In this document: positions 1-64,000 of the stretch, in pieces
Position numbering within the stretch: the stretch's first letter is position 1
Layout: each line of letters starts with the position of its first letter
From: Myxococcota bacterium
Lineage (GTDB): Bacteria; Myxococcota_A; UBA9160; UBA4427
Assembly (NCBI GenBank): GCA_050618075.1
Contig: JBNLVL010000004.1
Coordinates: 461,587-525,586 of the forward strand
DNA length: 64,000 nucleotides
Direction: 5' to 3'
Program-made: the position numbers and the translations under genes
The notes under the pieces: model-generated
What the model was told of the DNA's origin: nothing
Database searches by the model: none
What the model saw: only the letters and a program-made list of their open reading frames with translations

Positions 1-617
1 TAGCAGTCGCGGCCGAGGCTCGGACACAGGGCGCCGCAGCCGGCCCGGGTCACCGGGCCCAGGCAGGGCGCGCCCCTGGTCACGACCACGCACGCGTGGC
101 CCGCGCGCTTGCACTCGAGGCAGACGCTCGCGCCCGGAAGGTCGGGCGCCGCGCCCAGCAGGGCGCGCAGGAGCACCCGCAGCACCTGGGCCTTGTCGAC
201 CGGGCAGCCCTGGATCTCGGCGTCGACCTTCACGTGGTCCGAGATCGGGGTCGAGGTGTCGAGGGCGTCGAGCCACTCGGGATGGGGGTAGACCTGGCGC
301 TTCCAGCGAGCGCCGTCACCCAGGTTGCGCAGGGCCTGGATCCCGCCGCTCGTCGCGCACGCGCCGATGGTGACCAGGGTCTTCGCGTTCTCCCGCACCT
401 GCACGATCCGCCGGGCGTCGCCGGGCGTGGTGATGCTGCCCTCCACCAGCGCCACGTCGTAGGGGCCGGGGTCGACGTGGCTGGTGGCCTCCAGGAAGAA
501 CGCGATCTCCACGCGATCGGCCAGGGCGAGCAGCTCCTCGTCCAGGTTCAGGATGGAGACCTGGCAGCCGTCGCAGGACGCGAACTTGAACACGGCGAGC
601 TTGGGACGATCGGTCAC
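1..617 (-). CDS. [NiFe]-hydrogenase small (delta) subunit, NuoB-like, group 3b-type; C-terminus cut by window edge
   Basis: Unbroken minus-strand frame runs from GTG at 617 to position 3. It is absent from the ORF track because it has no stop in the window. Translation VTDRPKLAVFKFASCDGCQVSILN...TIGACATSGGIQALRN...CLECKRAGHACVV...CLGPVTRAGCGALCP carries the Cys-ligand pattern of hydrogenase small subunits. GTGA stop-start overlap with the gamma gene. Confidence 0.75.
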   Translation of the reverse strand, partial: MTDRPKLAVFKFASCDGCQVSILNLDEELLALADRVEIAFFLEATSHVDPGPYDVALVEGSITTPGDARRIVQVRENAKTLVTIGACATSGGIQALRNLGDGARWKRQVYPHPEWLDALDTSTPISDHVKVDAEIQGCPVDKAQVLRVLLRALLGAAPDLPGASVCLECKRAGHACVVVTRGAPCLGPVTRAGCGALCPSLGRDC

Positions 618-1465
618 AGGCCTCGGACTCCGAAGAAGCGCGCCACGCGCGAGAAGGGGAAGATGGGGCCGTCCTTGCAGACGAACTCCGGCCCGAACTG
701 ACAGTGCCCGCAGAGACCCACGGCGCACTTCATGTTCCGCTCCATCGACACGAAGATCCGATCGAGGGAGACGCCCCGGCCTCCCAGGGTGCGCACCGCG
801 TAGCGCATCATGACCTCGGGCCCGCACATGAAGACGATGGTGCGGCCGGGATCGAGCTCGACCTCGCTGAACAGCTCGGTCACCACGCCCTGGCGGTCCC
901 GCCAGGTGCGATCGGGCTCGTCGGCGGTGAGGAGCACCTGGGTGTCGGGCTCGCGCCTCCAGGCCTCGAAGCGGTCGCGGTGCACCATGTCGGCGGGCTT
1001 CTTGACCCCGTGGAGCACGACGATGCGTCCGTAGCTGGACCGCCTCCGGAACATGTAGTCGATGGCGCCGGTCACCGGCGCGCAGCCCAGGCCACCGGTC
1101 ACCACCAGGACGTCCTTGTAGCGCGCCTCCTGCAGGGGCCACGCGGAGCCGTAGGGCCCGCGGATCCCGAGGATGTCGCCGACGTCGAGCGACTCGATCA
1201 CCCGGGTGGTGCGCCCGACGATGCGGATGGTGTGCTCGAGGTCGGGGTCCTCCGGGTCCGACGAGATCGAGATGGCGACCTCGCCCACCCCGGGCACGTA
1301 GACCATGTTGAACTGGCCCTGCATGAAGTCGAAGCGGGGCCGCGCGGCCGGGTCGCAGAGGCGCAGGCGGAAGACGTGGATCTCCGGTCCGTAGGAGCGC
1401 TTCTCCACGATCTCGGCGTTCTCCGGGACGAGCGCCCGGGCCGAGGCCTCGATGGCCGTCGTCAC
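614..1465 (-). CDS. hydrogenase gamma-type subunit (FAD/NAD(P)-binding oxidoreductase with C-terminal Fe-S Cys cluster; HydG/AsrB-like)
   Basis: C-terminal 284 aa of ORF 614..1789. Has a VVTGGLGCAPV nucleotide-binding loop and a C-terminal MKCAVGLCGHCQFGPEFVC cluster. The upstream part of the ORF is Arg/Pro junk overlapping the beta gene. GTG at 1465 gives a GTGA overlap with the beta stop. Confidence 0.8.
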   Translation of the reverse strand: MTTAIEASARALVPENAEIVEKRSYGPEIHVFRLRLCDPAARPRFDFMQGQFNMVYVPGVGEVAISISSDPEDPDLEHTIRIVGRTTRVIESLDVGDILGIRGPYGSAWPLQEARYKDVLVVTGGLGCAPVTGAIDYMFRRRSSYGRIVVLHGVKKPADMVHRDRFEAWRREPDTQVLLTADEPDRTWRDRQGVVTELFSEVELDPGRTIVFMCGPEVMMRYAVRTLGGRGVSLDRIFVSMERNMKCAVGLCGHCQFGPEFVCKDGPIFPFSRVARFFGVRGL

Positions 1466-2613
1466 GACCCGCCTCCACGGATGGCGGCCACCTCCTCGGT
1501 CAGGTCGATCCCGGTCGGACACCAGGTGATGCAGCGCCCGCAGCCCACGCAGCCCGAGGATCCGAACTGGTCGATCCAGCTGGCGAGCTTGTGCACGAGC
1601 CACTGGCGGTAGCGGTGGCGCACCTGGGGCCGGAAGTTGAAGCCGTGCACCTGGGCGTGATCGCGACTGAAGCACGAGTCCCACTCGCGTACCCGGATGG
1701 AGCCGCCTCCGTCGAGGGCGGGCTCGTCCCGCTCGTCGTGGCAGAAGCAGGTGGGGCAGACCTGGGTGCAGTTCCCGCACGAGAGACATCGATCGGCCAC
1801 GTCGTCCCAGCGCGAGTGGTCGAGGTTCTCGTAGAGGAGGTCGGGGAGGTCGCCGGTCTCCAGCCGGCGCTCCATCCGGGAGGCGCAGGCGTCGAGCGCC
1901 CTGCGCTCTTCCAGCAGCCGCTCGGCGTCGGCCGGCCGGTGGGAGAGCGCGTCGAGGATCTCGCGGCCGGCCTCGCTCCCGCAGCGCACGACGAAGCCGC
2001 CGTCGAGCTCGGTCAGGGCGAGGTCGAAGCCCTCGCGCGCCTCGGGACCCGTGCCCATCGAGGTGCAGAAGCAGGTCGACACCGAGCGGGTGCAGTGGAC
2101 GGCGACGAGCAGCAGACCCTTGCGCCGGCTGGCGTAGTAGGGGTCGGGGTAGCGATCGTGCAGGAAGACCCGGTCCTGCACCCGCAGCGCGGCGAGGTCG
2201 CAGGCGCGAACGCCCAGGACCGCGAGCTTCTTCGGCTCGGGGAGCGTCGGCGTGGCGGTGAAGCGGCGGCCAACCCCCTCGGTCTCGATCTGCAGCAGGG
2301 ACTCCCGGGGAGCGAAGACCAGTGGCTTCAACCCGCCGTGCCCGTGCACGACGTCGAAGACCCGCTCGCCGCCGACGGATTCGAGGCGATAGCGCCCGGG
2401 CTGCTGCTCGTCGCGCCAGCCGACGGGAAGCTCCTCGACGCGCTGCACCGCTTCGAGCGAGACGGCTCCGTCCCGGGCCACGGGGCCGAGGGTCTCGTAG
2501 CCGCGCGCCTCGAGCTCGTCCAGCAGGCTCTGGAGGGCGCTTCGCTCGAGCCAGGAGGCTTCAGGGATCGACACCACCTCCGCAGACCTCCGACTCGGGA
2601 TGACCCGGGGCAT
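1462..2613 (-). CDS. 4Fe-4S dicluster electron-transfer (beta) subunit, sulfhydrogenase HydB/AsrA-like
   Basis: ORF 1462..2724 trimmed to ATG 2613 (MPRVIPS...). Two ferredoxin motifs, CLSCGNCTQVCPTCFC and CVGCGRCITWCPTG. Gene order beta-gamma-delta matches hydBGDA-type group 3b hydrogenases. Confidence 0.8.
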   Translation of the reverse strand: MPRVIPSRRSAEVVSIPEASWLERSALQSLLDELEARGYETLGPVARDGAVSLEAVQRVEELPVGWRDEQQPGRYRLESVGGERVFDVVHGHGGLKPLVFAPRESLLQIETEGVGRRFTATPTLPEPKKLAVLGVRACDLAALRVQDRVFLHDRYPDPYYASRRKGLLLVAVHCTRSVSTCFCTSMGTGPEAREGFDLALTELDGGFVVRCGSEAGREILDALSHRPADAERLLEERRALDACASRMERRLETGDLPDLLYENLDHSRWDDVADRCLSCGNCTQVCPTCFCHDERDEPALDGGGSIRVREWDSCFSRDHAQVHGFNFRPQVRHRYRQWLVHKLASWIDQFGSSGCVGCGRCITWCPTGIDLTEEVAAIRGGGS

Positions 2614-2862
2614 CAACGGTATCTGGAGTGCTCGCACCGACGCAAGCGAGCAGCGCGACGCCGCGCGAACGGCTCGGCCGCGCTCCCGGGACGCGGGGCG
2701 TGGTCTCGGGTGAGCCGACTGCATCGCTCGGAGCGGGTCGCGCCGTCGGCCTGGGGCGTTGCTCCCCAGCGGAGCCCGGAACGATCGTTCGCCCCCCGAC
2801 TCGGGAAGGTCGCGGTGGGCCGCCTCGGGACGCGGATTCGCGCAGAGCGGGACCCCGCGCCT

Positions 2863-3459
2863 TCAGTCGGACGCGGGCGCCACGGCATCGACCAGGGCGG
2901 AGACGAAGCGCGCGCGGTCGACGTGGCTGGGCGCGCTCCGGAAGAACTGGTTGGCCAGGTGGTAGCCGACCAGGGACGACATGATCACCGACGCCAGCCC
3001 CTCCGCGTCGCGGCTCGGGATCTGACCCGCCTGCATGCGCGACTGGATCCGCTCGGCACTCCAGCGCAGACCGCCCTCCATCATCACTTCGTTGATGCGC
3101 GGCGCGAGGTCGGGCATCCGGTCGCGCTCACGACCGAGCAGTGCGATGAGGTGCCGCATGCGTTCGAGCCCTTCCAGCGACTCGGTGAACTCCACCGCCA
3201 GCGACACGCGGGGATCGCCCTGGGACACGGCGTCGGGCGGGGGCCCGCTCTCGCGACGCTCGCGCACGCGGTCGATCTCCCGCTCCACCACCGCGTCGAG
3301 GACGTCCTCCTTGGATCGGAAGTGCCGGTAGAAGCTGCCGCTTCCCGGGGAGAGGCCGGACTCGGCCTCGATGTCGGTGACGTGGGTGCCGTCGACCCCG
3401 CGACCGGCGAAGAGGCGGAGCGAAGCGTCCAGGATGCGGTCTCGGGTGCCCTTGCCCAT
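2863..3459 (-). CDS. TetR/AcrR family transcriptional regulator
   Basis: Last 198 aa of ORF 2863..4728, from ATG 3459. N-terminal HTH: MGKGTRDRILDASLRLFAGRGVDGTHVTDIEAESGLSPGSGSFYRHFRSKEDVL. The remainder of the 621-aa ORF is antisense to the PhyH gene. Confidence 0.9.
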   Translation of the reverse strand: MGKGTRDRILDASLRLFAGRGVDGTHVTDIEAESGLSPGSGSFYRHFRSKEDVLDAVVEREIDRVRERRESGPPPDAVSQGDPRVSLAVEFTESLEGLERMRHLIALLGRERDRMPDLAPRINEVMMEGGLRWSAERIQSRMQAGQIPSRDAEGLASVIMSSLVGYHLANQFFRSAPSHVDRARFVSALVDAVAPASD

Positions 3460-3488
3460 GCGATCTCCGGGCGCGCGCCGGCGCCTGA

Positions 3489-3517
3489 TTGCAAGAGGTG
3501 TCTTGCATCCATACAAT
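3489..3517 (+). promoter_or_regulatory. putative sigma70-type promoter of the PhyH operon (-35 TTGCAA, 17-nt spacer, -10 TACAAT)
   Basis: TTGCAA at 3489-3494 and TACAAT at 3512-3517, in an AT-rich island inside GC-rich DNA. It lies 38 nt upstream of ATG 3556, which is preceded by GGAGG. Confidence 0.45.
3490..3507. promoter_or_regulatory. candidate TetR operator: perfect 7-4-7 inverted repeat TGCAAGA-ggtg-TCTTGCA
   Basis: Palindrome read directly from the sequence. It overlaps the putative -35 and spacer in the tetR/phyH divergent intergenic region. Confidence 0.5.
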
Positions 3518-3555
3518 GATGCCCTACCCCGCGTGCCGAGGCCCGGAGGTGCCCC

Positions 3556-4761
3556 ATGTCCGTCGATCTGCGAAGCCGCGCCGATGCCGAGCAGCTCCCG
3601 ATCGAAGCGAGCCGCTTCTTCGGGGACACCCTCCCGCCCCTGCTCGACGCCCACCGGGACCTCATCGCGCCGGGCGCGGGCGAGCTCGCGCTGAACGATC
3701 TGTGCATCGAGACCGACGGCGAGCCCTGGACGCTCCGCTGGTGCGGGGACCGGGCCGAGGTGCGATCCGGCCGCCGCGGTGGGGCCCGGGTCCGGCTGTC
3801 CGCCGAACAGCTCACCGACATCGTCAACGACCAGAGCACGCCCATCGCGCTCATGAGCAACCAGCTGCTCGACATGCCGGAGGGGGGCCTTCCCGACTTC
3901 CTGAACTGGTGGCTGGTCCTGCGCGCGGCCCTCGACGCCCGCCGCATCCACGCGCCCGGCGACGTGAGGCTGCGCGAACGGACCCGCCGCTCGTTCACGC
4001 CCGACGACTCCGACGAAGAGATGCGCGCGTTCCTCGAGGACGCCGGCTACCTGCACATAGAGGGCGTGTTCAGCGAGGCGGAGATGGCGGAGGTCGAGGC
4101 CGACTTCGCGCCGGCCGTCTCGCACTACGAGAAGGGCGACCCCCAGGCCTGGTTCGCGACCACCCGGGACGGAGTGGAACGCCTGGTCCGCATGGAGGGC
4201 TTCGACCGCTACTCCGAGGCGACCAACCGGCTGCTCGACGACGACCGCTTCCAGCGCATCGGCCGGATCCCGGCGGCGGGCCACGTCCAGGCCCGGAAGC
4301 CGGGCAACCGGGTCGGCGCGCTGGTCAAGCCGATCGGCGTGGTGAAGGGCATCTCCGACGTCCCGTGGCACAAGGACTGCAGCCTGGGACGCCACTCCTA
4401 CGAATGCTGCACGCTCACCGTGGGCATCTCGGTGACCGGCGCTGACGCGCGCTCGGGTCAGCTTCGCGTGGTGCCGGGCAGCCACCGCGCCCTCGTCTGG
4501 CCGGCGCCGTGCGTGCAGCCGGGGCTCGACCTCGAGCCCATCGACCTGCCCACCCGCACCGGCGATGTGACGGTCCACCTGAGCTGCACGCTCCACATGA
4601 GCCAGCCCCCGGTCGATCGCGAACGCAAGGTGCTCTACTCCGGCTTCGCCCAGAAGCCCGTCGATCTCGCGGCCGCGGACCGCAATCGCGGACGCCTCCA
4701 GGCCGTGCGCAGCAAGACCCACACCCACGTCTCCCAGGAGCCGGGCTACCTGGGCGAATGA
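3556..4761 (+). CDS. phytanoyl-CoA dioxygenase (PhyH) family Fe(II)/2-oxoglutarate oxygenase with N-terminal SCP2-like domain
   Basis: 401-aa ORF with a GGAGG SD. The C-terminal half has PhyH-like WHKD...(H-x-D facial triad context) and ...HLSCTLHMS. The N-terminal ~130 aa resemble an SCP2 sterol-carrier fold (LSAEQLTDIVNDQSTPIALMSNQLLDMPEG). Confidence 0.8.
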   Translation: MSVDLRSRADAEQLPIEASRFFGDTLPPLLDAHRDLIAPGAGELALNDLCIETDGEPWTLRWCGDRAEVRSGRRGGARVRLSAEQLTDIVNDQSTPIALMSNQLLDMPEGGLPDFLNWWLVLRAALDARRIHAPGDVRLRERTRRSFTPDDSDEEMRAFLEDAGYLHIEGVFSEAEMAEVEADFAPAVSHYEKGDPQAWFATTRDGVERLVRMEGFDRYSEATNRLLDDDRFQRIGRIPAAGHVQARKPGNRVGALVKPIGVVKGISDVPWHKDCSLGRHSYECCTLTVGISVTGADARSGQLRVVPGSHRALVWPAPCVQPGLDLEPIDLPTRTGDVTVHLSCTLHMSQPPVDRERKVLYSGFAQKPVDLAAADRNRGRLQAVRSKTHTHVSQEPGYLGE

Positions 4762-6074
4762 GCGAAGCGGACGTGTCGACCCTCTCCCAGTCCGCTCGCC
4801 GGTGCGCCGGCCGCCTCCGCCAGGGGCGATGGCCGGCCCTGCTGCTGTTGGCGACCGTCCTGGCGTCCACCGCGCACGGCGTCGAGAGCGCGGTCGAAGC
4901 CGGCGGCAAACGCACCGATGCGGTGATCCTCGACCCGGAACGCGTCCCCTCCCTCGAGGGCCTGATCCGCGCCGGGCTCGAACGCTCCGCCCACGGCGAC
5001 CTCGCCGGCGCGGAGCGCTACTGGGCGCAGATCCGCGAGTACCACCCGGACCATCCGGCCGGCCCGCTCTTCGAGATGCAGACCCTCGAAGCCCGCAAGT
5101 CGCTCGACTACCAGGACGACCACTACGACGCGCAGCTGCGCGCCAAGGCCGAGGAGGCCATCACGCTCTCGGAGGAGTGGCTGGAGCGGGCTCCGGACGA
5201 CCCCCAGGCCCACTTCTATGCCGGCCAGGCGAAGGTCGAGATGATGATCGTGGCGGGGGTGGCGGGCCAGTACTACAAGGCGGGCACCATCGGCGAGCAG
5301 GGCCGCAAGCACCTGGAGCGGGCCCTCGAGCTCGACCCCGACCTCGTGGACGCCAAGCTCCCGCTCGGGAGCTACCACTACTATACGGCCATCGCCACGC
5401 GCTTCATCCGCCTCTTCAGCTGGCTCTGGTTCGTCCCCACCGGCGACCGCGAGACGGGCCTCGCCTACATCGAAGAGGTCAGCCGAAAGGGCGACCTCTA
5501 TCGCTTCGACGCCTCCGCGCAGCTCGCGAACATCCTGCTCTACATGGAGGACGCCCCAGAGCGGGCCGCGCCGATCCTCGAGCGCCTGCACCGGACCCAC
5601 CCGGAGAGCGGCTACCTGGCGTTCGAGGTGGTGGAGCTGAAGATGATCGAGGGCGACTACGCGGGCACGGTGGAGAAGGCCCTCGAGCTCGAGCAGAGCC
5701 ACGGGAGCCAGTTCGGGGACGCGACCCGTCGCACCATGGCGAAGATCTGGCGTGCGCGCGCCGAGCTGCACCGGGGTCATCCCGAGAGGACCCGGGCGAT
5801 CCTCGCCGAGATCGATGCGAGCGGACAGGACCTGTCCGGCTGGTGCCGCCGCTGGATGCTGCTCACCCGGGGCAACCTCGAGGACCTGCTCGACCGGCGC
5901 GACGAGGCCGTCGAGTACTACGAGGACGTCGTCGCCCTCGAGTCCCGATGGCAATCGGGCCGCTCCGTCGAGCTGGCGCGGCAGTTGCTGGAGACCCCGT
6001 TCCGCCTGGATGCAGCCGCGCAGCCGCCGTTCGTGAGCGCTTCGCCTCCGGGCGCCCCGCCGGCCCGGAACTGA
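4758..6074 (+). CDS. exported TPR-like repeat protein (hypothetical)
   Basis: ATG 4758 overlaps the PhyH stop (ATGA). Signal-like segment WPALLLLATVLASTAHG. Helical repeat content (ERYWAQIREYHPDHP, HLERALELDPDLVDAK). No enzymatic motif recognised. Confidence 0.6.
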   Translation: MSEADVSTLSQSARRCAGRLRQGRWPALLLLATVLASTAHGVESAVEAGGKRTDAVILDPERVPSLEGLIRAGLERSAHGDLAGAERYWAQIREYHPDHPAGPLFEMQTLEARKSLDYQDDHYDAQLRAKAEEAITLSEEWLERAPDDPQAHFYAGQAKVEMMIVAGVAGQYYKAGTIGEQGRKHLERALELDPDLVDAKLPLGSYHYYTAIATRFIRLFSWLWFVPTGDRETGLAYIEEVSRKGDLYRFDASAQLANILLYMEDAPERAAPILERLHRTHPESGYLAFEVVELKMIEGDYAGTVEKALELEQSHGSQFGDATRRTMAKIWRARAELHRGHPERTRAILAEIDASGQDLSGWCRRWMLLTRGNLEDLLDRRDEAVEYYEDVVALESRWQSGRSVELARQLLETPFRLDAAAQPPFVSASPPGAPPARN

Positions 6075-6122
6075 TCGCGCTCGCGGCTCCGCCGCGCGCG
6101 GCCCGGGACGGCGCGCGCCGGG

Positions 6123-8009
6123 TCAGCGAGCGGTCAGGCGTCCGTAGACCGCGGTCAGTGCTTCGACCAGCTGATCCGGCTTCGGGAGGATGTCCCAGCC
6201 GCCCTCCCCGAACAGCGCGGGCAGGTAGTCGCGGGCGATCGTGTCGATCGCCAGGGCATGGGTGTGGATCTCCCGGGCCTCGGCCTCGCGCAGGGCCTGC
6301 CGGACGTCCGCGATCCCGTACCGGCCCTCGTAGCGGTCGTAGTCGGTCGGCTTGCCGTCGCTGATCAGCAGCAGCAGGCGGCGCTCGGCCGGCTCTGCGG
6401 CCAGGAGCGCGCTGGCGTGGCGCAGGGCGGGCCCGATCCGCGTGTAGCCGGTCGGTCGCAGGGACGCGAGCCGCAGCTTGGCGTCGTCCCAGCGGCCTCC
6501 GAAGTCGAGCACCTCCCAGACGTGACATCGATTCCGGGTCTCGGAGGCGAAGGCGAGAACCTGGATCCGGTCGCCCAGCTGGTGGGCCACCTCGCCCAGG
6601 ACCAGCGTCGCCTCGCGCGCCACCTCCAGGATGCAGCGACCGTCGATCCAGGAGTCGGTCGACATCGACACGTCCAGCAGGACGCTGGTCGCGAAGTCCC
6701 TCCGCCGCCGCCGGGAGCGGATGTAGAGACGCGGGTCGCTGGAGCGACCCGCTCGCCGCGCGACCGTGTCGTCCACGGCCGCCGCGAGGTCGATGTCCTC
6801 GCCGTCGAGCTGGCGCGGAGCCGGGCGAAGGCCCGCCCGGTGCACCTCCAGGCGATGTCGGAGGTCGCGGACCAGCCGGCGATGGGTGACGAGGCAGCGC
6901 GCGGCCCAGCGCGCGTCGCCCCGCTCCGCGCGATCGGGGAACACCGTGCACCAGTCGCGCCGGTAGACCCGCTTGCGGCCGTCCCACTCGTCGTAGGCGA
7001 TTCCGCGAACCACGCCGGGTCCGTCCTCCAGGTCCGCGACCTCGAGGCCGAGGTCGAGGTCGGCCTTCAGGAGCGACTGTGCCGACTGGGACCCGCGAAA
7101 CAGGTCTCCCAGCTCGACCTGGTCGAGGGCCTCCAGATGCTCCTCGAGCTCGTCGGTCCCGTCGAGGTTCCGATGCCCCCCTCCGCGATGGCTGTCCAGG
7201 CTCTCCGCTCGCTCGAAGGGGGCCGTCGGCACCGGATCGCGCGCCGCTTGGGCGTCGAGCTCGACCACCCGCAGCGCGTCCACGTCGGGCGCGTCCAGCT
7301 CGGTCGAGGGCTCGTCGGAGCTCGGGGAGGCCTCCGGCGACCCGGCGTTCGCGACCTCGCCGGGGGTATCGAGCCAGCTGCCCCAGATCGGCAGGTCCGG
7401 ACTCCGGTGCCGGCCGGCCCGGGGGCCCGTGAGGGTCGCGCGGTCGTCGGCGTCCTCCCAGACCGGCACGCCCTCGAGCGCTGCGCGGCGCGCCCGTTCG
7501 AGACAGGCCTCGCGACCCCGAAGTCGGCCGGCCTCCGTGGCGAGGCGGCTCTCCAGCACCTTCGCCATCACCCGGTCGTGTGCGGTCCGGAAGCCCGGCA
7601 GCTCGCCGGCCATCAGCTCGACGGCACCGGCTGCGACCCGAAGCATCTCGAGCGCGCCCTCGTAGCGATCCGCCCGGGGCGCGGGGCGCCCGCGCGTGAG
7701 GCGCCGCATCCCGGACGCCACCACGACCTGGACCCGATAGGCCGCCCGGTTCTCCTCGAGGTCCTTCCACACGGCGAGCGTCGCGGGCAGCATCAGCTCC
7801 GCGCCCCGCACACCGCCCACCCCGCGCGCGCGCCGCAGCCGGACGGACTCTCCCGTCAGCAGCTGCGCCAGCACCGACAGCGAACGGGCCTCGTCCTCGA
7901 AGGTCGCGCTGCCCGCGTCGGGCGCCCGGGACGGCCGAAGGCGCTGCCACCCGGCGAGCAGCGCGCGGAACACGCCTTCCTCGACGTCGAGGAGGTCCCG
8001 CAGCGCCAC
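6123..8009 (-). CDS. norD: NorD (CbbO-like) von Willebrand factor A protein, cNOR activation
   Basis: C-terminal VWA domain with MIDAS LLDVSMSTDS ... LLLISDGKPTDYD. Sits directly downstream of norQ. I place the start at GTG 8009, 2 nt after the norQ stop. The longer 875-aa ORF overlaps norQ out of frame. Confidence 0.8.
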   Translation of the reverse strand: MALRDLLDVEEGVFRALLAGWQRLRPSRAPDAGSATFEDEARSLSVLAQLLTGESVRLRRARGVGGVRGAELMLPATLAVWKDLEENRAAYRVQVVVASGMRRLTRGRPAPRADRYEGALEMLRVAAGAVELMAGELPGFRTAHDRVMAKVLESRLATEAGRLRGREACLERARRAALEGVPVWEDADDRATLTGPRAGRHRSPDLPIWGSWLDTPGEVANAGSPEASPSSDEPSTELDAPDVDALRVVELDAQAARDPVPTAPFERAESLDSHRGGGHRNLDGTDELEEHLEALDQVELGDLFRGSQSAQSLLKADLDLGLEVADLEDGPGVVRGIAYDEWDGRKRVYRRDWCTVFPDRAERGDARWAARCLVTHRRLVRDLRHRLEVHRAGLRPAPRQLDGEDIDLAAAVDDTVARRAGRSSDPRLYIRSRRRRRDFATSVLLDVSMSTDSWIDGRCILEVAREATLVLGEVAHQLGDRIQVLAFASETRNRCHVWEVLDFGGRWDDAKLRLASLRPTGYTRIGPALRHASALLAAEPAERRLLLLISDGKPTDYDRYEGRYGIADVRQALREAEAREIHTHALAIDTIARDYLPALFGEGGWDILPKPDQLVEALTAVYGRLTAR

Positions 8010-8011
8010 GC

Positions 8012-8809
8012 TCAGAAGACCAGGGCGACCAGATCGCGCAGCCCTTCGGCGATCTCGCCGTCGTCGGTCAGCGCTTCGACGATCGCGTGGTTGCAGGCCG
8101 CGCGGCCGGGGACGCCCGCCCGCAGGAGTCGCGCGGCGTTGACCAGCAGGCGCGTGGAAGGACGCTCGGCGAGCCCCAGCGCCTCGGCGCTCCGGAGCTT
8201 CCCGGCCAGCGCCACCAGCTTTCGCGCCGCGCGCTCGTCGACATCGCTCTCGCCCACCACGATCTCGACCTCGACGTCGGGCTCCGGATAGTCGAAGGCG
8301 AGCGCCAGGAACCGCTGGCGCGTCGAGGGCTTCAGCTCCTTCAGCCCGCGCTGGTAGCCCGGGTTGTAGCTCACGACGAGCATGAACTCGTCGGGCGCCG
8401 AGAGCAGCTCGTCGTGGCGGTCGACGAACAGGAAGCGCCGGTGGTCGGTGAGCGGGTGCACGACCACGATCACGTCGCTCCGCGCCTCCGCGAACTCGTC
8501 GAGGTAGAGGATGGCTCCGCTGCGGACCGCGCGGGTCACCGGGCCGTCCTGCCAGACCGTCTCCCCCCCCTCGAGCAGGTAGCGTCCGGTCAGGTCGATG
8601 GCGGACGTCTCGTCGTGGCAGGCCACGGTGACCAGCGGGCGTCCGAGCCGGGCCGCCATGTGCTCGACCAGCCGCGACTTGCCGCAGCCCGTCGGCCCCT
8701 TGAGCAGCAGCGGCGTGCGCAGCTCGAAGGCCCGTTGGAAGACCTCGCACTCGTCGCCGACCGGCCTGTACCAGGGGAGCTCCGATCCGGCGGCAGCCGG
8801 CATGCCCAT
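8012..8809 (-). CDS. norQ: NorQ (CbbQ/MoxR-type AAA+ ATPase)
   Basis: 265 aa. Walker A LLKGPTGCGKS, Walker B ILYLDEF. Colinear with CbbQ/NorQ proteins and immediately downstream of norB. Confidence 0.9.
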   Translation of the reverse strand: MGMPAAAGSELPWYRPVGDECEVFQRAFELRTPLLLKGPTGCGKSRLVEHMAARLGRPLVTVACHDETSAIDLTGRYLLEGGETVWQDGPVTRAVRSGAILYLDEFAEARSDVIVVVHPLTDHRRFLFVDRHDELLSAPDEFMLVVSYNPGYQRGLKELKPSTRQRFLALAFDYPEPDVEVEIVVGESDVDERAARKLVALAGKLRSAEALGLAERPSTRLLVNAARLLRAGVPGRAACNHAIVEALTDDGEIAEGLRDLVALVF

Positions 8810-8816
8810 CTCCCGC

Positions 8817-10151
8817 TCAGCCCCGGCCGACCATCTCGTCGGAGGGGAGTCCGTACTGCACGAAGTTCGCGATGAACATCACCACTCCGAGGGTCAGCAG
8901 GCAGGCCGCCAGGACCAGACCGAAGAAGTGGACTTCGATGGCCTCCTGCACCGCGAGGAAGTCCATCCCGAGCTTCCGCTCCATGTAGACCTGGGCGATG
9001 CCCGCCACGGCGAAGGCGCCGGTCATGCCCATCATGCCCACGTTGGACGTCCAGAAGGCCCACTCCGGGAGCCAGCCCACGAAGAGCTTGCGACCGGTCA
9101 TGTTCGGCATGGCGTAGGAGATCATCGCGAGCACGACCATCGCGTAGGCGCCCCAGAAGGCCATGTGACCGTGCATGGCCGTGATGATCGTCCCGTGGGT
9201 CCACAGGTTCACGGCGGGGAGGGTGTGCGAGAACCCGAGGAAGCCCGCCCCGACGAAGGACATCACGCCGCAGCCCACCGTCCAGAAGAGTGCGATCCGG
9301 TTGGGGTGGTTCATGCCGCCGCGCCGGGCCATGGTCACCGCGTAGAGCGCCATACCGAGGAAGGCCAGCGGCTCGAGGGCGGAGAAGACGGCGCCGATGG
9401 GCAGCCAGTACTCGGGAGCGCCGATGTAATAGTAGTGGTGGCCCGTTCCCAGGATGCCGGACAGGAACGTGAAGCCGACGATGACGTACAGCCACTTCTC
9501 GATGAGCTCGCGGTCGACACCGGTGAGCTTGATCAGGAGGAACGACAGGATCCCGCCCATGATCAGCTCCCACACCCCCTCGACCCAGAGATGCACGACC
9601 CACCAGCGGAAGTAGGAGTCCACGACCTGGCTCTCGAAGGTGATCATGCCGGGCAGGTAGAGGAGCGCGGCCGCGGTCAGCCCCATGAGCAGGACGCTGC
9701 CGGTCGTCGTGAACCGGGGCGCTCCCAGCGCGGTGCGGCCGATGACGTAGAGGAAGAGCAGCACGTCCACGACGACCAGATAGTCGAGCGGCCGGGGAAT
9801 CTCGAGGAACTTCCTGCCTTCCCACCATCCGAACTGGAACCCGACGAGCGCGATCACGCCCACGATGACGAGCGCCGCCCACTGCAGGATCGCGAGCTTC
9901 TCGCTGTGGAGCTCCCGGTCGGCCTCTTCGGGCACGATGTAGTAGGCGGCCCCCATGAAGCCGGAGAGCAGCCACACCACGAGCAGGTTGATGTGCGACG
10001 TCCGAGCGACGTTGAAGGGGATGTAGTCGTGCAGGACATCGAAGCCCATGTGGGCGAAGCCCATGATGAAGCCGAACACGATCTGCAGGACGAGGAGAGC
10101 CAGGGAAGTGGCGAAGAACAGGTAGGCGACTCGCTGTGAGCGGAACTTCAT
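8817..10151 (-). CDS. norB: nitric oxide reductase large subunit NorB (cNOR, haem-copper oxidase superfamily)
   Basis: 444 aa, polytopic membrane protein. Conserved His/Glu blocks: TSHINLLVVW, VVHLWVEGVWE, GTGHHYYYIG, MHGHMAFWGAY. Confidence 0.95.
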   Translation of the reverse strand: MKFRSQRVAYLFFATSLALLVLQIVFGFIMGFAHMGFDVLHDYIPFNVARTSHINLLVVWLLSGFMGAAYYIVPEEADRELHSEKLAILQWAALVIVGVIALVGFQFGWWEGRKFLEIPRPLDYLVVVDVLLFLYVIGRTALGAPRFTTTGSVLLMGLTAAALLYLPGMITFESQVVDSYFRWWVVHLWVEGVWELIMGGILSFLLIKLTGVDRELIEKWLYVIVGFTFLSGILGTGHHYYYIGAPEYWLPIGAVFSALEPLAFLGMALYAVTMARRGGMNHPNRIALFWTVGCGVMSFVGAGFLGFSHTLPAVNLWTHGTIITAMHGHMAFWGAYAMVVLAMISYAMPNMTGRKLFVGWLPEWAFWTSNVGMMGMTGAFAVAGIAQVYMERKLGMDFLAVQEAIEVHFFGLVLAACLLTLGVVMFIANFVQYGLPSDEMVGRG

Positions 10152-10161
10152 GGTGGCACTC

Positions 10162-10851
10162 CTACTCGAGGGTCCGGAGCCAGGCGACCAGCTCGGCGCG
10201 GATATCGTCGGACATGTCCAGCTTCGGCATCGCGGTTCCGGGCTTCACCGACGGTGGGTCGGCGAGCCAGCGATCGAGCTCCTGGGCGGTGAACCGGTTG
10301 GCCACTCCGTCGAGCGCCGGCCCGACGGCGCCGCCCTGGCCGCCCACCGCGTGGCAGGCCACACATACCGAGTCGAAGTAGGCGGGCCTGGGCCCGGTCG
10401 CGGCCGCGCTGACCTCGACCACCGACACCGCGGGCGCCAGGTCCGGGTCGGGCGGGAACCCGTTGGTGTCGATCTCGCCGATCCAGCCCAGGAACGCGAT
10501 CACGTCGGAGATCTGCTCCTCGCTGAAGTCGTACTGGACCATGCGACGCTGGCCCGGGTACATCGCCTGGGGATCGCGCAGGAAGATCCGGATCCACTCG
10601 GCGCCACGGCGCTCGACGACCCGGGTGAGCTCGGGCGCGTAGTACGCCCCCTCGCCGAGGATCGTGTGGCAGCCCATGCAGTTCTCGTTCTCCCAGATCA
10701 TCTTGCCGCGCACCACGGACTCGGTCAGGCGATCCGAGTTCTGCCGCTCGGGAATCTCCCGCAGCGTGTCCACCGTGAGCAGCAGGAAGATGACGGAGAA
10801 GAAGATCGTGCCACCCAGGAAGAAAAGGCGCGCCTGCGACTTGCTGAGCAT
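10162..10851 (-). CDS. norC: NorC cytochrome c subunit fused to a second C-terminal class-I cytochrome c domain (di-haem)
   Basis: 229 aa. The N-terminal TM segment plus WENENCMGCHTILGEGAYYAPEL equals canonical NorC, through ~aa 137. An extra ~90 aa carries a second CXXCH (CVACH) and a Met-ligand context, GTAMPKL. Confidence 0.9.
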   Translation of the reverse strand: MLSKSQARLFFLGGTIFFSVIFLLLTVDTLREIPERQNSDRLTESVVRGKMIWENENCMGCHTILGEGAYYAPELTRVVERRGAEWIRIFLRDPQAMYPGQRRMVQYDFSEEQISDVIAFLGWIGEIDTNGFPPDPDLAPAVSVVEVSAAATGPRPAYFDSVCVACHAVGGQGGAVGPALDGVANRFTAQELDRWLADPPSVKPGTAMPKLDMSDDIRAELVAWLRTLE

Positions 10852-10992
10852 GAATCCAGCTCCTGTTTCCGGTCGAATTCGAGGTCGGAATCGGTGCGCT
10901 CGCGGCCCCGTTCCGCACCCGACGGCCCCACTCTACTCTCCAGACCTGCATCCTCGGGCCGGGAAGAGAGCGGGGGTCCAGCGGATCGCAGA

Positions 10993-11016
10993 GATTATCA
11001 TGCGAACATGATGATT
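10993..11016. promoter_or_regulatory. candidate NsrR/Rrf2 operator: imperfect 10-4-10 inverted repeat GATTATCATG-cgaa-CATGATGATT
   Basis: AT-rich palindrome (core ATCATG-N4-CATGAT is perfect) in the norC/nsrR divergent region. It ends 15 nt upstream of a TAGAAT -10-like hexamer at 11032-11037. Confidence 0.4.
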
Positions 11017-11062
11017 GAACGGGGCGTCGTGTAGAATCGGTGCGGCGAAAGGACCCCACTCG

Positions 11063-11470
11063 ATGTTTCTCTCGCAGACGAGCCGCTACGCGCTGCAGGC
11101 GGCCTGCTTCCTGGCGGCGCACTGGGACGAAGATCGCCCGATCACCGTGGGCGACATCGCCAACGAGCTCGACGTGCCGCGCAACTACCTGTCGAAGACG
11201 CTCCACCAGCTGGCCCGCCACGGGGTGCTGCACTCGGAGCGGGGCGCCAGAGGTGGGTTCCGACTCGCCGCTCCTCCCGGAGAGATCCGGCTCTCCCAGA
11301 TCGTCCGGCTCGTGGAGCCGGACATCGGCGCGCGGTACTGCCTGCTCGGCCGCCCGGCCTGCAGAGACGACGACCCCTGCCCGGCTCACGCGCGCTGGCG
11401 GAGCATGGCCGAGGACTTCAATCGCTTCCTCGAAGAGACCACGCTCGCGGACCTGGCCCGCAACGGGTAG
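11063..11470 (+). CDS. Rrf2 family transcriptional regulator, NsrR-like
   Basis: MFLSQTSRYALQAACFLA... is a typical Rrf2 winged-HTH N-terminus. Three clustered Cys (YCLLGRPACRDDDPC, C-x7-C-x5-C) could hold an Fe-S sensor. Divergent from norCBQD. Confidence 0.8.
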   Translation: MFLSQTSRYALQAACFLAAHWDEDRPITVGDIANELDVPRNYLSKTLHQLARHGVLHSERGARGGFRLAAPPGEIRLSQIVRLVEPDIGARYCLLGRPACRDDDPCPAHARWRSMAEDFNRFLEETTLADLARNG

Positions 11471-11557
11471 CCGGACCCGGCTGCGCGCGCGGCGGACTCG
11501 GACGCAGCCGCAGGAAGCACGGCGTCGGCCCGCGAGCGCCCGGGGGACGGCCCGCCC

Positions 11558-14140
11558 TCAGAGCGTTCCCCGCGCGGCGGGGCAGGTGTCGACCATGTAG
11601 TAGGCCCGGACGCCGTCGGGGACCTCGACGCCGTCGAACGCGACCCTCACGGAGGTGACCTCGCCGGCGGCGTTGGTCTCCACCGCGGTCCGCTTGGTGT
11701 AGTACAGCGGAATCGCCTCGCCCGTCCGTGCGTCGGCGAGCAGCAGGCCGAAGACGTGGTCCGCCTTCCGGAGGGACCCGCCGGAGACCCTCGCCGTGGC
11801 GCCCGCCGCGTCCCGCGAGAAGTCCACCGCCCCGACCTCCGCCGCGGGCGGCGGCCCGGGGTCGTCGCGCAGATCGAGGTCGAGCCCGCCGAACACCGCC
11901 ATGCGCCCGCTGCGGGCCTCGGCCATGCCCAGGAGCTTCAGGAAGTTTCCGTAGTACTCGAGGTCGTTGGCGTGGGCGATGGCGACGAGCGCCGCGGGCC
12001 GGGTCACGGCGCCGGTCCGGGGGTCGGCCACCGTCGACGCCCGATAGAAGCCGAAGGGCATGTCCCACGACCCCACGAAGTTGATCTCGAAGCCGTCCTC
12101 GTTGAGGAACGTCAGCAGTCCGCGGTCGTACTCCATGACCAGGGGAAATCGAAGCGCCATCGCGGGGTCGACGACGGTCCGCCCGTCCACCACCCGCCCG
12201 GCGACCACCCATACCAGCGCCCGGTCGGGTGTCCCGTCCACGGTGCCTCCCAGGTAGTGGAGGGAGTCGAACCCGATCTGGTTCCAGGACGGCAGCATGG
12301 TGGGGTTGGGCGCCGCGAAGCGGCTCAGCTCGAAGCGCGTCGCGGGGTCGCCCGGCGCCCGGGGCACCCGATAGGGAGAGTCCGATTCCGGGCGGGCCGC
12401 GACCTCGAAGCGGAACTCGCGATCGAGGGCGCCTGCCACGGAGCCGCCGAAGAACTTGAGCCCGAAGCGCCAGAGCCCGGTCCGGTAGCCGCCCTCGAGG
12501 CCGACCCGGATCGAGCCGCCTTCGGGGCCGGTCCAGGGCTCCCGGGGAACCAGGGTCACGAACCGGCCGTCCGCGGACACCGCCCGGCGCACGTCGGGGT
12601 CGCCGGTGACGTCGACCTCGAGGCTGTCGCGGTCGATGACGGCCTTCACCGTGTCGCCGCCCTCGCGCACGAACAGGCTGAAGGTCAGGGGCTGGTTCGC
12701 GTCGATGACTTCCGGGGGCTCCGGCCGGTAGCGCCCGAAGGGCTCCGTGTAGATGAGGAAGACCCCGTCGTCGGGCAGGGCCTCGCCGGGCCCCAGGGTC
12801 GTGCGCGGATCGCGACGGCCGGCCTCGGTCAGGGGATAGTCGTAGGGGACGTGGAAGACGCCGCCGTTCTGGCCCGCGATCGCGATGCCCTCGGGTCCCA
12901 GCGCCGGGGATCCGTTGAGGTCGTTGCGCTCTTCGTCGATCAGGAGATAGGACCAGCGCAGCGACCCGTCGGGGTCGATGCTGAACAGACGCCCCTCCCC
13001 GTTGCCCACGTAGATCCGGTCGAAGCCATCGACGGCGGGCGACGACCGGATGGGGCCGAGGGTGTCGTAGGCCCACTTCACCGCCCCCGTCTCGGGCGCC
13101 AGGGCGTAGATCGTCCCGTCGGTGGACGGCTGGACGAGGGTGCCGTCGGACAGCTGGGCCGGGCTGGAGTAGAGGTGGTCCCGGGTGCCCTGCTTCCAGA
13201 GCGACTCGCCATCCTCCTGGGAGTAGGCGCGCACGAAGCCGTCGTAGCCTCCGATCACCACGACGCCGTTGGGCTCGCGCGACGTCAGGAGCGGCGAAGC
13301 CGCGTTCGACCCCAGCCCTCCCGTGGTCCAGGCGGTCTCCCGGCGCGTGGTGTCGAACGCGTAGACGTTCTTCAGCGCCATGTACTGCGACCCCGAGAAC
13401 ATCCGGCCGGTCCGGGTGTTGACCGCCGGCAGCGACCACATGAGCTCGTTGCCCAGGTACTCGGCCCGCTTGCGCCCGGTGTCGCGGTCGACGGCGTAGA
13501 CGAGGAAATTGTCGTTGGGAGCGACGAGGGTGCCGTCCTCGAGCATCGCGACGTTGGCCTCGAACCAGTCGACGTTGAAGGACTCGATGCCGTAGCGGGC
13601 CTCGACCGCCTCCACCGGATCGGCCTCGAAGCGCCAGACGAGCTCGCCGGTAGCGCGCTCGAGGGCGTAGAGGAAGGCGTCGCCGGAGCCGAAGTAGACG
13701 CGGCCGCGGTCGTCGAGCAGGGCCGAGGAGTCGATCACCTCCCCGGTCTCGAACCTCCAGCGCAGGCTCCCCGTGCGATCGATCGCGTAGAAGACCCGAT
13801 CGGCCGAGCCGACGTAGACCGTGCCGTCGGCGTCGATCACGGGCGAGCTAAAGACCCCCTTGCCGGTGCGGAAGGTCCAGGGCCGGAGGGTGGGATCGAC
13901 CTCGGGGCGCACGGGGCTGCGGCCGTTCTGGAGTGCGTTCGCCCGGAACTTCGGCCACGGGCTCTCGGGGTCGAGGGGGACGTCGTAGGTGAAGCCTCCG
14001 CCGCCCGTCGGCCGCTCGTCGGGCAGGAAGGCGTGGGGACCGCCGGGCAGGAGCCGCCAGACGACCCCCAGGGCGACGAGCGCCAGCAGCGCCCGCACGA
14101 CGGTGCGGCCTCGAGGGCGTCGTTGGTTCGGTGCGGCCAT
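11558..14140 (-). CDS. exported PQQ-like beta-propeller repeat protein with large uncharacterised C-terminal half
   Basis: 860 aa with an N-terminal signal anchor. Repeated motifs of the type DGTVYVGSADRVFYAIDRTGSLRW / RVYFGSGDAFLYALERATGELVW / DGTIYALAPETGAVKW. No motif recognised in aa ~430-860. Confidence 0.75.
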   Translation of the reverse strand: MAAPNQRRPRGRTVVRALLALVALGVVWRLLPGGPHAFLPDERPTGGGGFTYDVPLDPESPWPKFRANALQNGRSPVRPEVDPTLRPWTFRTGKGVFSSPVIDADGTVYVGSADRVFYAIDRTGSLRWRFETGEVIDSSALLDDRGRVYFGSGDAFLYALERATGELVWRFEADPVEAVEARYGIESFNVDWFEANVAMLEDGTLVAPNDNFLVYAVDRDTGRKRAEYLGNELMWSLPAVNTRTGRMFSGSQYMALKNVYAFDTTRRETAWTTGGLGSNAASPLLTSREPNGVVVIGGYDGFVRAYSQEDGESLWKQGTRDHLYSSPAQLSDGTLVQPSTDGTIYALAPETGAVKWAYDTLGPIRSSPAVDGFDRIYVGNGEGRLFSIDPDGSLRWSYLLIDEERNDLNGSPALGPEGIAIAGQNGGVFHVPYDYPLTEAGRRDPRTTLGPGEALPDDGVFLIYTEPFGRYRPEPPEVIDANQPLTFSLFVREGGDTVKAVIDRDSLEVDVTGDPDVRRAVSADGRFVTLVPREPWTGPEGGSIRVGLEGGYRTGLWRFGLKFFGGSVAGALDREFRFEVAARPESDSPYRVPRAPGDPATRFELSRFAAPNPTMLPSWNQIGFDSLHYLGGTVDGTPDRALVWVVAGRVVDGRTVVDPAMALRFPLVMEYDRGLLTFLNEDGFEINFVGSWDMPFGFYRASTVADPRTGAVTRPAALVAIAHANDLEYYGNFLKLLGMAEARSGRMAVFGGLDLDLRDDPGPPPAAEVGAVDFSRDAAGATARVSGGSLRKADHVFGLLLADARTGEAIPLYYTKRTAVETNAAGEVTSVRVAFDGVEVPDGVRAYYMVDTCPAARGTL

Positions 14141-14164
14141 GGGCGGCTCCCGTGCCGGAACGAT

Positions 14165-14965
14165 CTAGTCGGACTCGCGGTTGAAGCGTGGCCTCCGCTT
14201 CTCCATGAAGGCGCGCATGCCCTCGACCTGGTCCGGCGTGCCCAGGGTCGCCATCACCGCGCGACGCTCCTCGGCGAGCCCCTCGTCCAGGGACTTCTCG
14301 CCGGCTCCGACGACGCAGCGCAACACGCCGGCCACCGCCAGCGCCGGCATCGCCGCCAGCTCCGAGGCCAGCGCCAGGGCGCGCTCCTTCAACTCGGCGT
14401 TGGGCCACACCTCGTGCACCAGCCCGATGCGCAGCGCGTCGGGTCCGGAGATCGTCTTCGCGCGCAGGATCATGTCGAGCGCGTGGTCGCGGCCGACGCA
14501 GCGGGTGAGCCGCGCGGTGCCGCCCCAGGCGGGGACCGTTCCCAGGTCCATCTCCGGAAGCCCGATCTTCGCCCCTTCCTGGGCGGCGAGCCGGAAGTGG
14601 CAGGCCAGGGGCAGCTCGAGGCCTCCGCCCAGGCAGTAGCCGAACAGCGTGGTGACGACCGGCTTCTCGAGGTCCTCGATGGCGCGAAGGACCCGGAGCC
14701 GCTGATCGAAGACCGCCTCGACGCTGCCCATGCGTGCGACGCCCTCGGGCAGCTGCTTCAGGTCCATGCCGACCGAGAAGTTCTCGTCGCCGGCTGCGGT
14801 GAGGACGACGGCGCGGATCGAGGCATCCTCCCGGATCCTCCCGATCTCTTCCTCCAGCGCATCCATGTATTCGAGGCTCATGGCGTTGCGCGGCGCAGCG
14901 TCGTTCGTGAGCGTGACGACCGCGCCGTCTCGCTCCACCAGCAGGGCATCGCGGTCGGAACCCAC
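14165..14965 (-). CDS. enoyl-CoA hydratase/isomerase (crotonase) family protein
   Basis: Crotonase-fold blocks: VVLTAAGDENFSVGMDL, LFGYCLGGGLELPLACHFRLAA, GLPEMDLG. The ORF starts at TTG 14971, but GTG 14965 has better spacing to GGAGAGGAG. Confidence 0.9.
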   Translation of the reverse strand: MGSDRDALLVERDGAVVTLTNDAAPRNAMSLEYMDALEEEIGRIREDASIRAVVLTAAGDENFSVGMDLKQLPEGVARMGSVEAVFDQRLRVLRAIEDLEKPVVTTLFGYCLGGGLELPLACHFRLAAQEGAKIGLPEMDLGTVPAWGGTARLTRCVGRDHALDMILRAKTISGPDALRIGLVHEVWPNAELKERALALASELAAMPALAVAGVLRCVVGAGEKSLDEGLAEERRAVMATLGTPDQVEGMRAFMEKRRPRFNRESD

Positions 14966-15020
14966 GGGCAACTCCTCTCCGGGGGTGGATCGGCGGGGGC
15001 CGGGGGCAGGCGCTCCGGCG

Positions 15021-15791
15021 TCAGCCGACCCGGGAGAAACCGATGAGGCCGCCGCCGTCCAGCACCAGGGTCTGGCCGGTGATCCAGCGACCGGTCTCGG
15101 CCGCCAGATAGAGCACCGCGCCGGCCACGTCCTCGGGCTCGCCGAGGCGATCCAGGGGATAGGCCTTCGCCACCTGATCTCCCTTGCCGTCCTCCCAGAG
15201 GACCCGGGCGAAGTCGGTCTTCACCAGACCGGGCGCCACCGCGTTGACGCGCACGCCCGGGCCGAGCTCGGCGGCCAGCTGCTTCGTCAGATGGATCAGC
15301 GCCGCCTTGGTGACGTCGTAGACACCGAGGATGGGACTGGTGGCGAGGCCGCCCACGCTCGAGATGTTGACGACCGCGCCTCCGTTGCCCTTCATCCAGC
15401 GCTGCCACACGAGCTGGGTCCAGAGCAGGGGGGCGGTGAGGTTCGTGTCCAGGGTCTTCTGCCAGCGCGGCAGGTCCACGTCGATGGTGCGACCGGCGTA
15501 GGGATTGGTCGCGGCGTTGTTGACCAGCACATCGACGCGGCCGAAGCGCTCGAGGGTGGCGCCCACCACCCGCTCGGCGTCCTCCGGGCGGCCCACGTGG
15601 CCGGCCTCGAAGTCGGCGCCCTCCCCGATCTCGGCCACCGCGGCCTCGCACGCCTCGGCCTTGCGCGACGTGATCATGACCCGGGCCCCGGCCTCCACCA
15701 GGGTCCGGGCGATGCCCTTGCCGATGCCGCGGGACCCTCCGGTCACCAGGGCCACCTTGCCGTCCATGCGCGTATTCAGGGGTTCGTTCAT
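15021..15791 (-). CDS. SDR family oxidoreductase
   Basis: VALVTGGSRGIGKG Rossmann motif, NNAA, and the catalytic YDVTK (YxxxK). Confidence 0.9.
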   Translation of the reverse strand: MNEPLNTRMDGKVALVTGGSRGIGKGIARTLVEAGARVMITSRKAEACEAAVAEIGEGADFEAGHVGRPEDAERVVGATLERFGRVDVLVNNAATNPYAGRTIDVDLPRWQKTLDTNLTAPLLWTQLVWQRWMKGNGGAVVNISSVGGLATSPILGVYDVTKAALIHLTKQLAAELGPGVRVNAVAPGLVKTDFARVLWEDGKGDQVAKAYPLDRLGEPEDVAGAVLYLAAETGRWITGQTLVLDGGGLIGFSRVG

Positions 15792-15794
15792 GGC

Positions 15795-17042
15795 TCAGTT
15801 CCCGAAGTCCCAGCTCTCGCCGGCGTGGTACTGCTTGAGCACGTTCTTGGCGATCAGGATGCGGTGGACCTCGTCCGGTCCGTCGGCGAGGCGCAGGGTG
15901 CGGGCCCCCTGGTACATCGCCGACAGCGGCAGGTCTCCGCTCACTCCGGCCGCGCCCCAGACCTGGATCGCCCGGTCGACCACCCGCTCGTAGGCGGCGG
16001 GCACGAAGATCTTGAGCGCGGAGATCTCGGTGCGCGGATCGGCTCCTCCCTCCATCTGCTCCGCGCAGTGGATGGTCATGAGCCGGGCGGCCTGGATGTC
16101 GATGTACGAGTCCGCGATGAAGCCCTGGATGAACTGCTTCTCCTCCAGCTTGCCGCCGTGCACCTCCCGCTCGCTGGCCCGCTGCACCATCAGGTCGAAG
16201 GCCCGCCACATCTGACCGACCGAGTTCATGCAGTGGTAGACACGACCCGCGCCCAGGCGGTCCTGGGCTGCGCGGTGGCCCGAGCCGGTCTGACCCAGCT
16301 GGTTCTCCACGGGAACGCGCACGTCGTCGTAGATGACCTCGGCGTGGTCGCTCTGACGTCCCCACACCTCGATGCCCCGGACGATGTTCACCCCGGGCGT
16401 GTCCGTGGGGACGATGATCTGGGTCATCTTGCCGTTGCGGTCCGCGGGGCCGTCGGGATCCTCGGTGCGGCACATCACGATGAAGAAGTCGGCCTTGAGA
16501 CCGTTCGAGGTGAACCACTTGTGGCCGTTGATCACCCACTGGTCGCCCTCGCGCCGGGCCGTGGTCTTGATCGAGCGGGGATCGGAGCCGGCGTTGTCGG
16601 GCTCGGTCATGGAGAAGCCGCTCTGCATCTTCCCCTCGGTGAGCGGCACGAGCCACTTCTGGCGCTGCTCCTCGGTCCCGTACTTCAGAAGGATCTTCTG
16701 GTTCCCCGAGTTCGGAGCGACGACACCGAAGAGCGACGCTGCGCCCACCGCGTAGGCCAGGACCTCGTTCATGTAGGCGTGCTCCAGGAACGAGAGCCCA
16801 CACCCGCCGTACTCCTCGGGGAGATGGGGCGCCCACAGGCCCGCCTGCTTCACCTTGAGCTTGATCTCCTCGCGCAGCTCGCGGGCCTTGCGGCGCTCGT
16901 CCTCGGAGACGCCGTCGCGGTGCCAGCGCCAGAGGAGGTTCTCGTTGGGCAGGATCTCGCGGTTGACGATCTCCGCGGTGAGGAGCCGGATCTGGTTGAC
17001 CCGGTCGGGCAGGCTGGCAATGGCCTGGACGTTCATCGGCAT
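15795..17042 (-). CDS. acyl-CoA dehydrogenase
   Basis: ACAD-family blocks: GFSMTEPDNAGSD, WFTSNG, and C-terminal QVWGAAG...YQGARTLRLADGPDEVH. ATG 17042 is preceded by GGAGGA. Confidence 0.95.
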   Translation of the reverse strand: MPMNVQAIASLPDRVNQIRLLTAEIVNREILPNENLLWRWHRDGVSEDERRKARELREEIKLKVKQAGLWAPHLPEEYGGCGLSFLEHAYMNEVLAYAVGAASLFGVVAPNSGNQKILLKYGTEEQRQKWLVPLTEGKMQSGFSMTEPDNAGSDPRSIKTTARREGDQWVINGHKWFTSNGLKADFFIVMCRTEDPDGPADRNGKMTQIIVPTDTPGVNIVRGIEVWGRQSDHAEVIYDDVRVPVENQLGQTGSGHRAAQDRLGAGRVYHCMNSVGQMWRAFDLMVQRASEREVHGGKLEEKQFIQGFIADSYIDIQAARLMTIHCAEQMEGGADPRTEISALKIFVPAAYERVVDRAIQVWGAAGVSGDLPLSAMYQGARTLRLADGPDEVHRILIAKNVLKQYHAGESWDFGN

Positions 17043-17231
17043 GGGGGATCCTCCAAGGAGAGAGACAGTAGGACAGGGAGCCGGGAATGGGCCTCGGTCG
17101 AGGCGCCGAAGCACCCGGGGGAGCGGCCGGGTCCGAGGCCGGGGCGGCGGGCTCGAGGGCCGGCTCCAGGCATCCGGTTCGTCAGCGCTTCCCGAGGCTT
17201 CCCCGGTGCCGGAGAAACCCGCTCCCCGAGG

Positions 17232-17726
17232 TCAGTGCGGGGCGCCGGGCTGGGACGCGCCGGGAGCGTAGACCAGGGACCCCGAGTCGCCCTCCCGCTC
17301 CCAGTGGAGGGTCAGCCGGTCGGCGTCGCGCTCGAAGCGTTTCACGCCTTCGAGCGCCTCCAGGTAGCGCCGTTCCAGGGCGTCGATCGGGGCCGGGCAG
17401 GCCATGCGGGTCCCGGCGATGGGACCGACGAGGAGGCTCCCGACCTCGGCACCCGACTCGACGGCCGCGGTGTAGCGATTGCAGCCGCTGGACCCGCTGA
17501 GCCGGCCTTCGCCGAGCTGCAGCGTGATGGCCGGCTGGGCGGGTGCGGGGTCGCCCTCGGCGAAGTGGGTCAGCACCCAGGGCGTCGCGGCGATCGCTTC
17601 GAGGGAGGCCGGTCGCCGCGTGTCCCCGCGCGAGTCGCCGGGGTCCGGGCCGCCCTCGTCCTGGCAAGAGAGCGAGGCGAGGCCGATCAGCAGAATCAGC
17701 AGGGTCCGGGTCATCGCTCGCTCCAC
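17232..17726 (-). CDS. META (HslJ-like) domain lipoprotein
   Basis: Lipobox LIGLASLSC after a short signal. META signature: LSGSSGCNRYTAAV...GPIAGTRMACP. Start is GTG 17726 (GGAGG 6 nt upstream) or ATG 17714. Confidence 0.7.
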   Translation of the reverse strand: MERAMTRTLLILLIGLASLSCQDEGGPDPGDSRGDTRRPASLEAIAATPWVLTHFAEGDPAPAQPAITLQLGEGRLSGSSGCNRYTAAVESGAEVGSLLVGPIAGTRMACPAPIDALERRYLEALEGVKRFERDADRLTLHWEREGDSGSLVYAPGASQPGAPH

Positions 17727-17746
17727 ATCCCACCTCCATCGGACGG

Positions 17747-17784
17747 CCGCCCGCCTACCCGCCCGCCTGCCCGCCCGCCCCTAC
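17747..17784. repeat. 12-nt tandem repeat CCGCCCGCCT(A/G)C x3; G-run-rich on the minus strand
   Basis: ccgcccgcctac / ccgcccgcctgc / ccgcccgcccctac read directly. Lies between the dehydratase stop (17781) and the META gene start. Confidence 0.8.
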
Positions 17785-19139
17785 AGCTCGGTCAACAGGA
17801 GCGAGATGGCGCTGCGCGCCTCGTTCGTGAGCCGGCCCGAGCGGAGGGCCAGCGTCTGGATCTGGGCGAGGGTCACCCAGACCCCATCGCCCTCGTCGGG
17901 GATCGGCTCGCCTTCGGGCAGCTGGACCACTCGGTACCGGGCGACGGAATGGTGGAAGCGCCCGCCCTCGTCCGACTGCAGGACGCCGATCTCCTCGCGG
18001 CCCATGTCCGAATCGAGCAGCAGGCAACTGAGGGCGTCGGGCGGAGCCTCTCCCTCCCGGGTCTGGCCGCTGGGACCGATCTGCACACCGTCGGTGAAGC
18101 CGGGCTCCACGGCGGCGCGCAGCAGGAAGTGGAGGACGCCGCGCCGCGCCTGGCAGGCGAGCACGACCTGCTCCCTCCTTCGCGGCGCGACCAGCGGCTG
18201 GCACCAGTGGGCCACCTCGCGGTCGGTGGCGCGGGTCTCGAAGGGACGGACGTCGATCCCGTCCCCGTCGCGGGCGAAGAGCCCGTCGGCCTCGAGCCGC
18301 CAGGCTCGCAGCCGCTCCAGCGGAACGATCTCCATCCGCGCCGGCCAGCGCGCCCGCCAGCGCGCCAGCGCCGCCGCGATCGCCGCATCGCTCGTCTCCG
18401 ACTCGTCCTCGGCGGCCCGGTAGGAGCGGAGGAGCGCCTCGCCGAACCCTCCCTTCCGGTGGTGACGTGCGAACGGTGCGTCGCCGGGGCAGTACTCGCT
18501 CCACGGCGCGCAGACCAGCACCGAGCGCGCGTCGGTATTGACCGCGAAGTCCCGACCGAGCGCGTCGAGGAGCGTCCCCATGGCCCGCCAGCTCCAGACG
18601 TCCGAGACCGGCTCGGGACTGCGTTCGCCGACGCGCACGAGCGCGTTGCGGTTGAACTTCCCGACGAATCGCGTCCCCTGCTCGGACTGGGTGCTGTCGG
18701 CCCGTCGCTGCGCGCCGCCCGCCCCGTCCTCGAAGAGCTCGAGATACGGGGTCGCGGCGCCTCCGTGGACTCGCGTGTAGTTGCTGACCGTCGCCTGCAC
18801 CGTGGGCGCGAGCTGTACGAGATCGACGTTGCCCGGCTCCGACTTCGCCTGGACCAGGACCGACACGCCGTCGATCTCGCGCCGGACGACGAACCCGAGG
18901 AGCCCCACCTCGGGCTGCAGGATGAAGGGCTGCTCGACCCCTGCTCCCGCAGCCTCGGAGCCGGGGGTCCGGGTGCCGACGATGGAGAAGAAGCGTCCGG
19001 TCCGATGGGCCAGCGCCCCGTCGGCGAACCGCCAGTCGTCACAGGCAGACCAGTCGATGGGCTCGCAGACCATGCGGCTGGCCTTGCGCCTGGACTCCAG
19101 CCACGCCTGGCACTCGAGCCACTGGCTGGGGTCGCTCAT
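17781..19139 (-). CDS. NDP-hexose 2,3-dehydratase (EvaA/TylX3 family)
   Basis: 452 aa. HRTGRFFSIVG...QPFILQPEVGLLGFVV...VLVQAKSEPGNVDLVQLAPTVQATVSNYTRVHGG matches the hallmark block of this family, and a second pseudo-repeat follows. ATGA overlap with the GT2 stop. Confidence 0.85.
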   Translation of the reverse strand: MSDPSQWLECQAWLESRRKASRMVCEPIDWSACDDWRFADGALAHRTGRFFSIVGTRTPGSEAAGAGVEQPFILQPEVGLLGFVVRREIDGVSVLVQAKSEPGNVDLVQLAPTVQATVSNYTRVHGGAATPYLELFEDGAGGAQRRADSTQSEQGTRFVGKFNRNALVRVGERSPEPVSDVWSWRAMGTLLDALGRDFAVNTDARSVLVCAPWSEYCPGDAPFARHHRKGGFGEALLRSYRAAEDESETSDAAIAAALARWRARWPARMEIVPLERLRAWRLEADGLFARDGDGIDVRPFETRATDREVAHWCQPLVAPRRREQVVLACQARRGVLHFLLRAAVEPGFTDGVQIGPSGQTREGEAPPDALSCLLLDSDMGREEIGVLQSDEGGRFHHSVARYRVVQLPEGEPIPDEGDGVWVTLAQIQTLALRSGRLTNEARSAISLLLTEL

Positions 19140-20203
19140 CGGGCGCGCTCGTCCCAGGGCCCGTCTCCGAGCCGGCTGCGGACGTCATCGACCATCGCCT
19201 GCAGGTCCGAGGGCGCGGGCAGGGCCCTGCCCGTCTTGCGGAGTGATGCGCGCCGCGGCCGCCACCCCCTGCCGCGGCCCCGGATCGCACAGTACACGGA
19301 GTATACGTCGAGGCCCGTCGAGCGACAGAGGGAGCGCAGCAGTCCATTGTAGAGGAGTCGGCGGCCCTGCTCCCGGGCGCGCCTGCGTGCGACCCGGGAC
19401 CGCGACCCGGGCGCGCGACGCCGGCGCTCGCGCCGGCTCCGGGCCTGGCGGGAGAGGCCGCGGCGGACCGTGGCCGGGGGCTGCTCGGAGAGGAGCCGGG
19501 CGAGCTCGCCATGGCGGCCACCGGAGTCGCCGTAGAGCGGACCCACCGCCCCCTTCCTCCCGCGCTTGGCGACCTTGAAGACCGTGACCTTGCGACCGAA
19601 GGTGGCTCGGGCGCCGACTCGCCACGCGCGCAGCAGCCAGTCCTCGAGCGGCGATCGGTAGAGGGTGGCTGCGGGGCGCCACGGGCCGACGCGATCCGCC
19701 AGGGATCGCGTGAAGACCCAGGCGCTGCACGGCTCGAAGCGATTGAAGGGGCCGGCGAACACGTCGTCGAGGTGCCTCTGGCGCCGACTGAAGCGGTGGG
19801 CGCTGGGCTCGCTCCTCCCGCCCGGACCCGGCTCGACGTCGCGCACGAAGGCCGTCCGGGCGATGAACAGATCGGCCCGTTCCCGCGCGAGCGCGAGCAG
19901 CGCGCGCTCGAGGTGGTCGGGCAGCCAGAGGTCGTCGTGGTTCACCACCGCCAGCAACGGCGCGGTCGCCAGGGCCAGTCCGACCGAGTTCGGACCCGCC
20001 TGCTCCCCGAAGCGCCGGCTCAGGTTGACGTAGGTGAAACGCGCGTCGGCCAGCGACGCCACCGCGGCCGCGGTGCGCTCGTCACAAGCGTCGCCGACGA
20101 CGAGCGCCCGCCAATCGCGATGGGTCTGCTGCTGGATGGACTGGAGCGTGGCCGCGAGCGTGCCGGGGCGATCGTAGGTCGAGACGATGAGGTCGACGGA
20201 CAC
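19136..20203 (-). CDS. glycosyltransferase family 2 with Arg-rich C-terminal tail
   Basis: N-terminal GT-A block VSVDLIVSTYDRPGTLAATLQSIQQQTHRDWRALVVGDACDE and VVNHDDLWLPDH. GTG start at 20203. Confidence 0.8.
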   Translation of the reverse strand: MSVDLIVSTYDRPGTLAATLQSIQQQTHRDWRALVVGDACDERTAAAVASLADARFTYVNLSRRFGEQAGPNSVGLALATAPLLAVVNHDDLWLPDHLERALLALARERADLFIARTAFVRDVEPGPGGRSEPSAHRFSRRQRHLDDVFAGPFNRFEPCSAWVFTRSLADRVGPWRPAATLYRSPLEDWLLRAWRVGARATFGRKVTVFKVAKRGRKGAVGPLYGDSGGRHGELARLLSEQPPATVRRGLSRQARSRRERRRRAPGSRSRVARRRAREQGRRLLYNGLLRSLCRSTGLDVYSVYCAIRGRGRGWRPRRASLRKTGRALPAPSDLQAMVDDVRSRLGDGPWDERAR

Positions 20204-20318
20204 GGCTCACTCTAGCCGCCGCCCCCGGGCGGCGCGAGCGATCTCGCGGCGCCCGGGGTCTGCTCGCCGCTCCTTGCCTGCCAACGCCGGGTGCGAGCGC
20301 TGCGCCGGGCCCCGGCGC

Positions 20319-20741
20319 TCAGCCGGCGCGCACCTCGATCTGGCGTCGCTGGTGGATCTCCGCCTTCGGCAGCGTGAGCTTCAAGACACCGTCCCGCATG
20401 GAGGCCTGCACGGCGTCCTCGTCGACCTCGTCCGGCAGCCGGAACTCGCGATGGTATCCGCCGAAACGGTACTCGCTGTGGATCGGCGTCCAGGACTCTC
20501 CGGGCAGGGTCGCGAGCCGTGCGTCCAGGCTGAGGACGCCGTCGTCCAGGCGAACCTGCACGCTGTTCTCATCCGCCCCCGGAAGATCCGCGTGGATCAG
20601 GAAGGCGTCGCCGTTCTCCAGGATGTCGACGTCGGGCTGGAAGACGGGGCCCGGCCGCGTGGCCTCGCGTTCGACGGCCTGCTTGTCCCTCACCTCCAGC
20701 TCGTTCGCCGGATCGATCGGACTCGAGATCTCGTTGGACAT
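20319..20741 (-). CDS. Hsp20/alpha-crystallin small heat-shock protein
   Basis: 140 aa from ATG 20741. Alpha-crystallin domain: DILENGDAFLIHADLPGADENSVQVRLDDGVLSL...ASMRDGVLKLTLPK. Confidence 0.9.
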   Translation of the reverse strand: MSNEISSPIDPANELEVRDKQAVEREATRPGPVFQPDVDILENGDAFLIHADLPGADENSVQVRLDDGVLSLDARLATLPGESWTPIHSEYRFGGYHREFRLPDEVDEDAVQASMRDGVLKLTLPKAEIHQRRQIEVRAG

Positions 20742-20754
20742 GCCGGACTCCTCC

Positions 20755-21207
20755 CTACGCCGTCTGGACCGGGATGGTCCGCGGCTGGGCTTGCTCGGGC
20801 TTGGGCAGGCGCAGCATGAGCACCCCGTTGCGATGGACCGCCTCGACCTTCTCGGGGTCGACGGCCACCGGGAGCTCGACGGCGCGCCGGAACCGGCCGC
20901 CCTGACGCTCGAGCCGATGCGCATTGGTGCCGTCCCCACCCCGATCGATCTGGCGCTCACCGCGCAGGGTGAGCGTGTTTCCTTCGAGGGACAGCTCGAT
21001 CTCGGACGGCGAGACACCCGGAAGCTCGGCAGTGAGCACGAAGGCCTCGTCGTTCTCGTAGAGGTTGACCGGAGGGAATACGCCCCTGCGACCGCTCGGC
21101 TGTGCGGCACCGAAGCGGCCGAGAAGCGCATCCATCTCCCGCCGGAGCTCGTCGAAGCCTCCGCGCGGCAGACCGGCCCAGGATCGCTGGGGGCTGTAGC
21201 GAGCCAT
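20755..21207 (-). CDS. Hsp20/alpha-crystallin small heat-shock protein
   Basis: 150 aa from ATG 21207 (AAGGAGGA SD). VNLYENDEAFVLTAELPGVSPSEIELSLEGNTLTLRGER...AVHRNGVLMLRLPK. Confidence 0.9.
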   Translation of the reverse strand: MARYSPQRSWAGLPRGGFDELRREMDALLGRFGAAQPSGRRGVFPPVNLYENDEAFVLTAELPGVSPSEIELSLEGNTLTLRGERQIDRGGDGTNAHRLERQGGRFRRAVELPVAVDPEKVEAVHRNGVLMLRLPKPEQAQPRTIPVQTA

Positions 21208-21407
21208 GGATGGTCCTCCTTGTCGGATCGTTCCCGGCGGCCGCCGCCCACCCGGACGGAGCGCCTCGGCGATCTTTCTGTTCACGAACCGAGGGGTGTC
21301 AAGAGGGGGACGGGCGCGCCGGCGGCTCCTGCGGCGCCGGGGGACGGGCGGGATTTCGGGAAACGAATCAATGGCTTGCGGCGCCCCGGTGCTACCCTGG
21401 CCGCCCG

Positions 21408-22925
21408 ATGAAGACCTTCCTGTTCGGGCTCTTCAGCGTCGCCGTCTCGCTCTGCGCCGTGCTGGTCTGCGGCGAGGCCGGCGTGCGCGCCGGCCGCGCC
21501 CTCGACATCGGCCCGCTCGGCGACCCGCGCAGCTACGCCCATCCCTACTGCGATCCCGACTACCACAAGTTCCGCGTGCAGGCCCAGGCCGACGCCGACG
21601 TCCCCGCGCTGCGGGTGGGCGGCTACGACCAGCACCCGGTGCTCGGCTGGGTGCCCGGCGAGAAGCTCACCCGGGAGATGGGCCTCGTGACCGACGACGG
21701 TCCGGCCCGTGCGGACGTGGCGCTCTTCGGCGATTCCTTCACGGCCGGGGTGCCCCCCACGACCCGGGAGGAGCGCATCGCCGCGCGGCTCGACGCCCTG
21801 CTCCCCGGACGCCGCGTCCTCGACTACGCCGTCTCGGGCTACGGCGTCGACCAGATCTACCTCCGCTACCTGAGCGTGGTGTCCGACGAGCGGACGCGAC
21901 CCGACGTGGCGGTGATCGGCATCCTGGTGGACGACATCGATCGCGTCATCCAGCCGGTGCGCGCCGCGCCCAAGCCGCTCTTCGTCCTGGGAGACGGCGG
22001 GCTCCAGCTGCGCGGCGTCCCCATCGAGCAGGAGCCCATCGACTGGCTGGCCGACCACCCGATCTCGATCCGCAGCTACCTGGCCGCCCTGGTGCGCACG
22101 CGCTGGGCCGAGGCCGCAGAGGGCCGCGGCGGCTTCTACAGCCACTGCCGGCGCGACGAGAAGGAGGCCATCACCCGGGCCATCCTGGAATCGCTGGTCG
22201 GCGACGCCCGGCACCGCGAGGTGGAGCTCCTCTTCGTCGTCCTCTACGGCGAGATGGCCATGAAGACGCCGTCCTGGCGCACGGGCTTCCTGCTGGGCCA
22301 GCTCGCTGCGCTGGGAGTCCCCTACGTCGACCTGCGGCCGGTCTTCATGGCCGCCGCCGGACGGGAGGAAGAGGGACTCTCCGCCTTCTTCTTCCCCCAG
22401 CCGAACTTCCATCCCAACGCCCGCGGCAACCGGCTGGCCGCGGAGGCCGTGGCCCGGGCCCTGGCCGGCCGGGCCGACCCGGGGTGGAGCGAGACCATCG
22501 ACCTCACGCGGAACGGAACGAGGCGGGTCCAGGCGTCCGGCGGCTGGCACCGCGCGGAGGAGCGCTTCACCTGGTCCGCGTCCCCGACGGCCAGCCTGTG
22601 GCTGGACGCCGAGCCCGGACGCGACGCGCTCCTCGAGGTCGAGTTCGCCTCGGTGGCGCGCGTGGTCGGCGACCCGCGCGCCCTCACGGTGTCCGTGGGC
22701 GATACCCGGGTCGCCGAGTACGTCGTGGCGGACCTGCCCCGGGGCTTCCAGGGCTGGACCCTGCGCGCGAACGTCCCCGCATCCGCGCTCGCCGACGGCG
22801 GAGCTCCGGTGCGGTTCCAGCTTCCCTACCTGATCCGGCCGGTCGACGTCGGGCTGGGTCGCGACGGGCGCGCCCTGGGCGTCGCGGTCCGCTCGGTCCG
22901 ACTCGGGCCGGCCGCGAGCGAGTGA
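21408..22925 (+). CDS. membrane-anchored SGNH/GDSL-like hydrolase or acyltransferase family protein (tentative)
   Basis: ATG 21408 followed by a hydrophobic anchor, MKTFLFGLFSVAVSLCAVLVCG. GDS block ALFGDSFTAG. The C-terminal ~150 aa are unassigned. The upstream part of ORF 21102.. is not coding. Confidence 0.55.
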   Translation: MKTFLFGLFSVAVSLCAVLVCGEAGVRAGRALDIGPLGDPRSYAHPYCDPDYHKFRVQAQADADVPALRVGGYDQHPVLGWVPGEKLTREMGLVTDDGPARADVALFGDSFTAGVPPTTREERIAARLDALLPGRRVLDYAVSGYGVDQIYLRYLSVVSDERTRPDVAVIGILVDDIDRVIQPVRAAPKPLFVLGDGGLQLRGVPIEQEPIDWLADHPISIRSYLAALVRTRWAEAAEGRGGFYSHCRRDEKEAITRAILESLVGDARHREVELLFVVLYGEMAMKTPSWRTGFLLGQLAALGVPYVDLRPVFMAAAGREEEGLSAFFFPQPNFHPNARGNRLAAEAVARALAGRADPGWSETIDLTRNGTRRVQASGGWHRAEERFTWSASPTASLWLDAEPGRDALLEVEFASVARVVGDPRALTVSVGDTRVAEYVVADLPRGFQGWTLRANVPASALADGGAPVRFQLPYLIRPVDVGLGRDGRALGVAVRSVRLGPAASE

Positions 22926-22937
22926 GCGAGGCGAACG

Positions 22938-23720
22938 ATGCCGACCGACGACGAGCTGATCGACGAGCTGCGCCACCGCGGCTACTTCGTGGCGCCGCTG
23001 CGACCGATGGGCGACATCCCCGATCGCGACGCCTACCGGCCCTACTTCTCCGGGACCGAGGTCTTCATGCCCGCCTTCACGTCGCCGCTCATCGACGCCA
23101 CGGTGAGGCGGCTCGTCGAGCTGGGCAAGCAGACCATGGTGACCCAGCCCAAGCAGTGGATCCTGCTGCGCTGCCTGGCCCAGGTCGCCCGCGTCCCGGG
23201 CGAGGTCTGGGAGCTGGGTGTGTACCAGGGCGGGACGGCCCTGCTGCTGAGAAACGCCATGCAGGAGCTGGGGCTCGCGCCCGCGGCCCGCCTGCGGCTC
23301 TTCGACACCTTCGAGGGCATGCCCGAGACCGACCCTTCCCTCGACCTCCACCACGCCGGCGACTTCCGGGACACCTCCCTCGAAGAGGTCCGCCGGGTGG
23401 TGGGCGAGGCGGACTTCGTCTCCTACCACCCGGGCCTCGTGCCCGAGACCCTGGTCGGGCTCGAAGCGTCCCGCATCCGGCTCGCCCACATCGACCTCGA
23501 CATCCACGCCTCGATCACGGCGAGCCTCGAGTTCGTCTATCCGCGCCTGTCGGAGGGCGGGGCCCTGGTCTTCGACGACTACGGTGTGGCCTCGTGTCCC
23601 GGGGCCAGGCGGGCGGTGGACGAGTTCTTCGAGGCGCGGCCCGAGACCCCGATCGATCTGCCCACGGGTCAGGCCCTGGTCTTCAAGCTTCCCGTCGTCG
23701 TCGCGGACCCGGCGCAGTAG
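22938..23720 (+). CDS. TylF/MycF-type SAM-dependent O-methyltransferase
   Basis: 260 aa. VWELGVYQGGTALLL, LFDTFEGMPE, LAHIDLDIHASI, ALVFDDYG are typical of macrocin-O-methyltransferase-like enzymes. Confidence 0.8.
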   Translation: MPTDDELIDELRHRGYFVAPLRPMGDIPDRDAYRPYFSGTEVFMPAFTSPLIDATVRRLVELGKQTMVTQPKQWILLRCLAQVARVPGEVWELGVYQGGTALLLRNAMQELGLAPAARLRLFDTFEGMPETDPSLDLHHAGDFRDTSLEEVRRVVGEADFVSYHPGLVPETLVGLEASRIRLAHIDLDIHASITASLEFVYPRLSEGGALVFDDYGVASCPGARRAVDEFFEARPETPIDLPTGQALVFKLPVVVADPAQ

Positions 23721-23758
23721 CATCCCCCCCGACGCACATCGCCTGCTGGAGTCCACCC

Positions 23759-25135
23759 TTGTCCGCTGCTTCCAACGCGCCCCTCGAGATCTCCGGGATC
23801 GACCTCCTGCCCTTCGACCGCGAGCTCGTGACCGAGTTCTCCCTCGACCTGCCCCGTGCGGGCGGTGCCTTCCGCCGTCCCCAGGGCGTGCACGGCGACG
23901 AGCTCTGCCTCGACGTCGCCGGCTGGGCCGTGGGCGCCCGACAGCGGGTCCTGTCGGTGGAGTTCACCTCCGAGGGCCAGGCCCTGCGGCTCGTGCCCGT
24001 GAAGGTGGAGCGGCCGGACGTGGCCGTGAAGTACCGGGACCAGCCCCAGGGTCCCATCTCGGGCTTCGTCGGCCAGCTCGGACTGCTGGGTACGCCCGAG
24101 GAGTTCGAGATCATCGTGAAGGCCGTGGTGCGTGGGGAAGACCGGAACGACCGGGTCCGCGTCCCCGTGGCCCGGCTGCGCGGACGGCGCGCGCCCTCCT
24201 CCAAGGTCGAGAGCCGCCGCCAGCCGCTCATGCTCACGTCCATCGGGCGCTGCGGAACCTCGTGGACCATGCGCCTGCTGTCCGAGCACCCGGGCATCGT
24301 CGCGGTGAAGCAGCATCCCTACGAGGTGCGCCCCAGCGTGTACTGGATGCACCTGATGAAGGTCCTCTGCGACCCCGCGGACCACGACCGTTCGACGGTG
24401 CCCGACGGCTTCGAGAACACCCTCACCCACGTCGGACAGAACCCCTACGCCCACCCGCGCTACCTGGAGGCCTTCTCGGACCCCGAGCGCATGCGCCGGG
24501 CGTTCGGCGCCGACATCCAGGCGGAGACCCGCCGCTTCTGCGCGCGCAGCATCGACCGGCTCTACGACGCCATCGCCGCCGACCAGGGCCACGAAGCGGC
24601 GCGCTACTTCGCGGAGAAGCAGCTCCCGTCCCACGTGCAGTGGCTCTTCTGGGACGTCTATCCGGACCCGCGCGAGATCATCCTGGTGCGCGACTTCCGC
24701 GACGTGGTGTGCTCGGCGCGCTCCTTCAACGCCAAGCGCAACATCGTGGCCTTCGGTCGGGAGCGGGCCGGGAGCGACGAGCAGTGGATCCGCAACATGG
24801 CCGACCGCGGCGTCCGCCGGCTGCTGCGCGCCTGGCAGACCCGCGGCGACCGCGCCCACCTCCTGAAGTACGAGGACGTCATCCTGCGGCCCGCCGAGAC
24901 GCTGGCCGGGGTGTTCGAGTACCTGGGCCTGGACGCCTCCGAGCAGGCCGTGGGCGGCGTGCTCGACCGCGCGGGCGTCGACACCGAGGAGGCGCGCGGC
25001 CACCGCACCTCGAGCGACCCCCGCACCTCGGTCTCGCGCTGGCGCCAGGAGCTCGACGGCCCGCTCCTGGAGATCGCGAACGACGCCATGGGGCCGGCGC
25101 TCGAGGCCTTCGGGTACGAGGGAGCGGCTTCCTAG
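23759..25135 (+). CDS. sulfotransferase family protein with ~150-aa N-terminal domain of unknown function
   Basis: Last 458 codons of ORF 21206..25135. P-loop-like PAPS 5'-phosphosulfate-binding motif LMLTSIGRCGTSW and ILVRDFRDVVCS. The only in-frame start after the upstream stop is TTG 23759, with GGAG 7 nt upstream. Confidence 0.7.
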   Translation: MSAASNAPLEISGIDLLPFDRELVTEFSLDLPRAGGAFRRPQGVHGDELCLDVAGWAVGARQRVLSVEFTSEGQALRLVPVKVERPDVAVKYRDQPQGPISGFVGQLGLLGTPEEFEIIVKAVVRGEDRNDRVRVPVARLRGRRAPSSKVESRRQPLMLTSIGRCGTSWTMRLLSEHPGIVAVKQHPYEVRPSVYWMHLMKVLCDPADHDRSTVPDGFENTLTHVGQNPYAHPRYLEAFSDPERMRRAFGADIQAETRRFCARSIDRLYDAIAADQGHEAARYFAEKQLPSHVQWLFWDVYPDPREIILVRDFRDVVCSARSFNAKRNIVAFGRERAGSDEQWIRNMADRGVRRLLRAWQTRGDRAHLLKYEDVILRPAETLAGVFEYLGLDASEQAVGGVLDRAGVDTEEARGHRTSSDPRTSVSRWRQELDGPLLEIANDAMGPALEAFGYEGAAS

Positions 25136-25251
25136 GGCGGGCGCCGCGACTCACCGACCGACGGGCGGGGCTCGTGCCGTCGCCGCGGTGCCGAGGGCTG
25201 GCCCCGGGCGCCCCCGCTTGCCGGGGTGCACGGCCGAGGCGGGCGACCGGC

Positions 25252-26070
25252 CTACGACTTGCCCGATCGCATCCGCCTTCCCATCACCATGCCGGTGGCG
25301 CGCGCGATGAGCCCGCGCGGCAGGCCCCGGGCGGCCCACGAGGCCACCTGGTTGGCGAGGCCGGGGACGCAGATCACGTCCCGCGAGCGCAGGGCGGACA
25401 GCGACGCCTCGACCACCGCGGCCGGCTCCATCCAGGCGAAGTCGGGGATGCCGGAGACGTCCACGCCGGCCACGGACTGGAACTCGGTCCGCGTGAAGCC
25501 CGGGCACAGCGCCTGCACGACCACGCCGCGGCCGCGCACCTCTTCGGCGATGGCCTCGCTGAAGCTGTTGACGAAGGCCTTGGTGGCCGCGTAGGTGGCG
25601 TTGTAGGGCGCCGGCCCGAAGCCCGCCATCGACGACACGTTGACGATGGCGCCTCTGCCGCGCTGGATCATGGGCGGCAGCGCCGCCCGCGTGAGCCGCG
25701 TGAGCGCCAGGACGTTCAGCCGGATCTCGCGCGCCTCGGCGTCGGCGTCCGCCTCGGCGAAGGGACCGGCCGTGCCGAAGCCGGCGTTGTTGACCAGCAG
25801 GTCGAGGCCGGGCGCGGCCGCGGCGCGCTCCTCGACCGTTCGCAGATCCTCGGCGTCGATGAGGTCGGCGACCACGACCTCGACGTCCGCACGGTGCTCT
25901 TCGCGAAGGCGCTTGGCCAGCACCTCCAGCCGGTCGCGCCGGCGCGCGACCAGCACCAGGTCGTATCCATCCTTCGCCAGGTGCTCGGCGAATGTCTGGC
26001 CGATGCCGGCGGATGCGCCGGTGACGAGGGCTCGGGGACGGGCGGGCGAGACGGGGCGGGCGGCAGTCAT
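25252..26070 (-). CDS. SDR family oxidoreductase
   Basis: ALVTGASAGIGQ, NNAG, and YAATK catalytic motif. ATG 26070 with a GGAGG SD. Confidence 0.9.
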   Translation of the reverse strand: MTAARPVSPARPRALVTGASAGIGQTFAEHLAKDGYDLVLVARRRDRLEVLAKRLREEHRADVEVVVADLIDAEDLRTVEERAAAAPGLDLLVNNAGFGTAGPFAEADADAEAREIRLNVLALTRLTRAALPPMIQRGRGAIVNVSSMAGFGPAPYNATYAATKAFVNSFSEAIAEEVRGRGVVVQALCPGFTRTEFQSVAGVDVSGIPDFAWMEPAAVVEASLSALRSRDVICVPGLANQVASWAARGLPRGLIARATGMVMGRRMRSGKS

Positions 26071-26277
26071 GGGCACCTCCAGGTGCGTGGGACGGCTCGG
26101 ACTCAGCATACACCTCCGGCGCTCGCCCGGGGACCGGGTCCGGCGCCCGGGGCGCGGGACGCCTCTGGGCCGGGCGCCCGCGGGCGGGCACTCCGGAGGC
26201 GGGAAGCGTCGATTGGCCGTCGAGCGGGCTTCGGGAGCCGTCGGCGGTCTGCGCCGGAGTCCAGTGTGGGATCGGGG

Positions 26278-26448
26278 CTAGACGTCGGGCCGCACGGCCT
26301 CGATGCCCCGCTTCGCGAAGTAGAAGGCGAAGAAGCCCGCGATCATCGCGACGATCCGGGAGATCGGCAGGTCGCCGGTCGCGGGCAGCGCCTGGTCGAC
26401 CAGCACGCCGACGAGCACCGCGATCACGAACGCCATGAAGGTAGGCAT
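26278..26448 (-). CDS. small (56 aa) two-helix membrane protein, hypothetical
   Basis: Below the ORF-track length cutoff. ATG 26448 to TAG 26278 translates to MPTFMAFVIAVLVGVLVDQALPATGDLPISRIVAMIAGFFAFYFAKRGIEAVRPDV. GC3-rich codons consistent with genuine coding. Confidence 0.4.
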   Translation of the reverse strand: MPTFMAFVIAVLVGVLVDQALPATGDLPISRIVAMIAGFFAFYFAKRGIEAVRPDV

Positions 26449-26537
26449 GGACTCGGCTCCCGACCTCCACTCCGGCGCTTGGCGCGTCCCCGGCCCCTCC
26501 CATAGTATCGGATGCTCGCCGTGAGAGAGGAGCCTGC

Positions 26538-27662
26538 ATGAGCCGCCGCCGCTGCCTCGCCATGGTGCAGACCGGACCGGGCGCGCTCGAGCCCCGGGAC
26601 CTCCCGGTTCCCGAGATCGGCGACGACGACGCGCTGCTGCGAGTGGAGGCCTGCGGCATCTGCGGCAGCGACCACGAGCAGTTCTCGGGCGTGCTGCCGG
26701 TGCCCTACCCCCTGGTGCCCGGCCACGAGCCCCTGGGCATCGTGGAGGAGATCGGCGACTCCGCCGCCCGACGCTGGGGCGTGGACGTGGGCGACCGCAT
26801 CGCGGTGGAGACCATGCTCGGGTGCCGGTCCTGCGGCCGTTGCCTGGGAGGCGACTATCACCTCTGCTCCCGCCGGCGCATCTACTCCTACATTCCGCTC
26901 TCGGAGCCGCCGGGGCTGTGGGGCGCCTACGCCGAGTACATGTACCTGGCCCCGAACGCCGTGGTGCACAAGGTCGACCCTGACCTCCCCGCGGAGCTCG
27001 CGGTCCTGTTCAATCCGCTGGGCGCGGGCTTCCGCTGGGCGGTGGAGATCCCGAAGACACGCCCGGGCGACAGCGTCGTGATCCTGGGCCCGGGGCAGCG
27101 CGGGCTCGCCTCGGTGCTGGCCTGTCGCGAAGCCGGCGCGGGCGACGTCATCGTGACCGGTCTGGCCCAGGACGCGCGCAAGCTCGAGCTGGCGCGCCGC
27201 TTCGGCGCGACCCACACCATCGACGTCGACAACGAGGACCCGAAGCGGCGCATCCGCGAGCTCACCGACGGCCGCGGCGCCGACGTGGTGGTGGACGTGT
27301 CGGCCTACGCCACCCAGCCCGTGGCGGGCGCCCTCGACTACGTCGCCCAGGGCGGCACGGTGGTGCTCGCCGGCGTGAAGGGCATGAAGGCCGTTCCCGA
27401 CTTCGTCAGCGACAAGATCGTGCTGAAGGAGATCTCGATCCGCGGGGCCATCGGCGTCACGTACTCGGGCTACGCCTCCGCCATCCGGCTCATCGAGTCG
27501 GGTCGCAGCCCGATCGCCGAGATGCACACCCACGACTTCGACCTGACCGACGCCGAGCGCGCGATCCGCACCCTGGGCCGGGAGATCCCGGGCGAGGAGT
27601 CGATCCACTCGTGCCTGATCCCCGGGCACGACGGAAGAGCTCGAGAGGAGCGAACGCGTTGA
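26538..27662 (+). CDS. zinc-dependent medium-chain dehydrogenase/reductase (MDR)
   Basis: CGICGSDHE, GHEPLGIVEE, and the structural-zinc pattern C..C..C.......C (CRSCGRCLGGDYHLC). GAGGAG SD before ATG 26538. Confidence 0.9.
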   Translation: MSRRRCLAMVQTGPGALEPRDLPVPEIGDDDALLRVEACGICGSDHEQFSGVLPVPYPLVPGHEPLGIVEEIGDSAARRWGVDVGDRIAVETMLGCRSCGRCLGGDYHLCSRRRIYSYIPLSEPPGLWGAYAEYMYLAPNAVVHKVDPDLPAELAVLFNPLGAGFRWAVEIPKTRPGDSVVILGPGQRGLASVLACREAGAGDVIVTGLAQDARKLELARRFGATHTIDVDNEDPKRRIRELTDGRGADVVVDVSAYATQPVAGALDYVAQGGTVVLAGVKGMKAVPDFVSDKIVLKEISIRGAIGVTYSGYASAIRLIESGRSPIAEMHTHDFDLTDAERAIRTLGREIPGEESIHSCLIPGHDGRAREERTR

Positions 27663-28522
27663 CCGACTGGATCCGCCGCTGGGTCGAGGAGAGCCCGTTC
27701 GGCCGCGCCCTCGGCGTGCGCGCCGAGGCGGTCGACGGCGAGGCCGCGCGCCTGTCCCTGGTCTTCCGGCAGGACAACTCCAACGGCGACCAGGCGCTCC
27801 ACGGAGGAGTGGCCGCCTCGATGATCGATCTCGCGAGCCAGGCGGTCGCCCGTGGAGCGCTGGGAGCGGAGTCGGGGCCTTGGCACACGGTGGCGATCCA
27901 GGTGGGCTACCTGGCCGCGGCGCTCGGCGAGTCCATCACCTCGGAGGCCCGGCTCCTGCGCCGCGGCAAGGAGCTGGCCTACGCGGAGGTCGTGGTCACC
28001 GGCGAGTCGGGCCGCGAGGTCGCCCGCGGGCTCACCACGGTCCGCGGCCGCTTCGGCGACCCGGCGGCCCCGCTGCCCGACGCCCAGGGCGACGCGGGCG
28101 GGACCGACCGCGGCGCCATGGGGCCGTTCATCCACAAGGTCCCCTTCCACGGCAAGCTGGGCATCCGCGCGGAGCACATGGCGGGAGGCGTGGCGCGGCT
28201 GGTGATGCCCTTCCAGGAGGAGAACGCCGACGCGTCGGGCGGCGTCCACGAAGGCGCGATCCTGGGCCTGCTCGACACCACAGGCGCCATGGCCGGCTGG
28301 GCGGAGACCGGCCCCGGCCGCTTCAAGGCCTCGACGCCCGGTATCCAGGCGCGGTTCCTGGCGCCGCCGGATGCTGCGGACCTCGTCGGCTTCGGGAGGG
28401 TGCGCCTGCGCGACCGCGAGATGCTGTTCTCCGAGGTGGAGATCGCCCGGGCCGACGACCGCAGGCTGGTGGCCCAGGGCACCGTCAACTATCGCATCAT
28501 CACACCGGAGGCCGCGCGATGA
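27659..28522 (+). CDS. tandem hotdog-fold (PaaI-type) thioesterase
   Basis: Two PaaI-like halves: GDQALHGGVAASMIDLASQ and SGGVHEGAILGLLDTTGAM. TTG 27659 sits 8 nt after GAGAGGAG and overlaps the MDR stop. Confidence 0.75.
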   Translation: MTDWIRRWVEESPFGRALGVRAEAVDGEAARLSLVFRQDNSNGDQALHGGVAASMIDLASQAVARGALGAESGPWHTVAIQVGYLAAALGESITSEARLLRRGKELAYAEVVVTGESGREVARGLTTVRGRFGDPAAPLPDAQGDAGGTDRGAMGPFIHKVPFHGKLGIRAEHMAGGVARLVMPFQEENADASGGVHEGAILGLLDTTGAMAGWAETGPGRFKASTPGIQARFLAPPDAADLVGFGRVRLRDREMLFSEVEIARADDRRLVAQGTVNYRIITPEAAR

Positions 28523-29307
28523 GCGAGGTGCAGGAAACGGACGACGGTCTCTTCGACCTCAGCGGCAAGCTGGCCGTGGTGACCGGAGGCAGCCGGGGGC
28601 TGGGGCGGGAGATGGTCCTGGCCTTCGCCCGCCGGGGTGCCGACGTCGTCATCGCGAGCCGCAAGGCCGAGGCGTGCGAGAGGCTGGCCGAGGAGGTGGC
28701 CGACACCACCGGACGCAGGGCCCTGGGCGTCGGCTTCCACGCCGGCAGCTGGCAGGACAACGACCGCCTGGCCTCTACGGCCTACGAACACTTCGGGCGG
28801 GTGGACGTGCTGGTGAACAACGCCGGCATGTCCCCCCTCTACCCGTCGCTCGCCGAGGTGACCGAGGAGCTCTTCGACAAGGTGCAGGCGGTGAACCTCA
28901 AGGGGCCCTTCCGCCTCTCGTCGCTGGTGGGTTCGCGCATGGCGCGGCAGGACGGGGGCTCCATCATCAACGTGAGCAGCATCGCCGCGGTGCAGCCGAC
29001 CCCGATCGAGGTGCCCTACGGCGTCGCCAAGGCCGGGCTCAACAGCCTGACCCTGGCACTGGCTCGCGCCTTCGCGCCGCGGGTCCGGGTCAACTGCATC
29101 ATGCCCGGCCCCTTCCTCACCGACATCAGCAAGGCCTGGGACATGGAGTCCTTCGAGGCGAACGCCCGGCGCGGCATCCCGCTCCAGCGAGGAGGCCGCC
29201 CGGACGAGATCGTCGGGACGGCGCTGTACCTGGCGAGCGACGCCTCGAGCTACACTACCGGCGCGATCATCAAGGTGGACGGCGGCGCGGTGTACGCTCC
29301 CGCCTGA
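28519..29307 (+). CDS. SDR family oxidoreductase
   Basis: ATG 28519 (ATGA overlap). AVVTGGSRGLG, NNAG, YGVAK. Confidence 0.9.
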   Translation: MSEVQETDDGLFDLSGKLAVVTGGSRGLGREMVLAFARRGADVVIASRKAEACERLAEEVADTTGRRALGVGFHAGSWQDNDRLASTAYEHFGRVDVLVNNAGMSPLYPSLAEVTEELFDKVQAVNLKGPFRLSSLVGSRMARQDGGSIINVSSIAAVQPTPIEVPYGVAKAGLNSLTLALARAFAPRVRVNCIMPGPFLTDISKAWDMESFEANARRGIPLQRGGRPDEIVGTALYLASDASSYTTGAIIKVDGGAVYAPA

Positions 29308-29317
29308 GACCCCCGCC

Positions 29318-32300
29318 CTACCAGGTGTCGATGCAGGGCCGCTTCCTGCCGCCGCCACGAGGCGTGGGGGGCACCGAACGCAGCGCCCCGGTGATCCAGC
29401 GCCGCGTGTCCGCCGGGTCGATGACGTCGTCGATCTCGAAGTGGGAGGCGGTGTTGACGGCCTTCCCGTGGGCGTACATGCGATCGACCATCTCCTGGAA
29501 GAGCGCCCTGCGCTCGGCCGGGTCCTCGATGGCTGCCAGCTCCTTGCGGTAGCCGAGCTTCACCGCGCCCTCGAGCCCCATGCCGCCGAACTCTCCGGTG
29601 GGCCAGGCCACCGTGAAGAAGGGCGCCTTGAAGCTGCCGCCGGCCATGGCCTGGGCGCCCAGCCCGTAGCCCTTGCGCAGGATGACCGTGAAGAACGGCA
29701 CGTCGAGGCTCGCGCCGGTCACGAACATGCGCGCCGCGTGGCGCACCAGGGCCGTCTTCTCGCTCTCGGGTCCGACCATGATGCCCGGGGTGTCGCACAG
29801 GAAGACCAGGGGCAGGCCGAAGGCGTCGCAGAGCTGCATGAAGCGCGCGGCCTTGTCGGCTCCCTCGCTGTCGATGGCGCCGGCCAGGTGCACGGGGTTG
29901 TTCGCGACGATGCCCACCGGGCGGCCTTCGATGCGCGCCAGGGCCGTGACCATGCCCGGACCGAAGCTGCGGCGCAGCTCCAGCACCGAGCCCGTGTCGG
30001 CCAGCCCGTCGATCACCCGGCGCACGTCGTACACCCGGAGACGGTTCTCGGGAATCGCGCTGCGCAGGATCCGCTGGTCCCGGCAGTCCCAGTCGGCGAG
30101 GGGGCCCTGGAAGTAGGAGAGGTACTGCCGGGCTGCGGCCACCGCGGCGGCCTCGTCCTCCACGGCGACGTCGACGACACCGTTGGGCACCTGGACCGAC
30201 ATGGGGCCCACGTCGTCGGGACGGAAGACCCCGAGCCCCCCGCCCTCGATCATGGCCGGCCCGCCCATGCCGATGTTGGAGTCCTCGGTGGCGATCACCA
30301 CGTCGCAGCAGCCGAGCAGCGCCGCGTTGCCGGCGAAGCAGCGGCCCGAGTTGATGCCGACCAGCGGCACCAGCCCGGAAAGCCGGCCGAAGAGGTGGAA
30401 GGCCATGCAGTCGAGGCCCGCGACGCCCAGGCCGTCGGTGTCGCCGGGGCGGCCTCCCCCGCCCTCGGTGAAGAAGACGACGGGCAGCCGCCAGCGCTCG
30501 GCCAGCTCGAACAGGCGGTCCTTCTTGCGGTGGTTCTGCTGCCCCTGGGTTCCGGCCAGCACCGTGTAGTCGTAGGACAGGACCACGCAGCGGGCGTCGG
30601 CGTCGGGGAAGCGGTCGCCGTTCACCCGTCCGATGCCCGCCAGCATGCCGTCGGCGGGGGTGCGCTCCACCAGGTCCTCCACCGAGCGCCGCCGGCGCTG
30701 GGCGGCGATCACCAGGGGCCCGTACTCGACGAAGCTGTCGGGATCGCACAGGTCGTCGACGTTCTCCCGGGCCGTGCGTTGCCCGGTCGCGCGGCGCCTG
30801 GCCACGGCGTCGGGCCGTGCGGCGTCGAGGCCCCGCGCGTGGCGCGCCTGCACCTCGGCGAGGTCCGGGCGGACGGCTTCGAGGTCGGGCGGGGCCTCGC
30901 GCTCGCGATCGGCCTGGCCGGCCTCCGTGGGCTCGATCCACACGAGGACCGTCCCCTCGGCCACCGTCGCGCCGACCCGCGCCTCGATGGAGCGCACCAC
31001 CCCGGGCCCGGGGGCCTCGATCACGTGCTCCATCTTCATGGCTTCCATCACCAGGAGCGCCTGCCCCGTGCGCACCCGGTCGCCCACCGCGGCGTCCACC
31101 ACGACCACGCTTCCCTGGAGCGGCGCGCGCACCGCGGCCACGCCGTCCGACGCGGCGGCGGGCCCGCCGCTGCGCGAGGGTCCCTGCTTTCCGTGGTCGA
31201 GGACGGCCAGGGGGTCGACTGCGTCGACGACGGCGCCCGCAGCTCCCGGAGCGGCTGGCTCGGGCTCGGCGGGGGCGTCGGGGCGGGCCTGGGACTCGTC
31301 GTCGAGGGCCGCGGTCGCGAGGGCGGCGCCGTGCTCTTCCACGAAGCGGGTGGTGGCGCGTCCGGCGACGACCTCCGGGTGGCGCAGCAGCGCGCGCAGG
31401 AACGCCGCGTTCGTGCCGACGCCCTCGATCCTCAGCTCGCCGAGCGCGCGCCCGGCCTTGCGCAGGGCCGACGGCCAGTCGGCCCGGGTCGAGTGGACGA
31501 TCAGCTTGGCCAGCAGCGAGTCGAAGCGGGGGCTCGTTGCGTATCCCACGTAGCCGTAGGTGTCGACGCGCACGCCGGGTCCGCTCGGCAGCTCGAAGAC
31601 GGAGAGGGTTCCGCCGGCGGGCCGCACCTGCCCCTTCGCCGTCATCTTCTCCATGTTCACGCGCACCTGGATCGCGCACCCCCTGGGCTCGGGGACGGCC
31701 TCGGGAGCCAGGCCCAGGTCGGCCAGGGAGTCGCCGCGGGCGAGCCGGAGCTGGATCTGGACCAGGTCGAAGCCCGTCACCTCCTCGGTGACCGTGTGCT
31801 CGACCTGCAGCCGCGGATTGGCCTCGATGAACACGAACTCGGGGTCGGGCGCCTGGGGAACGGCTGCGTCCACCAGGAACTCGAAGGTGCCCAGGCTGCG
31901 GTAGCGGACCTCCTTCGCCATCCGGAGCGCCGCGCCGAGGATGCGCTCGCGCACGGCCGACGGCAGCCCCGGCGCCGGCGCCACCTCCACCAGCTTCTGG
32001 TGGCGGCGCTGGAGCGTGCACTCCCGCTCCCAGAGATGGAGCACGCGCCCGGACCCGTCGCCGACGACCTGCACCTCGACGTGGCGGACCCGCGGCCACC
32101 AGCGCTCGGCGTAGACCTGGTCGTTGCCGAAGAAGGCCTGCGCCTCGCGCCGGCAGCCGTCGAAGGCGGCGTCGAGCGCCGCCGGGTCCTCGACCACGCG
32201 CAGGCCCCGACCTCCCCCGCCGGCCACCGCCTTCAACGCGATCGAGGCCCCGCGGCCGAGGGACTCGAGAAAGGCCCGCGCCTGCGCCGGCGTCGCGGGG

Positions 32301-32707
32301 CCGGGCGTCCCGGCCAGCACGGGCACGGCGCAGCGCCCGGCGAGCTCGCGGGCCCGGGTCTTGTCGCCGAACAGCTCGAGGGCCTCGGGATCGGGGCCGA
32401 CGAAGCCGATCCCCGCGGCCGCGCAGGCCCGGGCCAGCTCCGGGCTCTCGCTGAGGAAGCCGTAGCCGGGGTGGAGCAGGTCGCAGCCCCCCTGCCGGGC
32501 CGCCGCGACGATCGCCTCCACGTCGAGGTAGCCGCGCGCCCCCTCGCCGGGAAGCAGCACCGAGGCGTCGGCCCTGCGCGTGTGGAGGCAGGCCGCGTCG
32601 TCCCGGGTGTGGACCGCGACGCTCTGCCAGCCCAGCTCGGCTGCGGCGCGCATCACCCGGATGGCGATCTCGCCCCGGTTGGCGACGAGCAGGCGAGGCG
32701 AGCTCAT
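29318..32707 (-). CDS. single-chain acyl-CoA carboxylase (biotin carboxylase - BCCP - carboxyltransferase fusion, LCC-type)
   Basis: 1129 aa from ATG 32707. BC N-terminus MSSPRLLVANRGEIAIRV, ATP-grasp region, biotinylation motif MEAMKMEH, then an acyl-CoA carboxylase beta-type CT domain (VFFTEGGGGRPGD..., GVVANNPVHLAGAID). Confidence 0.9.
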   Translation of the reverse strand: MSSPRLLVANRGEIAIRVMRAAAELGWQSVAVHTRDDAACLHTRRADASVLLPGEGARGYLDVEAIVAAARQGGCDLLHPGYGFLSESPELARACAAAGIGFVGPDPEALELFGDKTRARELAGRCAVPVLAGTPGPATPAQARAFLESLGRGASIALKAVAGGGGRGLRVVEDPAALDAAFDGCRREAQAFFGNDQVYAERWWPRVRHVEVQVVGDGSGRVLHLWERECTLQRRHQKLVEVAPAPGLPSAVRERILGAALRMAKEVRYRSLGTFEFLVDAAVPQAPDPEFVFIEANPRLQVEHTVTEEVTGFDLVQIQLRLARGDSLADLGLAPEAVPEPRGCAIQVRVNMEKMTAKGQVRPAGGTLSVFELPSGPGVRVDTYGYVGYATSPRFDSLLAKLIVHSTRADWPSALRKAGRALGELRIEGVGTNAAFLRALLRHPEVVAGRATTRFVEEHGAALATAALDDESQARPDAPAEPEPAAPGAAGAVVDAVDPLAVLDHGKQGPSRSGGPAAASDGVAAVRAPLQGSVVVVDAAVGDRVRTGQALLVMEAMKMEHVIEAPGPGVVRSIEARVGATVAEGTVLVWIEPTEAGQADREREAPPDLEAVRPDLAEVQARHARGLDAARPDAVARRRATGQRTARENVDDLCDPDSFVEYGPLVIAAQRRRRSVEDLVERTPADGMLAGIGRVNGDRFPDADARCVVLSYDYTVLAGTQGQQNHRKKDRLFELAERWRLPVVFFTEGGGGRPGDTDGLGVAGLDCMAFHLFGRLSGLVPLVGINSGRCFAGNAALLGCCDVVIATEDSNIGMGGPAMIEGGGLGVFRPDDVGPMSVQVPNGVVDVAVEDEAAAVAAARQYLSYFQGPLADWDCRDQRILRSAIPENRLRVYDVRRVIDGLADTGSVLELRRSFGPGMVTALARIEGRPVGIVANNPVHLAGAIDSEGADKAARFMQLCDAFGLPLVFLCDTPGIMVGPESEKTALVRHAARMFVTGASLDVPFFTVILRKGYGLGAQAMAGGSFKAPFFTVAWPTGEFGGMGLEGAVKLGYRKELAAIEDPAERRALFQEMVDRMYAHGKAVNTASHFEIDDVIDPADTRRWITGALRSVPPTPRGGGRKRPCIDTW

Positions 32708-32735
32708 GGCGGTGAGTGCGGGCGCGGGCCCCGGC

Positions 32736-32927
32736 TCAGGAGCCGGCCGCCCCGGCGTCCCGCTGCTTGCGCAGCTCGCAGTTGCGCGCGGCCACCGGGC
32801 TGCAGGAGCAGTCCTGCCCGGTGCCGCCGCAGCTGCCGCGCAGACGGCGTCCCTGGACCATGGCACCCAGGGACATGGCCAGGACGGTCAGGCCGACGAC
32901 GACCAGGGCGGCGAGGAAGGTGGTCAT
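32736..32927 (-). CDS. nqrM: (Na+)-NQR maturation factor NqrM
   Basis: 63 aa. One TM helix followed by LRGSCGGTGQDCSCS Cys motif. Positioned after apbE, as in nqr operons. Confidence 0.75.
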   Translation of the reverse strand: MTTFLAALVVVGLTVLAMSLGAMVQGRRLRGSCGGTGQDCSCSPVAARNCELRKQRDAGAAGS

Positions 32928-32936
32928 GGCTCGATT

Positions 32937-34043
32937 CTACCCCCCCTCGCCCGGACTGCCGAGCGCCGGCCCCCGGAGCGCGGGAAACCCGGAGGTGGCC
33001 CGGGCCTCGAAGCGCTCCGGGCCGGTGCGGACCAGGAAATAGGCCGCCAGCCCCCGGGACTCCGCCAGCTCCAGGCCCTCGTCGGGGCCGAGGACCGTGA
33101 GGGCCGTGGCCCAGGCGTCGGCCAGCACCGCCTCGGGGTGGATGACGCTCACGGAGGCCACCCGGTGGGTCACCGGGCGTCCGCTGCGGGGGTCGACGAT
33201 GTGGCTGCGCCGCTCCCCGTCCACCTCGTAGAAGTTCCGGTAGTCGCCGGAGGTGGCCATCGCGAGATCGCTGAGCGGGACCACGCCCTGCACCACCCGG
33301 CCGGGGTCGTCGCCGGGGCGTTCGATGCCCACCTGCCAGGGGCCGCCGCCGGGGCGCTCCCCGCGCACCCGGATCTCGCCGCCCACCTCCACCAGGTAGT
33401 CGGTCCAGCCCCGGGCCTCGAGAGCGCCCGCCACGGCGTCCACCCCATAGCCCTTGGCGATGGCCGACAGATCGCAGCGCAGGTCCGGTCGGGCCTTGCG
33501 GATCGTCCGCCCCTCGCCGTCCAGCTCCAGCAGGCGGTAGCCCACGCGCCCGCGGATCGCGGCGAGCTCGGCCGCGTCCGGGGCCTGGCCCGGGGTCCGC
33601 GCCCCCGCGCCGAAGCCCCAGGCCGCGACCAGCGGGCCGACGGTGACGTCGAAGGCGCCGCCGGTCTGCAGGGAGACCTCCTGGGCCAGCGCGAAGACCC
33701 GGAGCGTCTCCGGCGACAGCGGGAAGGGCGTGGGCTCCGCGTGGGCGTTCAGCCGGGAGAGCTCGGAATCCGGGTCCCAGGTGGACATGAGCGCGTTGAC
33801 CGAGGCGAGCCGCTCGCGGATCGCCTGCCGCGCCTCGGTGAGGTCGTTCCGGGTATGCCCCCGGCCCTGGAGCACCACGGACCAGGTGGTGCCCATGGTG
33901 GGTCCGGCCAGCGTCACCCGGTCGGGCAGGCTGAACCACAGCTGGTGGACCGCCAGGGCGACCAGCGCGACGAGGAAGACCGGGAGCAGCGCCCGGGCGC
34001 GGGGCGTGAGGATCTCCGGGCGGCCGCTACCCGCCGAAGTCAT
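32937..34043 (-). CDS. apbE: FAD:protein FMN transferase ApbE
   Basis: 368 aa. [37 protein letters not shown] blocks. 17-nt overlap with the nqrF end. Confidence 0.9.
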
Positions 34044-35253
34044 CGAATGCGATGTTCTCGGGCTCCACGCCGAGGTCGTCGAGCATCTTCTTGCAGGCGT
34101 CGATCATCATCGGCGGACCGCACAGGTAGTACTCGATGTCCTCGGGCGCCGGGTGGTCCTTCAGGTAGTTGTCGTAGAGCACCTGATGGATGAAGCCGGT
34201 GAGGCCGGTCCAGTTGTCCTCGGGCAGGGGCTCCGAGAGCGCGAGGTACCAGTTGAAGTTCTCGTTCTCCCGGTCGATGGCGTCGAAATCCTCGACGTAG
34301 AACGCCTCCCGCAACGAGCGGGCGCCGTACCAGAACGTGACCTTGCGGTCGGTGTGGATGCGCCGGAACTGGTCGAAGATGTGGCTGCGCATGGGGGCCA
34401 TGCCCGCACCGCCGCCGATGAAGCACATCTCGTTGTCGGTGTCCTTGGCGAAGAACTCGCCGAAGGGGCCGGAGATCACGACCTCGTCGCCGGGCTTCAG
34501 GTCGAAGATCCACGACGACATCTGGCCGGGCGGGAGGTCGGGCTGGCGCGGCGGGGGCGAGGCGATCCGGACGTTCAGCATGATGACGTCCTTCTCCTCG
34601 GGGTAGTTCGCCATGGAGTAGGCGCGCACCACCGGCTCGTCCACCTTCGAGACGAAGCGCCACATGTCGAGCTTGTCCCAGTCCTCGCGGTACTCGTCCT
34701 CGACGATGAAGTCCTTGTAGTTCGCGACGTGGGGCGGGCACTCGATCTGGATGTAGCCCCCGGCCCGGAAGGGGACCTCTTCGCCCGCGGGCAGCTCGAG
34801 GATGAGCTCCTTGATGAAGGTCGCCACGTTGTGGTTGGAGCGCACGCGGCAGGTCCAGCGCCGCACGTCGAACACCTCGGGCGGCAGCTCGATCTCGAGG
34901 TCCTCCTTCACCTTCACCTGGCAGGCCAGGCGCATGCCGTCCCGCGCCTCCTTGGGGGTGATGTGGGAGACCTCGGTGGGCAGCAGCGCCCCGCCGCCCG
35001 ACTCGACCCGGCAGCGGCAGACGCCGCAGGTGCCCTTCCCGCCGCAGGCCGAGGGGATGAAGATGCCGTTGCTGGCCAGGGTGTTGAGGAGGGTTCCGCC
35101 GGCCGCCACCTCCAGCGACTTCTCGTCGTCGTGGTTGATGCCGATCTTCACCTTGCCGCCGGGGCTGAGCTTCGCCTTCACCGCGAGCAGGAGGACCGTC
35201 AGCACCACGATGGTGACGGTGAAGCCGAGCATCCCGAAGAGGATCGTGTTCAC
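34027..35253 (-). CDS. nqrF: Na+-translocating NADH:quinone oxidoreductase subunit F
   Basis: 408 aa. N-terminal TM, 2Fe-2[13 protein letters not shown], and FNR-like FAD/NADH domain ([20 protein letters not shown]). Confidence 0.95.
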
Positions 35254-35281
35254 GAAGCAGGTTCCTTCGCGCCTGTCGCGC

Positions 35282-35896
35282 TCAGAGCTGGATGCCGGAG
35301 AAGGCCATGAACGCGATGGCCATCAGACCGACGGTGATGAAGGTGATGCCCAGCCCGCGCAGCGGCGGCGGCACGTCGCTGTAGCGGACCCGCTCGCGGA
35401 TCGCCGCCAGGGCCACGATGGCCAGCGCAAAGCCGAGGCCGGAGCCCGTTCCGAAGACCGCGGCCTCACCGAAGGTGTAGTCGCGGTTCACCATGAAGAG
35501 CGAGCCCCCCAGGATCGCGCAGTTCACCGCGATCAGCGGCAGGAACACGCCCAGCGAGCCGTACAGCGCCGGGGCGTAGCGGTCGATCACCATCTCGACC
35601 ACCTGCACCACGGCGGCGATCGTGCCGATGAGGACCAGGTAGCTGAGGAACGAGAGGTCCACGCTGGCGCCGCCGGGCAGCCAGGACAGCGCGCCCTCCT
35701 CCAGGACGTTCGCGTACAGCCACTGGTTCAGCGGGCAGGTGACCGCCAGCACGAAGACGACGGCGAGCCCCAGCCCCACGGATGTCTCGACCTTCCGGGA
35801 GATGGCCAGGAAGGAGCACATCCCCAGAAAGAAGGCCAGAGCCATGTTCTCAACGAAGATCGCCTTCGTAGCCAGGCTCAAGTAGTGCTCCAACAT
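35282..35896 (-). CDS. nqrE: Na+-NQR subunit E
   Basis: [31 protein letters not shown] is near-identical in pattern to known NqrE N-termini. GGAGGAGG SD. Confidence 0.95.
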
Positions 35897-36518
35897 GGAA
35901 CTCCTCCTCCACCTGATCGGGCTTCCAGGCGCGCACCGCCCAGATGAAGCAGCCGATCAGCAGGAATGCTGCAGGGGCCAGGACCATCAGACCGTTCGGG
36001 ACGTACCAGCCCCCTTCGGAAACCGTGGGCAGGATGCTGAAACCGAGCAGTCGCCCGCTCCCGAAGAGCTCGCGGAACGCGGCGACCAGGACCAGCACCA
36101 GGCCGTAGCCGCCGGCGTTGCCCACGGCGTCCAGGAAGCTCATCCAGGGGCCGTTCTGCATGGCGAAGGCCTCGCAGCGCCCCATGATGATGCAGTTGGT
36201 GATGATGAGTCCGACGAAGACCGAGAGCTGCAGGCTGATGTCGTACAGGAAGGCCTGCAGGAACTGGTCGGCCACCATCACCATCGACGCGATGATCGTG
36301 AGCTGGGTGATGATGCGGACGCTGCCCGGGATCTGGTTGCGCAGGATGCTCACCGCCACGGTGGAGGTGACCAGCACGAAGAGCACCGCGAGGGTCATCA
36401 CGACCGCGGTCTCGAGCTTGGTGGTGACCGCCAGCGCCGAGCAGATGCCCAGCACCTGGAGACCGATGGGGTTGTTGTCGATGAGGGGGTCCAGCAGGAC
36501 CTCGCGGGGCTTGCTCAT
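35850..36518 (-). CDS. nqrD: Na+-NQR subunit D
   Basis: [31 protein letters not shown] overlap with the nqrC stop. The 3' end overlaps nqrE by 47 nt. Confidence 0.95.
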
Positions 36519-37297
36519 CAGATTCCCTTCGACTTTCGGTACTGATCGAGATAGGCGGCGAAGCCGTCTTCACCGAGCCAGAATCGGATCATGTTGGTCA
36601 CGCCGTTGGACGTGAGGGTCGCGCCGGAGAGGCCGTCCACCCGATAGGGATCTTCTTCGACGGAGCCGGCCATGCCCTTGGCCACCTTCAGCGCGATGTC
36701 GCCGGACTCGTCGTAGACCTTCCGGCCGGGCCACTTCGCCTTCCAGCGCGGGTTGTCGACCTCGCCGCCCAGGCCGGCGGTCTCACCGTGCTGGTAGTAG
36801 GTGATGCCGCGGACCGTCCGGCCGTCGGCCTCCAGGGCGAGGAACCCGTAGAGGGTCGACCACAGCCCGTAGCCCTCGATGGGGAGGATGATGCCCTTGA
36901 CCTCCTCGCCCTCGCTGAGCAGGAAGATCTGCGCCTTCTCGGGCACCCGCCGCACCTTCGCCGGGTTCTCCGGCGCGGGCTTCGACTGCGCCGGGTCGGT
37001 GGAGGCCTTGCGCTGGTCGTAGGCCATGGCGTCGTCGGTCTCGACGTAGGCGCCCGTCTCGAGGTCGACCAGCCGCGGCTCGAGCCGGGTCTCGAAGCGG
37101 CGGTTCAGCTCGTCGCGCGTCAGGTTCTCGCCCGGCTCCATGAGGCCCGCGACCGTGAGCACGTTCTTGATCTTGTCGAGCCGCTTGTTCTCGACCTGAC
37201 GGTCCTTGAGCGCCACCGACACCGTGGACACGATGAGCGAGAACGCGACGCAGAGGACCGTCGTGAAGATGACCGTGTGGCGGGTACTATGCTCCAA
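36518..37297 (-). CDS. nqrC: Na+-NQR subunit C
   Basis: FMN-attachment motif [11 protein letters not shown] with an N-terminal TM. I favour TTG 37297 (GGAGG upstream, 11-nt overlap with nqrB). ATG 37336 is the alternative. Confidence 0.9.
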
Positions 37298-38504
37298 CGC
37301 GAGCGAGCCTCCGCGCGACGTTCCGCCGGATCGCATAGTAGTCGATCAGGGGCGCGAACATGTTCATGAACAGGATCGCCAGCATCATGCCCTCGGGGTA
37401 GGCCGGGTTCACGCAGCGGATCAGCACGCACAGCACCCCGATCCCGAAGCCGTAGACCCAGCGCCCGCCCTCGGTGTAGCTGGAGCTCACCGGGTCGGTG
37501 CACATGTAGACCGTTCCGAGCGCCCAGCCGCCGAGCACCATGTGCCAGTACCAGGGCACCGAGAACATGGGGTTCGTGTCCGAGCCGGCCCAGTTCAGGA
37601 AGGCCGCCATGGCGATGGTGCCGAGCGCGGTCCCGGCCATGGTCCGCCAGGAGCCGACGCCGGTGAGGATGATGAGGCCGGCGCCCAGCAGGCAGCCCAG
37701 GGCGGAGGTCTCGCCCATCGAGCCCGGGATGAAGCCGATGAAGGCGGCCCACCAGCTCGCCCCCTCCAGGGCGCCGGGGGTGGCCGCAGCCTGGGCCAGC
37801 CAGGTCGCGCCGGTGAAGCCGTCCACGCCGAGGAAGTCCGCGGCGATCCACGGGGCCTCGCCGCTGATGTCCGCGGGATACGCGAAGAAGAGGATGGCGC
37901 GCACCACCAGGGCGGGGTTCAGGAAGTTCATTCCCGTGCCGCCGAACACCTCCTTCGCGAAGACCAGACCCACGATGGTCGCGAGCGAGACCTGCCAGAG
38001 CGGGATGGTGGGCGGCACCGTCAGCGGGATGAGCGCGCCGGTGACGAAGAACCCCTCGCTCACCTCGTGGCCGCGGATGATGCAGAAGACGAGCTCGATG
38101 GCGATGCCCGAGATCATGGTCACCGCGTAGACCGGCACGAAGTAGAGGGCGCCGAAGAAGATGCACATCAGCGGGCTGGCCGAGGAGTACTCGCCGCCGA
38201 GCCGCAGGAAGACCCAGTTCTGCCAGTTCAGGAGCGGCTCGGCCCCGGCCTCGATCGCCAGCGACGCCTGCAGGCCGGTGTTGTACATGGCCATCAGGAA
38301 CAGCGGCTGGAGCGCGATCACCACGGTGATCATCATGCGCTTGTAGTCGAGGCCGTCGCGCACGTGGGAGCCGGTGCGGGTCACCTCGCCCGGCGTGAAC
38401 AGGAAGGTGTCCCCCGCCTCCCAGAGCGGGTACAGCTTCTCGAGCTTCCCGCCCTTCTCGAAGTGGACGGCGAGGTCGTCCATCGCGTCCCGGAGGAGCT
38501 TCAT
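37287..38504 (-). CDS. nqrB: Na+-NQR subunit B
   Basis: 405 aa polytopic protein. FMN site context GVDGFTGATWL. The start abuts the nqrA stop (TGAATG). Confidence 0.95.
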   Translation of the reverse strand: MKLLRDAMDDLAVHFEKGGKLEKLYPLWEAGDTFLFTPGEVTRTGSHVRDGLDYKRMMITVVIALQPLFLMAMYNTGLQASLAIEAGAEPLLNWQNWVFLRLGGEYSSASPLMCIFFGALYFVPVYAVTMISGIAIELVFCIIRGHEVSEGFFVTGALIPLTVPPTIPLWQVSLATIVGLVFAKEVFGGTGMNFLNPALVVRAILFFAYPADISGEAPWIAADFLGVDGFTGATWLAQAAATPGALEGASWWAAFIGFIPGSMGETSALGCLLGAGLIILTGVGSWRTMAGTALGTIAMAAFLNWAGSDTNPMFSVPWYWHMVLGGWALGTVYMCTDPVSSSYTEGGRWVYGFGIGVLCVLIRCVNPAYPEGMMLAILFMNMFAPLIDYYAIRRNVARRLARVGA

Positions 38505-39890
38505 TCAGCCTTCCTTCTCGATGCGCTCGAGGTTCTTCCGCAGATAGGGCCCGAACTCGGTCTTGCCGGGGCACACGAAGGTGCAGAGCGCGATGTCTTC
38601 CTCGTCGAGCTCGAGCGCTCCCAGCGCCACCGCCTGCTCGGTGTCTCCCACCACGAGAGCGCGCAGCAGATAGGTCGCGACGATGTCCATGGGCATCACC
38701 CGCTCGTAGGTGCCGAGCGGCATCATGGCGCGGTGGGAGCCGTTGGTGTCCGTCGTGAAGTCGAACTTCTTCCCGCGCAGCAGACGCGACAGGAAGATGG
38801 GAATGGTCGAGAAGGTCTCGAACCCCGGCCCGAGCCAGCCGAGCATGCGGCGGTTGTGGCCCTCGACCACGGCGCTCACCTGCACGTGGTGCCGGCCCAG
38901 ATAGCCGAACTCGGGCCCCACGGCCTTCTTTCCGGACAGCACCGAGCCGGAGATGGTGCGCACGCCGCGCTCGTCCTCGATCAGCTCGCCGGCCGCAAGC
39001 TCGGCGATCGAGGCGCCGGCGCGGGTCCGCAGCAGCCGCGGCGTCTTCACGGCGGGTCCGGCCAGGGAGATGATCCGCTCCGCGGGCCAGCGCCCGTCCG
39101 CGAACAGCCGGCCCACGGCGATCACGTCCTGGTAGCCGATGTGCCAGGCCGAGCGGGTCTGGGAGACCGGCGCCAGGGTGTGGATGTGCACGCCGGGGTT
39201 GCCGGCGGGGTGGGGGCCGTGGAACTCCTCGACCTGCACCGGCGCATCGACGCCGTCGGGAATGCGGCTGCCCCGGGCCACGCAGAGGTAGGTGGTGCCC
39301 TCGAGCAGGCGGGAGAGCAGGCGCAGGCCCCGCTGGAAGTCGTCCCGGGCCTCGCCCACGACCACCTCGGGGTCCGGGGCGAGGGGGTTCGTATCGATGG
39401 CGGTCACGAACAGCGCGTGGGGCGTCGCCTGGACGTCGGGCACCCGACCGAAGGGCCGGGAGCGGAGCGCGGTCCAGCAGCCGGACTCGACGAGCAGGGC
39501 GCGGACGGCGTCGGGGCTCCAGCCCTCGGGATCGCCTCCGCCGTGGGCCTCGAAGCGTTCGAGCTCGGCGTCGCCGGGCCGTCCGGCGCGCTCGCCTTCG
39601 GACAGCTCGATCACCACCGAGCGAAGCATGCGCCGGGCGCCCCGGTGGATCGCGGCCACCCGTCCGGCACCGGGGGCGACGTAGCGAGCACCTTCCCGGG
39701 TCCGATCCTCGAACAACAGCTGACCGCGGCGAACCGTGTCGCCCTCGCTCACGGCCATCCGGGCCCTTACCCCGGGGGTATCGTCCCCCAGGACCGCCAC
39801 GGTCGTCAGCTGGGGTCCTTCGCCGATCTGCTGCTCGGGCTCACCCGAGATGGGGAGATCCAGACCTCTGCGTACGCGATGGATCGCCAA
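38505..39890 (-). CDS. nqrA: Na+-NQR subunit A
   Basis: [20 protein letters not shown] matches the NqrA N-terminus. TTG 39890 is preceded by AGGAGGGGAGAG. The upstream part of ORF 38505..40046 is non-conserved. Confidence 0.9.
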
Positions 39891-40101
39891 CCCGCTTCTC
39901 TCCCCTCCTGCCCCGTCACAGGCTCGAGCTCTTTGATTCCAAGATGTTCCCGGTACGGGTTGCTCAGGCGCGCGGTGGGCGCAGGCCTGGACGGGGCCGG
40001 AGGATAACAATCCGCAGGCTGGGCGCGAGCGCCAGATCCACCTCAAATGGGCACCCCGTGATACCCTGAAGTTGGATCAGTGTCCGATGGAGGACGATTC
40101 C

Positions 40102-40587
40102 ATGGAGCGAGCCAGAGTCCCCGACGCCAGGCAGATCATGACCACCCAGCTGGTCACCCTGCGGCCCGACATGCCGGCCGTGGACGCGGCCGAGCTGCTG
40201 CTCAAGAACGCCATCTCGGGGGCGCCCGTGGTGGATTCGAAGGGCAACCTGCTGGGCCTGCTCTCGGAGTTCGACTGCCTGCGTGCGGTCGCCGCATCGG
40301 ACTACGAGATGGACGCCCACGACGTCTCCGAGGTGGTGGGCGACCTCATGACCCAGGCCTGCCACACCATCTCGCCGGAGATGGACCTCTTCGCCCTGGC
40401 CCACGAGTTCGTCAAGCTGCGCGTGCGGCGGCTGCCGGTGGTGGAGAACGGCCGGCTCCTGGGCCAGGTGAGCCGACGCGACGCCCTGCGCGCGGCAGTC
40501 GATCTACGCAAGGCGCGGATCGCCAGGCGGAGCGGCTTCCGGGCGTATCCCGAGGGCCGCGAGCCCATCACCAACTACCCGCGCTGA
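40102..40587 (+). CDS. CBS-pair domain protein
   Basis: Two CBS motifs: IMTTQLVTLRPDMPAVDAAELLLKNAISGAPVVD and LMTQACHTISPEMDLFALAHEFVKLRVRRLPVVE. ATG 40102 lies 7 nt after GGAGGA. Confidence 0.85.
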   Translation: MERARVPDARQIMTTQLVTLRPDMPAVDAAELLLKNAISGAPVVDSKGNLLGLLSEFDCLRAVAASDYEMDAHDVSEVVGDLMTQACHTISPEMDLFALAHEFVKLRVRRLPVVENGRLLGQVSRRDALRAAVDLRKARIARRSGFRAYPEGREPITNYPR

Positions 40588-40651
40588 GTCGAGACCTCCG
40601 CGGCGCGGGGTTCCTCGCTTTCCAGGGTCCCAGGGTTCCCGCGCTCCAGGA

Positions 40652-41557
40652 CTAGGGCAGGACGGGCCTGCTGAAGTCCTCGGGCTTGAGGACCAGCATC
40701 GAGCAGTCGAGACAGCCCAGCAGCCGCTCGGCGGTGTTGCCCAGGATCAGCCCGGGCAGGCCGGCCCGGGACACCGTGCCCATCACGACGAGGTCGGCGC
40801 CCAGCTTGCGGACGCCCTCGAGGATCGCCCGGGCGGGCGTCGTGACCCCCACGTGGACGCTGGCGCGCCCGCCGAAGCCGACCGCCTCCAGGCTCGCCGC
40901 GACCTCCTTCCGATAGGCCGCGCCCTGTTCCGCCTCGTAGTCCTCGACCGACGGGCCGCCGCCCATGTGGTGGGACATCGCGAGCTGGAGCGCGTGCACC
41001 GGATGCAGCTCGGCGTCGAACCGCTCGGCCAGCCAGGCCGCGGCCTCGAGGATCGCCCGACCGAGATCCGTGCGCTCGCAGGCGGCCAGGATCACCTTGG
41101 GATGGACCTCGCTGCCCGGCTTGAAGACCCAGACCGGTGCCGGGCACTTGCGCAGCAGCGACTGGCTCACGCTGCCCAGGGGTCGACCGTCGTTCTGGAC
41201 CTGGGAGCGCTTGCCCACCAGGACCAGGTCGGCCTCCTCCTTCTCCACCTGACGGATGATGGCGAGCCAGGGCGTCTCGCCCGAGAGCACGAGCTCGGAC
41301 TCGATGCCCTCGGCGGCGAACTCCCGCATCACGTCGCCCAGGGCGAGCCGCGCCTGATCCTCGTCGGGCGGAACCGGAACGAAGTTGCCGTCCTGCTGGT
41401 CCCAGCGCTCGTCGGCCCGCCACGAGTGGACGACGCTGACACGGGCGCCGGTGCGGACCGAGAGCCAACGGGCCTGCTCGAGAGCCAGGCGGGAGCCTGC
41501 CGAGATCGAGCCGCCGGTGAGGTCGACCCCGACCAGGAGCTTCCGGAATCGGAACAT
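40652..41557 (-). CDS. tandem universal stress protein (UspA family)
   Basis: 301 aa from ATG 41557. Two Usp domains, each ending in a G-x2-G-x9-G(S/T)-like ATP motif (LVLVGKRS...GSVSQSLL and LVVMGTVSRAGLPGLILGNTAERLL). Confidence 0.9.
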   Translation of the reverse strand: MFRFRKLLVGVDLTGGSISAGSRLALEQARWLSVRTGARVSVVHSWRADERWDQQDGNFVPVPPDEDQARLALGDVMREFAAEGIESELVLSGETPWLAIIRQVEKEEADLVLVGKRSQVQNDGRPLGSVSQSLLRKCPAPVWVFKPGSEVHPKVILAACERTDLGRAILEAAAWLAERFDAELHPVHALQLAMSHHMGGGPSVEDYEAEQGAAYRKEVAASLEAVGFGGRASVHVGVTTPARAILEGVRKLGADLVVMGTVSRAGLPGLILGNTAERLLGCLDCSMLVLKPEDFSRPVLP

Positions 41558-41604
41558 GGCGGGAGCGTAGCGACCGACCCCAGCGGACGCCGCGGGCGCG
41601 GGGC

Positions 41605-42585
41605 TCAGAACCCCGGCAGGCCGTCGCGGATGCGGGCGGAGAAGTCCGGCGCGTCGTCGGCGGCCCGGGCCGCCTCGCCGACGTCGCTCGCCGCCCGCAG
41701 ATCCTCGAAGGCCAGGCTCGTGTCGATGCTGCCCCGCTCGTAGGCCATCTCGTCGATCAGGCCGTTCACCAGGATGCGCCAGTCCCAGGGGTTGTCCGGC
41801 GCCACCTGCTTGATGTGGTAGCGGATGGCGGTGGTGCAGTTGTGGGTGGCGGCGTTGTACCAGCGGGCCTCGCGGTTCAGGCGATCGATCTCGTGGAGGT
41901 ACTGCTCGAGCACGGCGCGGGCGCCCTCGGGCTTCACGTTGGTGAGACGGTAGAGTCGCACCTGCTCGCCGCGGTAGTTCGTGCGCAGCCGGACCAGGTC
42001 GCGCTCGTCGGCCACCACGTAGTACAGCTCGAACTGCCGGAAGAAGCCGAGGACGGCCGAGTACTCCTCGCCCACCTCCTTGCGGGTCTCGATGGAGATG
42101 GCCAGGTGCTCTCCGTCCTCGAACTCCCAGCTCATGATGGTGTGGGCGATGAGGGGCGATCCCCAGTAGGAGAGGAAGAGGTCGACGCCCGTGATCTTCG
42201 AGAGATCGTAGGTGCGCTCCTCCCAGCGCGGCGTGTACTCGAGCTCGCTCTCGTAGTCGAAGTTGCGGACGTTGGAGATGACGACCTGGTCGCCGGCGAA
42301 GGTCGCGGTGGGTGTGCGCGACACGTCCTCCAGCCACTCGCGATCGTTGCTCGCGGGGATCGAGCGCCACCAGCCGACCACCAGCAGGAACAGGACCGCA
42401 TAGGCGAGGAGCGCCCGGCGAAACGGCCGCAGCGCCGCGAACACGGCGGCGCCCGCCGCGACGTAGGCGAAGGCGAGCGCCCCCGCCAGGATCCGGGACT
42501 CCGGCCCGTCGATCCACAGCGCGGCACAGGACCACGCCGCCGTGAGCAAGAGGACGGGAAAGAGGAGGACGACTCGCCAGAGCAT
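41605..42585 (-). CDS. DUF4105/Lnb N-terminal periplasmic domain family membrane protein
   Basis: 326 aa with three N-terminal TM segments, then VISNVRNFDY...DLFLSYWGSPLIAHTIMSWEF...YYVVADERD...YNAATHNCTT, typical of this family. Confidence 0.75.
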   Translation of the reverse strand: MLWRVVLLFPVLLLTAAWSCAALWIDGPESRILAGALAFAYVAAGAAVFAALRPFRRALLAYAVLFLLVVGWWRSIPASNDREWLEDVSRTPTATFAGDQVVISNVRNFDYESELEYTPRWEERTYDLSKITGVDLFLSYWGSPLIAHTIMSWEFEDGEHLAISIETRKEVGEEYSAVLGFFRQFELYYVVADERDLVRLRTNYRGEQVRLYRLTNVKPEGARAVLEQYLHEIDRLNREARWYNAATHNCTTAIRYHIKQVAPDNPWDWRILVNGLIDEMAYERGSIDTSLAFEDLRAASDVGEAARAADDAPDFSARIRDGLPGF

Positions 42586-42641
42586 CGGCGCAAGTCAAGC
42601 ACATGCCGGGCTCGCCGTGGGCGCCGATCGGGCGAACGGGC

Positions 42642-44090
42642 TCAGGAGCAGACGATGCCCAGCACCTCGCGGGCGTAGTCCGCGGCGGACGCGAAGTGGG
42701 GGATGGGTCCGCCCAGGGCGGCGTCGGGACCCGGCAGGGGCGCGGCCGGGGCGCGATCCAGGAGCTCGGCCAGCAGCTCGCGACCGCTCATGTGGGCGCC
42801 GTCGGGCTCGTCGAGCTCGATCGCCTCGTCCAGACCCGAGAGCCGCAGTCGCACCCCGCGCAGGGGCTGACCGTGGCTGGGACCGCTGCGCCAGTTGAGG
42901 AGCAGATCCACGACCACCCGGGTCTCGGGAGCGAGGCCGTCGACCTGGGCGACGGCCACCGCCTCGAGCGCTTCGTAGGAGACCCGCGCGCGGCGCGAGC
43001 CCTCGAGCTCCACCACGAGGGTGGCCTCGCCGAGGGACGAGAGCCGACCGTTGTGGACCTCCAGGCGCCGTCCGGACGAAGCCGACTGCGGGTCCGCCTC
43101 TGCCTGGTCGTCGCTGGGCACCTGGGCGGAGCGCGTGGGCGGCAGGCGTCTGCGGAGCGCCTCGAGCTCGTCGTCGCTGAGCTCGGGTCGGGGCGGACTC
43201 TCGGTGTAGAGGGGGTGCTGGCTCGCCCCCGGACGTCGCGGAGCGGTCTCGGACCCGCTCGGGGTCGGGGTCTCCGGTGGCGCCTCCTCGGCGTCGACGG
43301 GCTCCGGGACCGGCGGCGGCGGCTCCTCGAGCTCTTCGAGCGGGGGCGGCGGCTCGGCTTCCGGATCGAGCTCGGCGATCAGCTCCAGCATGCGCCGGCG
43401 CTTGGCCTCGTGGAGCTCGAAGTTCTCGAGGGCCGACCGGGCGGCGGTCAGCGCGGAATCGGGGTCGAGCTCGCGGGCCTGCTCGGCCACGTGGATCGCG
43501 ATCCCGGGCGTGAGACCGGAGTTGTCCGGATGGACCGCGGCGCGCAGGGCCTGGACCAGGGCGGCTGCGCGCTCGTCCTTGGCCACGGCCGCCTCGGCGT
43601 CCTCCTCCTCGGCCCCCGCGGCCTCGCGCTGGGCGGCCTCGACCTGCTCCTGAAGGGCGGGCACGATGCGCACCAGGGCTGCCGGCTCGGCCAGCGCACC
43701 CTCGACGCGGGTCGTGAGCTCCACCCAGTACTGGGTGGCCAGATCGACCTGGCCGGCCTGGGCGTAGCGTCGGATGAGACCGGCGACGGCCGGTGCGGCG
43801 GAGGGCGCGCGGTCGTACTCCGAGGCCACGTCCCAGAACGCGACGGCCACATCGACCTCGTCGCCGCGCTCCCCGTACTCCTCTTCCAGGAGGTGGAAGG
43901 CCGCGGCGAGGTTCCCGCGGTCCCGGGCGTCCAGGGCCTGCTTCAGCAGACCGGTTCGGGTGGCCTCCTTCACGGTGTCGGTGAAGCCGGCCACGAGCTT
44001 TCCGCCCCGCTGGAAGATCGAGCCCAGACGCCCGCCTCCAGCGTCGGCTCCGCCGCCCGCCCTGTTCTCGTCGCCGCCCATGCCGCCCAT
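42642..44090 (-). CDS. hypothetical protein (helical N-domain, Pro/Glu-rich linker, unassigned C-domain)
   Basis: Frame is coding-like from about MGGMGGDENR. Start ATG 44090, 44081 or 44141 is uncertain. No family motif recognised. The 5' end of the 556-aa ORF would run into the divergent permease gene. Confidence 0.5.
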   Translation of the reverse strand: MGGMGGDENRAGGGADAGGGRLGSIFQRGGKLVAGFTDTVKEATRTGLLKQALDARDRGNLAAAFHLLEEEYGERGDEVDVAVAFWDVASEYDRAPSAAPAVAGLIRRYAQAGQVDLATQYWVELTTRVEGALAEPAALVRIVPALQEQVEAAQREAAGAEEEDAEAAVAKDERAAALVQALRAAVHPDNSGLTPGIAIHVAEQARELDPDSALTAARSALENFELHEAKRRRMLELIAELDPEAEPPPPLEELEEPPPPVPEPVDAEEAPPETPTPSGSETAPRRPGASQHPLYTESPPRPELSDDELEALRRRLPPTRSAQVPSDDQAEADPQSASSGRRLEVHNGRLSSLGEATLVVELEGSRRARVSYEALEAVAVAQVDGLAPETRVVVDLLLNWRSGPSHGQPLRGVRLRLSGLDEAIELDEPDGAHMSGRELLAELLDRAPAAPLPGPDAALGGPIPHFASAADYAREVLGIVCS

Positions 44091-44277
44091 CCCTCTGCCG
44101 TGCCCGACCGCACGTCGAGCCCGGGGCCCGATTCCTCTCATCGTCCGAAGGGGCCGGAGACTGAGAAAGGAATGGGCCGGATTCCCCCTCGGGGACAGTG
44201 GGAGATGCCTATCATCCGCCGTTCCCGTCCCCGCGGCGCAATCCGGCTCGCGATTGCGCGACCCCAGCGAGGAGTGA

Positions 44278-45516
44278 ATGAGCGATTCCCACCAGGCGAC
44301 GGGCGACGCCACCCTCGCGCGCTCCGTCTCGTTCCCCTGGCTGGTGCTCTACGGCCTGGGCACCACGATCGGGGCTGGCATCTACGCCCTCACCGGGGTG
44401 GTGGCGGGTCGCTCCGGTCTGATGGCCCCGTCCGCATTCGCCTTCGCGTCGCTCATGGCCCTGTTCACCGCCCTGTCGTTCGCGGAGCTCTCGTCGAGGT
44501 TCCCGCGCGCCGGAGGCGAGGCGGTGTACGTGCGCGAGGGCCTGGGCTCCCGCCGCCTGTCCAGCGTCGTGGGCGTGCTCGTGGTGATCGCGGGCCTGAT
44601 CTCCGCCGCCACGGTGAGTGTGGGCTTCGCCGGGTATCTCTCCGCGTTCGTCGAGGTGAACCGCGTGCTGGTGGCGGGGGGCGCGGTGCTCGCCATCGGC
44701 GGCGTCGCCGCCTGGGGAGTGCGCGAGTCGGTCACCCTGGCCGGCCTGATGACCCTGCTCGAGGTGGGCGGCCTGCTGATGGTGATCGGCTTCGGATGGC
44801 CGGTTCTGCAGGACTGGCCGGAGCGCGCCCCGGAGATGCTGCCCAGCGACGGCGCCTCGCTGGCGGCGGTCGCCGGCAGCGGCATCCTCGCCTTCTACGC
44901 CTTCCTCGGATTCGAGGACATGGTGAACGTGGCCGAAGAGGTGCGCGACGTCCGGCGCACCCTGCCACGGGCCATCCTGGTCACCCTGGGCGTGACGACG
45001 CTCCTCTACGTCGTGCTCGCCGCGGTGGCGGTGCTCGCGGTTCCGCCGTCGGAGCTCGCCGCGTCGGAGGCGCCGCTGTCCCTGGTCTTCGAGCGTTGCG
45101 GCGGCCGTCCGGAGATCCTGGGGGCGATCGCCCTGTTCGCGCTGCTCAACGGCGCCCTGGTCCAGGTGATCAAGGGGTCGCGGGTGCTCTACGGCCTGGG
45201 GCGTCAGGGCTCGCTGCCCTCGCGCCTGGGCCGGGTGCACCCGCGCACGCGCACCCCGCTGCTCGCCACCGCGATCGCCACGGGCGTGGCGGCCGCGCTG
45301 GCGGTCGCCTTCCCCCTGGAGGTGCTGGCCGAGGCGACCTCGGCCGTCACCCTGGTGACGTTCTGTCTGGCGAACGTCGCGTTGGTGGTGGTGAAGCTGC
45401 GAGACCCCCGTCCCGACGGCGTCGTGTGCTACCCGCTCGCGGTCCCCATCGCCGGAGCCCTGGTCACCTCGGGCCTGCTGGTCTTCGAGGCGGTCCACCG
45501 GGTGGGCGGCTCCTGA
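44278..45516 (+). CDS. APC superfamily amino acid permease
   Basis: 412 aa, ~12 TM. N-terminal LGTTIGAGIYALTG and FAELSSRFPRAGGEAVY signature. Confidence 0.9.
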   Translation: MSDSHQATGDATLARSVSFPWLVLYGLGTTIGAGIYALTGVVAGRSGLMAPSAFAFASLMALFTALSFAELSSRFPRAGGEAVYVREGLGSRRLSSVVGVLVVIAGLISAATVSVGFAGYLSAFVEVNRVLVAGGAVLAIGGVAAWGVRESVTLAGLMTLLEVGGLLMVIGFGWPVLQDWPERAPEMLPSDGASLAAVAGSGILAFYAFLGFEDMVNVAEEVRDVRRTLPRAILVTLGVTTLLYVVLAAVAVLAVPPSELAASEAPLSLVFERCGGRPEILGAIALFALLNGALVQVIKGSRVLYGLGRQGSLPSRLGRVHPRTRTPLLATAIATGVAAALAVAFPLEVLAEATSAVTLVTFCLANVALVVVKLRDPRPDGVVCYPLAVPIAGALVTSGLLVFEAVHRVGGS

Positions 45517-45631
45517 GTCGCGGGCGACGGTGAAGGCGGCCGGGAGCAGCCGGGCCCGACGGGCCTCGGCCCGCCCCGTCGAGCCTGTCCTGTGCCAAGA
45601 TGGGAGGCGATGCCAGCAACGCGGAGGCCCC

Positions 45632-46774
45632 ATGACCGTCGACATCCAGCCCTTCGAGATCGAAGCCAGCGACGAGGAGCTCGAGCAGCTGCGAAGCCGC
45701 CTGCGCGCCACGCGCTGGCCCGAGCGCGAGACGGTGGACGACTGGTCCCAGGGCATCCCGCTCGCGTATCTCCAGGAGGTGTGCGCCTACTGGGCCGACG
45801 CCTACGACTGGCGCGCGCGGGAAGCCCGACTGAACGCCTTCCCGCAGTTCCGGGCGACGCTCGACGGACTGGGGATCCACTTCATCCACGCGAAGTCGCC
45901 GGAGCCGAATGCGCTACCGCTGGTGATGTCCCACGGCTGGCCGGGCTCGGTCGTCGAGTTCCACAAGGTGATCGGGCCGCTCAGCGACCCCGCGCGCCAC
46001 GGCGGAGACCCGGCGGACGCCTTCCACGTGGTGTGCCCCTCGCTCCCCGGCTACGGGTTCTCCGACAAGCCCTCCCGGACGGGCTGGGGCGTCGAGAAGA
46101 TCGCCGACAACTGGAGCGAGCTGATGCGCGCGCTGGGCTACTCGCGCTACGTGGCCCAGGGTGGCGACTGGGGCTCCATGGTGACCACGCGCATCGGCAT
46201 CCAGGACCCCGAACACTGTCTGGGCATCCACCTGAACATGCCCATCGCGCCGCCCGACCCGGAGACCCTGGGCGACCTCACGCCCGTGGAGGCCGCGGCG
46301 CTCGCGTCCATGGACGCCTATGGGAAGTTCGACTCGGGCTACTCGAAGCAGCAGAGCACGCGGCCCCAGACCCTCGGCTACGCACTGGTCGACTCGCCGG
46401 CCGGCCAGGCGGGCTGGATCCTCGAGAAGTTCTGGAGCTGGATGGACTGCGACGGACACCCCGAGAACGTCGTCACCCGGGACGAGCTCCTCGACAACGT
46501 CATGCTCTACTGGCTGCCGGGCACGGGCGCCTCTTCGGGACGTCTGTACTGGGAGAGCTTCAACGACCCCTCGATGGAGGAGGTGAAGGTCCGCACCGGC
46601 TGCAGCATCTTCCCCAAGGAGATCTTCCGCTCTTCCCGACGCTGGGCCGAGAAGCGGTTCACGAACCTGGTGCACTGGAACGAGCTGGAGCGCGGCGGCC
46701 ACTTCGCCGCCTTCGAGCAGCCCGAGACCTTCGTGGACGAGCTCCGCACCTGCTTCCGGCCCATGCGGGGGTAG
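45632..46774 (+). CDS. epoxide hydrolase (microsomal-EH-like N-terminal domain plus alpha/beta hydrolase)
   Basis: ATG 45632. FEIEASDEELEQLRSRLRATRWP, HGWPGSVVEF oxyanion motif, nucleophile context GGDWGS. Confidence 0.9.
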   Translation: MTVDIQPFEIEASDEELEQLRSRLRATRWPERETVDDWSQGIPLAYLQEVCAYWADAYDWRAREARLNAFPQFRATLDGLGIHFIHAKSPEPNALPLVMSHGWPGSVVEFHKVIGPLSDPARHGGDPADAFHVVCPSLPGYGFSDKPSRTGWGVEKIADNWSELMRALGYSRYVAQGGDWGSMVTTRIGIQDPEHCLGIHLNMPIAPPDPETLGDLTPVEAAALASMDAYGKFDSGYSKQQSTRPQTLGYALVDSPAGQAGWILEKFWSWMDCDGHPENVVTRDELLDNVMLYWLPGTGASSGRLYWESFNDPSMEEVKVRTGCSIFPKEIFRSSRRWAEKRFTNLVHWNELERGGHFAAFEQPETFVDELRTCFRPMRG

Positions 46775-46868
46775 CGGGGCACGTCCCCGGCGCCCACGGC
46801 GTCCCCCTCTTCGCCGACACCGGCCCCTCCGCGCCCGGGCATCACGACGGCGCGAGCGCTTCGCCGGC

Positions 46869-46916
46869 GCCCTCCCCGACGCCCTCCCCGACGGCCTCCC
46901 CGACGCCCTCCCGGCG
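46869..46916. repeat. 12-nt tandem repeat G(C/G)CCTCCCCGAC x3 plus a partial fourth copy
   Basis: gccctccccgac / gccctccccgac / ggcctccccgac / gccctcccggcg read directly. It ends 8 nt before the lgt ATG. Confidence 0.8.
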
Positions 46917-46923
46917 TGGTGAT

Positions 46924-47790
46924 ATGCTGTCGGCCCCATCGAACGGAGGCGCCGTGTATCCCGTCCTGTTCCGCATCGGAAGCTACGAGGTGGCGAGCTA
47001 TGGCGTGATGCTCACCCTGGCGTTCGCCCTGGGCATCTTCATCGCCTCCCGCCGCGCCAACGCCCGCGGACTGAACGGCGAGGCGGTCCTCGACTGCGGC
47101 ATCTGGATCATCGTCAGCGCGCTGCTCGGCTCGCGCGCCTTCTGGGTCGTCACCCACTGGGAGCAGTTCCGTCCTCCCCAGGGCTCGCTGCTGGACGCCG
47201 TCAACCCGCTCGCCAGCGACGGCCAGTTCGTCGGAGTGGCGGGGCTCTCGGTCATGGGCGGACTGCCCGCGGCCCTCGTCGTCGGCCTGGTCTTCTTCCG
47301 CTGGAAGAAGCTCCCGATCCTCGACTTCGCGGACCTGATGGCGCCGGCGGTGGCGCTGGGCGCGGGCATCACGCGGATCGGCTGCTTCCTGAACGGCTGC
47401 TGCTTCGGAATCCTGTGCCCCGAGTCCATCGGCGTCCACTTCCCCCCGGACTCGCTGCCCGCGAGCGTCTTCCACGACTCGCCCATCCACGCCGTCCAGC
47501 TCTACGCGTCGTTCGCGGGCTTCGCGATCGCGGGCTTCCTGTTCTGGCTGGACGACCGGCGCCCCTTCCAGGGCGCCGTGCTCTTCTCCATGTGCACGCT
47601 GATGGGCCTGCAACGCTTCGGGCTCGAGTTCATCCGCTGGAACGAGGGGGGCGAGATCTGGTTCCGGATCGGCGACCAGATCATCAGCTCCTACCAGGGC
47701 GTGGCCATGTCGCTGGTGCTGGTGGGCGTGGCGGGTCTGTTCTGGACCGCGTCGCGCGGACGCCGGAAAGAGGCGACCGGCCGGACCTGA
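46924..47790 (+). CDS. lgt: prolipoprotein diacylglyceryl transferase
   Basis: YGVMLTLAFALG, LDFADLMAPAVALGAGITRIGCFLNGCCFG, and HAVQLY are Lgt family blocks. Confidence 0.9.
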   Translation: MLSAPSNGGAVYPVLFRIGSYEVASYGVMLTLAFALGIFIASRRANARGLNGEAVLDCGIWIIVSALLGSRAFWVVTHWEQFRPPQGSLLDAVNPLASDGQFVGVAGLSVMGGLPAALVVGLVFFRWKKLPILDFADLMAPAVALGAGITRIGCFLNGCCFGILCPESIGVHFPPDSLPASVFHDSPIHAVQLYASFAGFAIAGFLFWLDDRRPFQGAVLFSMCTLMGLQRFGLEFIRWNEGGEIWFRIGDQIISSYQGVAMSLVLVGVAGLFWTASRGRRKEATGRT

Positions 47791-47797
47791 TCGCCCG

Positions 47798-49132
47798 TCA
47801 GCTCCCCTCGGATCGGGAGGCCTGCGGGAGCGTCAACGCGAGCACGCCGAGCCCGAGCAGCATGGAGAGCGCCGAGGCGGCGAAGACGCCGATCTTCGCG
47901 GCGTCGAGCAGGTCGGGTCCCAGCGCCAGCTCGCTGATGAAGAGCGCCATGGTGAAGCCGATGCCGGCCAGCACGCCGCCGCCGACGATGGAGCCCCAGC
48001 CCAGCCCGACCGGGAGCTGGGCGATGCCCAGGCGCACGGCCACGAAAACGAACGCGACGATTCCCAGGGGCTTGCCGAGCATGAGGCCCGCTGCCACGGC
48101 GAAGGCGACCGGGTCGGCGAGGGACCGGGGATCCAGCGGCACGCCGGCGTTGGCCAGCGCGAAGACCGGCATGATGACGAACCCCACCCAGGGGTGGAGG
48201 CGGTGCTCGACGTACTCGAGAGGCGAGACCGCCTGGAGGGTCGCCTGCCGGAACTGGGACAGGCGATCGGCCCGACCGACCGGATCGTCCCAGCGCCCGA
48301 GCGCCTGGCCCTCGATGGCGCGGTCGAGGATGTTGCGAAGCAGGGGCTGGCCCACCCGCGGCTGGGGCGGCGTCATCAGGCCGAGGATCACGCCGGCGAT
48401 GGTGGCGTGGATGCCCGACTCGTGGAATCCGAACCAGGTCAGCGCGCCCACCGCCGTGTAGACCGCGAAGCTCCGCACCCCCAGGCGCGCCATCACGGCC
48501 ACGATCGCGATCCCGGCGGCGCCCAGGATCAGGGCTTCGGTGTCGATCGAGCTCGTGTAGCCGATGGCGATCACGAGGATGGCTCCGATGTCGTCCACGA
48601 TGGCCAGCGAGAGCAGCATCACCCGCAGTCCGTGGGGCACCCTCGAGCCGAGCACCGCGAGGCAGCCCACCACGAACGCGATGTCGGTGGCCATGGGGAT
48701 GCCCCAGCCGGCCTGGCCGGGCTGACCCGACTGGAGCACCAGGTAGATGCCCGCCGGGACGATCATGCCGCCGAGGGCGCCGGCCACGGGGAGCGCCGCC
48801 TTGCGCAGGCTGCCCAGCTCCCCGATCGCGATCTCGCGCTTGACCTCGAGTCCGATGACGAAGAAGAAGACGGCCATCAGGCCGTCGTTGATCCAGTGCT
48901 TCAGCGAATGGGACACCTGGAAGTCGCCGAACCCGAAGCCCACCGGCGTCTTCCAGAACGACAGGTAGGCCGCGGACCAGTCCGAGTTCGCCATCATCAG
49001 GGCGATGGCGGTGCAGGCGAGCAGGACGCCTCCGCTGGCCGCCTCGATGTGGAGGAAGTGCGCGATGGGAACCGTGATCCGGTGGATCGGTTCCCTGGGA
49101 AGCGGCAGCTCGATCTGATCGCGGGTGGCCAT
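47798..49132 (-). CDS. nhaA: Na+/H+ antiporter NhaA
   Basis: WINDGLMAVFFFVIGLEVKRE and SLAIVDDIGAILVIA (the DD motif) are NhaA hallmarks. ATG 49132. Confidence 0.95.
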   Translation of the reverse strand: MATRDQIELPLPREPIHRITVPIAHFLHIEAASGGVLLACTAIALMMANSDWSAAYLSFWKTPVGFGFGDFQVSHSLKHWINDGLMAVFFFVIGLEVKREIAIGELGSLRKAALPVAGALGGMIVPAGIYLVLQSGQPGQAGWGIPMATDIAFVVGCLAVLGSRVPHGLRVMLLSLAIVDDIGAILVIAIGYTSSIDTEALILGAAGIAIVAVMARLGVRSFAVYTAVGALTWFGFHESGIHATIAGVILGLMTPPQPRVGQPLLRNILDRAIEGQALGRWDDPVGRADRLSQFRQATLQAVSPLEYVEHRLHPWVGFVIMPVFALANAGVPLDPRSLADPVAFAVAAGLMLGKPLGIVAFVFVAVRLGIAQLPVGLGWGSIVGGGVLAGIGFTMALFISELALGPDLLDAAKIGVFAASALSMLLGLGVLALTLPQASRSEGS

Positions 49133-49188
49133 GGAATGCTCGCGGCCATCGGGTATGGGACCTCCGGGCAGTCGCCCGGCCACTCTTC

Positions 49189-49380
49189 CTAGTCGGCTCC
49201 GGCGGGCCTCTTGACCATAGCAACGATCGCGAGCAGGACTCCCGACCCGAGGAGCGGGTGGCCGACGAAGGAGAAGACGATGGCCGACTGGCCGGTCGGC
49301 TCGACCGCCACCCAGAGCGCGATGGCCTGGGAGAGGAGGATCAGGATCGCCGCGAGGCGCGCGATGACGGCCCGGCCCAT
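49189..49380 (-). CDS. small (63 aa) two-TM membrane protein, translationally coupled to the CymA-like gene
   Basis: ATG 49380 overlaps the upstream stop (ATGA). MGRAVIARLAAILILLSQAIALWVAVEPTGQSAIVFSFVGHPLLGSGVLLAIVAMVKRPAGAD. Confidence 0.45.
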   Translation of the reverse strand: MGRAVIARLAAILILLSQAIALWVAVEPTGQSAIVFSFVGHPLLGSGVLLAIVAMVKRPAGAD

Positions 49381-50024
49381 CAGCCGCCCCCCGTCCCGGC
49401 TGCGGATCCGTTCAGCGCCTCCTGGGGGTGGGCCGGGGGATGACAGGCGCCGGCGCACCCCATCTCCCCGGAGAGCAGGGCCTGCTGGATCCCCTCGTCC
49501 CGGTGGGTCTCCACCGCGCGGAAGGGGAGCGCCCCGGCATGGCAGCTCAGGCAGGCGTCGATGTCGAAGGTGCCGTGGTGGGAGAGCGGCAGCTCGAAGT
49601 CGCCGGTGACCGTGTTGAGCATGTGCTTCACCCCGGCGAGCTTGGCGTCGAAGCCGCCCCAGATCCCGTAGCCGCTGTGGCACTGGTAGCAGGCATCATT
49701 GTGGGAGACGGCGCCGCGCTGGTAGTGGGAGCCCGCGAGCGACTCCCCTTCGTCGCGCATGGCCTCCACCACGGGCGCCATCGTCTCGTGGCACGAGCCG
49801 CAGAACTCGACGGTCTTGGACTCCTCCAGCACGTGGAGATCCCCCAGGATGTAGGTGAAGACGGGCAGCAGCAGCAGCCCGGACGAGGCCACGGCCGCCG
49901 GCAACCTCGACCTCACCAGCACGACGAGCGCGAGCGCCATGCTGGGCAGCGCGCAGGCGAAGATCAGGATCCAGAGCCGGTGGGGCTCCGTGGGGTGGAC
50001 GAAGAGAGGGCCGAGCTCTTCCAC
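49380..50024 (-). CDS. membrane-anchored multihaem cytochrome c, NapC/NirT/CymA-like (3 CXXCH plus 1 CX3CH)
   Basis: 214 aa, GTG start. Two N-terminal hydrophobic segments. Haem motifs CGSCH, CYQCH, CLSCH and CAGACH. Immediately downstream of the porin gene. Confidence 0.75.
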   Translation of the reverse strand: MEELGPLFVHPTEPHRLWILIFACALPSMALALVVLVRSRLPAAVASSGLLLLPVFTYILGDLHVLEESKTVEFCGSCHETMAPVVEAMRDEGESLAGSHYQRGAVSHNDACYQCHSGYGIWGGFDAKLAGVKHMLNTVTGDFELPLSHHGTFDIDACLSCHAGALPFRAVETHRDEGIQQALLSGEMGCAGACHPPAHPQEALNGSAAGTGGG

Positions 50025-50034
50025 ACCCCGGAAG

Positions 50035-52290
50035 CTAGAACGTTATGACGGCCGTCGCAGTGAGGACGTGCGCCTGGTAGTCGTCGAGGGTGTCGGCCAG
50101 GAAGATGTCGGTCCCCCCGCGGTACGGCCCCAGATCATCGGTCCGGAAGTCGCGGATGAGGAAGTCCTCGTAGCGGTAGGCGGTGCGGATCTGAACGTGC
50201 TCGCTGATCGTGGTGGTCGCCTCGGCGCTCACCACCTGCAGGATGTCCTTCACCGTCGGGTAGTCGTAGCCGATCGCCCCCGAGAGCTCGGGCGCCACGA
50301 GGGCCCGGTTGTCGGGGAGGCCCTCCGTGTCGGTCTTCTCCCAGGCGTGGTTGATCTCGTAGCCGAAGCGCAGGTCGAGCCGCTCCGGGATGGCCGCGAC
50401 GTCGAAGTGGATGCCGGCCGTGTGGGTCCGGGTGCGGGTCGTGCTCCGCCAGTTGTTGACCGCGTCGTCGGTCACGATCACGGGCGGCGGGCCGAACGTC
50501 CGCGAGCGGGATCGCGACCTCATCTTCCAGCTCGTCTTCTCGTAGCTGTAGTAGAGCCCCACGCCCATGCGGTCGCAGGCCTGCCAGTAGGCGTCCCAGC
50601 CGGCGAACCACGAGCTCTCGGTGTCGACCCCGTAGTTGCCGTCGTCGTCGTAATCGTAGTAGCGGAGGCCGCCGGAGAAGGTGATCTCGACGGTCTCGTC
50701 GGGCCGGACGAAGACCAGCGCGTCGGCCAGGTGACCGTCGCGCTCGGCCTGGTCGAACTTGCGCAGGTCGCTGGTCTCACCGGCCGGATTCTGGTCGCCC
50801 GGTGTGTCCAGGAGGCGATCGACGTAGGAGTAGGTGTCGTAGTCGTCCCCGTCCCGGCGCTGGAAGGAGTAGGAGCCCTGGAACTTGACCTGCTCGTCGA
50901 TCTTCCAGTCGAGCTTGGCCGTGGGACCGTGCTCCCAGAGGTCGCGCACCTGGCGGTCGGCGCTGCGCCGCCAGTACTCGAAGCCGTAGCCCAGATGGCC
51001 CGTCACGTCGTCGGTGATGCGGTAGGAGGCCTTGGCGTCCGCGTTGTGGGTGGTGAAGTCGTTGAAGACGGTGGTGTGGGCGGTCGCGTCGATGGAGCCG
51101 TCGTTCACGACCTCCTCGTCGAACCGGATGTCGTCGGTGTCGTTGTCGTAGTCGTAGTACCGGTAGCGGGCGGTGAGGTTGAGCCGAGGCGTCGGCCGGG
51201 CGGTGGCCACCACGTTCGCGAGCAGCGTGTGGACCTCTCCGTCGAGACTGCCCTCGGGAAGCGTCGGGCTCACCAGGGCGGTGTTGATGGTGTGGGGCAG
51301 GAAGTCCTCGTCCTGCATGCGGATGCCGTAGGCGAAGCTGCCGGTCACGCGGGCCGGGAAATCCGTGGGCAGGACGGTCGACAGCGACAGGTTCACCATG
51401 TGGGCGGAGTTGTCCGGGTCGAGGGCGCTCCGGCCCCGGCTGGGCGAGCCGTCGGCGTCGGCGGCGATGAGGGGATTGTCGGCCGTGACGCCCCGGATGG
51501 CGTTCTCGTAGAAGGAGCCCCGGTAGTCGAGACCGATGCTGGCGGGCCCCACGACGTACTCGCCGCCTGCGGAGAGCTCGTGGGTCTGGTCGTCCACCGG
51601 AGCGGCGAAGTCGACGAAGTTGCCCCCGGGTGTTCCCCAGTCCATGGCGAAGGCGCGGCTGCCCTTGCGGTCCTGGAGCTCGTAGCGGCTGAACAGGGTG
51701 AGCCCCTCGATGGGCCTCACCTCGATGCCGCCCCCGCCCTCGATCTGCCGGAAGCGGAGGTCGACGTGACCGGCGCTCTGCAGCTCCTGGGCGAGCTGGG
51801 CGGACGGGTCGGCCGCGCCCGCGATGCGGGACTGCACGTTCGCCGGCAGCATGAACTCGTTGCCGCCCTTTCGGGTGTAGAGGCTCATCGCATCGTTGCT
51901 GAAGACCTGGGGCAGCTCCTTGTAGAAGAGGTCGATCTTGAACCGGCCGTAGCGCCCGAACTCCGTCTCGTAGCGCTGATCTTCGTATCCGGGGTTCTCA
52001 CCGCGTCCGCGCAGGAAGTAACGGCCCTCTTCGTCCTCGACCAGGAACTCGAAGCCGCCGAAGACGCCTTCCCCGAGGTCCCGGTACTTCTCGAACTGGG
52101 TCTCCGAGTCGTCGCCCCAGGTCGAACGACCTCCGATCTCGACCTCGCCCGAGACCACGACGGGCAGCCCGGGCACCTCCTGCTCGGCCGCCGCCGGTCC
52201 CGCGAGCGTCCAGACCGCTGCGCCCACGGCGAGAGAGAGGCCGATCCATCGCTTCACGATCGTCGACATCGCGTCTCTTCCCCCCTTCAT
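50035..52290 (-). CDS. MtrB/PioB/MtoB family outer-membrane beta-barrel (porin of a porin-cytochrome complex)
   Basis: ~750 aa with a signal peptide ending LAGPAAA-EQE. Alternating Tyr/Asp/Gly-rich strands (RYRYYDYDND, LRYYDYDDDGNYG) and a C-terminal ...ATAVITF. ATG 52290 forms ATGA with the decahaem gene stop. ATG 52269 is the alternative. Confidence 0.8.
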   Translation of the reverse strand: MKGGRDAMSTIVKRWIGLSLAVGAAVWTLAGPAAAEQEVPGLPVVVSGEVEIGGRSTWGDDSETQFEKYRDLGEGVFGGFEFLVEDEEGRYFLRGRGENPGYEDQRYETEFGRYGRFKIDLFYKELPQVFSNDAMSLYTRKGGNEFMLPANVQSRIAGAADPSAQLAQELQSAGHVDLRFRQIEGGGGIEVRPIEGLTLFSRYELQDRKGSRAFAMDWGTPGGNFVDFAAPVDDQTHELSAGGEYVVGPASIGLDYRGSFYENAIRGVTADNPLIAADADGSPSRGRSALDPDNSAHMVNLSLSTVLPTDFPARVTGSFAYGIRMQDEDFLPHTINTALVSPTLPEGSLDGEVHTLLANVVATARPTPRLNLTARYRYYDYDNDTDDIRFDEEVVNDGSIDATAHTTVFNDFTTHNADAKASYRITDDVTGHLGYGFEYWRRSADRQVRDLWEHGPTAKLDWKIDEQVKFQGSYSFQRRDGDDYDTYSYVDRLLDTPGDQNPAGETSDLRKFDQAERDGHLADALVFVRPDETVEITFSGGLRYYDYDDDGNYGVDTESSWFAGWDAYWQACDRMGVGLYYSYEKTSWKMRSRSRSRTFGPPPVIVTDDAVNNWRSTTRTRTHTAGIHFDVAAIPERLDLRFGYEINHAWEKTDTEGLPDNRALVAPELSGAIGYDYPTVKDILQVVSAEATTTISEHVQIRTAYRYEDFLIRDFRTDDLGPYRGGTDIFLADTLDDYQAHVLTATAVITF

Positions 52291-53237
52291 CGCGTGAACA
52301 GGTTGCCCGACGGATGGTTGCTGCCGTGGATCTTCTGGTGGCAGTTCAGGCACTGCTTGCCCACGGCGAACCGGTTGTCGCGGTCATAGGTGTTCGAGGG
52401 GTGCAGAGTATGGATGTGGCACGACTGACAGAGCCGGAGGCTCGGGGCCTTCAGCATGTTCGCGCGGGTGCTGCCGTGGGGGACGTGGCAGTTGAGGCAG
52501 CTCTCGTTGACCGGAGCGTGCTCCCAGAGGAAGGGCCCGCGCTTCTCGGCGTGGCACTCGTAGCAGTTCTCGTTGACGGTGACGGCGGAGACCAGCGAAG
52601 CCGTGACGGTTCCGTGAGGATTGTGACAGCTCCCGCAGTTCATGTAGCCCTCGCCGCCGGCCCCGGCCCGGCCCGGGCGCGTGGGCATGTGCGACCGGCG
52701 GTTCATCTGCGAGCGCGGCATCGGGTGGCAGCTCGAGCACAGCGCCATCTGGCTCGAGTGGGTGAGCATGGCGTCGTCGGACCTGGGCTGCTTCACATCG
52801 TGACAGGTCGTGCACGCGTGCCCGCGCGCCTGGTGGGGGCTGGCCTCCCAGTAGCGCTGGGTCCCGCCCTCGTGGCACTGGAGACAGGTCTCGTTCTCCC
52901 GCGCGACGTGGGCCGGGTCGTCGCTGCCGAAGACGACCCAGTCGGGTCCTCCGCTGCCCTGGCCGCCCCCGGCGTCCACGTGGGCCTGGCCCGGCCCGTG
53001 GCAGGCCTCGCAGCCCTTCTTCGCCAGGGCGTTCGGCGCGTTCTTCTCGTTCAGGACCTTGGCGTGGATGGTGTGCGAATAGCTCTCCAGGACGTCCTCG
53101 TGGCATGCGGTGCACACCGCGTCGCCCGCATAGCCGCCGCTCTCCTGGGCGGACGCGGGCGGCGAGGCCGCGAGGGCGACGCAGGCGATCAGCAGGGAGA
53201 GGCGAAATGCACGACCGAGCGGGCGGATCTCGGACAT
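52287..53237 (-). CDS. periplasmic decahaem c-type cytochrome, MtrA/MtoA/PioA/DmsE family
   Basis: 316 aa from ATG 53237 (GAGGAG SD) with a signal peptide. Exactly ten CXXCH motifs. The C-terminal string CYECHAEKRGPFLWEHAPVNESCLNCHVPHGS...LCQSCH...CLNCHQKIHGSNHPSGNLFTR is colinear with MtrA. Confidence 0.9.
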   Translation of the reverse strand: MSEIRPLGRAFRLSLLIACVALAASPPASAQESGGYAGDAVCTACHEDVLESYSHTIHAKVLNEKNAPNALAKKGCEACHGPGQAHVDAGGGQGSGGPDWVVFGSDDPAHVARENETCLQCHEGGTQRYWEASPHQARGHACTTCHDVKQPRSDDAMLTHSSQMALCSSCHPMPRSQMNRRSHMPTRPGRAGAGGEGYMNCGSCHNPHGTVTASLVSAVTVNENCYECHAEKRGPFLWEHAPVNESCLNCHVPHGSTRANMLKAPSLRLCQSCHIHTLHPSNTYDRDNRFAVGKQCLNCHQKIHGSNHPSGNLFTR

Positions 53238-53466
53238 GGAGGGGATGGCTCCTCGTGGTGCGGAATTCACCCCGGATTCTGGCGACCGTTTCCCTTGGAA
53301 GTCAACCACCTGGGCGCGAAATCTGCGAGTCGTTCCGGTGCCGGGACGAACTCCGCGCGAGGTCGTATCGGAAACCACTCATTGCGCGCCCGCCCCTCGA
53401 CTTCACCGGGGCAGAAGGCATCATTGTGGCCGCGCCGAGGACGGCGGGATCGAAGGAGGAGAAGTG

Positions 53467-53763
53467 ATGCGAATGAGATGTCTTTCCGTTCTGGCGCTGC
53501 TCGTCGCGTGCACCTGGGCGCCGGCCGCGCTGGCCGACGGCGCCGCGCTGTACGCGGCGAACTGCTCGAGCTGCCACGGCGACGACGGCAAGGCCGGGAC
53601 CCCGGTCGGTAAGGCCATGAAGGTCCCGTCCCTGGCCGGCAGCGCGCCCTCGCTCGACAAGGTGAAGGCGACGGTGCGCGAGAACGCGAAGCACAAGGCC
53701 GTCTCGGGCAAGGTGGGTGACGCGGAGCTCGAGACCATCGCGGAGTACATGAAGTCGCTCTGA
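53467..53763 (+). CDS. monohaem class-I cytochrome c (MtoD-like position)
   Basis: 98 aa. AAGGAGGAG SD 5 nt upstream. Signal peptide MRMRCLSVLALLVACTWAPAALA, single CSSCH. Divergent from the decahaem gene. Confidence 0.8.
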   Translation: MRMRCLSVLALLVACTWAPAALADGAALYAANCSSCHGDDGKAGTPVGKAMKVPSLAGSAPSLDKVKATVRENAKHKAVSGKVGDAELETIAEYMKSL

Positions 53764-53786
53764 CCCGCGCACCCGAACGGACGCCG

Positions 53787-55253
53787 GTGCTCGTGGGTGC
53801 CGCGGCCGTCTGGCAACGCGAGAGCGAGCCCGACGCAGCCGCCGAGCCCCTCGAGCTCATGCGCCGTGCCCTGGCCGGTGCGGCCGACGATGCGGGCGCG
53901 CCGGCGCTGCTGGAACGGGCGGATTCCGTGCGGGTTCCGCGCGGGTTCTGGGACTACCCCGACCCGGGTCGCTGGCTGGCCGAGAAGCTCGGCGCCCCCG
54001 CTGCGCACACCGTGATGGCCGATCTCGGCGTTTTGCAGACGACCCTGCTGGGCGGCGCCGCCCGCGACATCGCCGAGGGCCGCTGTGACGTCGCGCTCGT
54101 CGCCGGCGGCGAGGCGCGACACCGGGACGGCCTCTTCCGCGCCGCCGGGCGAACGGCGCCGCTGACCGCGCTCCCGGCCCGGGAGGCCGACCGCGTCCTG
54201 CGTCCCGCGGAGCCCATCCTGAGCCATCTGGAGATCCGCTCCGGGCTCGGCCGGCCGGTGAACCAGTACGCGCTGATCGAGAACGCGCTCCGCGCCGCCG
54301 CGGGCTCGTCCCTCGAGGACCACCGGCGCGAGATCGCCGAGCTCTGGTCCGGCATGAGCCGGGTCGCGGCGGGCAATCCGGACGCCTGGTTTCGCGAGGT
54401 CGTCCCCGCCGACGAGCTCGCCGCCTTCGGCCCCGGGAACCCCCTGCTCGCGTTCCCCTACGGCAAGCGCCACGCCTCCCAGTGGAACGTCGACCAGGCC
54501 GCGGGGCTCGTGCTGTGCTCCGTCGCGACGGCGCGGGCGCTGGGCATCGCCGCCGACCGCTGGGTCTTCCCGCTCGCCGTGGCCGAGAGCAACACCATGC
54601 GGCCGCTCACCGAACGCGCGGACCTCGACCGCTCACCGGGCTTCCGCCTGGCCGGCGAGAAGCTGGTCGCACGCACGGGGGTCGACCTCGCCTCGGTGCC
54701 GCACCGCGAGCTCTACAGCTGCTTCCCGTCGGCGGTCCGGGTCCAGCAGCGCGAGCTGGCGCTGCGGCCCGACGAACCGGTGACGCTGACCGGAGGCATG
54801 GGCTTCGCCGGCGGCCCGCTCAACAACTTCGTGCTCCAGGCCGCGGTCGCGCTGGTCCGGACCCTGCGCGCCCACCCGGGCGAGCCGGGGCTGCTGACCG
54901 CGGTCAGCGGCATGCTCACCAAGCAGGGGGCGGGCCTGTGGTCGACCGAGCCGGGGCCGGGCTTCCACTTCGACGAGGTCGGCGAGGCCGCCGCAGCCGC
55001 AGACCCGGGCCGGGAGGTCGCACTCGAGGGCGCAGGCGACGCGACCATCGCGAGCTACACGGTGCTGGGCGGACGCGGCGGCGCCGAGAGCGCCATCCTC
55101 GTCTGCGACCGCGAGGACGGACGGCGGCAGCTCGCGACGCCCGGCGACCCCGCGCTGCTCGACGCCATGCTCTGCGAGGAGTTCTTGGGCCGGGCCGTGC
55201 GGTTCGACGCGAGCGGCGGCTGCACCGTCGAGGGCGTCCGGCTCACCGCGTAG
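53787..55253 (+). CDS. thiolase-like (SCP-x/acetyl-CoA acetyltransferase family) protein
   Basis: 488 aa. Thiolase-fold blocks (ALVAGGE, NQYALIENA, ELYSCFPSA, GGMGFAGGPLNNF). Start is GTG 53787. A conserved-looking ERTP precedes it, but no canonical in-frame start does. Confidence 0.7.
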   Translation: MLVGAAAVWQRESEPDAAAEPLELMRRALAGAADDAGAPALLERADSVRVPRGFWDYPDPGRWLAEKLGAPAAHTVMADLGVLQTTLLGGAARDIAEGRCDVALVAGGEARHRDGLFRAAGRTAPLTALPAREADRVLRPAEPILSHLEIRSGLGRPVNQYALIENALRAAAGSSLEDHRREIAELWSGMSRVAAGNPDAWFREVVPADELAAFGPGNPLLAFPYGKRHASQWNVDQAAGLVLCSVATARALGIAADRWVFPLAVAESNTMRPLTERADLDRSPGFRLAGEKLVARTGVDLASVPHRELYSCFPSAVRVQQRELALRPDEPVTLTGGMGFAGGPLNNFVLQAAVALVRTLRAHPGEPGLLTAVSGMLTKQGAGLWSTEPGPGFHFDEVGEAAAAADPGREVALEGAGDATIASYTVLGGRGGAESAILVCDREDGRRQLATPGDPALLDAMLCEEFLGRAVRFDASGGCTVEGVRLTA

Positions 55254-56007
55254 ACCGGCGCCCCGTCCGGAGATAGTGGGAGGCCAGCGCCTGTCTCATG
55301 GGGTTGGCGCTCTCCTGGGCGGCCTTGGCGAGGGCGTGACGATCGAGCTCCACACGGTGGAGCGCGACCGACACGTTCGCCCCCTGGGCGGACACGGTCG
55401 CGTACTCCGACCGCGGCTCGATGGCCGGCGGGCCGTGGTCCACGAACTCCCGGAAGGGCGCGCCGACGCTGCCCGGGTTCACGACCAGGGTCCCGCGGTG
55501 CTGGCGGACCATCTGCACGTGGGTGTGTCCGCCGGACATCACGGTGGCGCGCTCGGGCCCGAGCTGGGCGTCGAAGACGTCGGGTGCGGTCTCGGCCAGC
55601 AGGTCCACGCAGTTCGACGACGGCGACCCGTGGTAGAGCATCAGCTGGTGGCCCCGGCCGAGGGGCAGGACGAAGCCCGCCTCGAAGCCGCGCAGGAAGT
55701 CGATGTGCTCGCGCGGCAGGACGTCGCGGCACCAGTCGATCGCCTCGCGGATCGAGGACGCGTCGTTGTGGCCGTCGCTCAGCTTCGGATCGAAGACGTA
55801 CTCGTCGTGGTTGCCCAGGATGCAGCGGCAGCCGATCCGCTGCAGCAGATCGATGGTCTCGGCGGGCGCGACGCCCAGGGTGGCCGCGTCGCCCAGGAAC
55901 ACGATCTCGTCGACCCCCAGCGCCTCGATGTGCGAGAGCGTCTCCCGCAGCGCGATGGCGTTGCCGTGGAGGTCGGAGATGAGCGCGATGCGATGGGTTT
56001 CGGACAT
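55243..56007 (-). CDS. metallophosphoesterase (calcineurin-like)
   Basis: ATG 56007. IALISDLHGN, VFLGDAA, LGNHDE, GGHTH motifs. Confidence 0.85.
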   Translation of the reverse strand: MSETHRIALISDLHGNAIALRETLSHIEALGVDEIVFLGDAATLGVAPAETIDLLQRIGCRCILGNHDEYVFDPKLSDGHNDASSIREAIDWCRDVLPREHIDFLRGFEAGFVLPLGRGHQLMLYHGSPSSNCVDLLAETAPDVFDAQLGPERATVMSGGHTHVQMVRQHRGTLVVNPGSVGAPFREFVDHGPPAIEPRSEYATVSAQGANVSVALHRVELDRHALAKAAQESANPMRQALASHYLRTGRRSTR

Positions 56008-56162
56008 GGATACCGTCGCGGACCGGACCGGGCGGCCCATCTGGAGTCAGCCCGATGTCGAGGGAAGGACCCGTCGCTGGGCACCTGGGCGCCGATGAAT
56101 CCGGCGGGCCCGCCCGGGAGACGCACGATTCCAGCGACCGACGCTCTCGGCCGGATGCCTCC

Positions 56163-56771
56163 TCACGGCTCGTTCCGGCCGATCGCGCCGACGCCCGCCC
56201 CGGCGATCGCGCTCGCCGGGGCAGGCAGGTCGAACTTCGCCTTCAGGGTGAAGGTGTCCTTGCTGTCGCCGCGCATGTCCCACAAGAACCCGTCCTCCTT
56301 GCTCCGGAACTCCACCTGCAGCTTCACCTTGAGCTTCGTCCCGCTCTTGTCGATCGAGCCCTGGATCTTCAACGCCTTGATCTTCACCGGCTTGCCGTCG
56401 GGAATGGAGAGGATGCAGGACGAGACCCCGTCGTCGATCTCCTGGTTGAGGACGCTCTGGGACGGCCCGTCCAGCTCGACCTTCAGCGTGCGGTCCTTCT
56501 TGCCCTTCTGCTTCCAGGTGCCGCCCACGAAGTCGGCACCGACGTAGCCCGTCCAGGAGCCGTTCTCGAAGAACTGCATGCCGACCGCGCGCGCGGTCGG
56601 GCCGCACTTCTGTGTCGAGCTGCCGTCCTTGAACTTCATCTTCCAGGAGCCGGTGGCGTCGACCGAGACGCCGGCCAGGTCGACCTTGGCGGCCCGGGTG
56701 GCGCCGGCCCAGAGAAGCATCGGGACGAGAACCATCGGAAGCAGGAGACGTACGAGTCCGGTCGGCTTCAC
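56163..56771 (-). CDS. secreted Lys-rich hypothetical protein, paralogous to the central region of the upstream lectin-domain protein
   Basis: GTG 56771 lies 6 nt after AAGGAG. Signal peptide ...LLWAGATRA-AKV. GSWKMKFKDGS and GTWKQKGKKDRTLKVELD mirror GSWTQKMKTFWDG and GTFKRKGADGETIKLKID in the 56842..58488 product. Confidence 0.55.
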   Translation of the reverse strand: MKPTGLVRLLLPMVLVPMLLWAGATRAAKVDLAGVSVDATGSWKMKFKDGSSTQKCGPTARAVGMQFFENGSWTGYVGADFVGGTWKQKGKKDRTLKVELDGPSQSVLNQEIDDGVSSCILSIPDGKPVKIKALKIQGSIDKSGTKLKVKLQVEFRSKEDGFLWDMRGDSKDTFTLKAKFDLPAPASAIAGAGVGAIGRNEP

Positions 56772-56841
56772 GGCTTGCTCCTTGTTCGAGCGTGAGCGGC
56801 CTTGCCGGCCCGGCACCCCCGCTCTGCAGAAGAAACGGCGA

Positions 56842-63204: not shown

Positions 63205-64000
63205 GTGTCCGACGTCCATCGCCTCTTCGGGATCGAGCTCTCACCGTACTCGGTCAAGGTCCGTTCGTATCTCCGCTACAAGGGCATCCCCCACGAGTGG
63301 ATCGTGCGCAGCCAGGACACCATGGCCGAGTACCAGAAGTTCGCGAAGATCCCGATCATCCCGCTGCTGGTGACTCCGGACGAGCAGGGCGTGCAGGACT
63401 CCACGCCCATCATCGAGATGCTCGACGCCCTCCACCCCGAGCCGTCGATCCACCCCGACGACCCGATCGCGGCGTTCGTCTCCACCCTCCTCGAGGAGTT
63501 CGGGGACGAGTGGGGCAACAAGTGGATGTTCCACTACCGCTGGGCGAGAGAGGTGGACCAGCAGTCGGCCGCGGAGAGGCTCGTCTCGGCCATGATGCCT
63601 GGCCTCGAGGGAGACCAGAAGGCGCAGATGGTCAGCGGACTCGTCGAGCGCATGCTGGGTCGGGTCTGGTTCGTGGGCTCCTCGGAGCAGACGGCCCCCC
63701 GGATCGAGGAGTCCTTCCGGGAGGGCATCGAACTGCTCGAGGCGCACCTCGCCGGACGGCCCTACCTCTTCGGGGGACGCCCGGCCTTCGGCGACTTCGG
63801 TCTCTGGGGCCAGGTGTACAACGCGTGGACCGACCCGACGCCTCGAGGCCTCCTCGAAGAGCGGGCGCCCGCCGTGGTCGCCTGGGTGGAGCGCATGCTC
63901 GAGCCGAAGAACGAGGGAGACTTCGAGGACTGGTCGTCCCTCGAGCCCACCCTGAAGCCCTTCCTCGCGCGCCAGGTGGGACGGCTCTTCTTCCCCTGGA
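63205..64000 (+). CDS. glutathione S-transferase family protein, 3' end cut by window edge
   Basis: Open frame from GTG 63205 (GGAGG 6 nt upstream) to the window end, so not in the ORF track. VSDVHRLFGIELSPYSVKVRSYLRYKGIPHEW...IPLLVTPDEQGVQDSTPIIEML is a thioredoxin-like GST N-domain, followed by a helical C-domain (RPYLFGGRPAFGDFGLWG). Confidence 0.85.
   Translation, partial: MSDVHRLFGIELSPYSVKVRSYLRYKGIPHEWIVRSQDTMAEYQKFAKIPIIPLLVTPDEQGVQDSTPIIEMLDALHPEPSIHPDDPIAAFVSTLLEEFGDEWGNKWMFHYRWAREVDQQSAAERLVSAMMPGLEGDQKAQMVSGLVERMLGRVWFVGSSEQTAPRIEESFREGIELLEAHLAGRPYLFGGRPAFGDFGLWGQVYNAWTDPTPRGLLEERAPAVVAWVERMLEPKNEGDFEDWSSLEPTLKPFLARQVGRLFFPW

Follow-up and report, generated by a model that had tools for sequence, protein, structure and literature searches.

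Five genes at positions 49189–53763 of the window, that is, the whole 64 kb stretch of DNA analysed here from the metagenome-assembled genome of an uncultured Myxococcota bacterium, were found to make up a porin-cytochrome cluster that probably constitutes a complete trans-envelope electron conduit, for which we lean to inward electron flow at a probability of about 50–55%. The original prediction had proposed such a cluster from an outer-membrane porin, three cytochromes and a small membrane protein, and all of these components were present as genes where it had placed them.

Four of the genes, encoding in order the decahaem cytochrome, the porin, a membrane haem protein and a 63-aa protein, lie on the minus strand with short gaps or overlaps between them, downstream of one conserved promoter, and the gene for a monohaem cytochrome c is divergent from them. 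The promoter is sigma-70-like (53276–53305, minus strand; TTGACT-18 nt-CAGAAT), precedes the decahaem start codon by about 40 nt, and was the sole promoter-like site in the 47.6–54 kb interval (mean of 0.3 in shuffled sequence), with both hexamers kept in the relatives L003 and L004. A search of the divergent intergenic region for FNR/CRP or Fur boxes gave no convincing palindrome, the sigma-70-like promoter alone being conserved. At the other end, nhaA, encoding a Na+/H+ antiporter (47798–49183, minus strand; assigned from its ORF and junction), directly follows the 63-aa gene as had been claimed, and no terminator-like site was found between the two; it also lies 3' of the tetrahaem and small protein genes in L002, L004 and the more distant L009, which makes it a conserved neighbour, and it may form one transcript with the cluster. 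Since the gene order was kept in relatives with 79% and 68% decahaem identity, the cluster is more than a chance arrangement. The set of monohaem cytochrome c, decahaem cytochrome, porin, tetrahaem cytochrome and small protein was found again in relatives whose decahaem proteins are 79%, 68%, 60% and 55% identical to that of the window, and in L077 it forms one co-directional block.

The decahaem c-type cytochrome (52287–53237, minus strand; 316 aa) is a periplasmic protein of the MtrA/MtoA/PioA/DmsE family with exactly ten CXXCH motifs and a signal peptide predicted to be cleaved between PPASA and QE. It scored 232.8 bits against TIGR03508 (DmsE family; cutoff 192.2) and was 100% identical to an NCBI entry from a Myxococcota bacterium named "DmsE family decaheme c-type cytochrome". 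Its residues 38–316 aligned with residues 63–333 of Shewanella baltica MtrA (PDB 6r2q_A; 196 bits, E = 7e-57), and thus the colinearity with MtrA, which had been predicted together with the ten motifs but for the C-terminal half, in fact extends over all ten haems. The identity was 41% to MtrA of 6R2Q and 38% to Photobacterium MtrA. In a neighbour-joining tree whose MtrA references were these two gammaproteobacterial outgroups at 38–41% identity (6R2Q and Photobacterium L079), both fell outside the clade of the window protein. The Photobacterium mtrCAB-cymA locus was obtained from a plasmid search and served only as the outgroup and for the CXXC check described below.

The co-oriented porin gene (50035–52269, minus strand; 744 aa) adjoins the decahaem gene. 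The ATGA coupling that had been claimed for the two exists if an alternative ATG at 52290, which overlaps the decahaem stop, is used, whereas the start called in the source, preceded by the ribosome-binding site GGGGGGAAGAG, is 17 nt further on and leaves a 17-nt gap. The deduced protein matched PF11854 (MtrB_PioB) at 1e-98 over profile positions 4–632 of 635, TIGR03509 at 323 bits (cutoff 240) and MtrB of PDB 6r2q_B at E = 6e-18, and it ends in AVITF, an outer-membrane signature. At the sequence level, the curated-model scores settle its assignment as an MtrB/PioB-family beta-barrel. With both proteins above the curated cutoffs and aligned to the solved MtrA and MtrB, the MtoAB/PioAB type proposed for the pair was supported in the form MtrAB/MtoAB/PioAB. 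Such a pair is ordinary and widespread, being one of a very large family that comprises over 7,600 homologue clusters, and is already annotated automatically by NCBI.

The name of the best NCBIfam model for the decahaem protein would also suit a DmsEF-type conduit feeding an outer-surface terminal reductase for DMSO, iodate or a similar acceptor encoded elsewhere in the genome, but that model spans MtrA, MtrD, DmsE, MtoA and PioA alike. We looked for the dmsAB partner that such a conduit calls for, and no molybdopterin (DmsA-type) or DmsB-type gene was present among the scanned genes of the window or in the close syntenic relatives L002 and L004; among the relatives only L005 has a molybdopterin gene nearby, beside a different NapC/NirT protein of 501 aa. 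The conserved partners are instead cytochromes and a Rieske/cytochrome b complex, and this reading thus appears very improbable.

As for an extracellular partner, no MtrC/OmcA-type decahaem cytochrome was found in the 64 kb window, which covers 49 kb on one side and 10 kb on the other, the sole other ORF with haem motifs encoding a 229-aa dihaem cytochrome at 10.2 kb; the predicted lack of an MtrC-type protein was therefore confirmed for this region, and the gene was also absent from the syntenic relatives examined. The porin has no CXXC in its first 120 residues and a single Cys in its whole length, and an N-terminal CXXC was absent from all 20 related porins, whereas the MtrB of the Photobacterium mtrCAB locus carries one (RCSDC). 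An N-terminal CXXC was reportedly described by Wee et al. in 2014 for MtrB of metal-reducing Gammaproteobacteria. The locus thus resembles the MtrCAB-CymA systems of Shewanella and Vibrionaceae (6R2Q) in its ten-haem MtrA colinearity and homologous MtrB, and differs from them in lacking the MtrC lipoprotein cytochrome and the porin CXXC, in an inner-membrane partner other than CymA, and in its decahaem clade. It shares with PioABC of Rhodopseudomonas palustris, in which a small periplasmic carrier of high potential accompanies a two-component conduit (PMC10654088, PMC6831781), the combination of a decahaem/porin pair with a small carrier gene. PioA, however, has a long N-terminal extension (PMC10654088), while the window decahaem is minimal, with its first CXXCH 11 residues past the predicted cleavage site; furthermore, the Pio carrier is a HiPIP and not a cytochrome c, and the Pio operon contains no membrane cytochrome.

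The membrane cytochrome of the window (49380–50024, minus strand; 214 aa), recognized from a family alignment, transmembrane prediction and remote NapC similarity, starts with a GTG 10 nt past the porin stop and had been described as a CymA-like tetrahaem quinol dehydrogenase. Four haem sites and a membrane anchor were indeed found, but not four CXXCH motifs or a single helix: three sites are CXXCH and one is CAGACH (CX3CH), and two N-terminal transmembrane helices were predicted (about residues 17–37 and 43–63) where NapC has one. The CX3CH site was kept in 29 of the 30 members of the family alignment, which also contained four further invariant His residues and an invariant LGPLF..P motif. 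In bis-His NapC-type proteins, four haems and four extra conserved His residues are expected. The window protein has both, and its second helix, followed directly by the CXXCH sites of haems 1–3, aligned with NapC; it departs from NapC, NirT, NrfH and CymA in the extra N-terminal helix, the LGPLF..P motif, the CX3CH at the fourth site and a coupled small partner subunit.

The similarity scores were correspondingly low. The protein barely passed Pfam PF03264 (24.8 against a cutoff of 24.1) and only with its N-terminal half, fell far short of TIGR02161 (17 bits; cutoff 310.6), NapC PRK10617 (16; cutoff 349) and the TorC cutoff, and did not match the NCBIfam NrfH model. It was 28% identical to E. 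coli NapC over 111 aa (BLASTP E = 4e-6), with which hhalign gave a probability of 89%, and no PDB sequence matched at E ≤ 10. The protein is therefore not a CymA or ImoA orthologue and, as far as remote similarity can tell, represents a divergent, rare and undescribed branch of the NapC/NirT superfamily. The family profile retrieved 481 proteins among 1.84 billion representatives, indicating a discrete family that does not merge with mainstream NapC/NirT. A scan with the family alignment, at one genome per species, yielded 68 loci, all in metagenome-assembled genomes, so that the family was found here solely in uncultured organisms. Identity with ImoA/CymA(ES-1) of Sideroxydans was rejected, given that no Sideroxydans was among the 68 loci and that ImoA, at 64% identity to NirT and 54% to NapC (PMC9600427), is close to the proteins from which the window family is remote. 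A NapC-like core behind several transmembrane helices has been reported for Geobacter ImcH (PMC6295460). An AlphaFold2 model of the tetrahaem protein built from 30 sequences was poor (pLDDT 65), and a Foldseek search of the PDB with this weak, haem-free prediction of a multihaem protein returned nothing; it is thus remote homology that points to a coupling with quinone.

The 63-aa membrane protein with two transmembrane helices (49189–49380, minus strand) was recognized from the junction sequence and its conservation in related loci, and had no Pfam or NCBIfam match. Its ATG overlaps the tetrahaem stop (TGATG), in a manner of translational coupling, and its loop carries a conserved F-x-F-V-G-x-P motif; in 36 of 42 related loci, the tetrahaem stop is followed immediately or overlapped by a small ORF encoding this motif. 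The codon differences from L002 comprised 12 synonymous and 21 non-synonymous changes, and the comparison with L004 was out of register, so that we relied on the conservation across the 36 loci in regarding this ORF as a gene.

The class I monohaem cytochrome c (53467–53763, plus strand; 98 aa; PF13442 and PF00034) would be a periplasmic protein. In its family alignment, CxxCH and the His of "KHK" are invariant and Met is not conserved. The best PDB match of both the protein and the family profile was Kuenenia c-552 (PDB 7o38), and the invariant His aligned with the axial Met of this protein, which predicts bis-His ligation as in MtoD. It had been called divergent; in the sense of odd this does not apply, as it belongs to a conserved family with a homologue near the tetrahaem gene in 31 of 35 close loci. 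MtoD itself is an unusual bis-His class I cytochrome (PMC4412085) with a potential of +155 mV (PMC4412085, PMC13390432). No specific homology of the window protein to MtoD was detected, MtoD (4XXL) not being among the best 60 PDB matches of either the sequence or the family profile.

The gene set had been equated with mtoD-mtoA-mtoB-cymA, to which it is analogous. Like the Mto cluster of Sideroxydans lithotrophicus ES-1 (mtoD-mtoA-mtoB-imoA-pmcA), the window combines a decahaem cytochrome and an MtrB-type porin without MtrC, a small class I monohaem gene alongside, whose product in the window has an invariant His at the axial Met position, and a gene for a membrane-bound tetrahaem cytochrome. 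The equivalence does not extend to orthology at the inner membrane, where ImoA is a canonical NapC/NirT protein and the window protein reaches 28% identity to NapC over half its length, and has two helices, a CX3CH site and a dedicated 63-aa partner. A PmcA-like second monohaem gene is also lacking in the window, and the host belongs to another phylum.

The conservation of the module was further assessed in the 35 close loci of the tetrahaem family. An MtrA-like decahaem gene lies within 10 kb of the tetrahaem gene in 17 of them, 12 of which also carry an MtrB/PioB porin. In relatives the module is linked to operons of Rieske, cytochrome b and 11-haem proteins, with the monohaem gene at the head of the Rieske/cytochrome b operon; uptake-type NiFe hydrogenase genes flank it in L077, L012, L020 and L027, and in relatives from the Binatia its inner-membrane part occurs together with an MtrC/MtrF-like cytochrome. 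In the literature searched, no paper linked this module to Binatia or Myxococcota. A NOR-like cluster lies 40 kb from the conduit genes, and any link between the conduit and NO respiration is speculation.

These linkages bear on a non-respiratory role of the cluster, which might serve to acquire iron reductively, to sense redox state or to dispose of excess reductant, without contributing to energy conservation. The neighbours of the conduit genes include lgt, nhaA, a permease and an epoxide hydrolase, of a housekeeping kind, the conserved genes in the vicinity include a CRP/FNR regulator and a 7TMR-DISM cyclase, and PioAB has also been tied to the iron stress response (PMC10654088), all of which would fit such a role. 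Nevertheless, a dedicated membrane cytochrome pair is conserved with the conduit, and the Rieske/cytochrome b and hydrogenase operons of the relatives point to a respiratory chain, and we therefore regard a non-respiratory function as improbable.

From these components we infer the following contacts and electron route. As in the solved MtrAB structure, the MtrB/PioB-type barrel would enclose the decahaem cytochrome, whose haems would form a wire across the outer membrane; for lack of an MtrC cap, this wire would be directly exposed at its outer end. The small, putatively bis-His monohaem cytochrome would shuttle electrons in the periplasm, and the 214-aa tetrahaem protein and its 63-aa partner would form a four-helix, four-haem inner-membrane module exchanging electrons with the quinone pool, as NapC, CymA or ImoA do. 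With inward flow, soluble or chelated Fe(II) or another extracellular donor would be oxidised, and the incoming electrons would branch to the quinone pool and, via the monohaem cytochrome, to high-potential acceptors.

In the opposite direction, the tetrahaem/small protein module would oxidise quinol and pass the electrons through the monohaem cytochrome and MtrAB to soluble or chelated Fe(III), Mn, humics or another cell, as the anaerobic respiration of a heterotroph or a hydrogen oxidiser. Periplasmic shuttles of Fe(III) reducers are multihaem proteins. The window encodes in that place a single small class I cytochrome with a His at the axial Met position, comparable to MtoD, instead of a low-potential multihaem shuttle; together with the absence from the window of any extracellular cytochrome to reach minerals, the lack of the CXXC of the Photobacterium mtrCAB-locus MtrB, and the position of the monohaem gene at the head of Rieske/cytochrome b operons in relatives, which resemble the pet operons of iron oxidisers (PMC10654088), this argues for inward flow. 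On the other hand, export is in keeping with the quinol dehydrogenase activity in vivo of NapC/NirT-type proteins including ImoA (PMC9600427), with the flanking uptake-type hydrogenases, which fit H2-driven export equally well, and with the MtrC/MtrF-like cytochrome paired with the module in Binatia. The window likewise carries beta-oxidation and other heterotrophic genes, with no autotrophy marker among the genes scanned, and Myxococcota include known Fe(III) reducers and encode many putative reductive electron-transfer proteins, with Anaeromyxobacter demonstrated (10.1101/2022.03.26.485925). We accordingly consider export a less likely but serious alternative to inward flow. Since ImoA has been assigned to an "oxidiser" pathway and yet oxidises quinol in vivo (PMC9600427), and MtoA is able to run in either direction (10.1101/2022.03.26.485925), membership in these families does not determine the direction, and the conduit may well be reversible. 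The caution expressed at the outset, that the direction cannot be read from the sequence, stands.

MtrAB-type genes without MtrC are routinely counted in metagenomes as markers of iron oxidation. To our knowledge, the inner-membrane end of such pathways, which decides the destination of the electrons, is known in only a few cultured Proteobacteria. The tetrahaem cytochrome and its 63-aa partner could tentatively be viewed, at somewhat lower confidence than the conduit as a whole, as an undescribed quinone-linked inner-membrane module, which as a separate NapC/NirT-superfamily branch with two plus two helices and a CX3CH haem would form the dedicated inner-membrane end of conduits of the MtrAB type and of those containing MtrC. 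Its hosts would be uncultured Myxococcota, Binatia, Methylomirabilota and their allies, and its partners a class I cytochrome c with bis-His ligation and, in many cases, a complex of Rieske, cytochrome b and 11-haem proteins. If so, extracellular electron transfer would have a third type of inner-membrane component, next to CymA/ImoA and CbcL/MtoC/ImcH, and these groups, with other uncultured lineages of soil, sediment and groundwater, would use a different conserved cytochrome pair, accompanied by a monohaem cytochrome predicted to share the unusual bis-His ligation of MtoD. If confirmed, the module could be recognised by marker-gene tools, and knowledge of its redox behaviour would aid in settling which way electrons flow in these abundant uncultured groups.

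The cluster, which the original prediction had described as an MtoAB/PioAB-type set, was confirmed with small corrections. Four genes on the minus strand encode a decahaem cytochrome (53237..52287, 316 aa), a porin (52269..50035, 744 aa), a tetrahaem membrane protein (50024..49380, 214 aa) and a small membrane protein (49380..49189, 63 aa), and a monohaem cytochrome c of 98 aa is divergently encoded on the plus strand from 53467. The decahaem and porin genes are separated by 17 nt, or overlap by ATGA if an alternative start is used, the spacing between the porin and tetrahaem genes is 10 nt, and the tetrahaem and small-protein genes overlap by a single base (TGATG). The same five products were obtained when genes were called independently on a copy of the locus of 6.9 kb. 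A sigma-70-like promoter, TTGACT-18-CAGAAT (53305..53276, minus strand), was the sole such site in 6.4 kb of this window of approximately 70% G+C. The cluster comprises parts spanning the outer membrane, the periplasm and the inner membrane, is organised as an operon and is conserved as a unit, and we hold with high confidence that it constitutes a conduit across the envelope whose inner-membrane module is novel.

The outer-membrane pair is a regular MtrAB-type conduit, and an ordinary one, because its family is very large and MtoA plus MtrB are routinely reported in metagenome-assembled genomes (PMC7005843; 10.1101/2022.03.26.485925). The decahaem cytochrome, to which an NCBI entry from a 527-kb contig is 100% identical, has exactly ten CXXCH motifs, passed TIGR03508 (232.8 bits, cutoff 192.2) and aligned from end to end with MtrA in the solved Shewanella baltica structure (6r2q_A residues 63-333, E 7e-57). 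The porin, ending in the usual Phe, matched PF11854 over its full length (1e-98), passed TIGR03509 (323 bits, cutoff 240) and matched the solved MtrB with an E value of 6e-18. Among the 8,000 candidates scored, more than 7,600 clusters matched the decahaem protein at E ≤ 1e-10. The outer-membrane conduit is one more example of a very common type and has already been annotated automatically. In a neighbour-joining tree, the decahaem cytochrome grouped with those of nine related loci in other genomes (L002, L004-L007, L011, L017, L035 and L040), and the two gammaproteobacterial MtrA sequences, the only references in the tree, fell outside this group.

An entry identical to the tetrahaem protein carries the name "NapC/NirT family cytochrome c", and the original prediction had labelled the protein CymA-like; its similarity to the known NapC/NirT families, however, proved marginal. 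It scored 24.8 bits against Pfam NapC/NirT (cutoff 24.1) in its N-terminal half only, failed all the NCBIfam models of the NapC/NirT group by hundreds of bits, and matched nothing among the PDB sequences at E ≤ 10. With Escherichia coli NapC it shared 28% identity over 111 residues (BLASTP E 4e-6; hhalign 89%), the second hydrophobic helix pairing with the sole NapC helix and haems 1-3 being in register. A 30-member alignment of its family revealed an invariant N-terminal LGPLF..P motif preceding two transmembrane helices, invariant CGSCH, CxxCH and CxxCH motifs, a CxxxCH motif with three-residue spacing in 29 of the 30 members, and four further invariant His residues, which suffice for four bis-His haems. 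A search of 1.84 billion representatives with the profile of this alignment, made with word filters off, found only 481 proteins at E ≤ 0.001 (45 at E ≤ 1e-30); the family is therefore discrete and stays separate from the NapC/NirT proteins, which are abundant. A NapC-like core preceded by extra helices has its nearest precedent in ImcH (PMC6295460). The Sideroxydans ES-1 protein ImoA, previously called CymA, shares 64% identity with NirT and 54% with NapC (PMC9600427), in contrast to the marginal similarity of the tetrahaem protein, which is thus analogous, but not orthologous, to the inner-membrane component of the Mto pathway.

The 63-aa protein had no match in Pfam or NCBIfam. Of the 42 loci carrying the tetrahaem gene, 36 have a 58-91-aa ORF that begins at or across the tetrahaem stop codon and encodes a pair of hydrophobic helices, a loop with the conserved motif F-x-F-V-G-x-P, and a basic tail; the small ORF is thus a real partner of the tetrahaem protein. 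The His within the motif is unconserved and is therefore not a haem ligand.

The monohaem protein is a class I cytochrome c. Across 27 members of its family, invariance is limited to CxxCH, a pair of Gly residues and a single His lying within "KHK"; the Met in GKAMKVP is unconserved. Among solved structures, the family profile matched Kuenenia c-552 best (PDB 7o38, E 3e-16), and because the invariant His aligned opposite the Met of the c-552 "NKMPAW", namely at the axial-ligand position, bis-His ligation is predicted. MtoD has this unusual ligation (+155 mV; PMC4412085), and as late as 2026 it was described as unique among the monohaem cytochromes of Sideroxydans (PMC13390432). As MtoD was absent from the top 60 PDB matches of the monohaem protein or its family profile, the predicted ligation in common is a parallel of kind, with descent not demonstrated. 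The signal peptide (53467-53530) contains L-V-A-C, a possible lipobox, ahead of the cleavage site between AALA and DG; since this Cys is unconserved in the relatives, the protein is unlikely to be a lipoprotein.

A scan with one genome per species located the tetrahaem family in 68 genomes, all metagenome-assembled, from Binatia, Myxococcota/Polyangiaceae/Kofleriaceae, unclassified Deltaproteobacteria, Methylomirabilota, Acidobacteriota, Planctomycetota and others. Among the 35 close loci (≥46% identity), a monohaem homologue was nearby in 31, an MtrA-like decahaem cytochrome and an MtrB/PioB porin were present in 12, and five Binatia-type loci had the decahaem without such a porin. In one of these five (L019, a Binatia genome; 11160-17934), four further genes adjoin the tetrahaem/small/monohaem module: those for a 904-aa protein with a strong MtrC/MtrF domain match (8e-47; nine CXXCH and one CX3CH), a 12-haem cytochrome, an MtrA-like decahaem cytochrome, and a 691-aa putative outer-membrane protein with a signal peptide, ending ...RRFDF. 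The last had neither a Pfam match nor similarity to MtrB and is a candidate new porin; a similar layout is likely in L016, L028, L029 and L036. In L005 (9465-13026; 60% decahaem identity), the place of the tetrahaem/small pair is taken by a divergent protein of the NapC/NirT family (501 aa, six CXXCH motifs), with a molybdopterin oxidoreductase adjoining; the N-terminal part of the 501-aa protein resembles a distant tetrahaem-family branch (L043, L065, L068 and L073). The labels "uncultured Spirochaetales/Spirochaetaceae" of L011, L012, L014, L041 and L045 look doubtful, their clusters being 55-65% identical to the Myxococcota/Deltaproteobacteria ones.

Within the window, neither an MtrC-type gene nor a DmsAB-type partner was found, each of which the original prediction had named as part of what would count against it. 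The sole haem-motif ORF outside the cluster in the 64 kb encodes a 229-aa dihaem cytochrome at 10.2 kb, and Pfam scans of the cluster neighbours (lgt, epoxide hydrolase, permease, thiolase-like protein, phosphoesterase, CRP-family regulator and 7TMR-DISM cyclase) detected no molybdoenzyme. The 229-aa cytochrome, with two CXXCH motifs, belongs to a NOR-like cluster (8012-11470) together with a NorQ/CbbQ-type AAA protein, a 444-aa COX1-family subunit and a divergent Rrf2-family regulator. Since canonical NorC is a monohaem protein of ~150 aa, this cluster may encode a haem-copper NO or O2 reductase of a non-canonical type, and not simply a cNOR.

In the window, nhaA (47798-49183, minus strand) lies directly 3' of the small-protein gene without a terminator between them, and it also follows the tetrahaem-small pair in L002 (4330-5664), L004 (5891-7234) and L009 (6026-7321), the last being a more distant relative whose 9.5-kb contig lacks the decahaem and porin genes. 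With Na+-NQR genes (nqrA-F, apbE) at 33-40 kb, the cluster might be linked to Na+/H+ balance. At 58664-61787, 5-8 kb from the cluster, are encoded a regulator of the CRP/FNR family and a 7TMR-DISM adenylate/guanylate cyclase, which keep their relative position on the 23.8-kb contig of the 79%-identity relative and are possible regulators of the cluster. In L006 and L007, relatives at 55-60% identity, a sigma-54-like TGACAC-N5-TTGCAT (~5900-5960 and ~5930-5990, respectively) replaces the sigma-70-like promoter upstream of the decahaem gene, suggesting that the same conduit may be under different regulation.

By homology to 6R2Q, the decahaem cytochrome would sit in the porin as MtrA does in MtrB. 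The monohaem cytochrome would act as a shuttle, and the tetrahaem/small pair, judging from its remote NapC homology, would couple to quinone. As for the direction, the original prediction had considered it unreadable from the sequence; we lean towards inward electron flow, with features pointing both towards uptake and towards export or reversibility. Uptake is favoured by the absence of MtrC from the window, by a porin lacking the CXXC motif of an mtrCAB-type MtrB, by the small class I cytochrome partner and, in relatives, by linkage to Rieske/cytochrome b. An operon of this kind, in which an 11-haem cytochrome (570-590 aa, 11 CXXCH motifs) is the third subunit, is linked in at least nine close loci, often with the monohaem gene at its head; the operon adjoins the conduit in L077 (3925-16445), L006, L007, L011, L012, L013, L024 and L027. 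L077 carries a co-directional block of tetrahaem, small-protein, decahaem, porin, monohaem, Rieske, cytochrome b and 11-haem genes. Export or reversible flow, on the other hand, is favoured by the uptake-type NiFe hydrogenase genes, with a cytochrome b subunit, linked in four loci (L077, L012, L020 and L027), by the MtrC-like partners in Binatia, and by the demonstrated quinol-oxidising activity of ImoA (PMC9600427).

Taken together, the original interpretation was partly supported. The pathway as a whole is a variant on known conduits by virtue of the inner-membrane pair and the predicted bis-His monohaem partner, neither of which was found described in the literature searched. While the MtrAB pair would be unsurprising to a specialist, the conserved inner-membrane module of these uncultured lineages provides a useful and testable lead.
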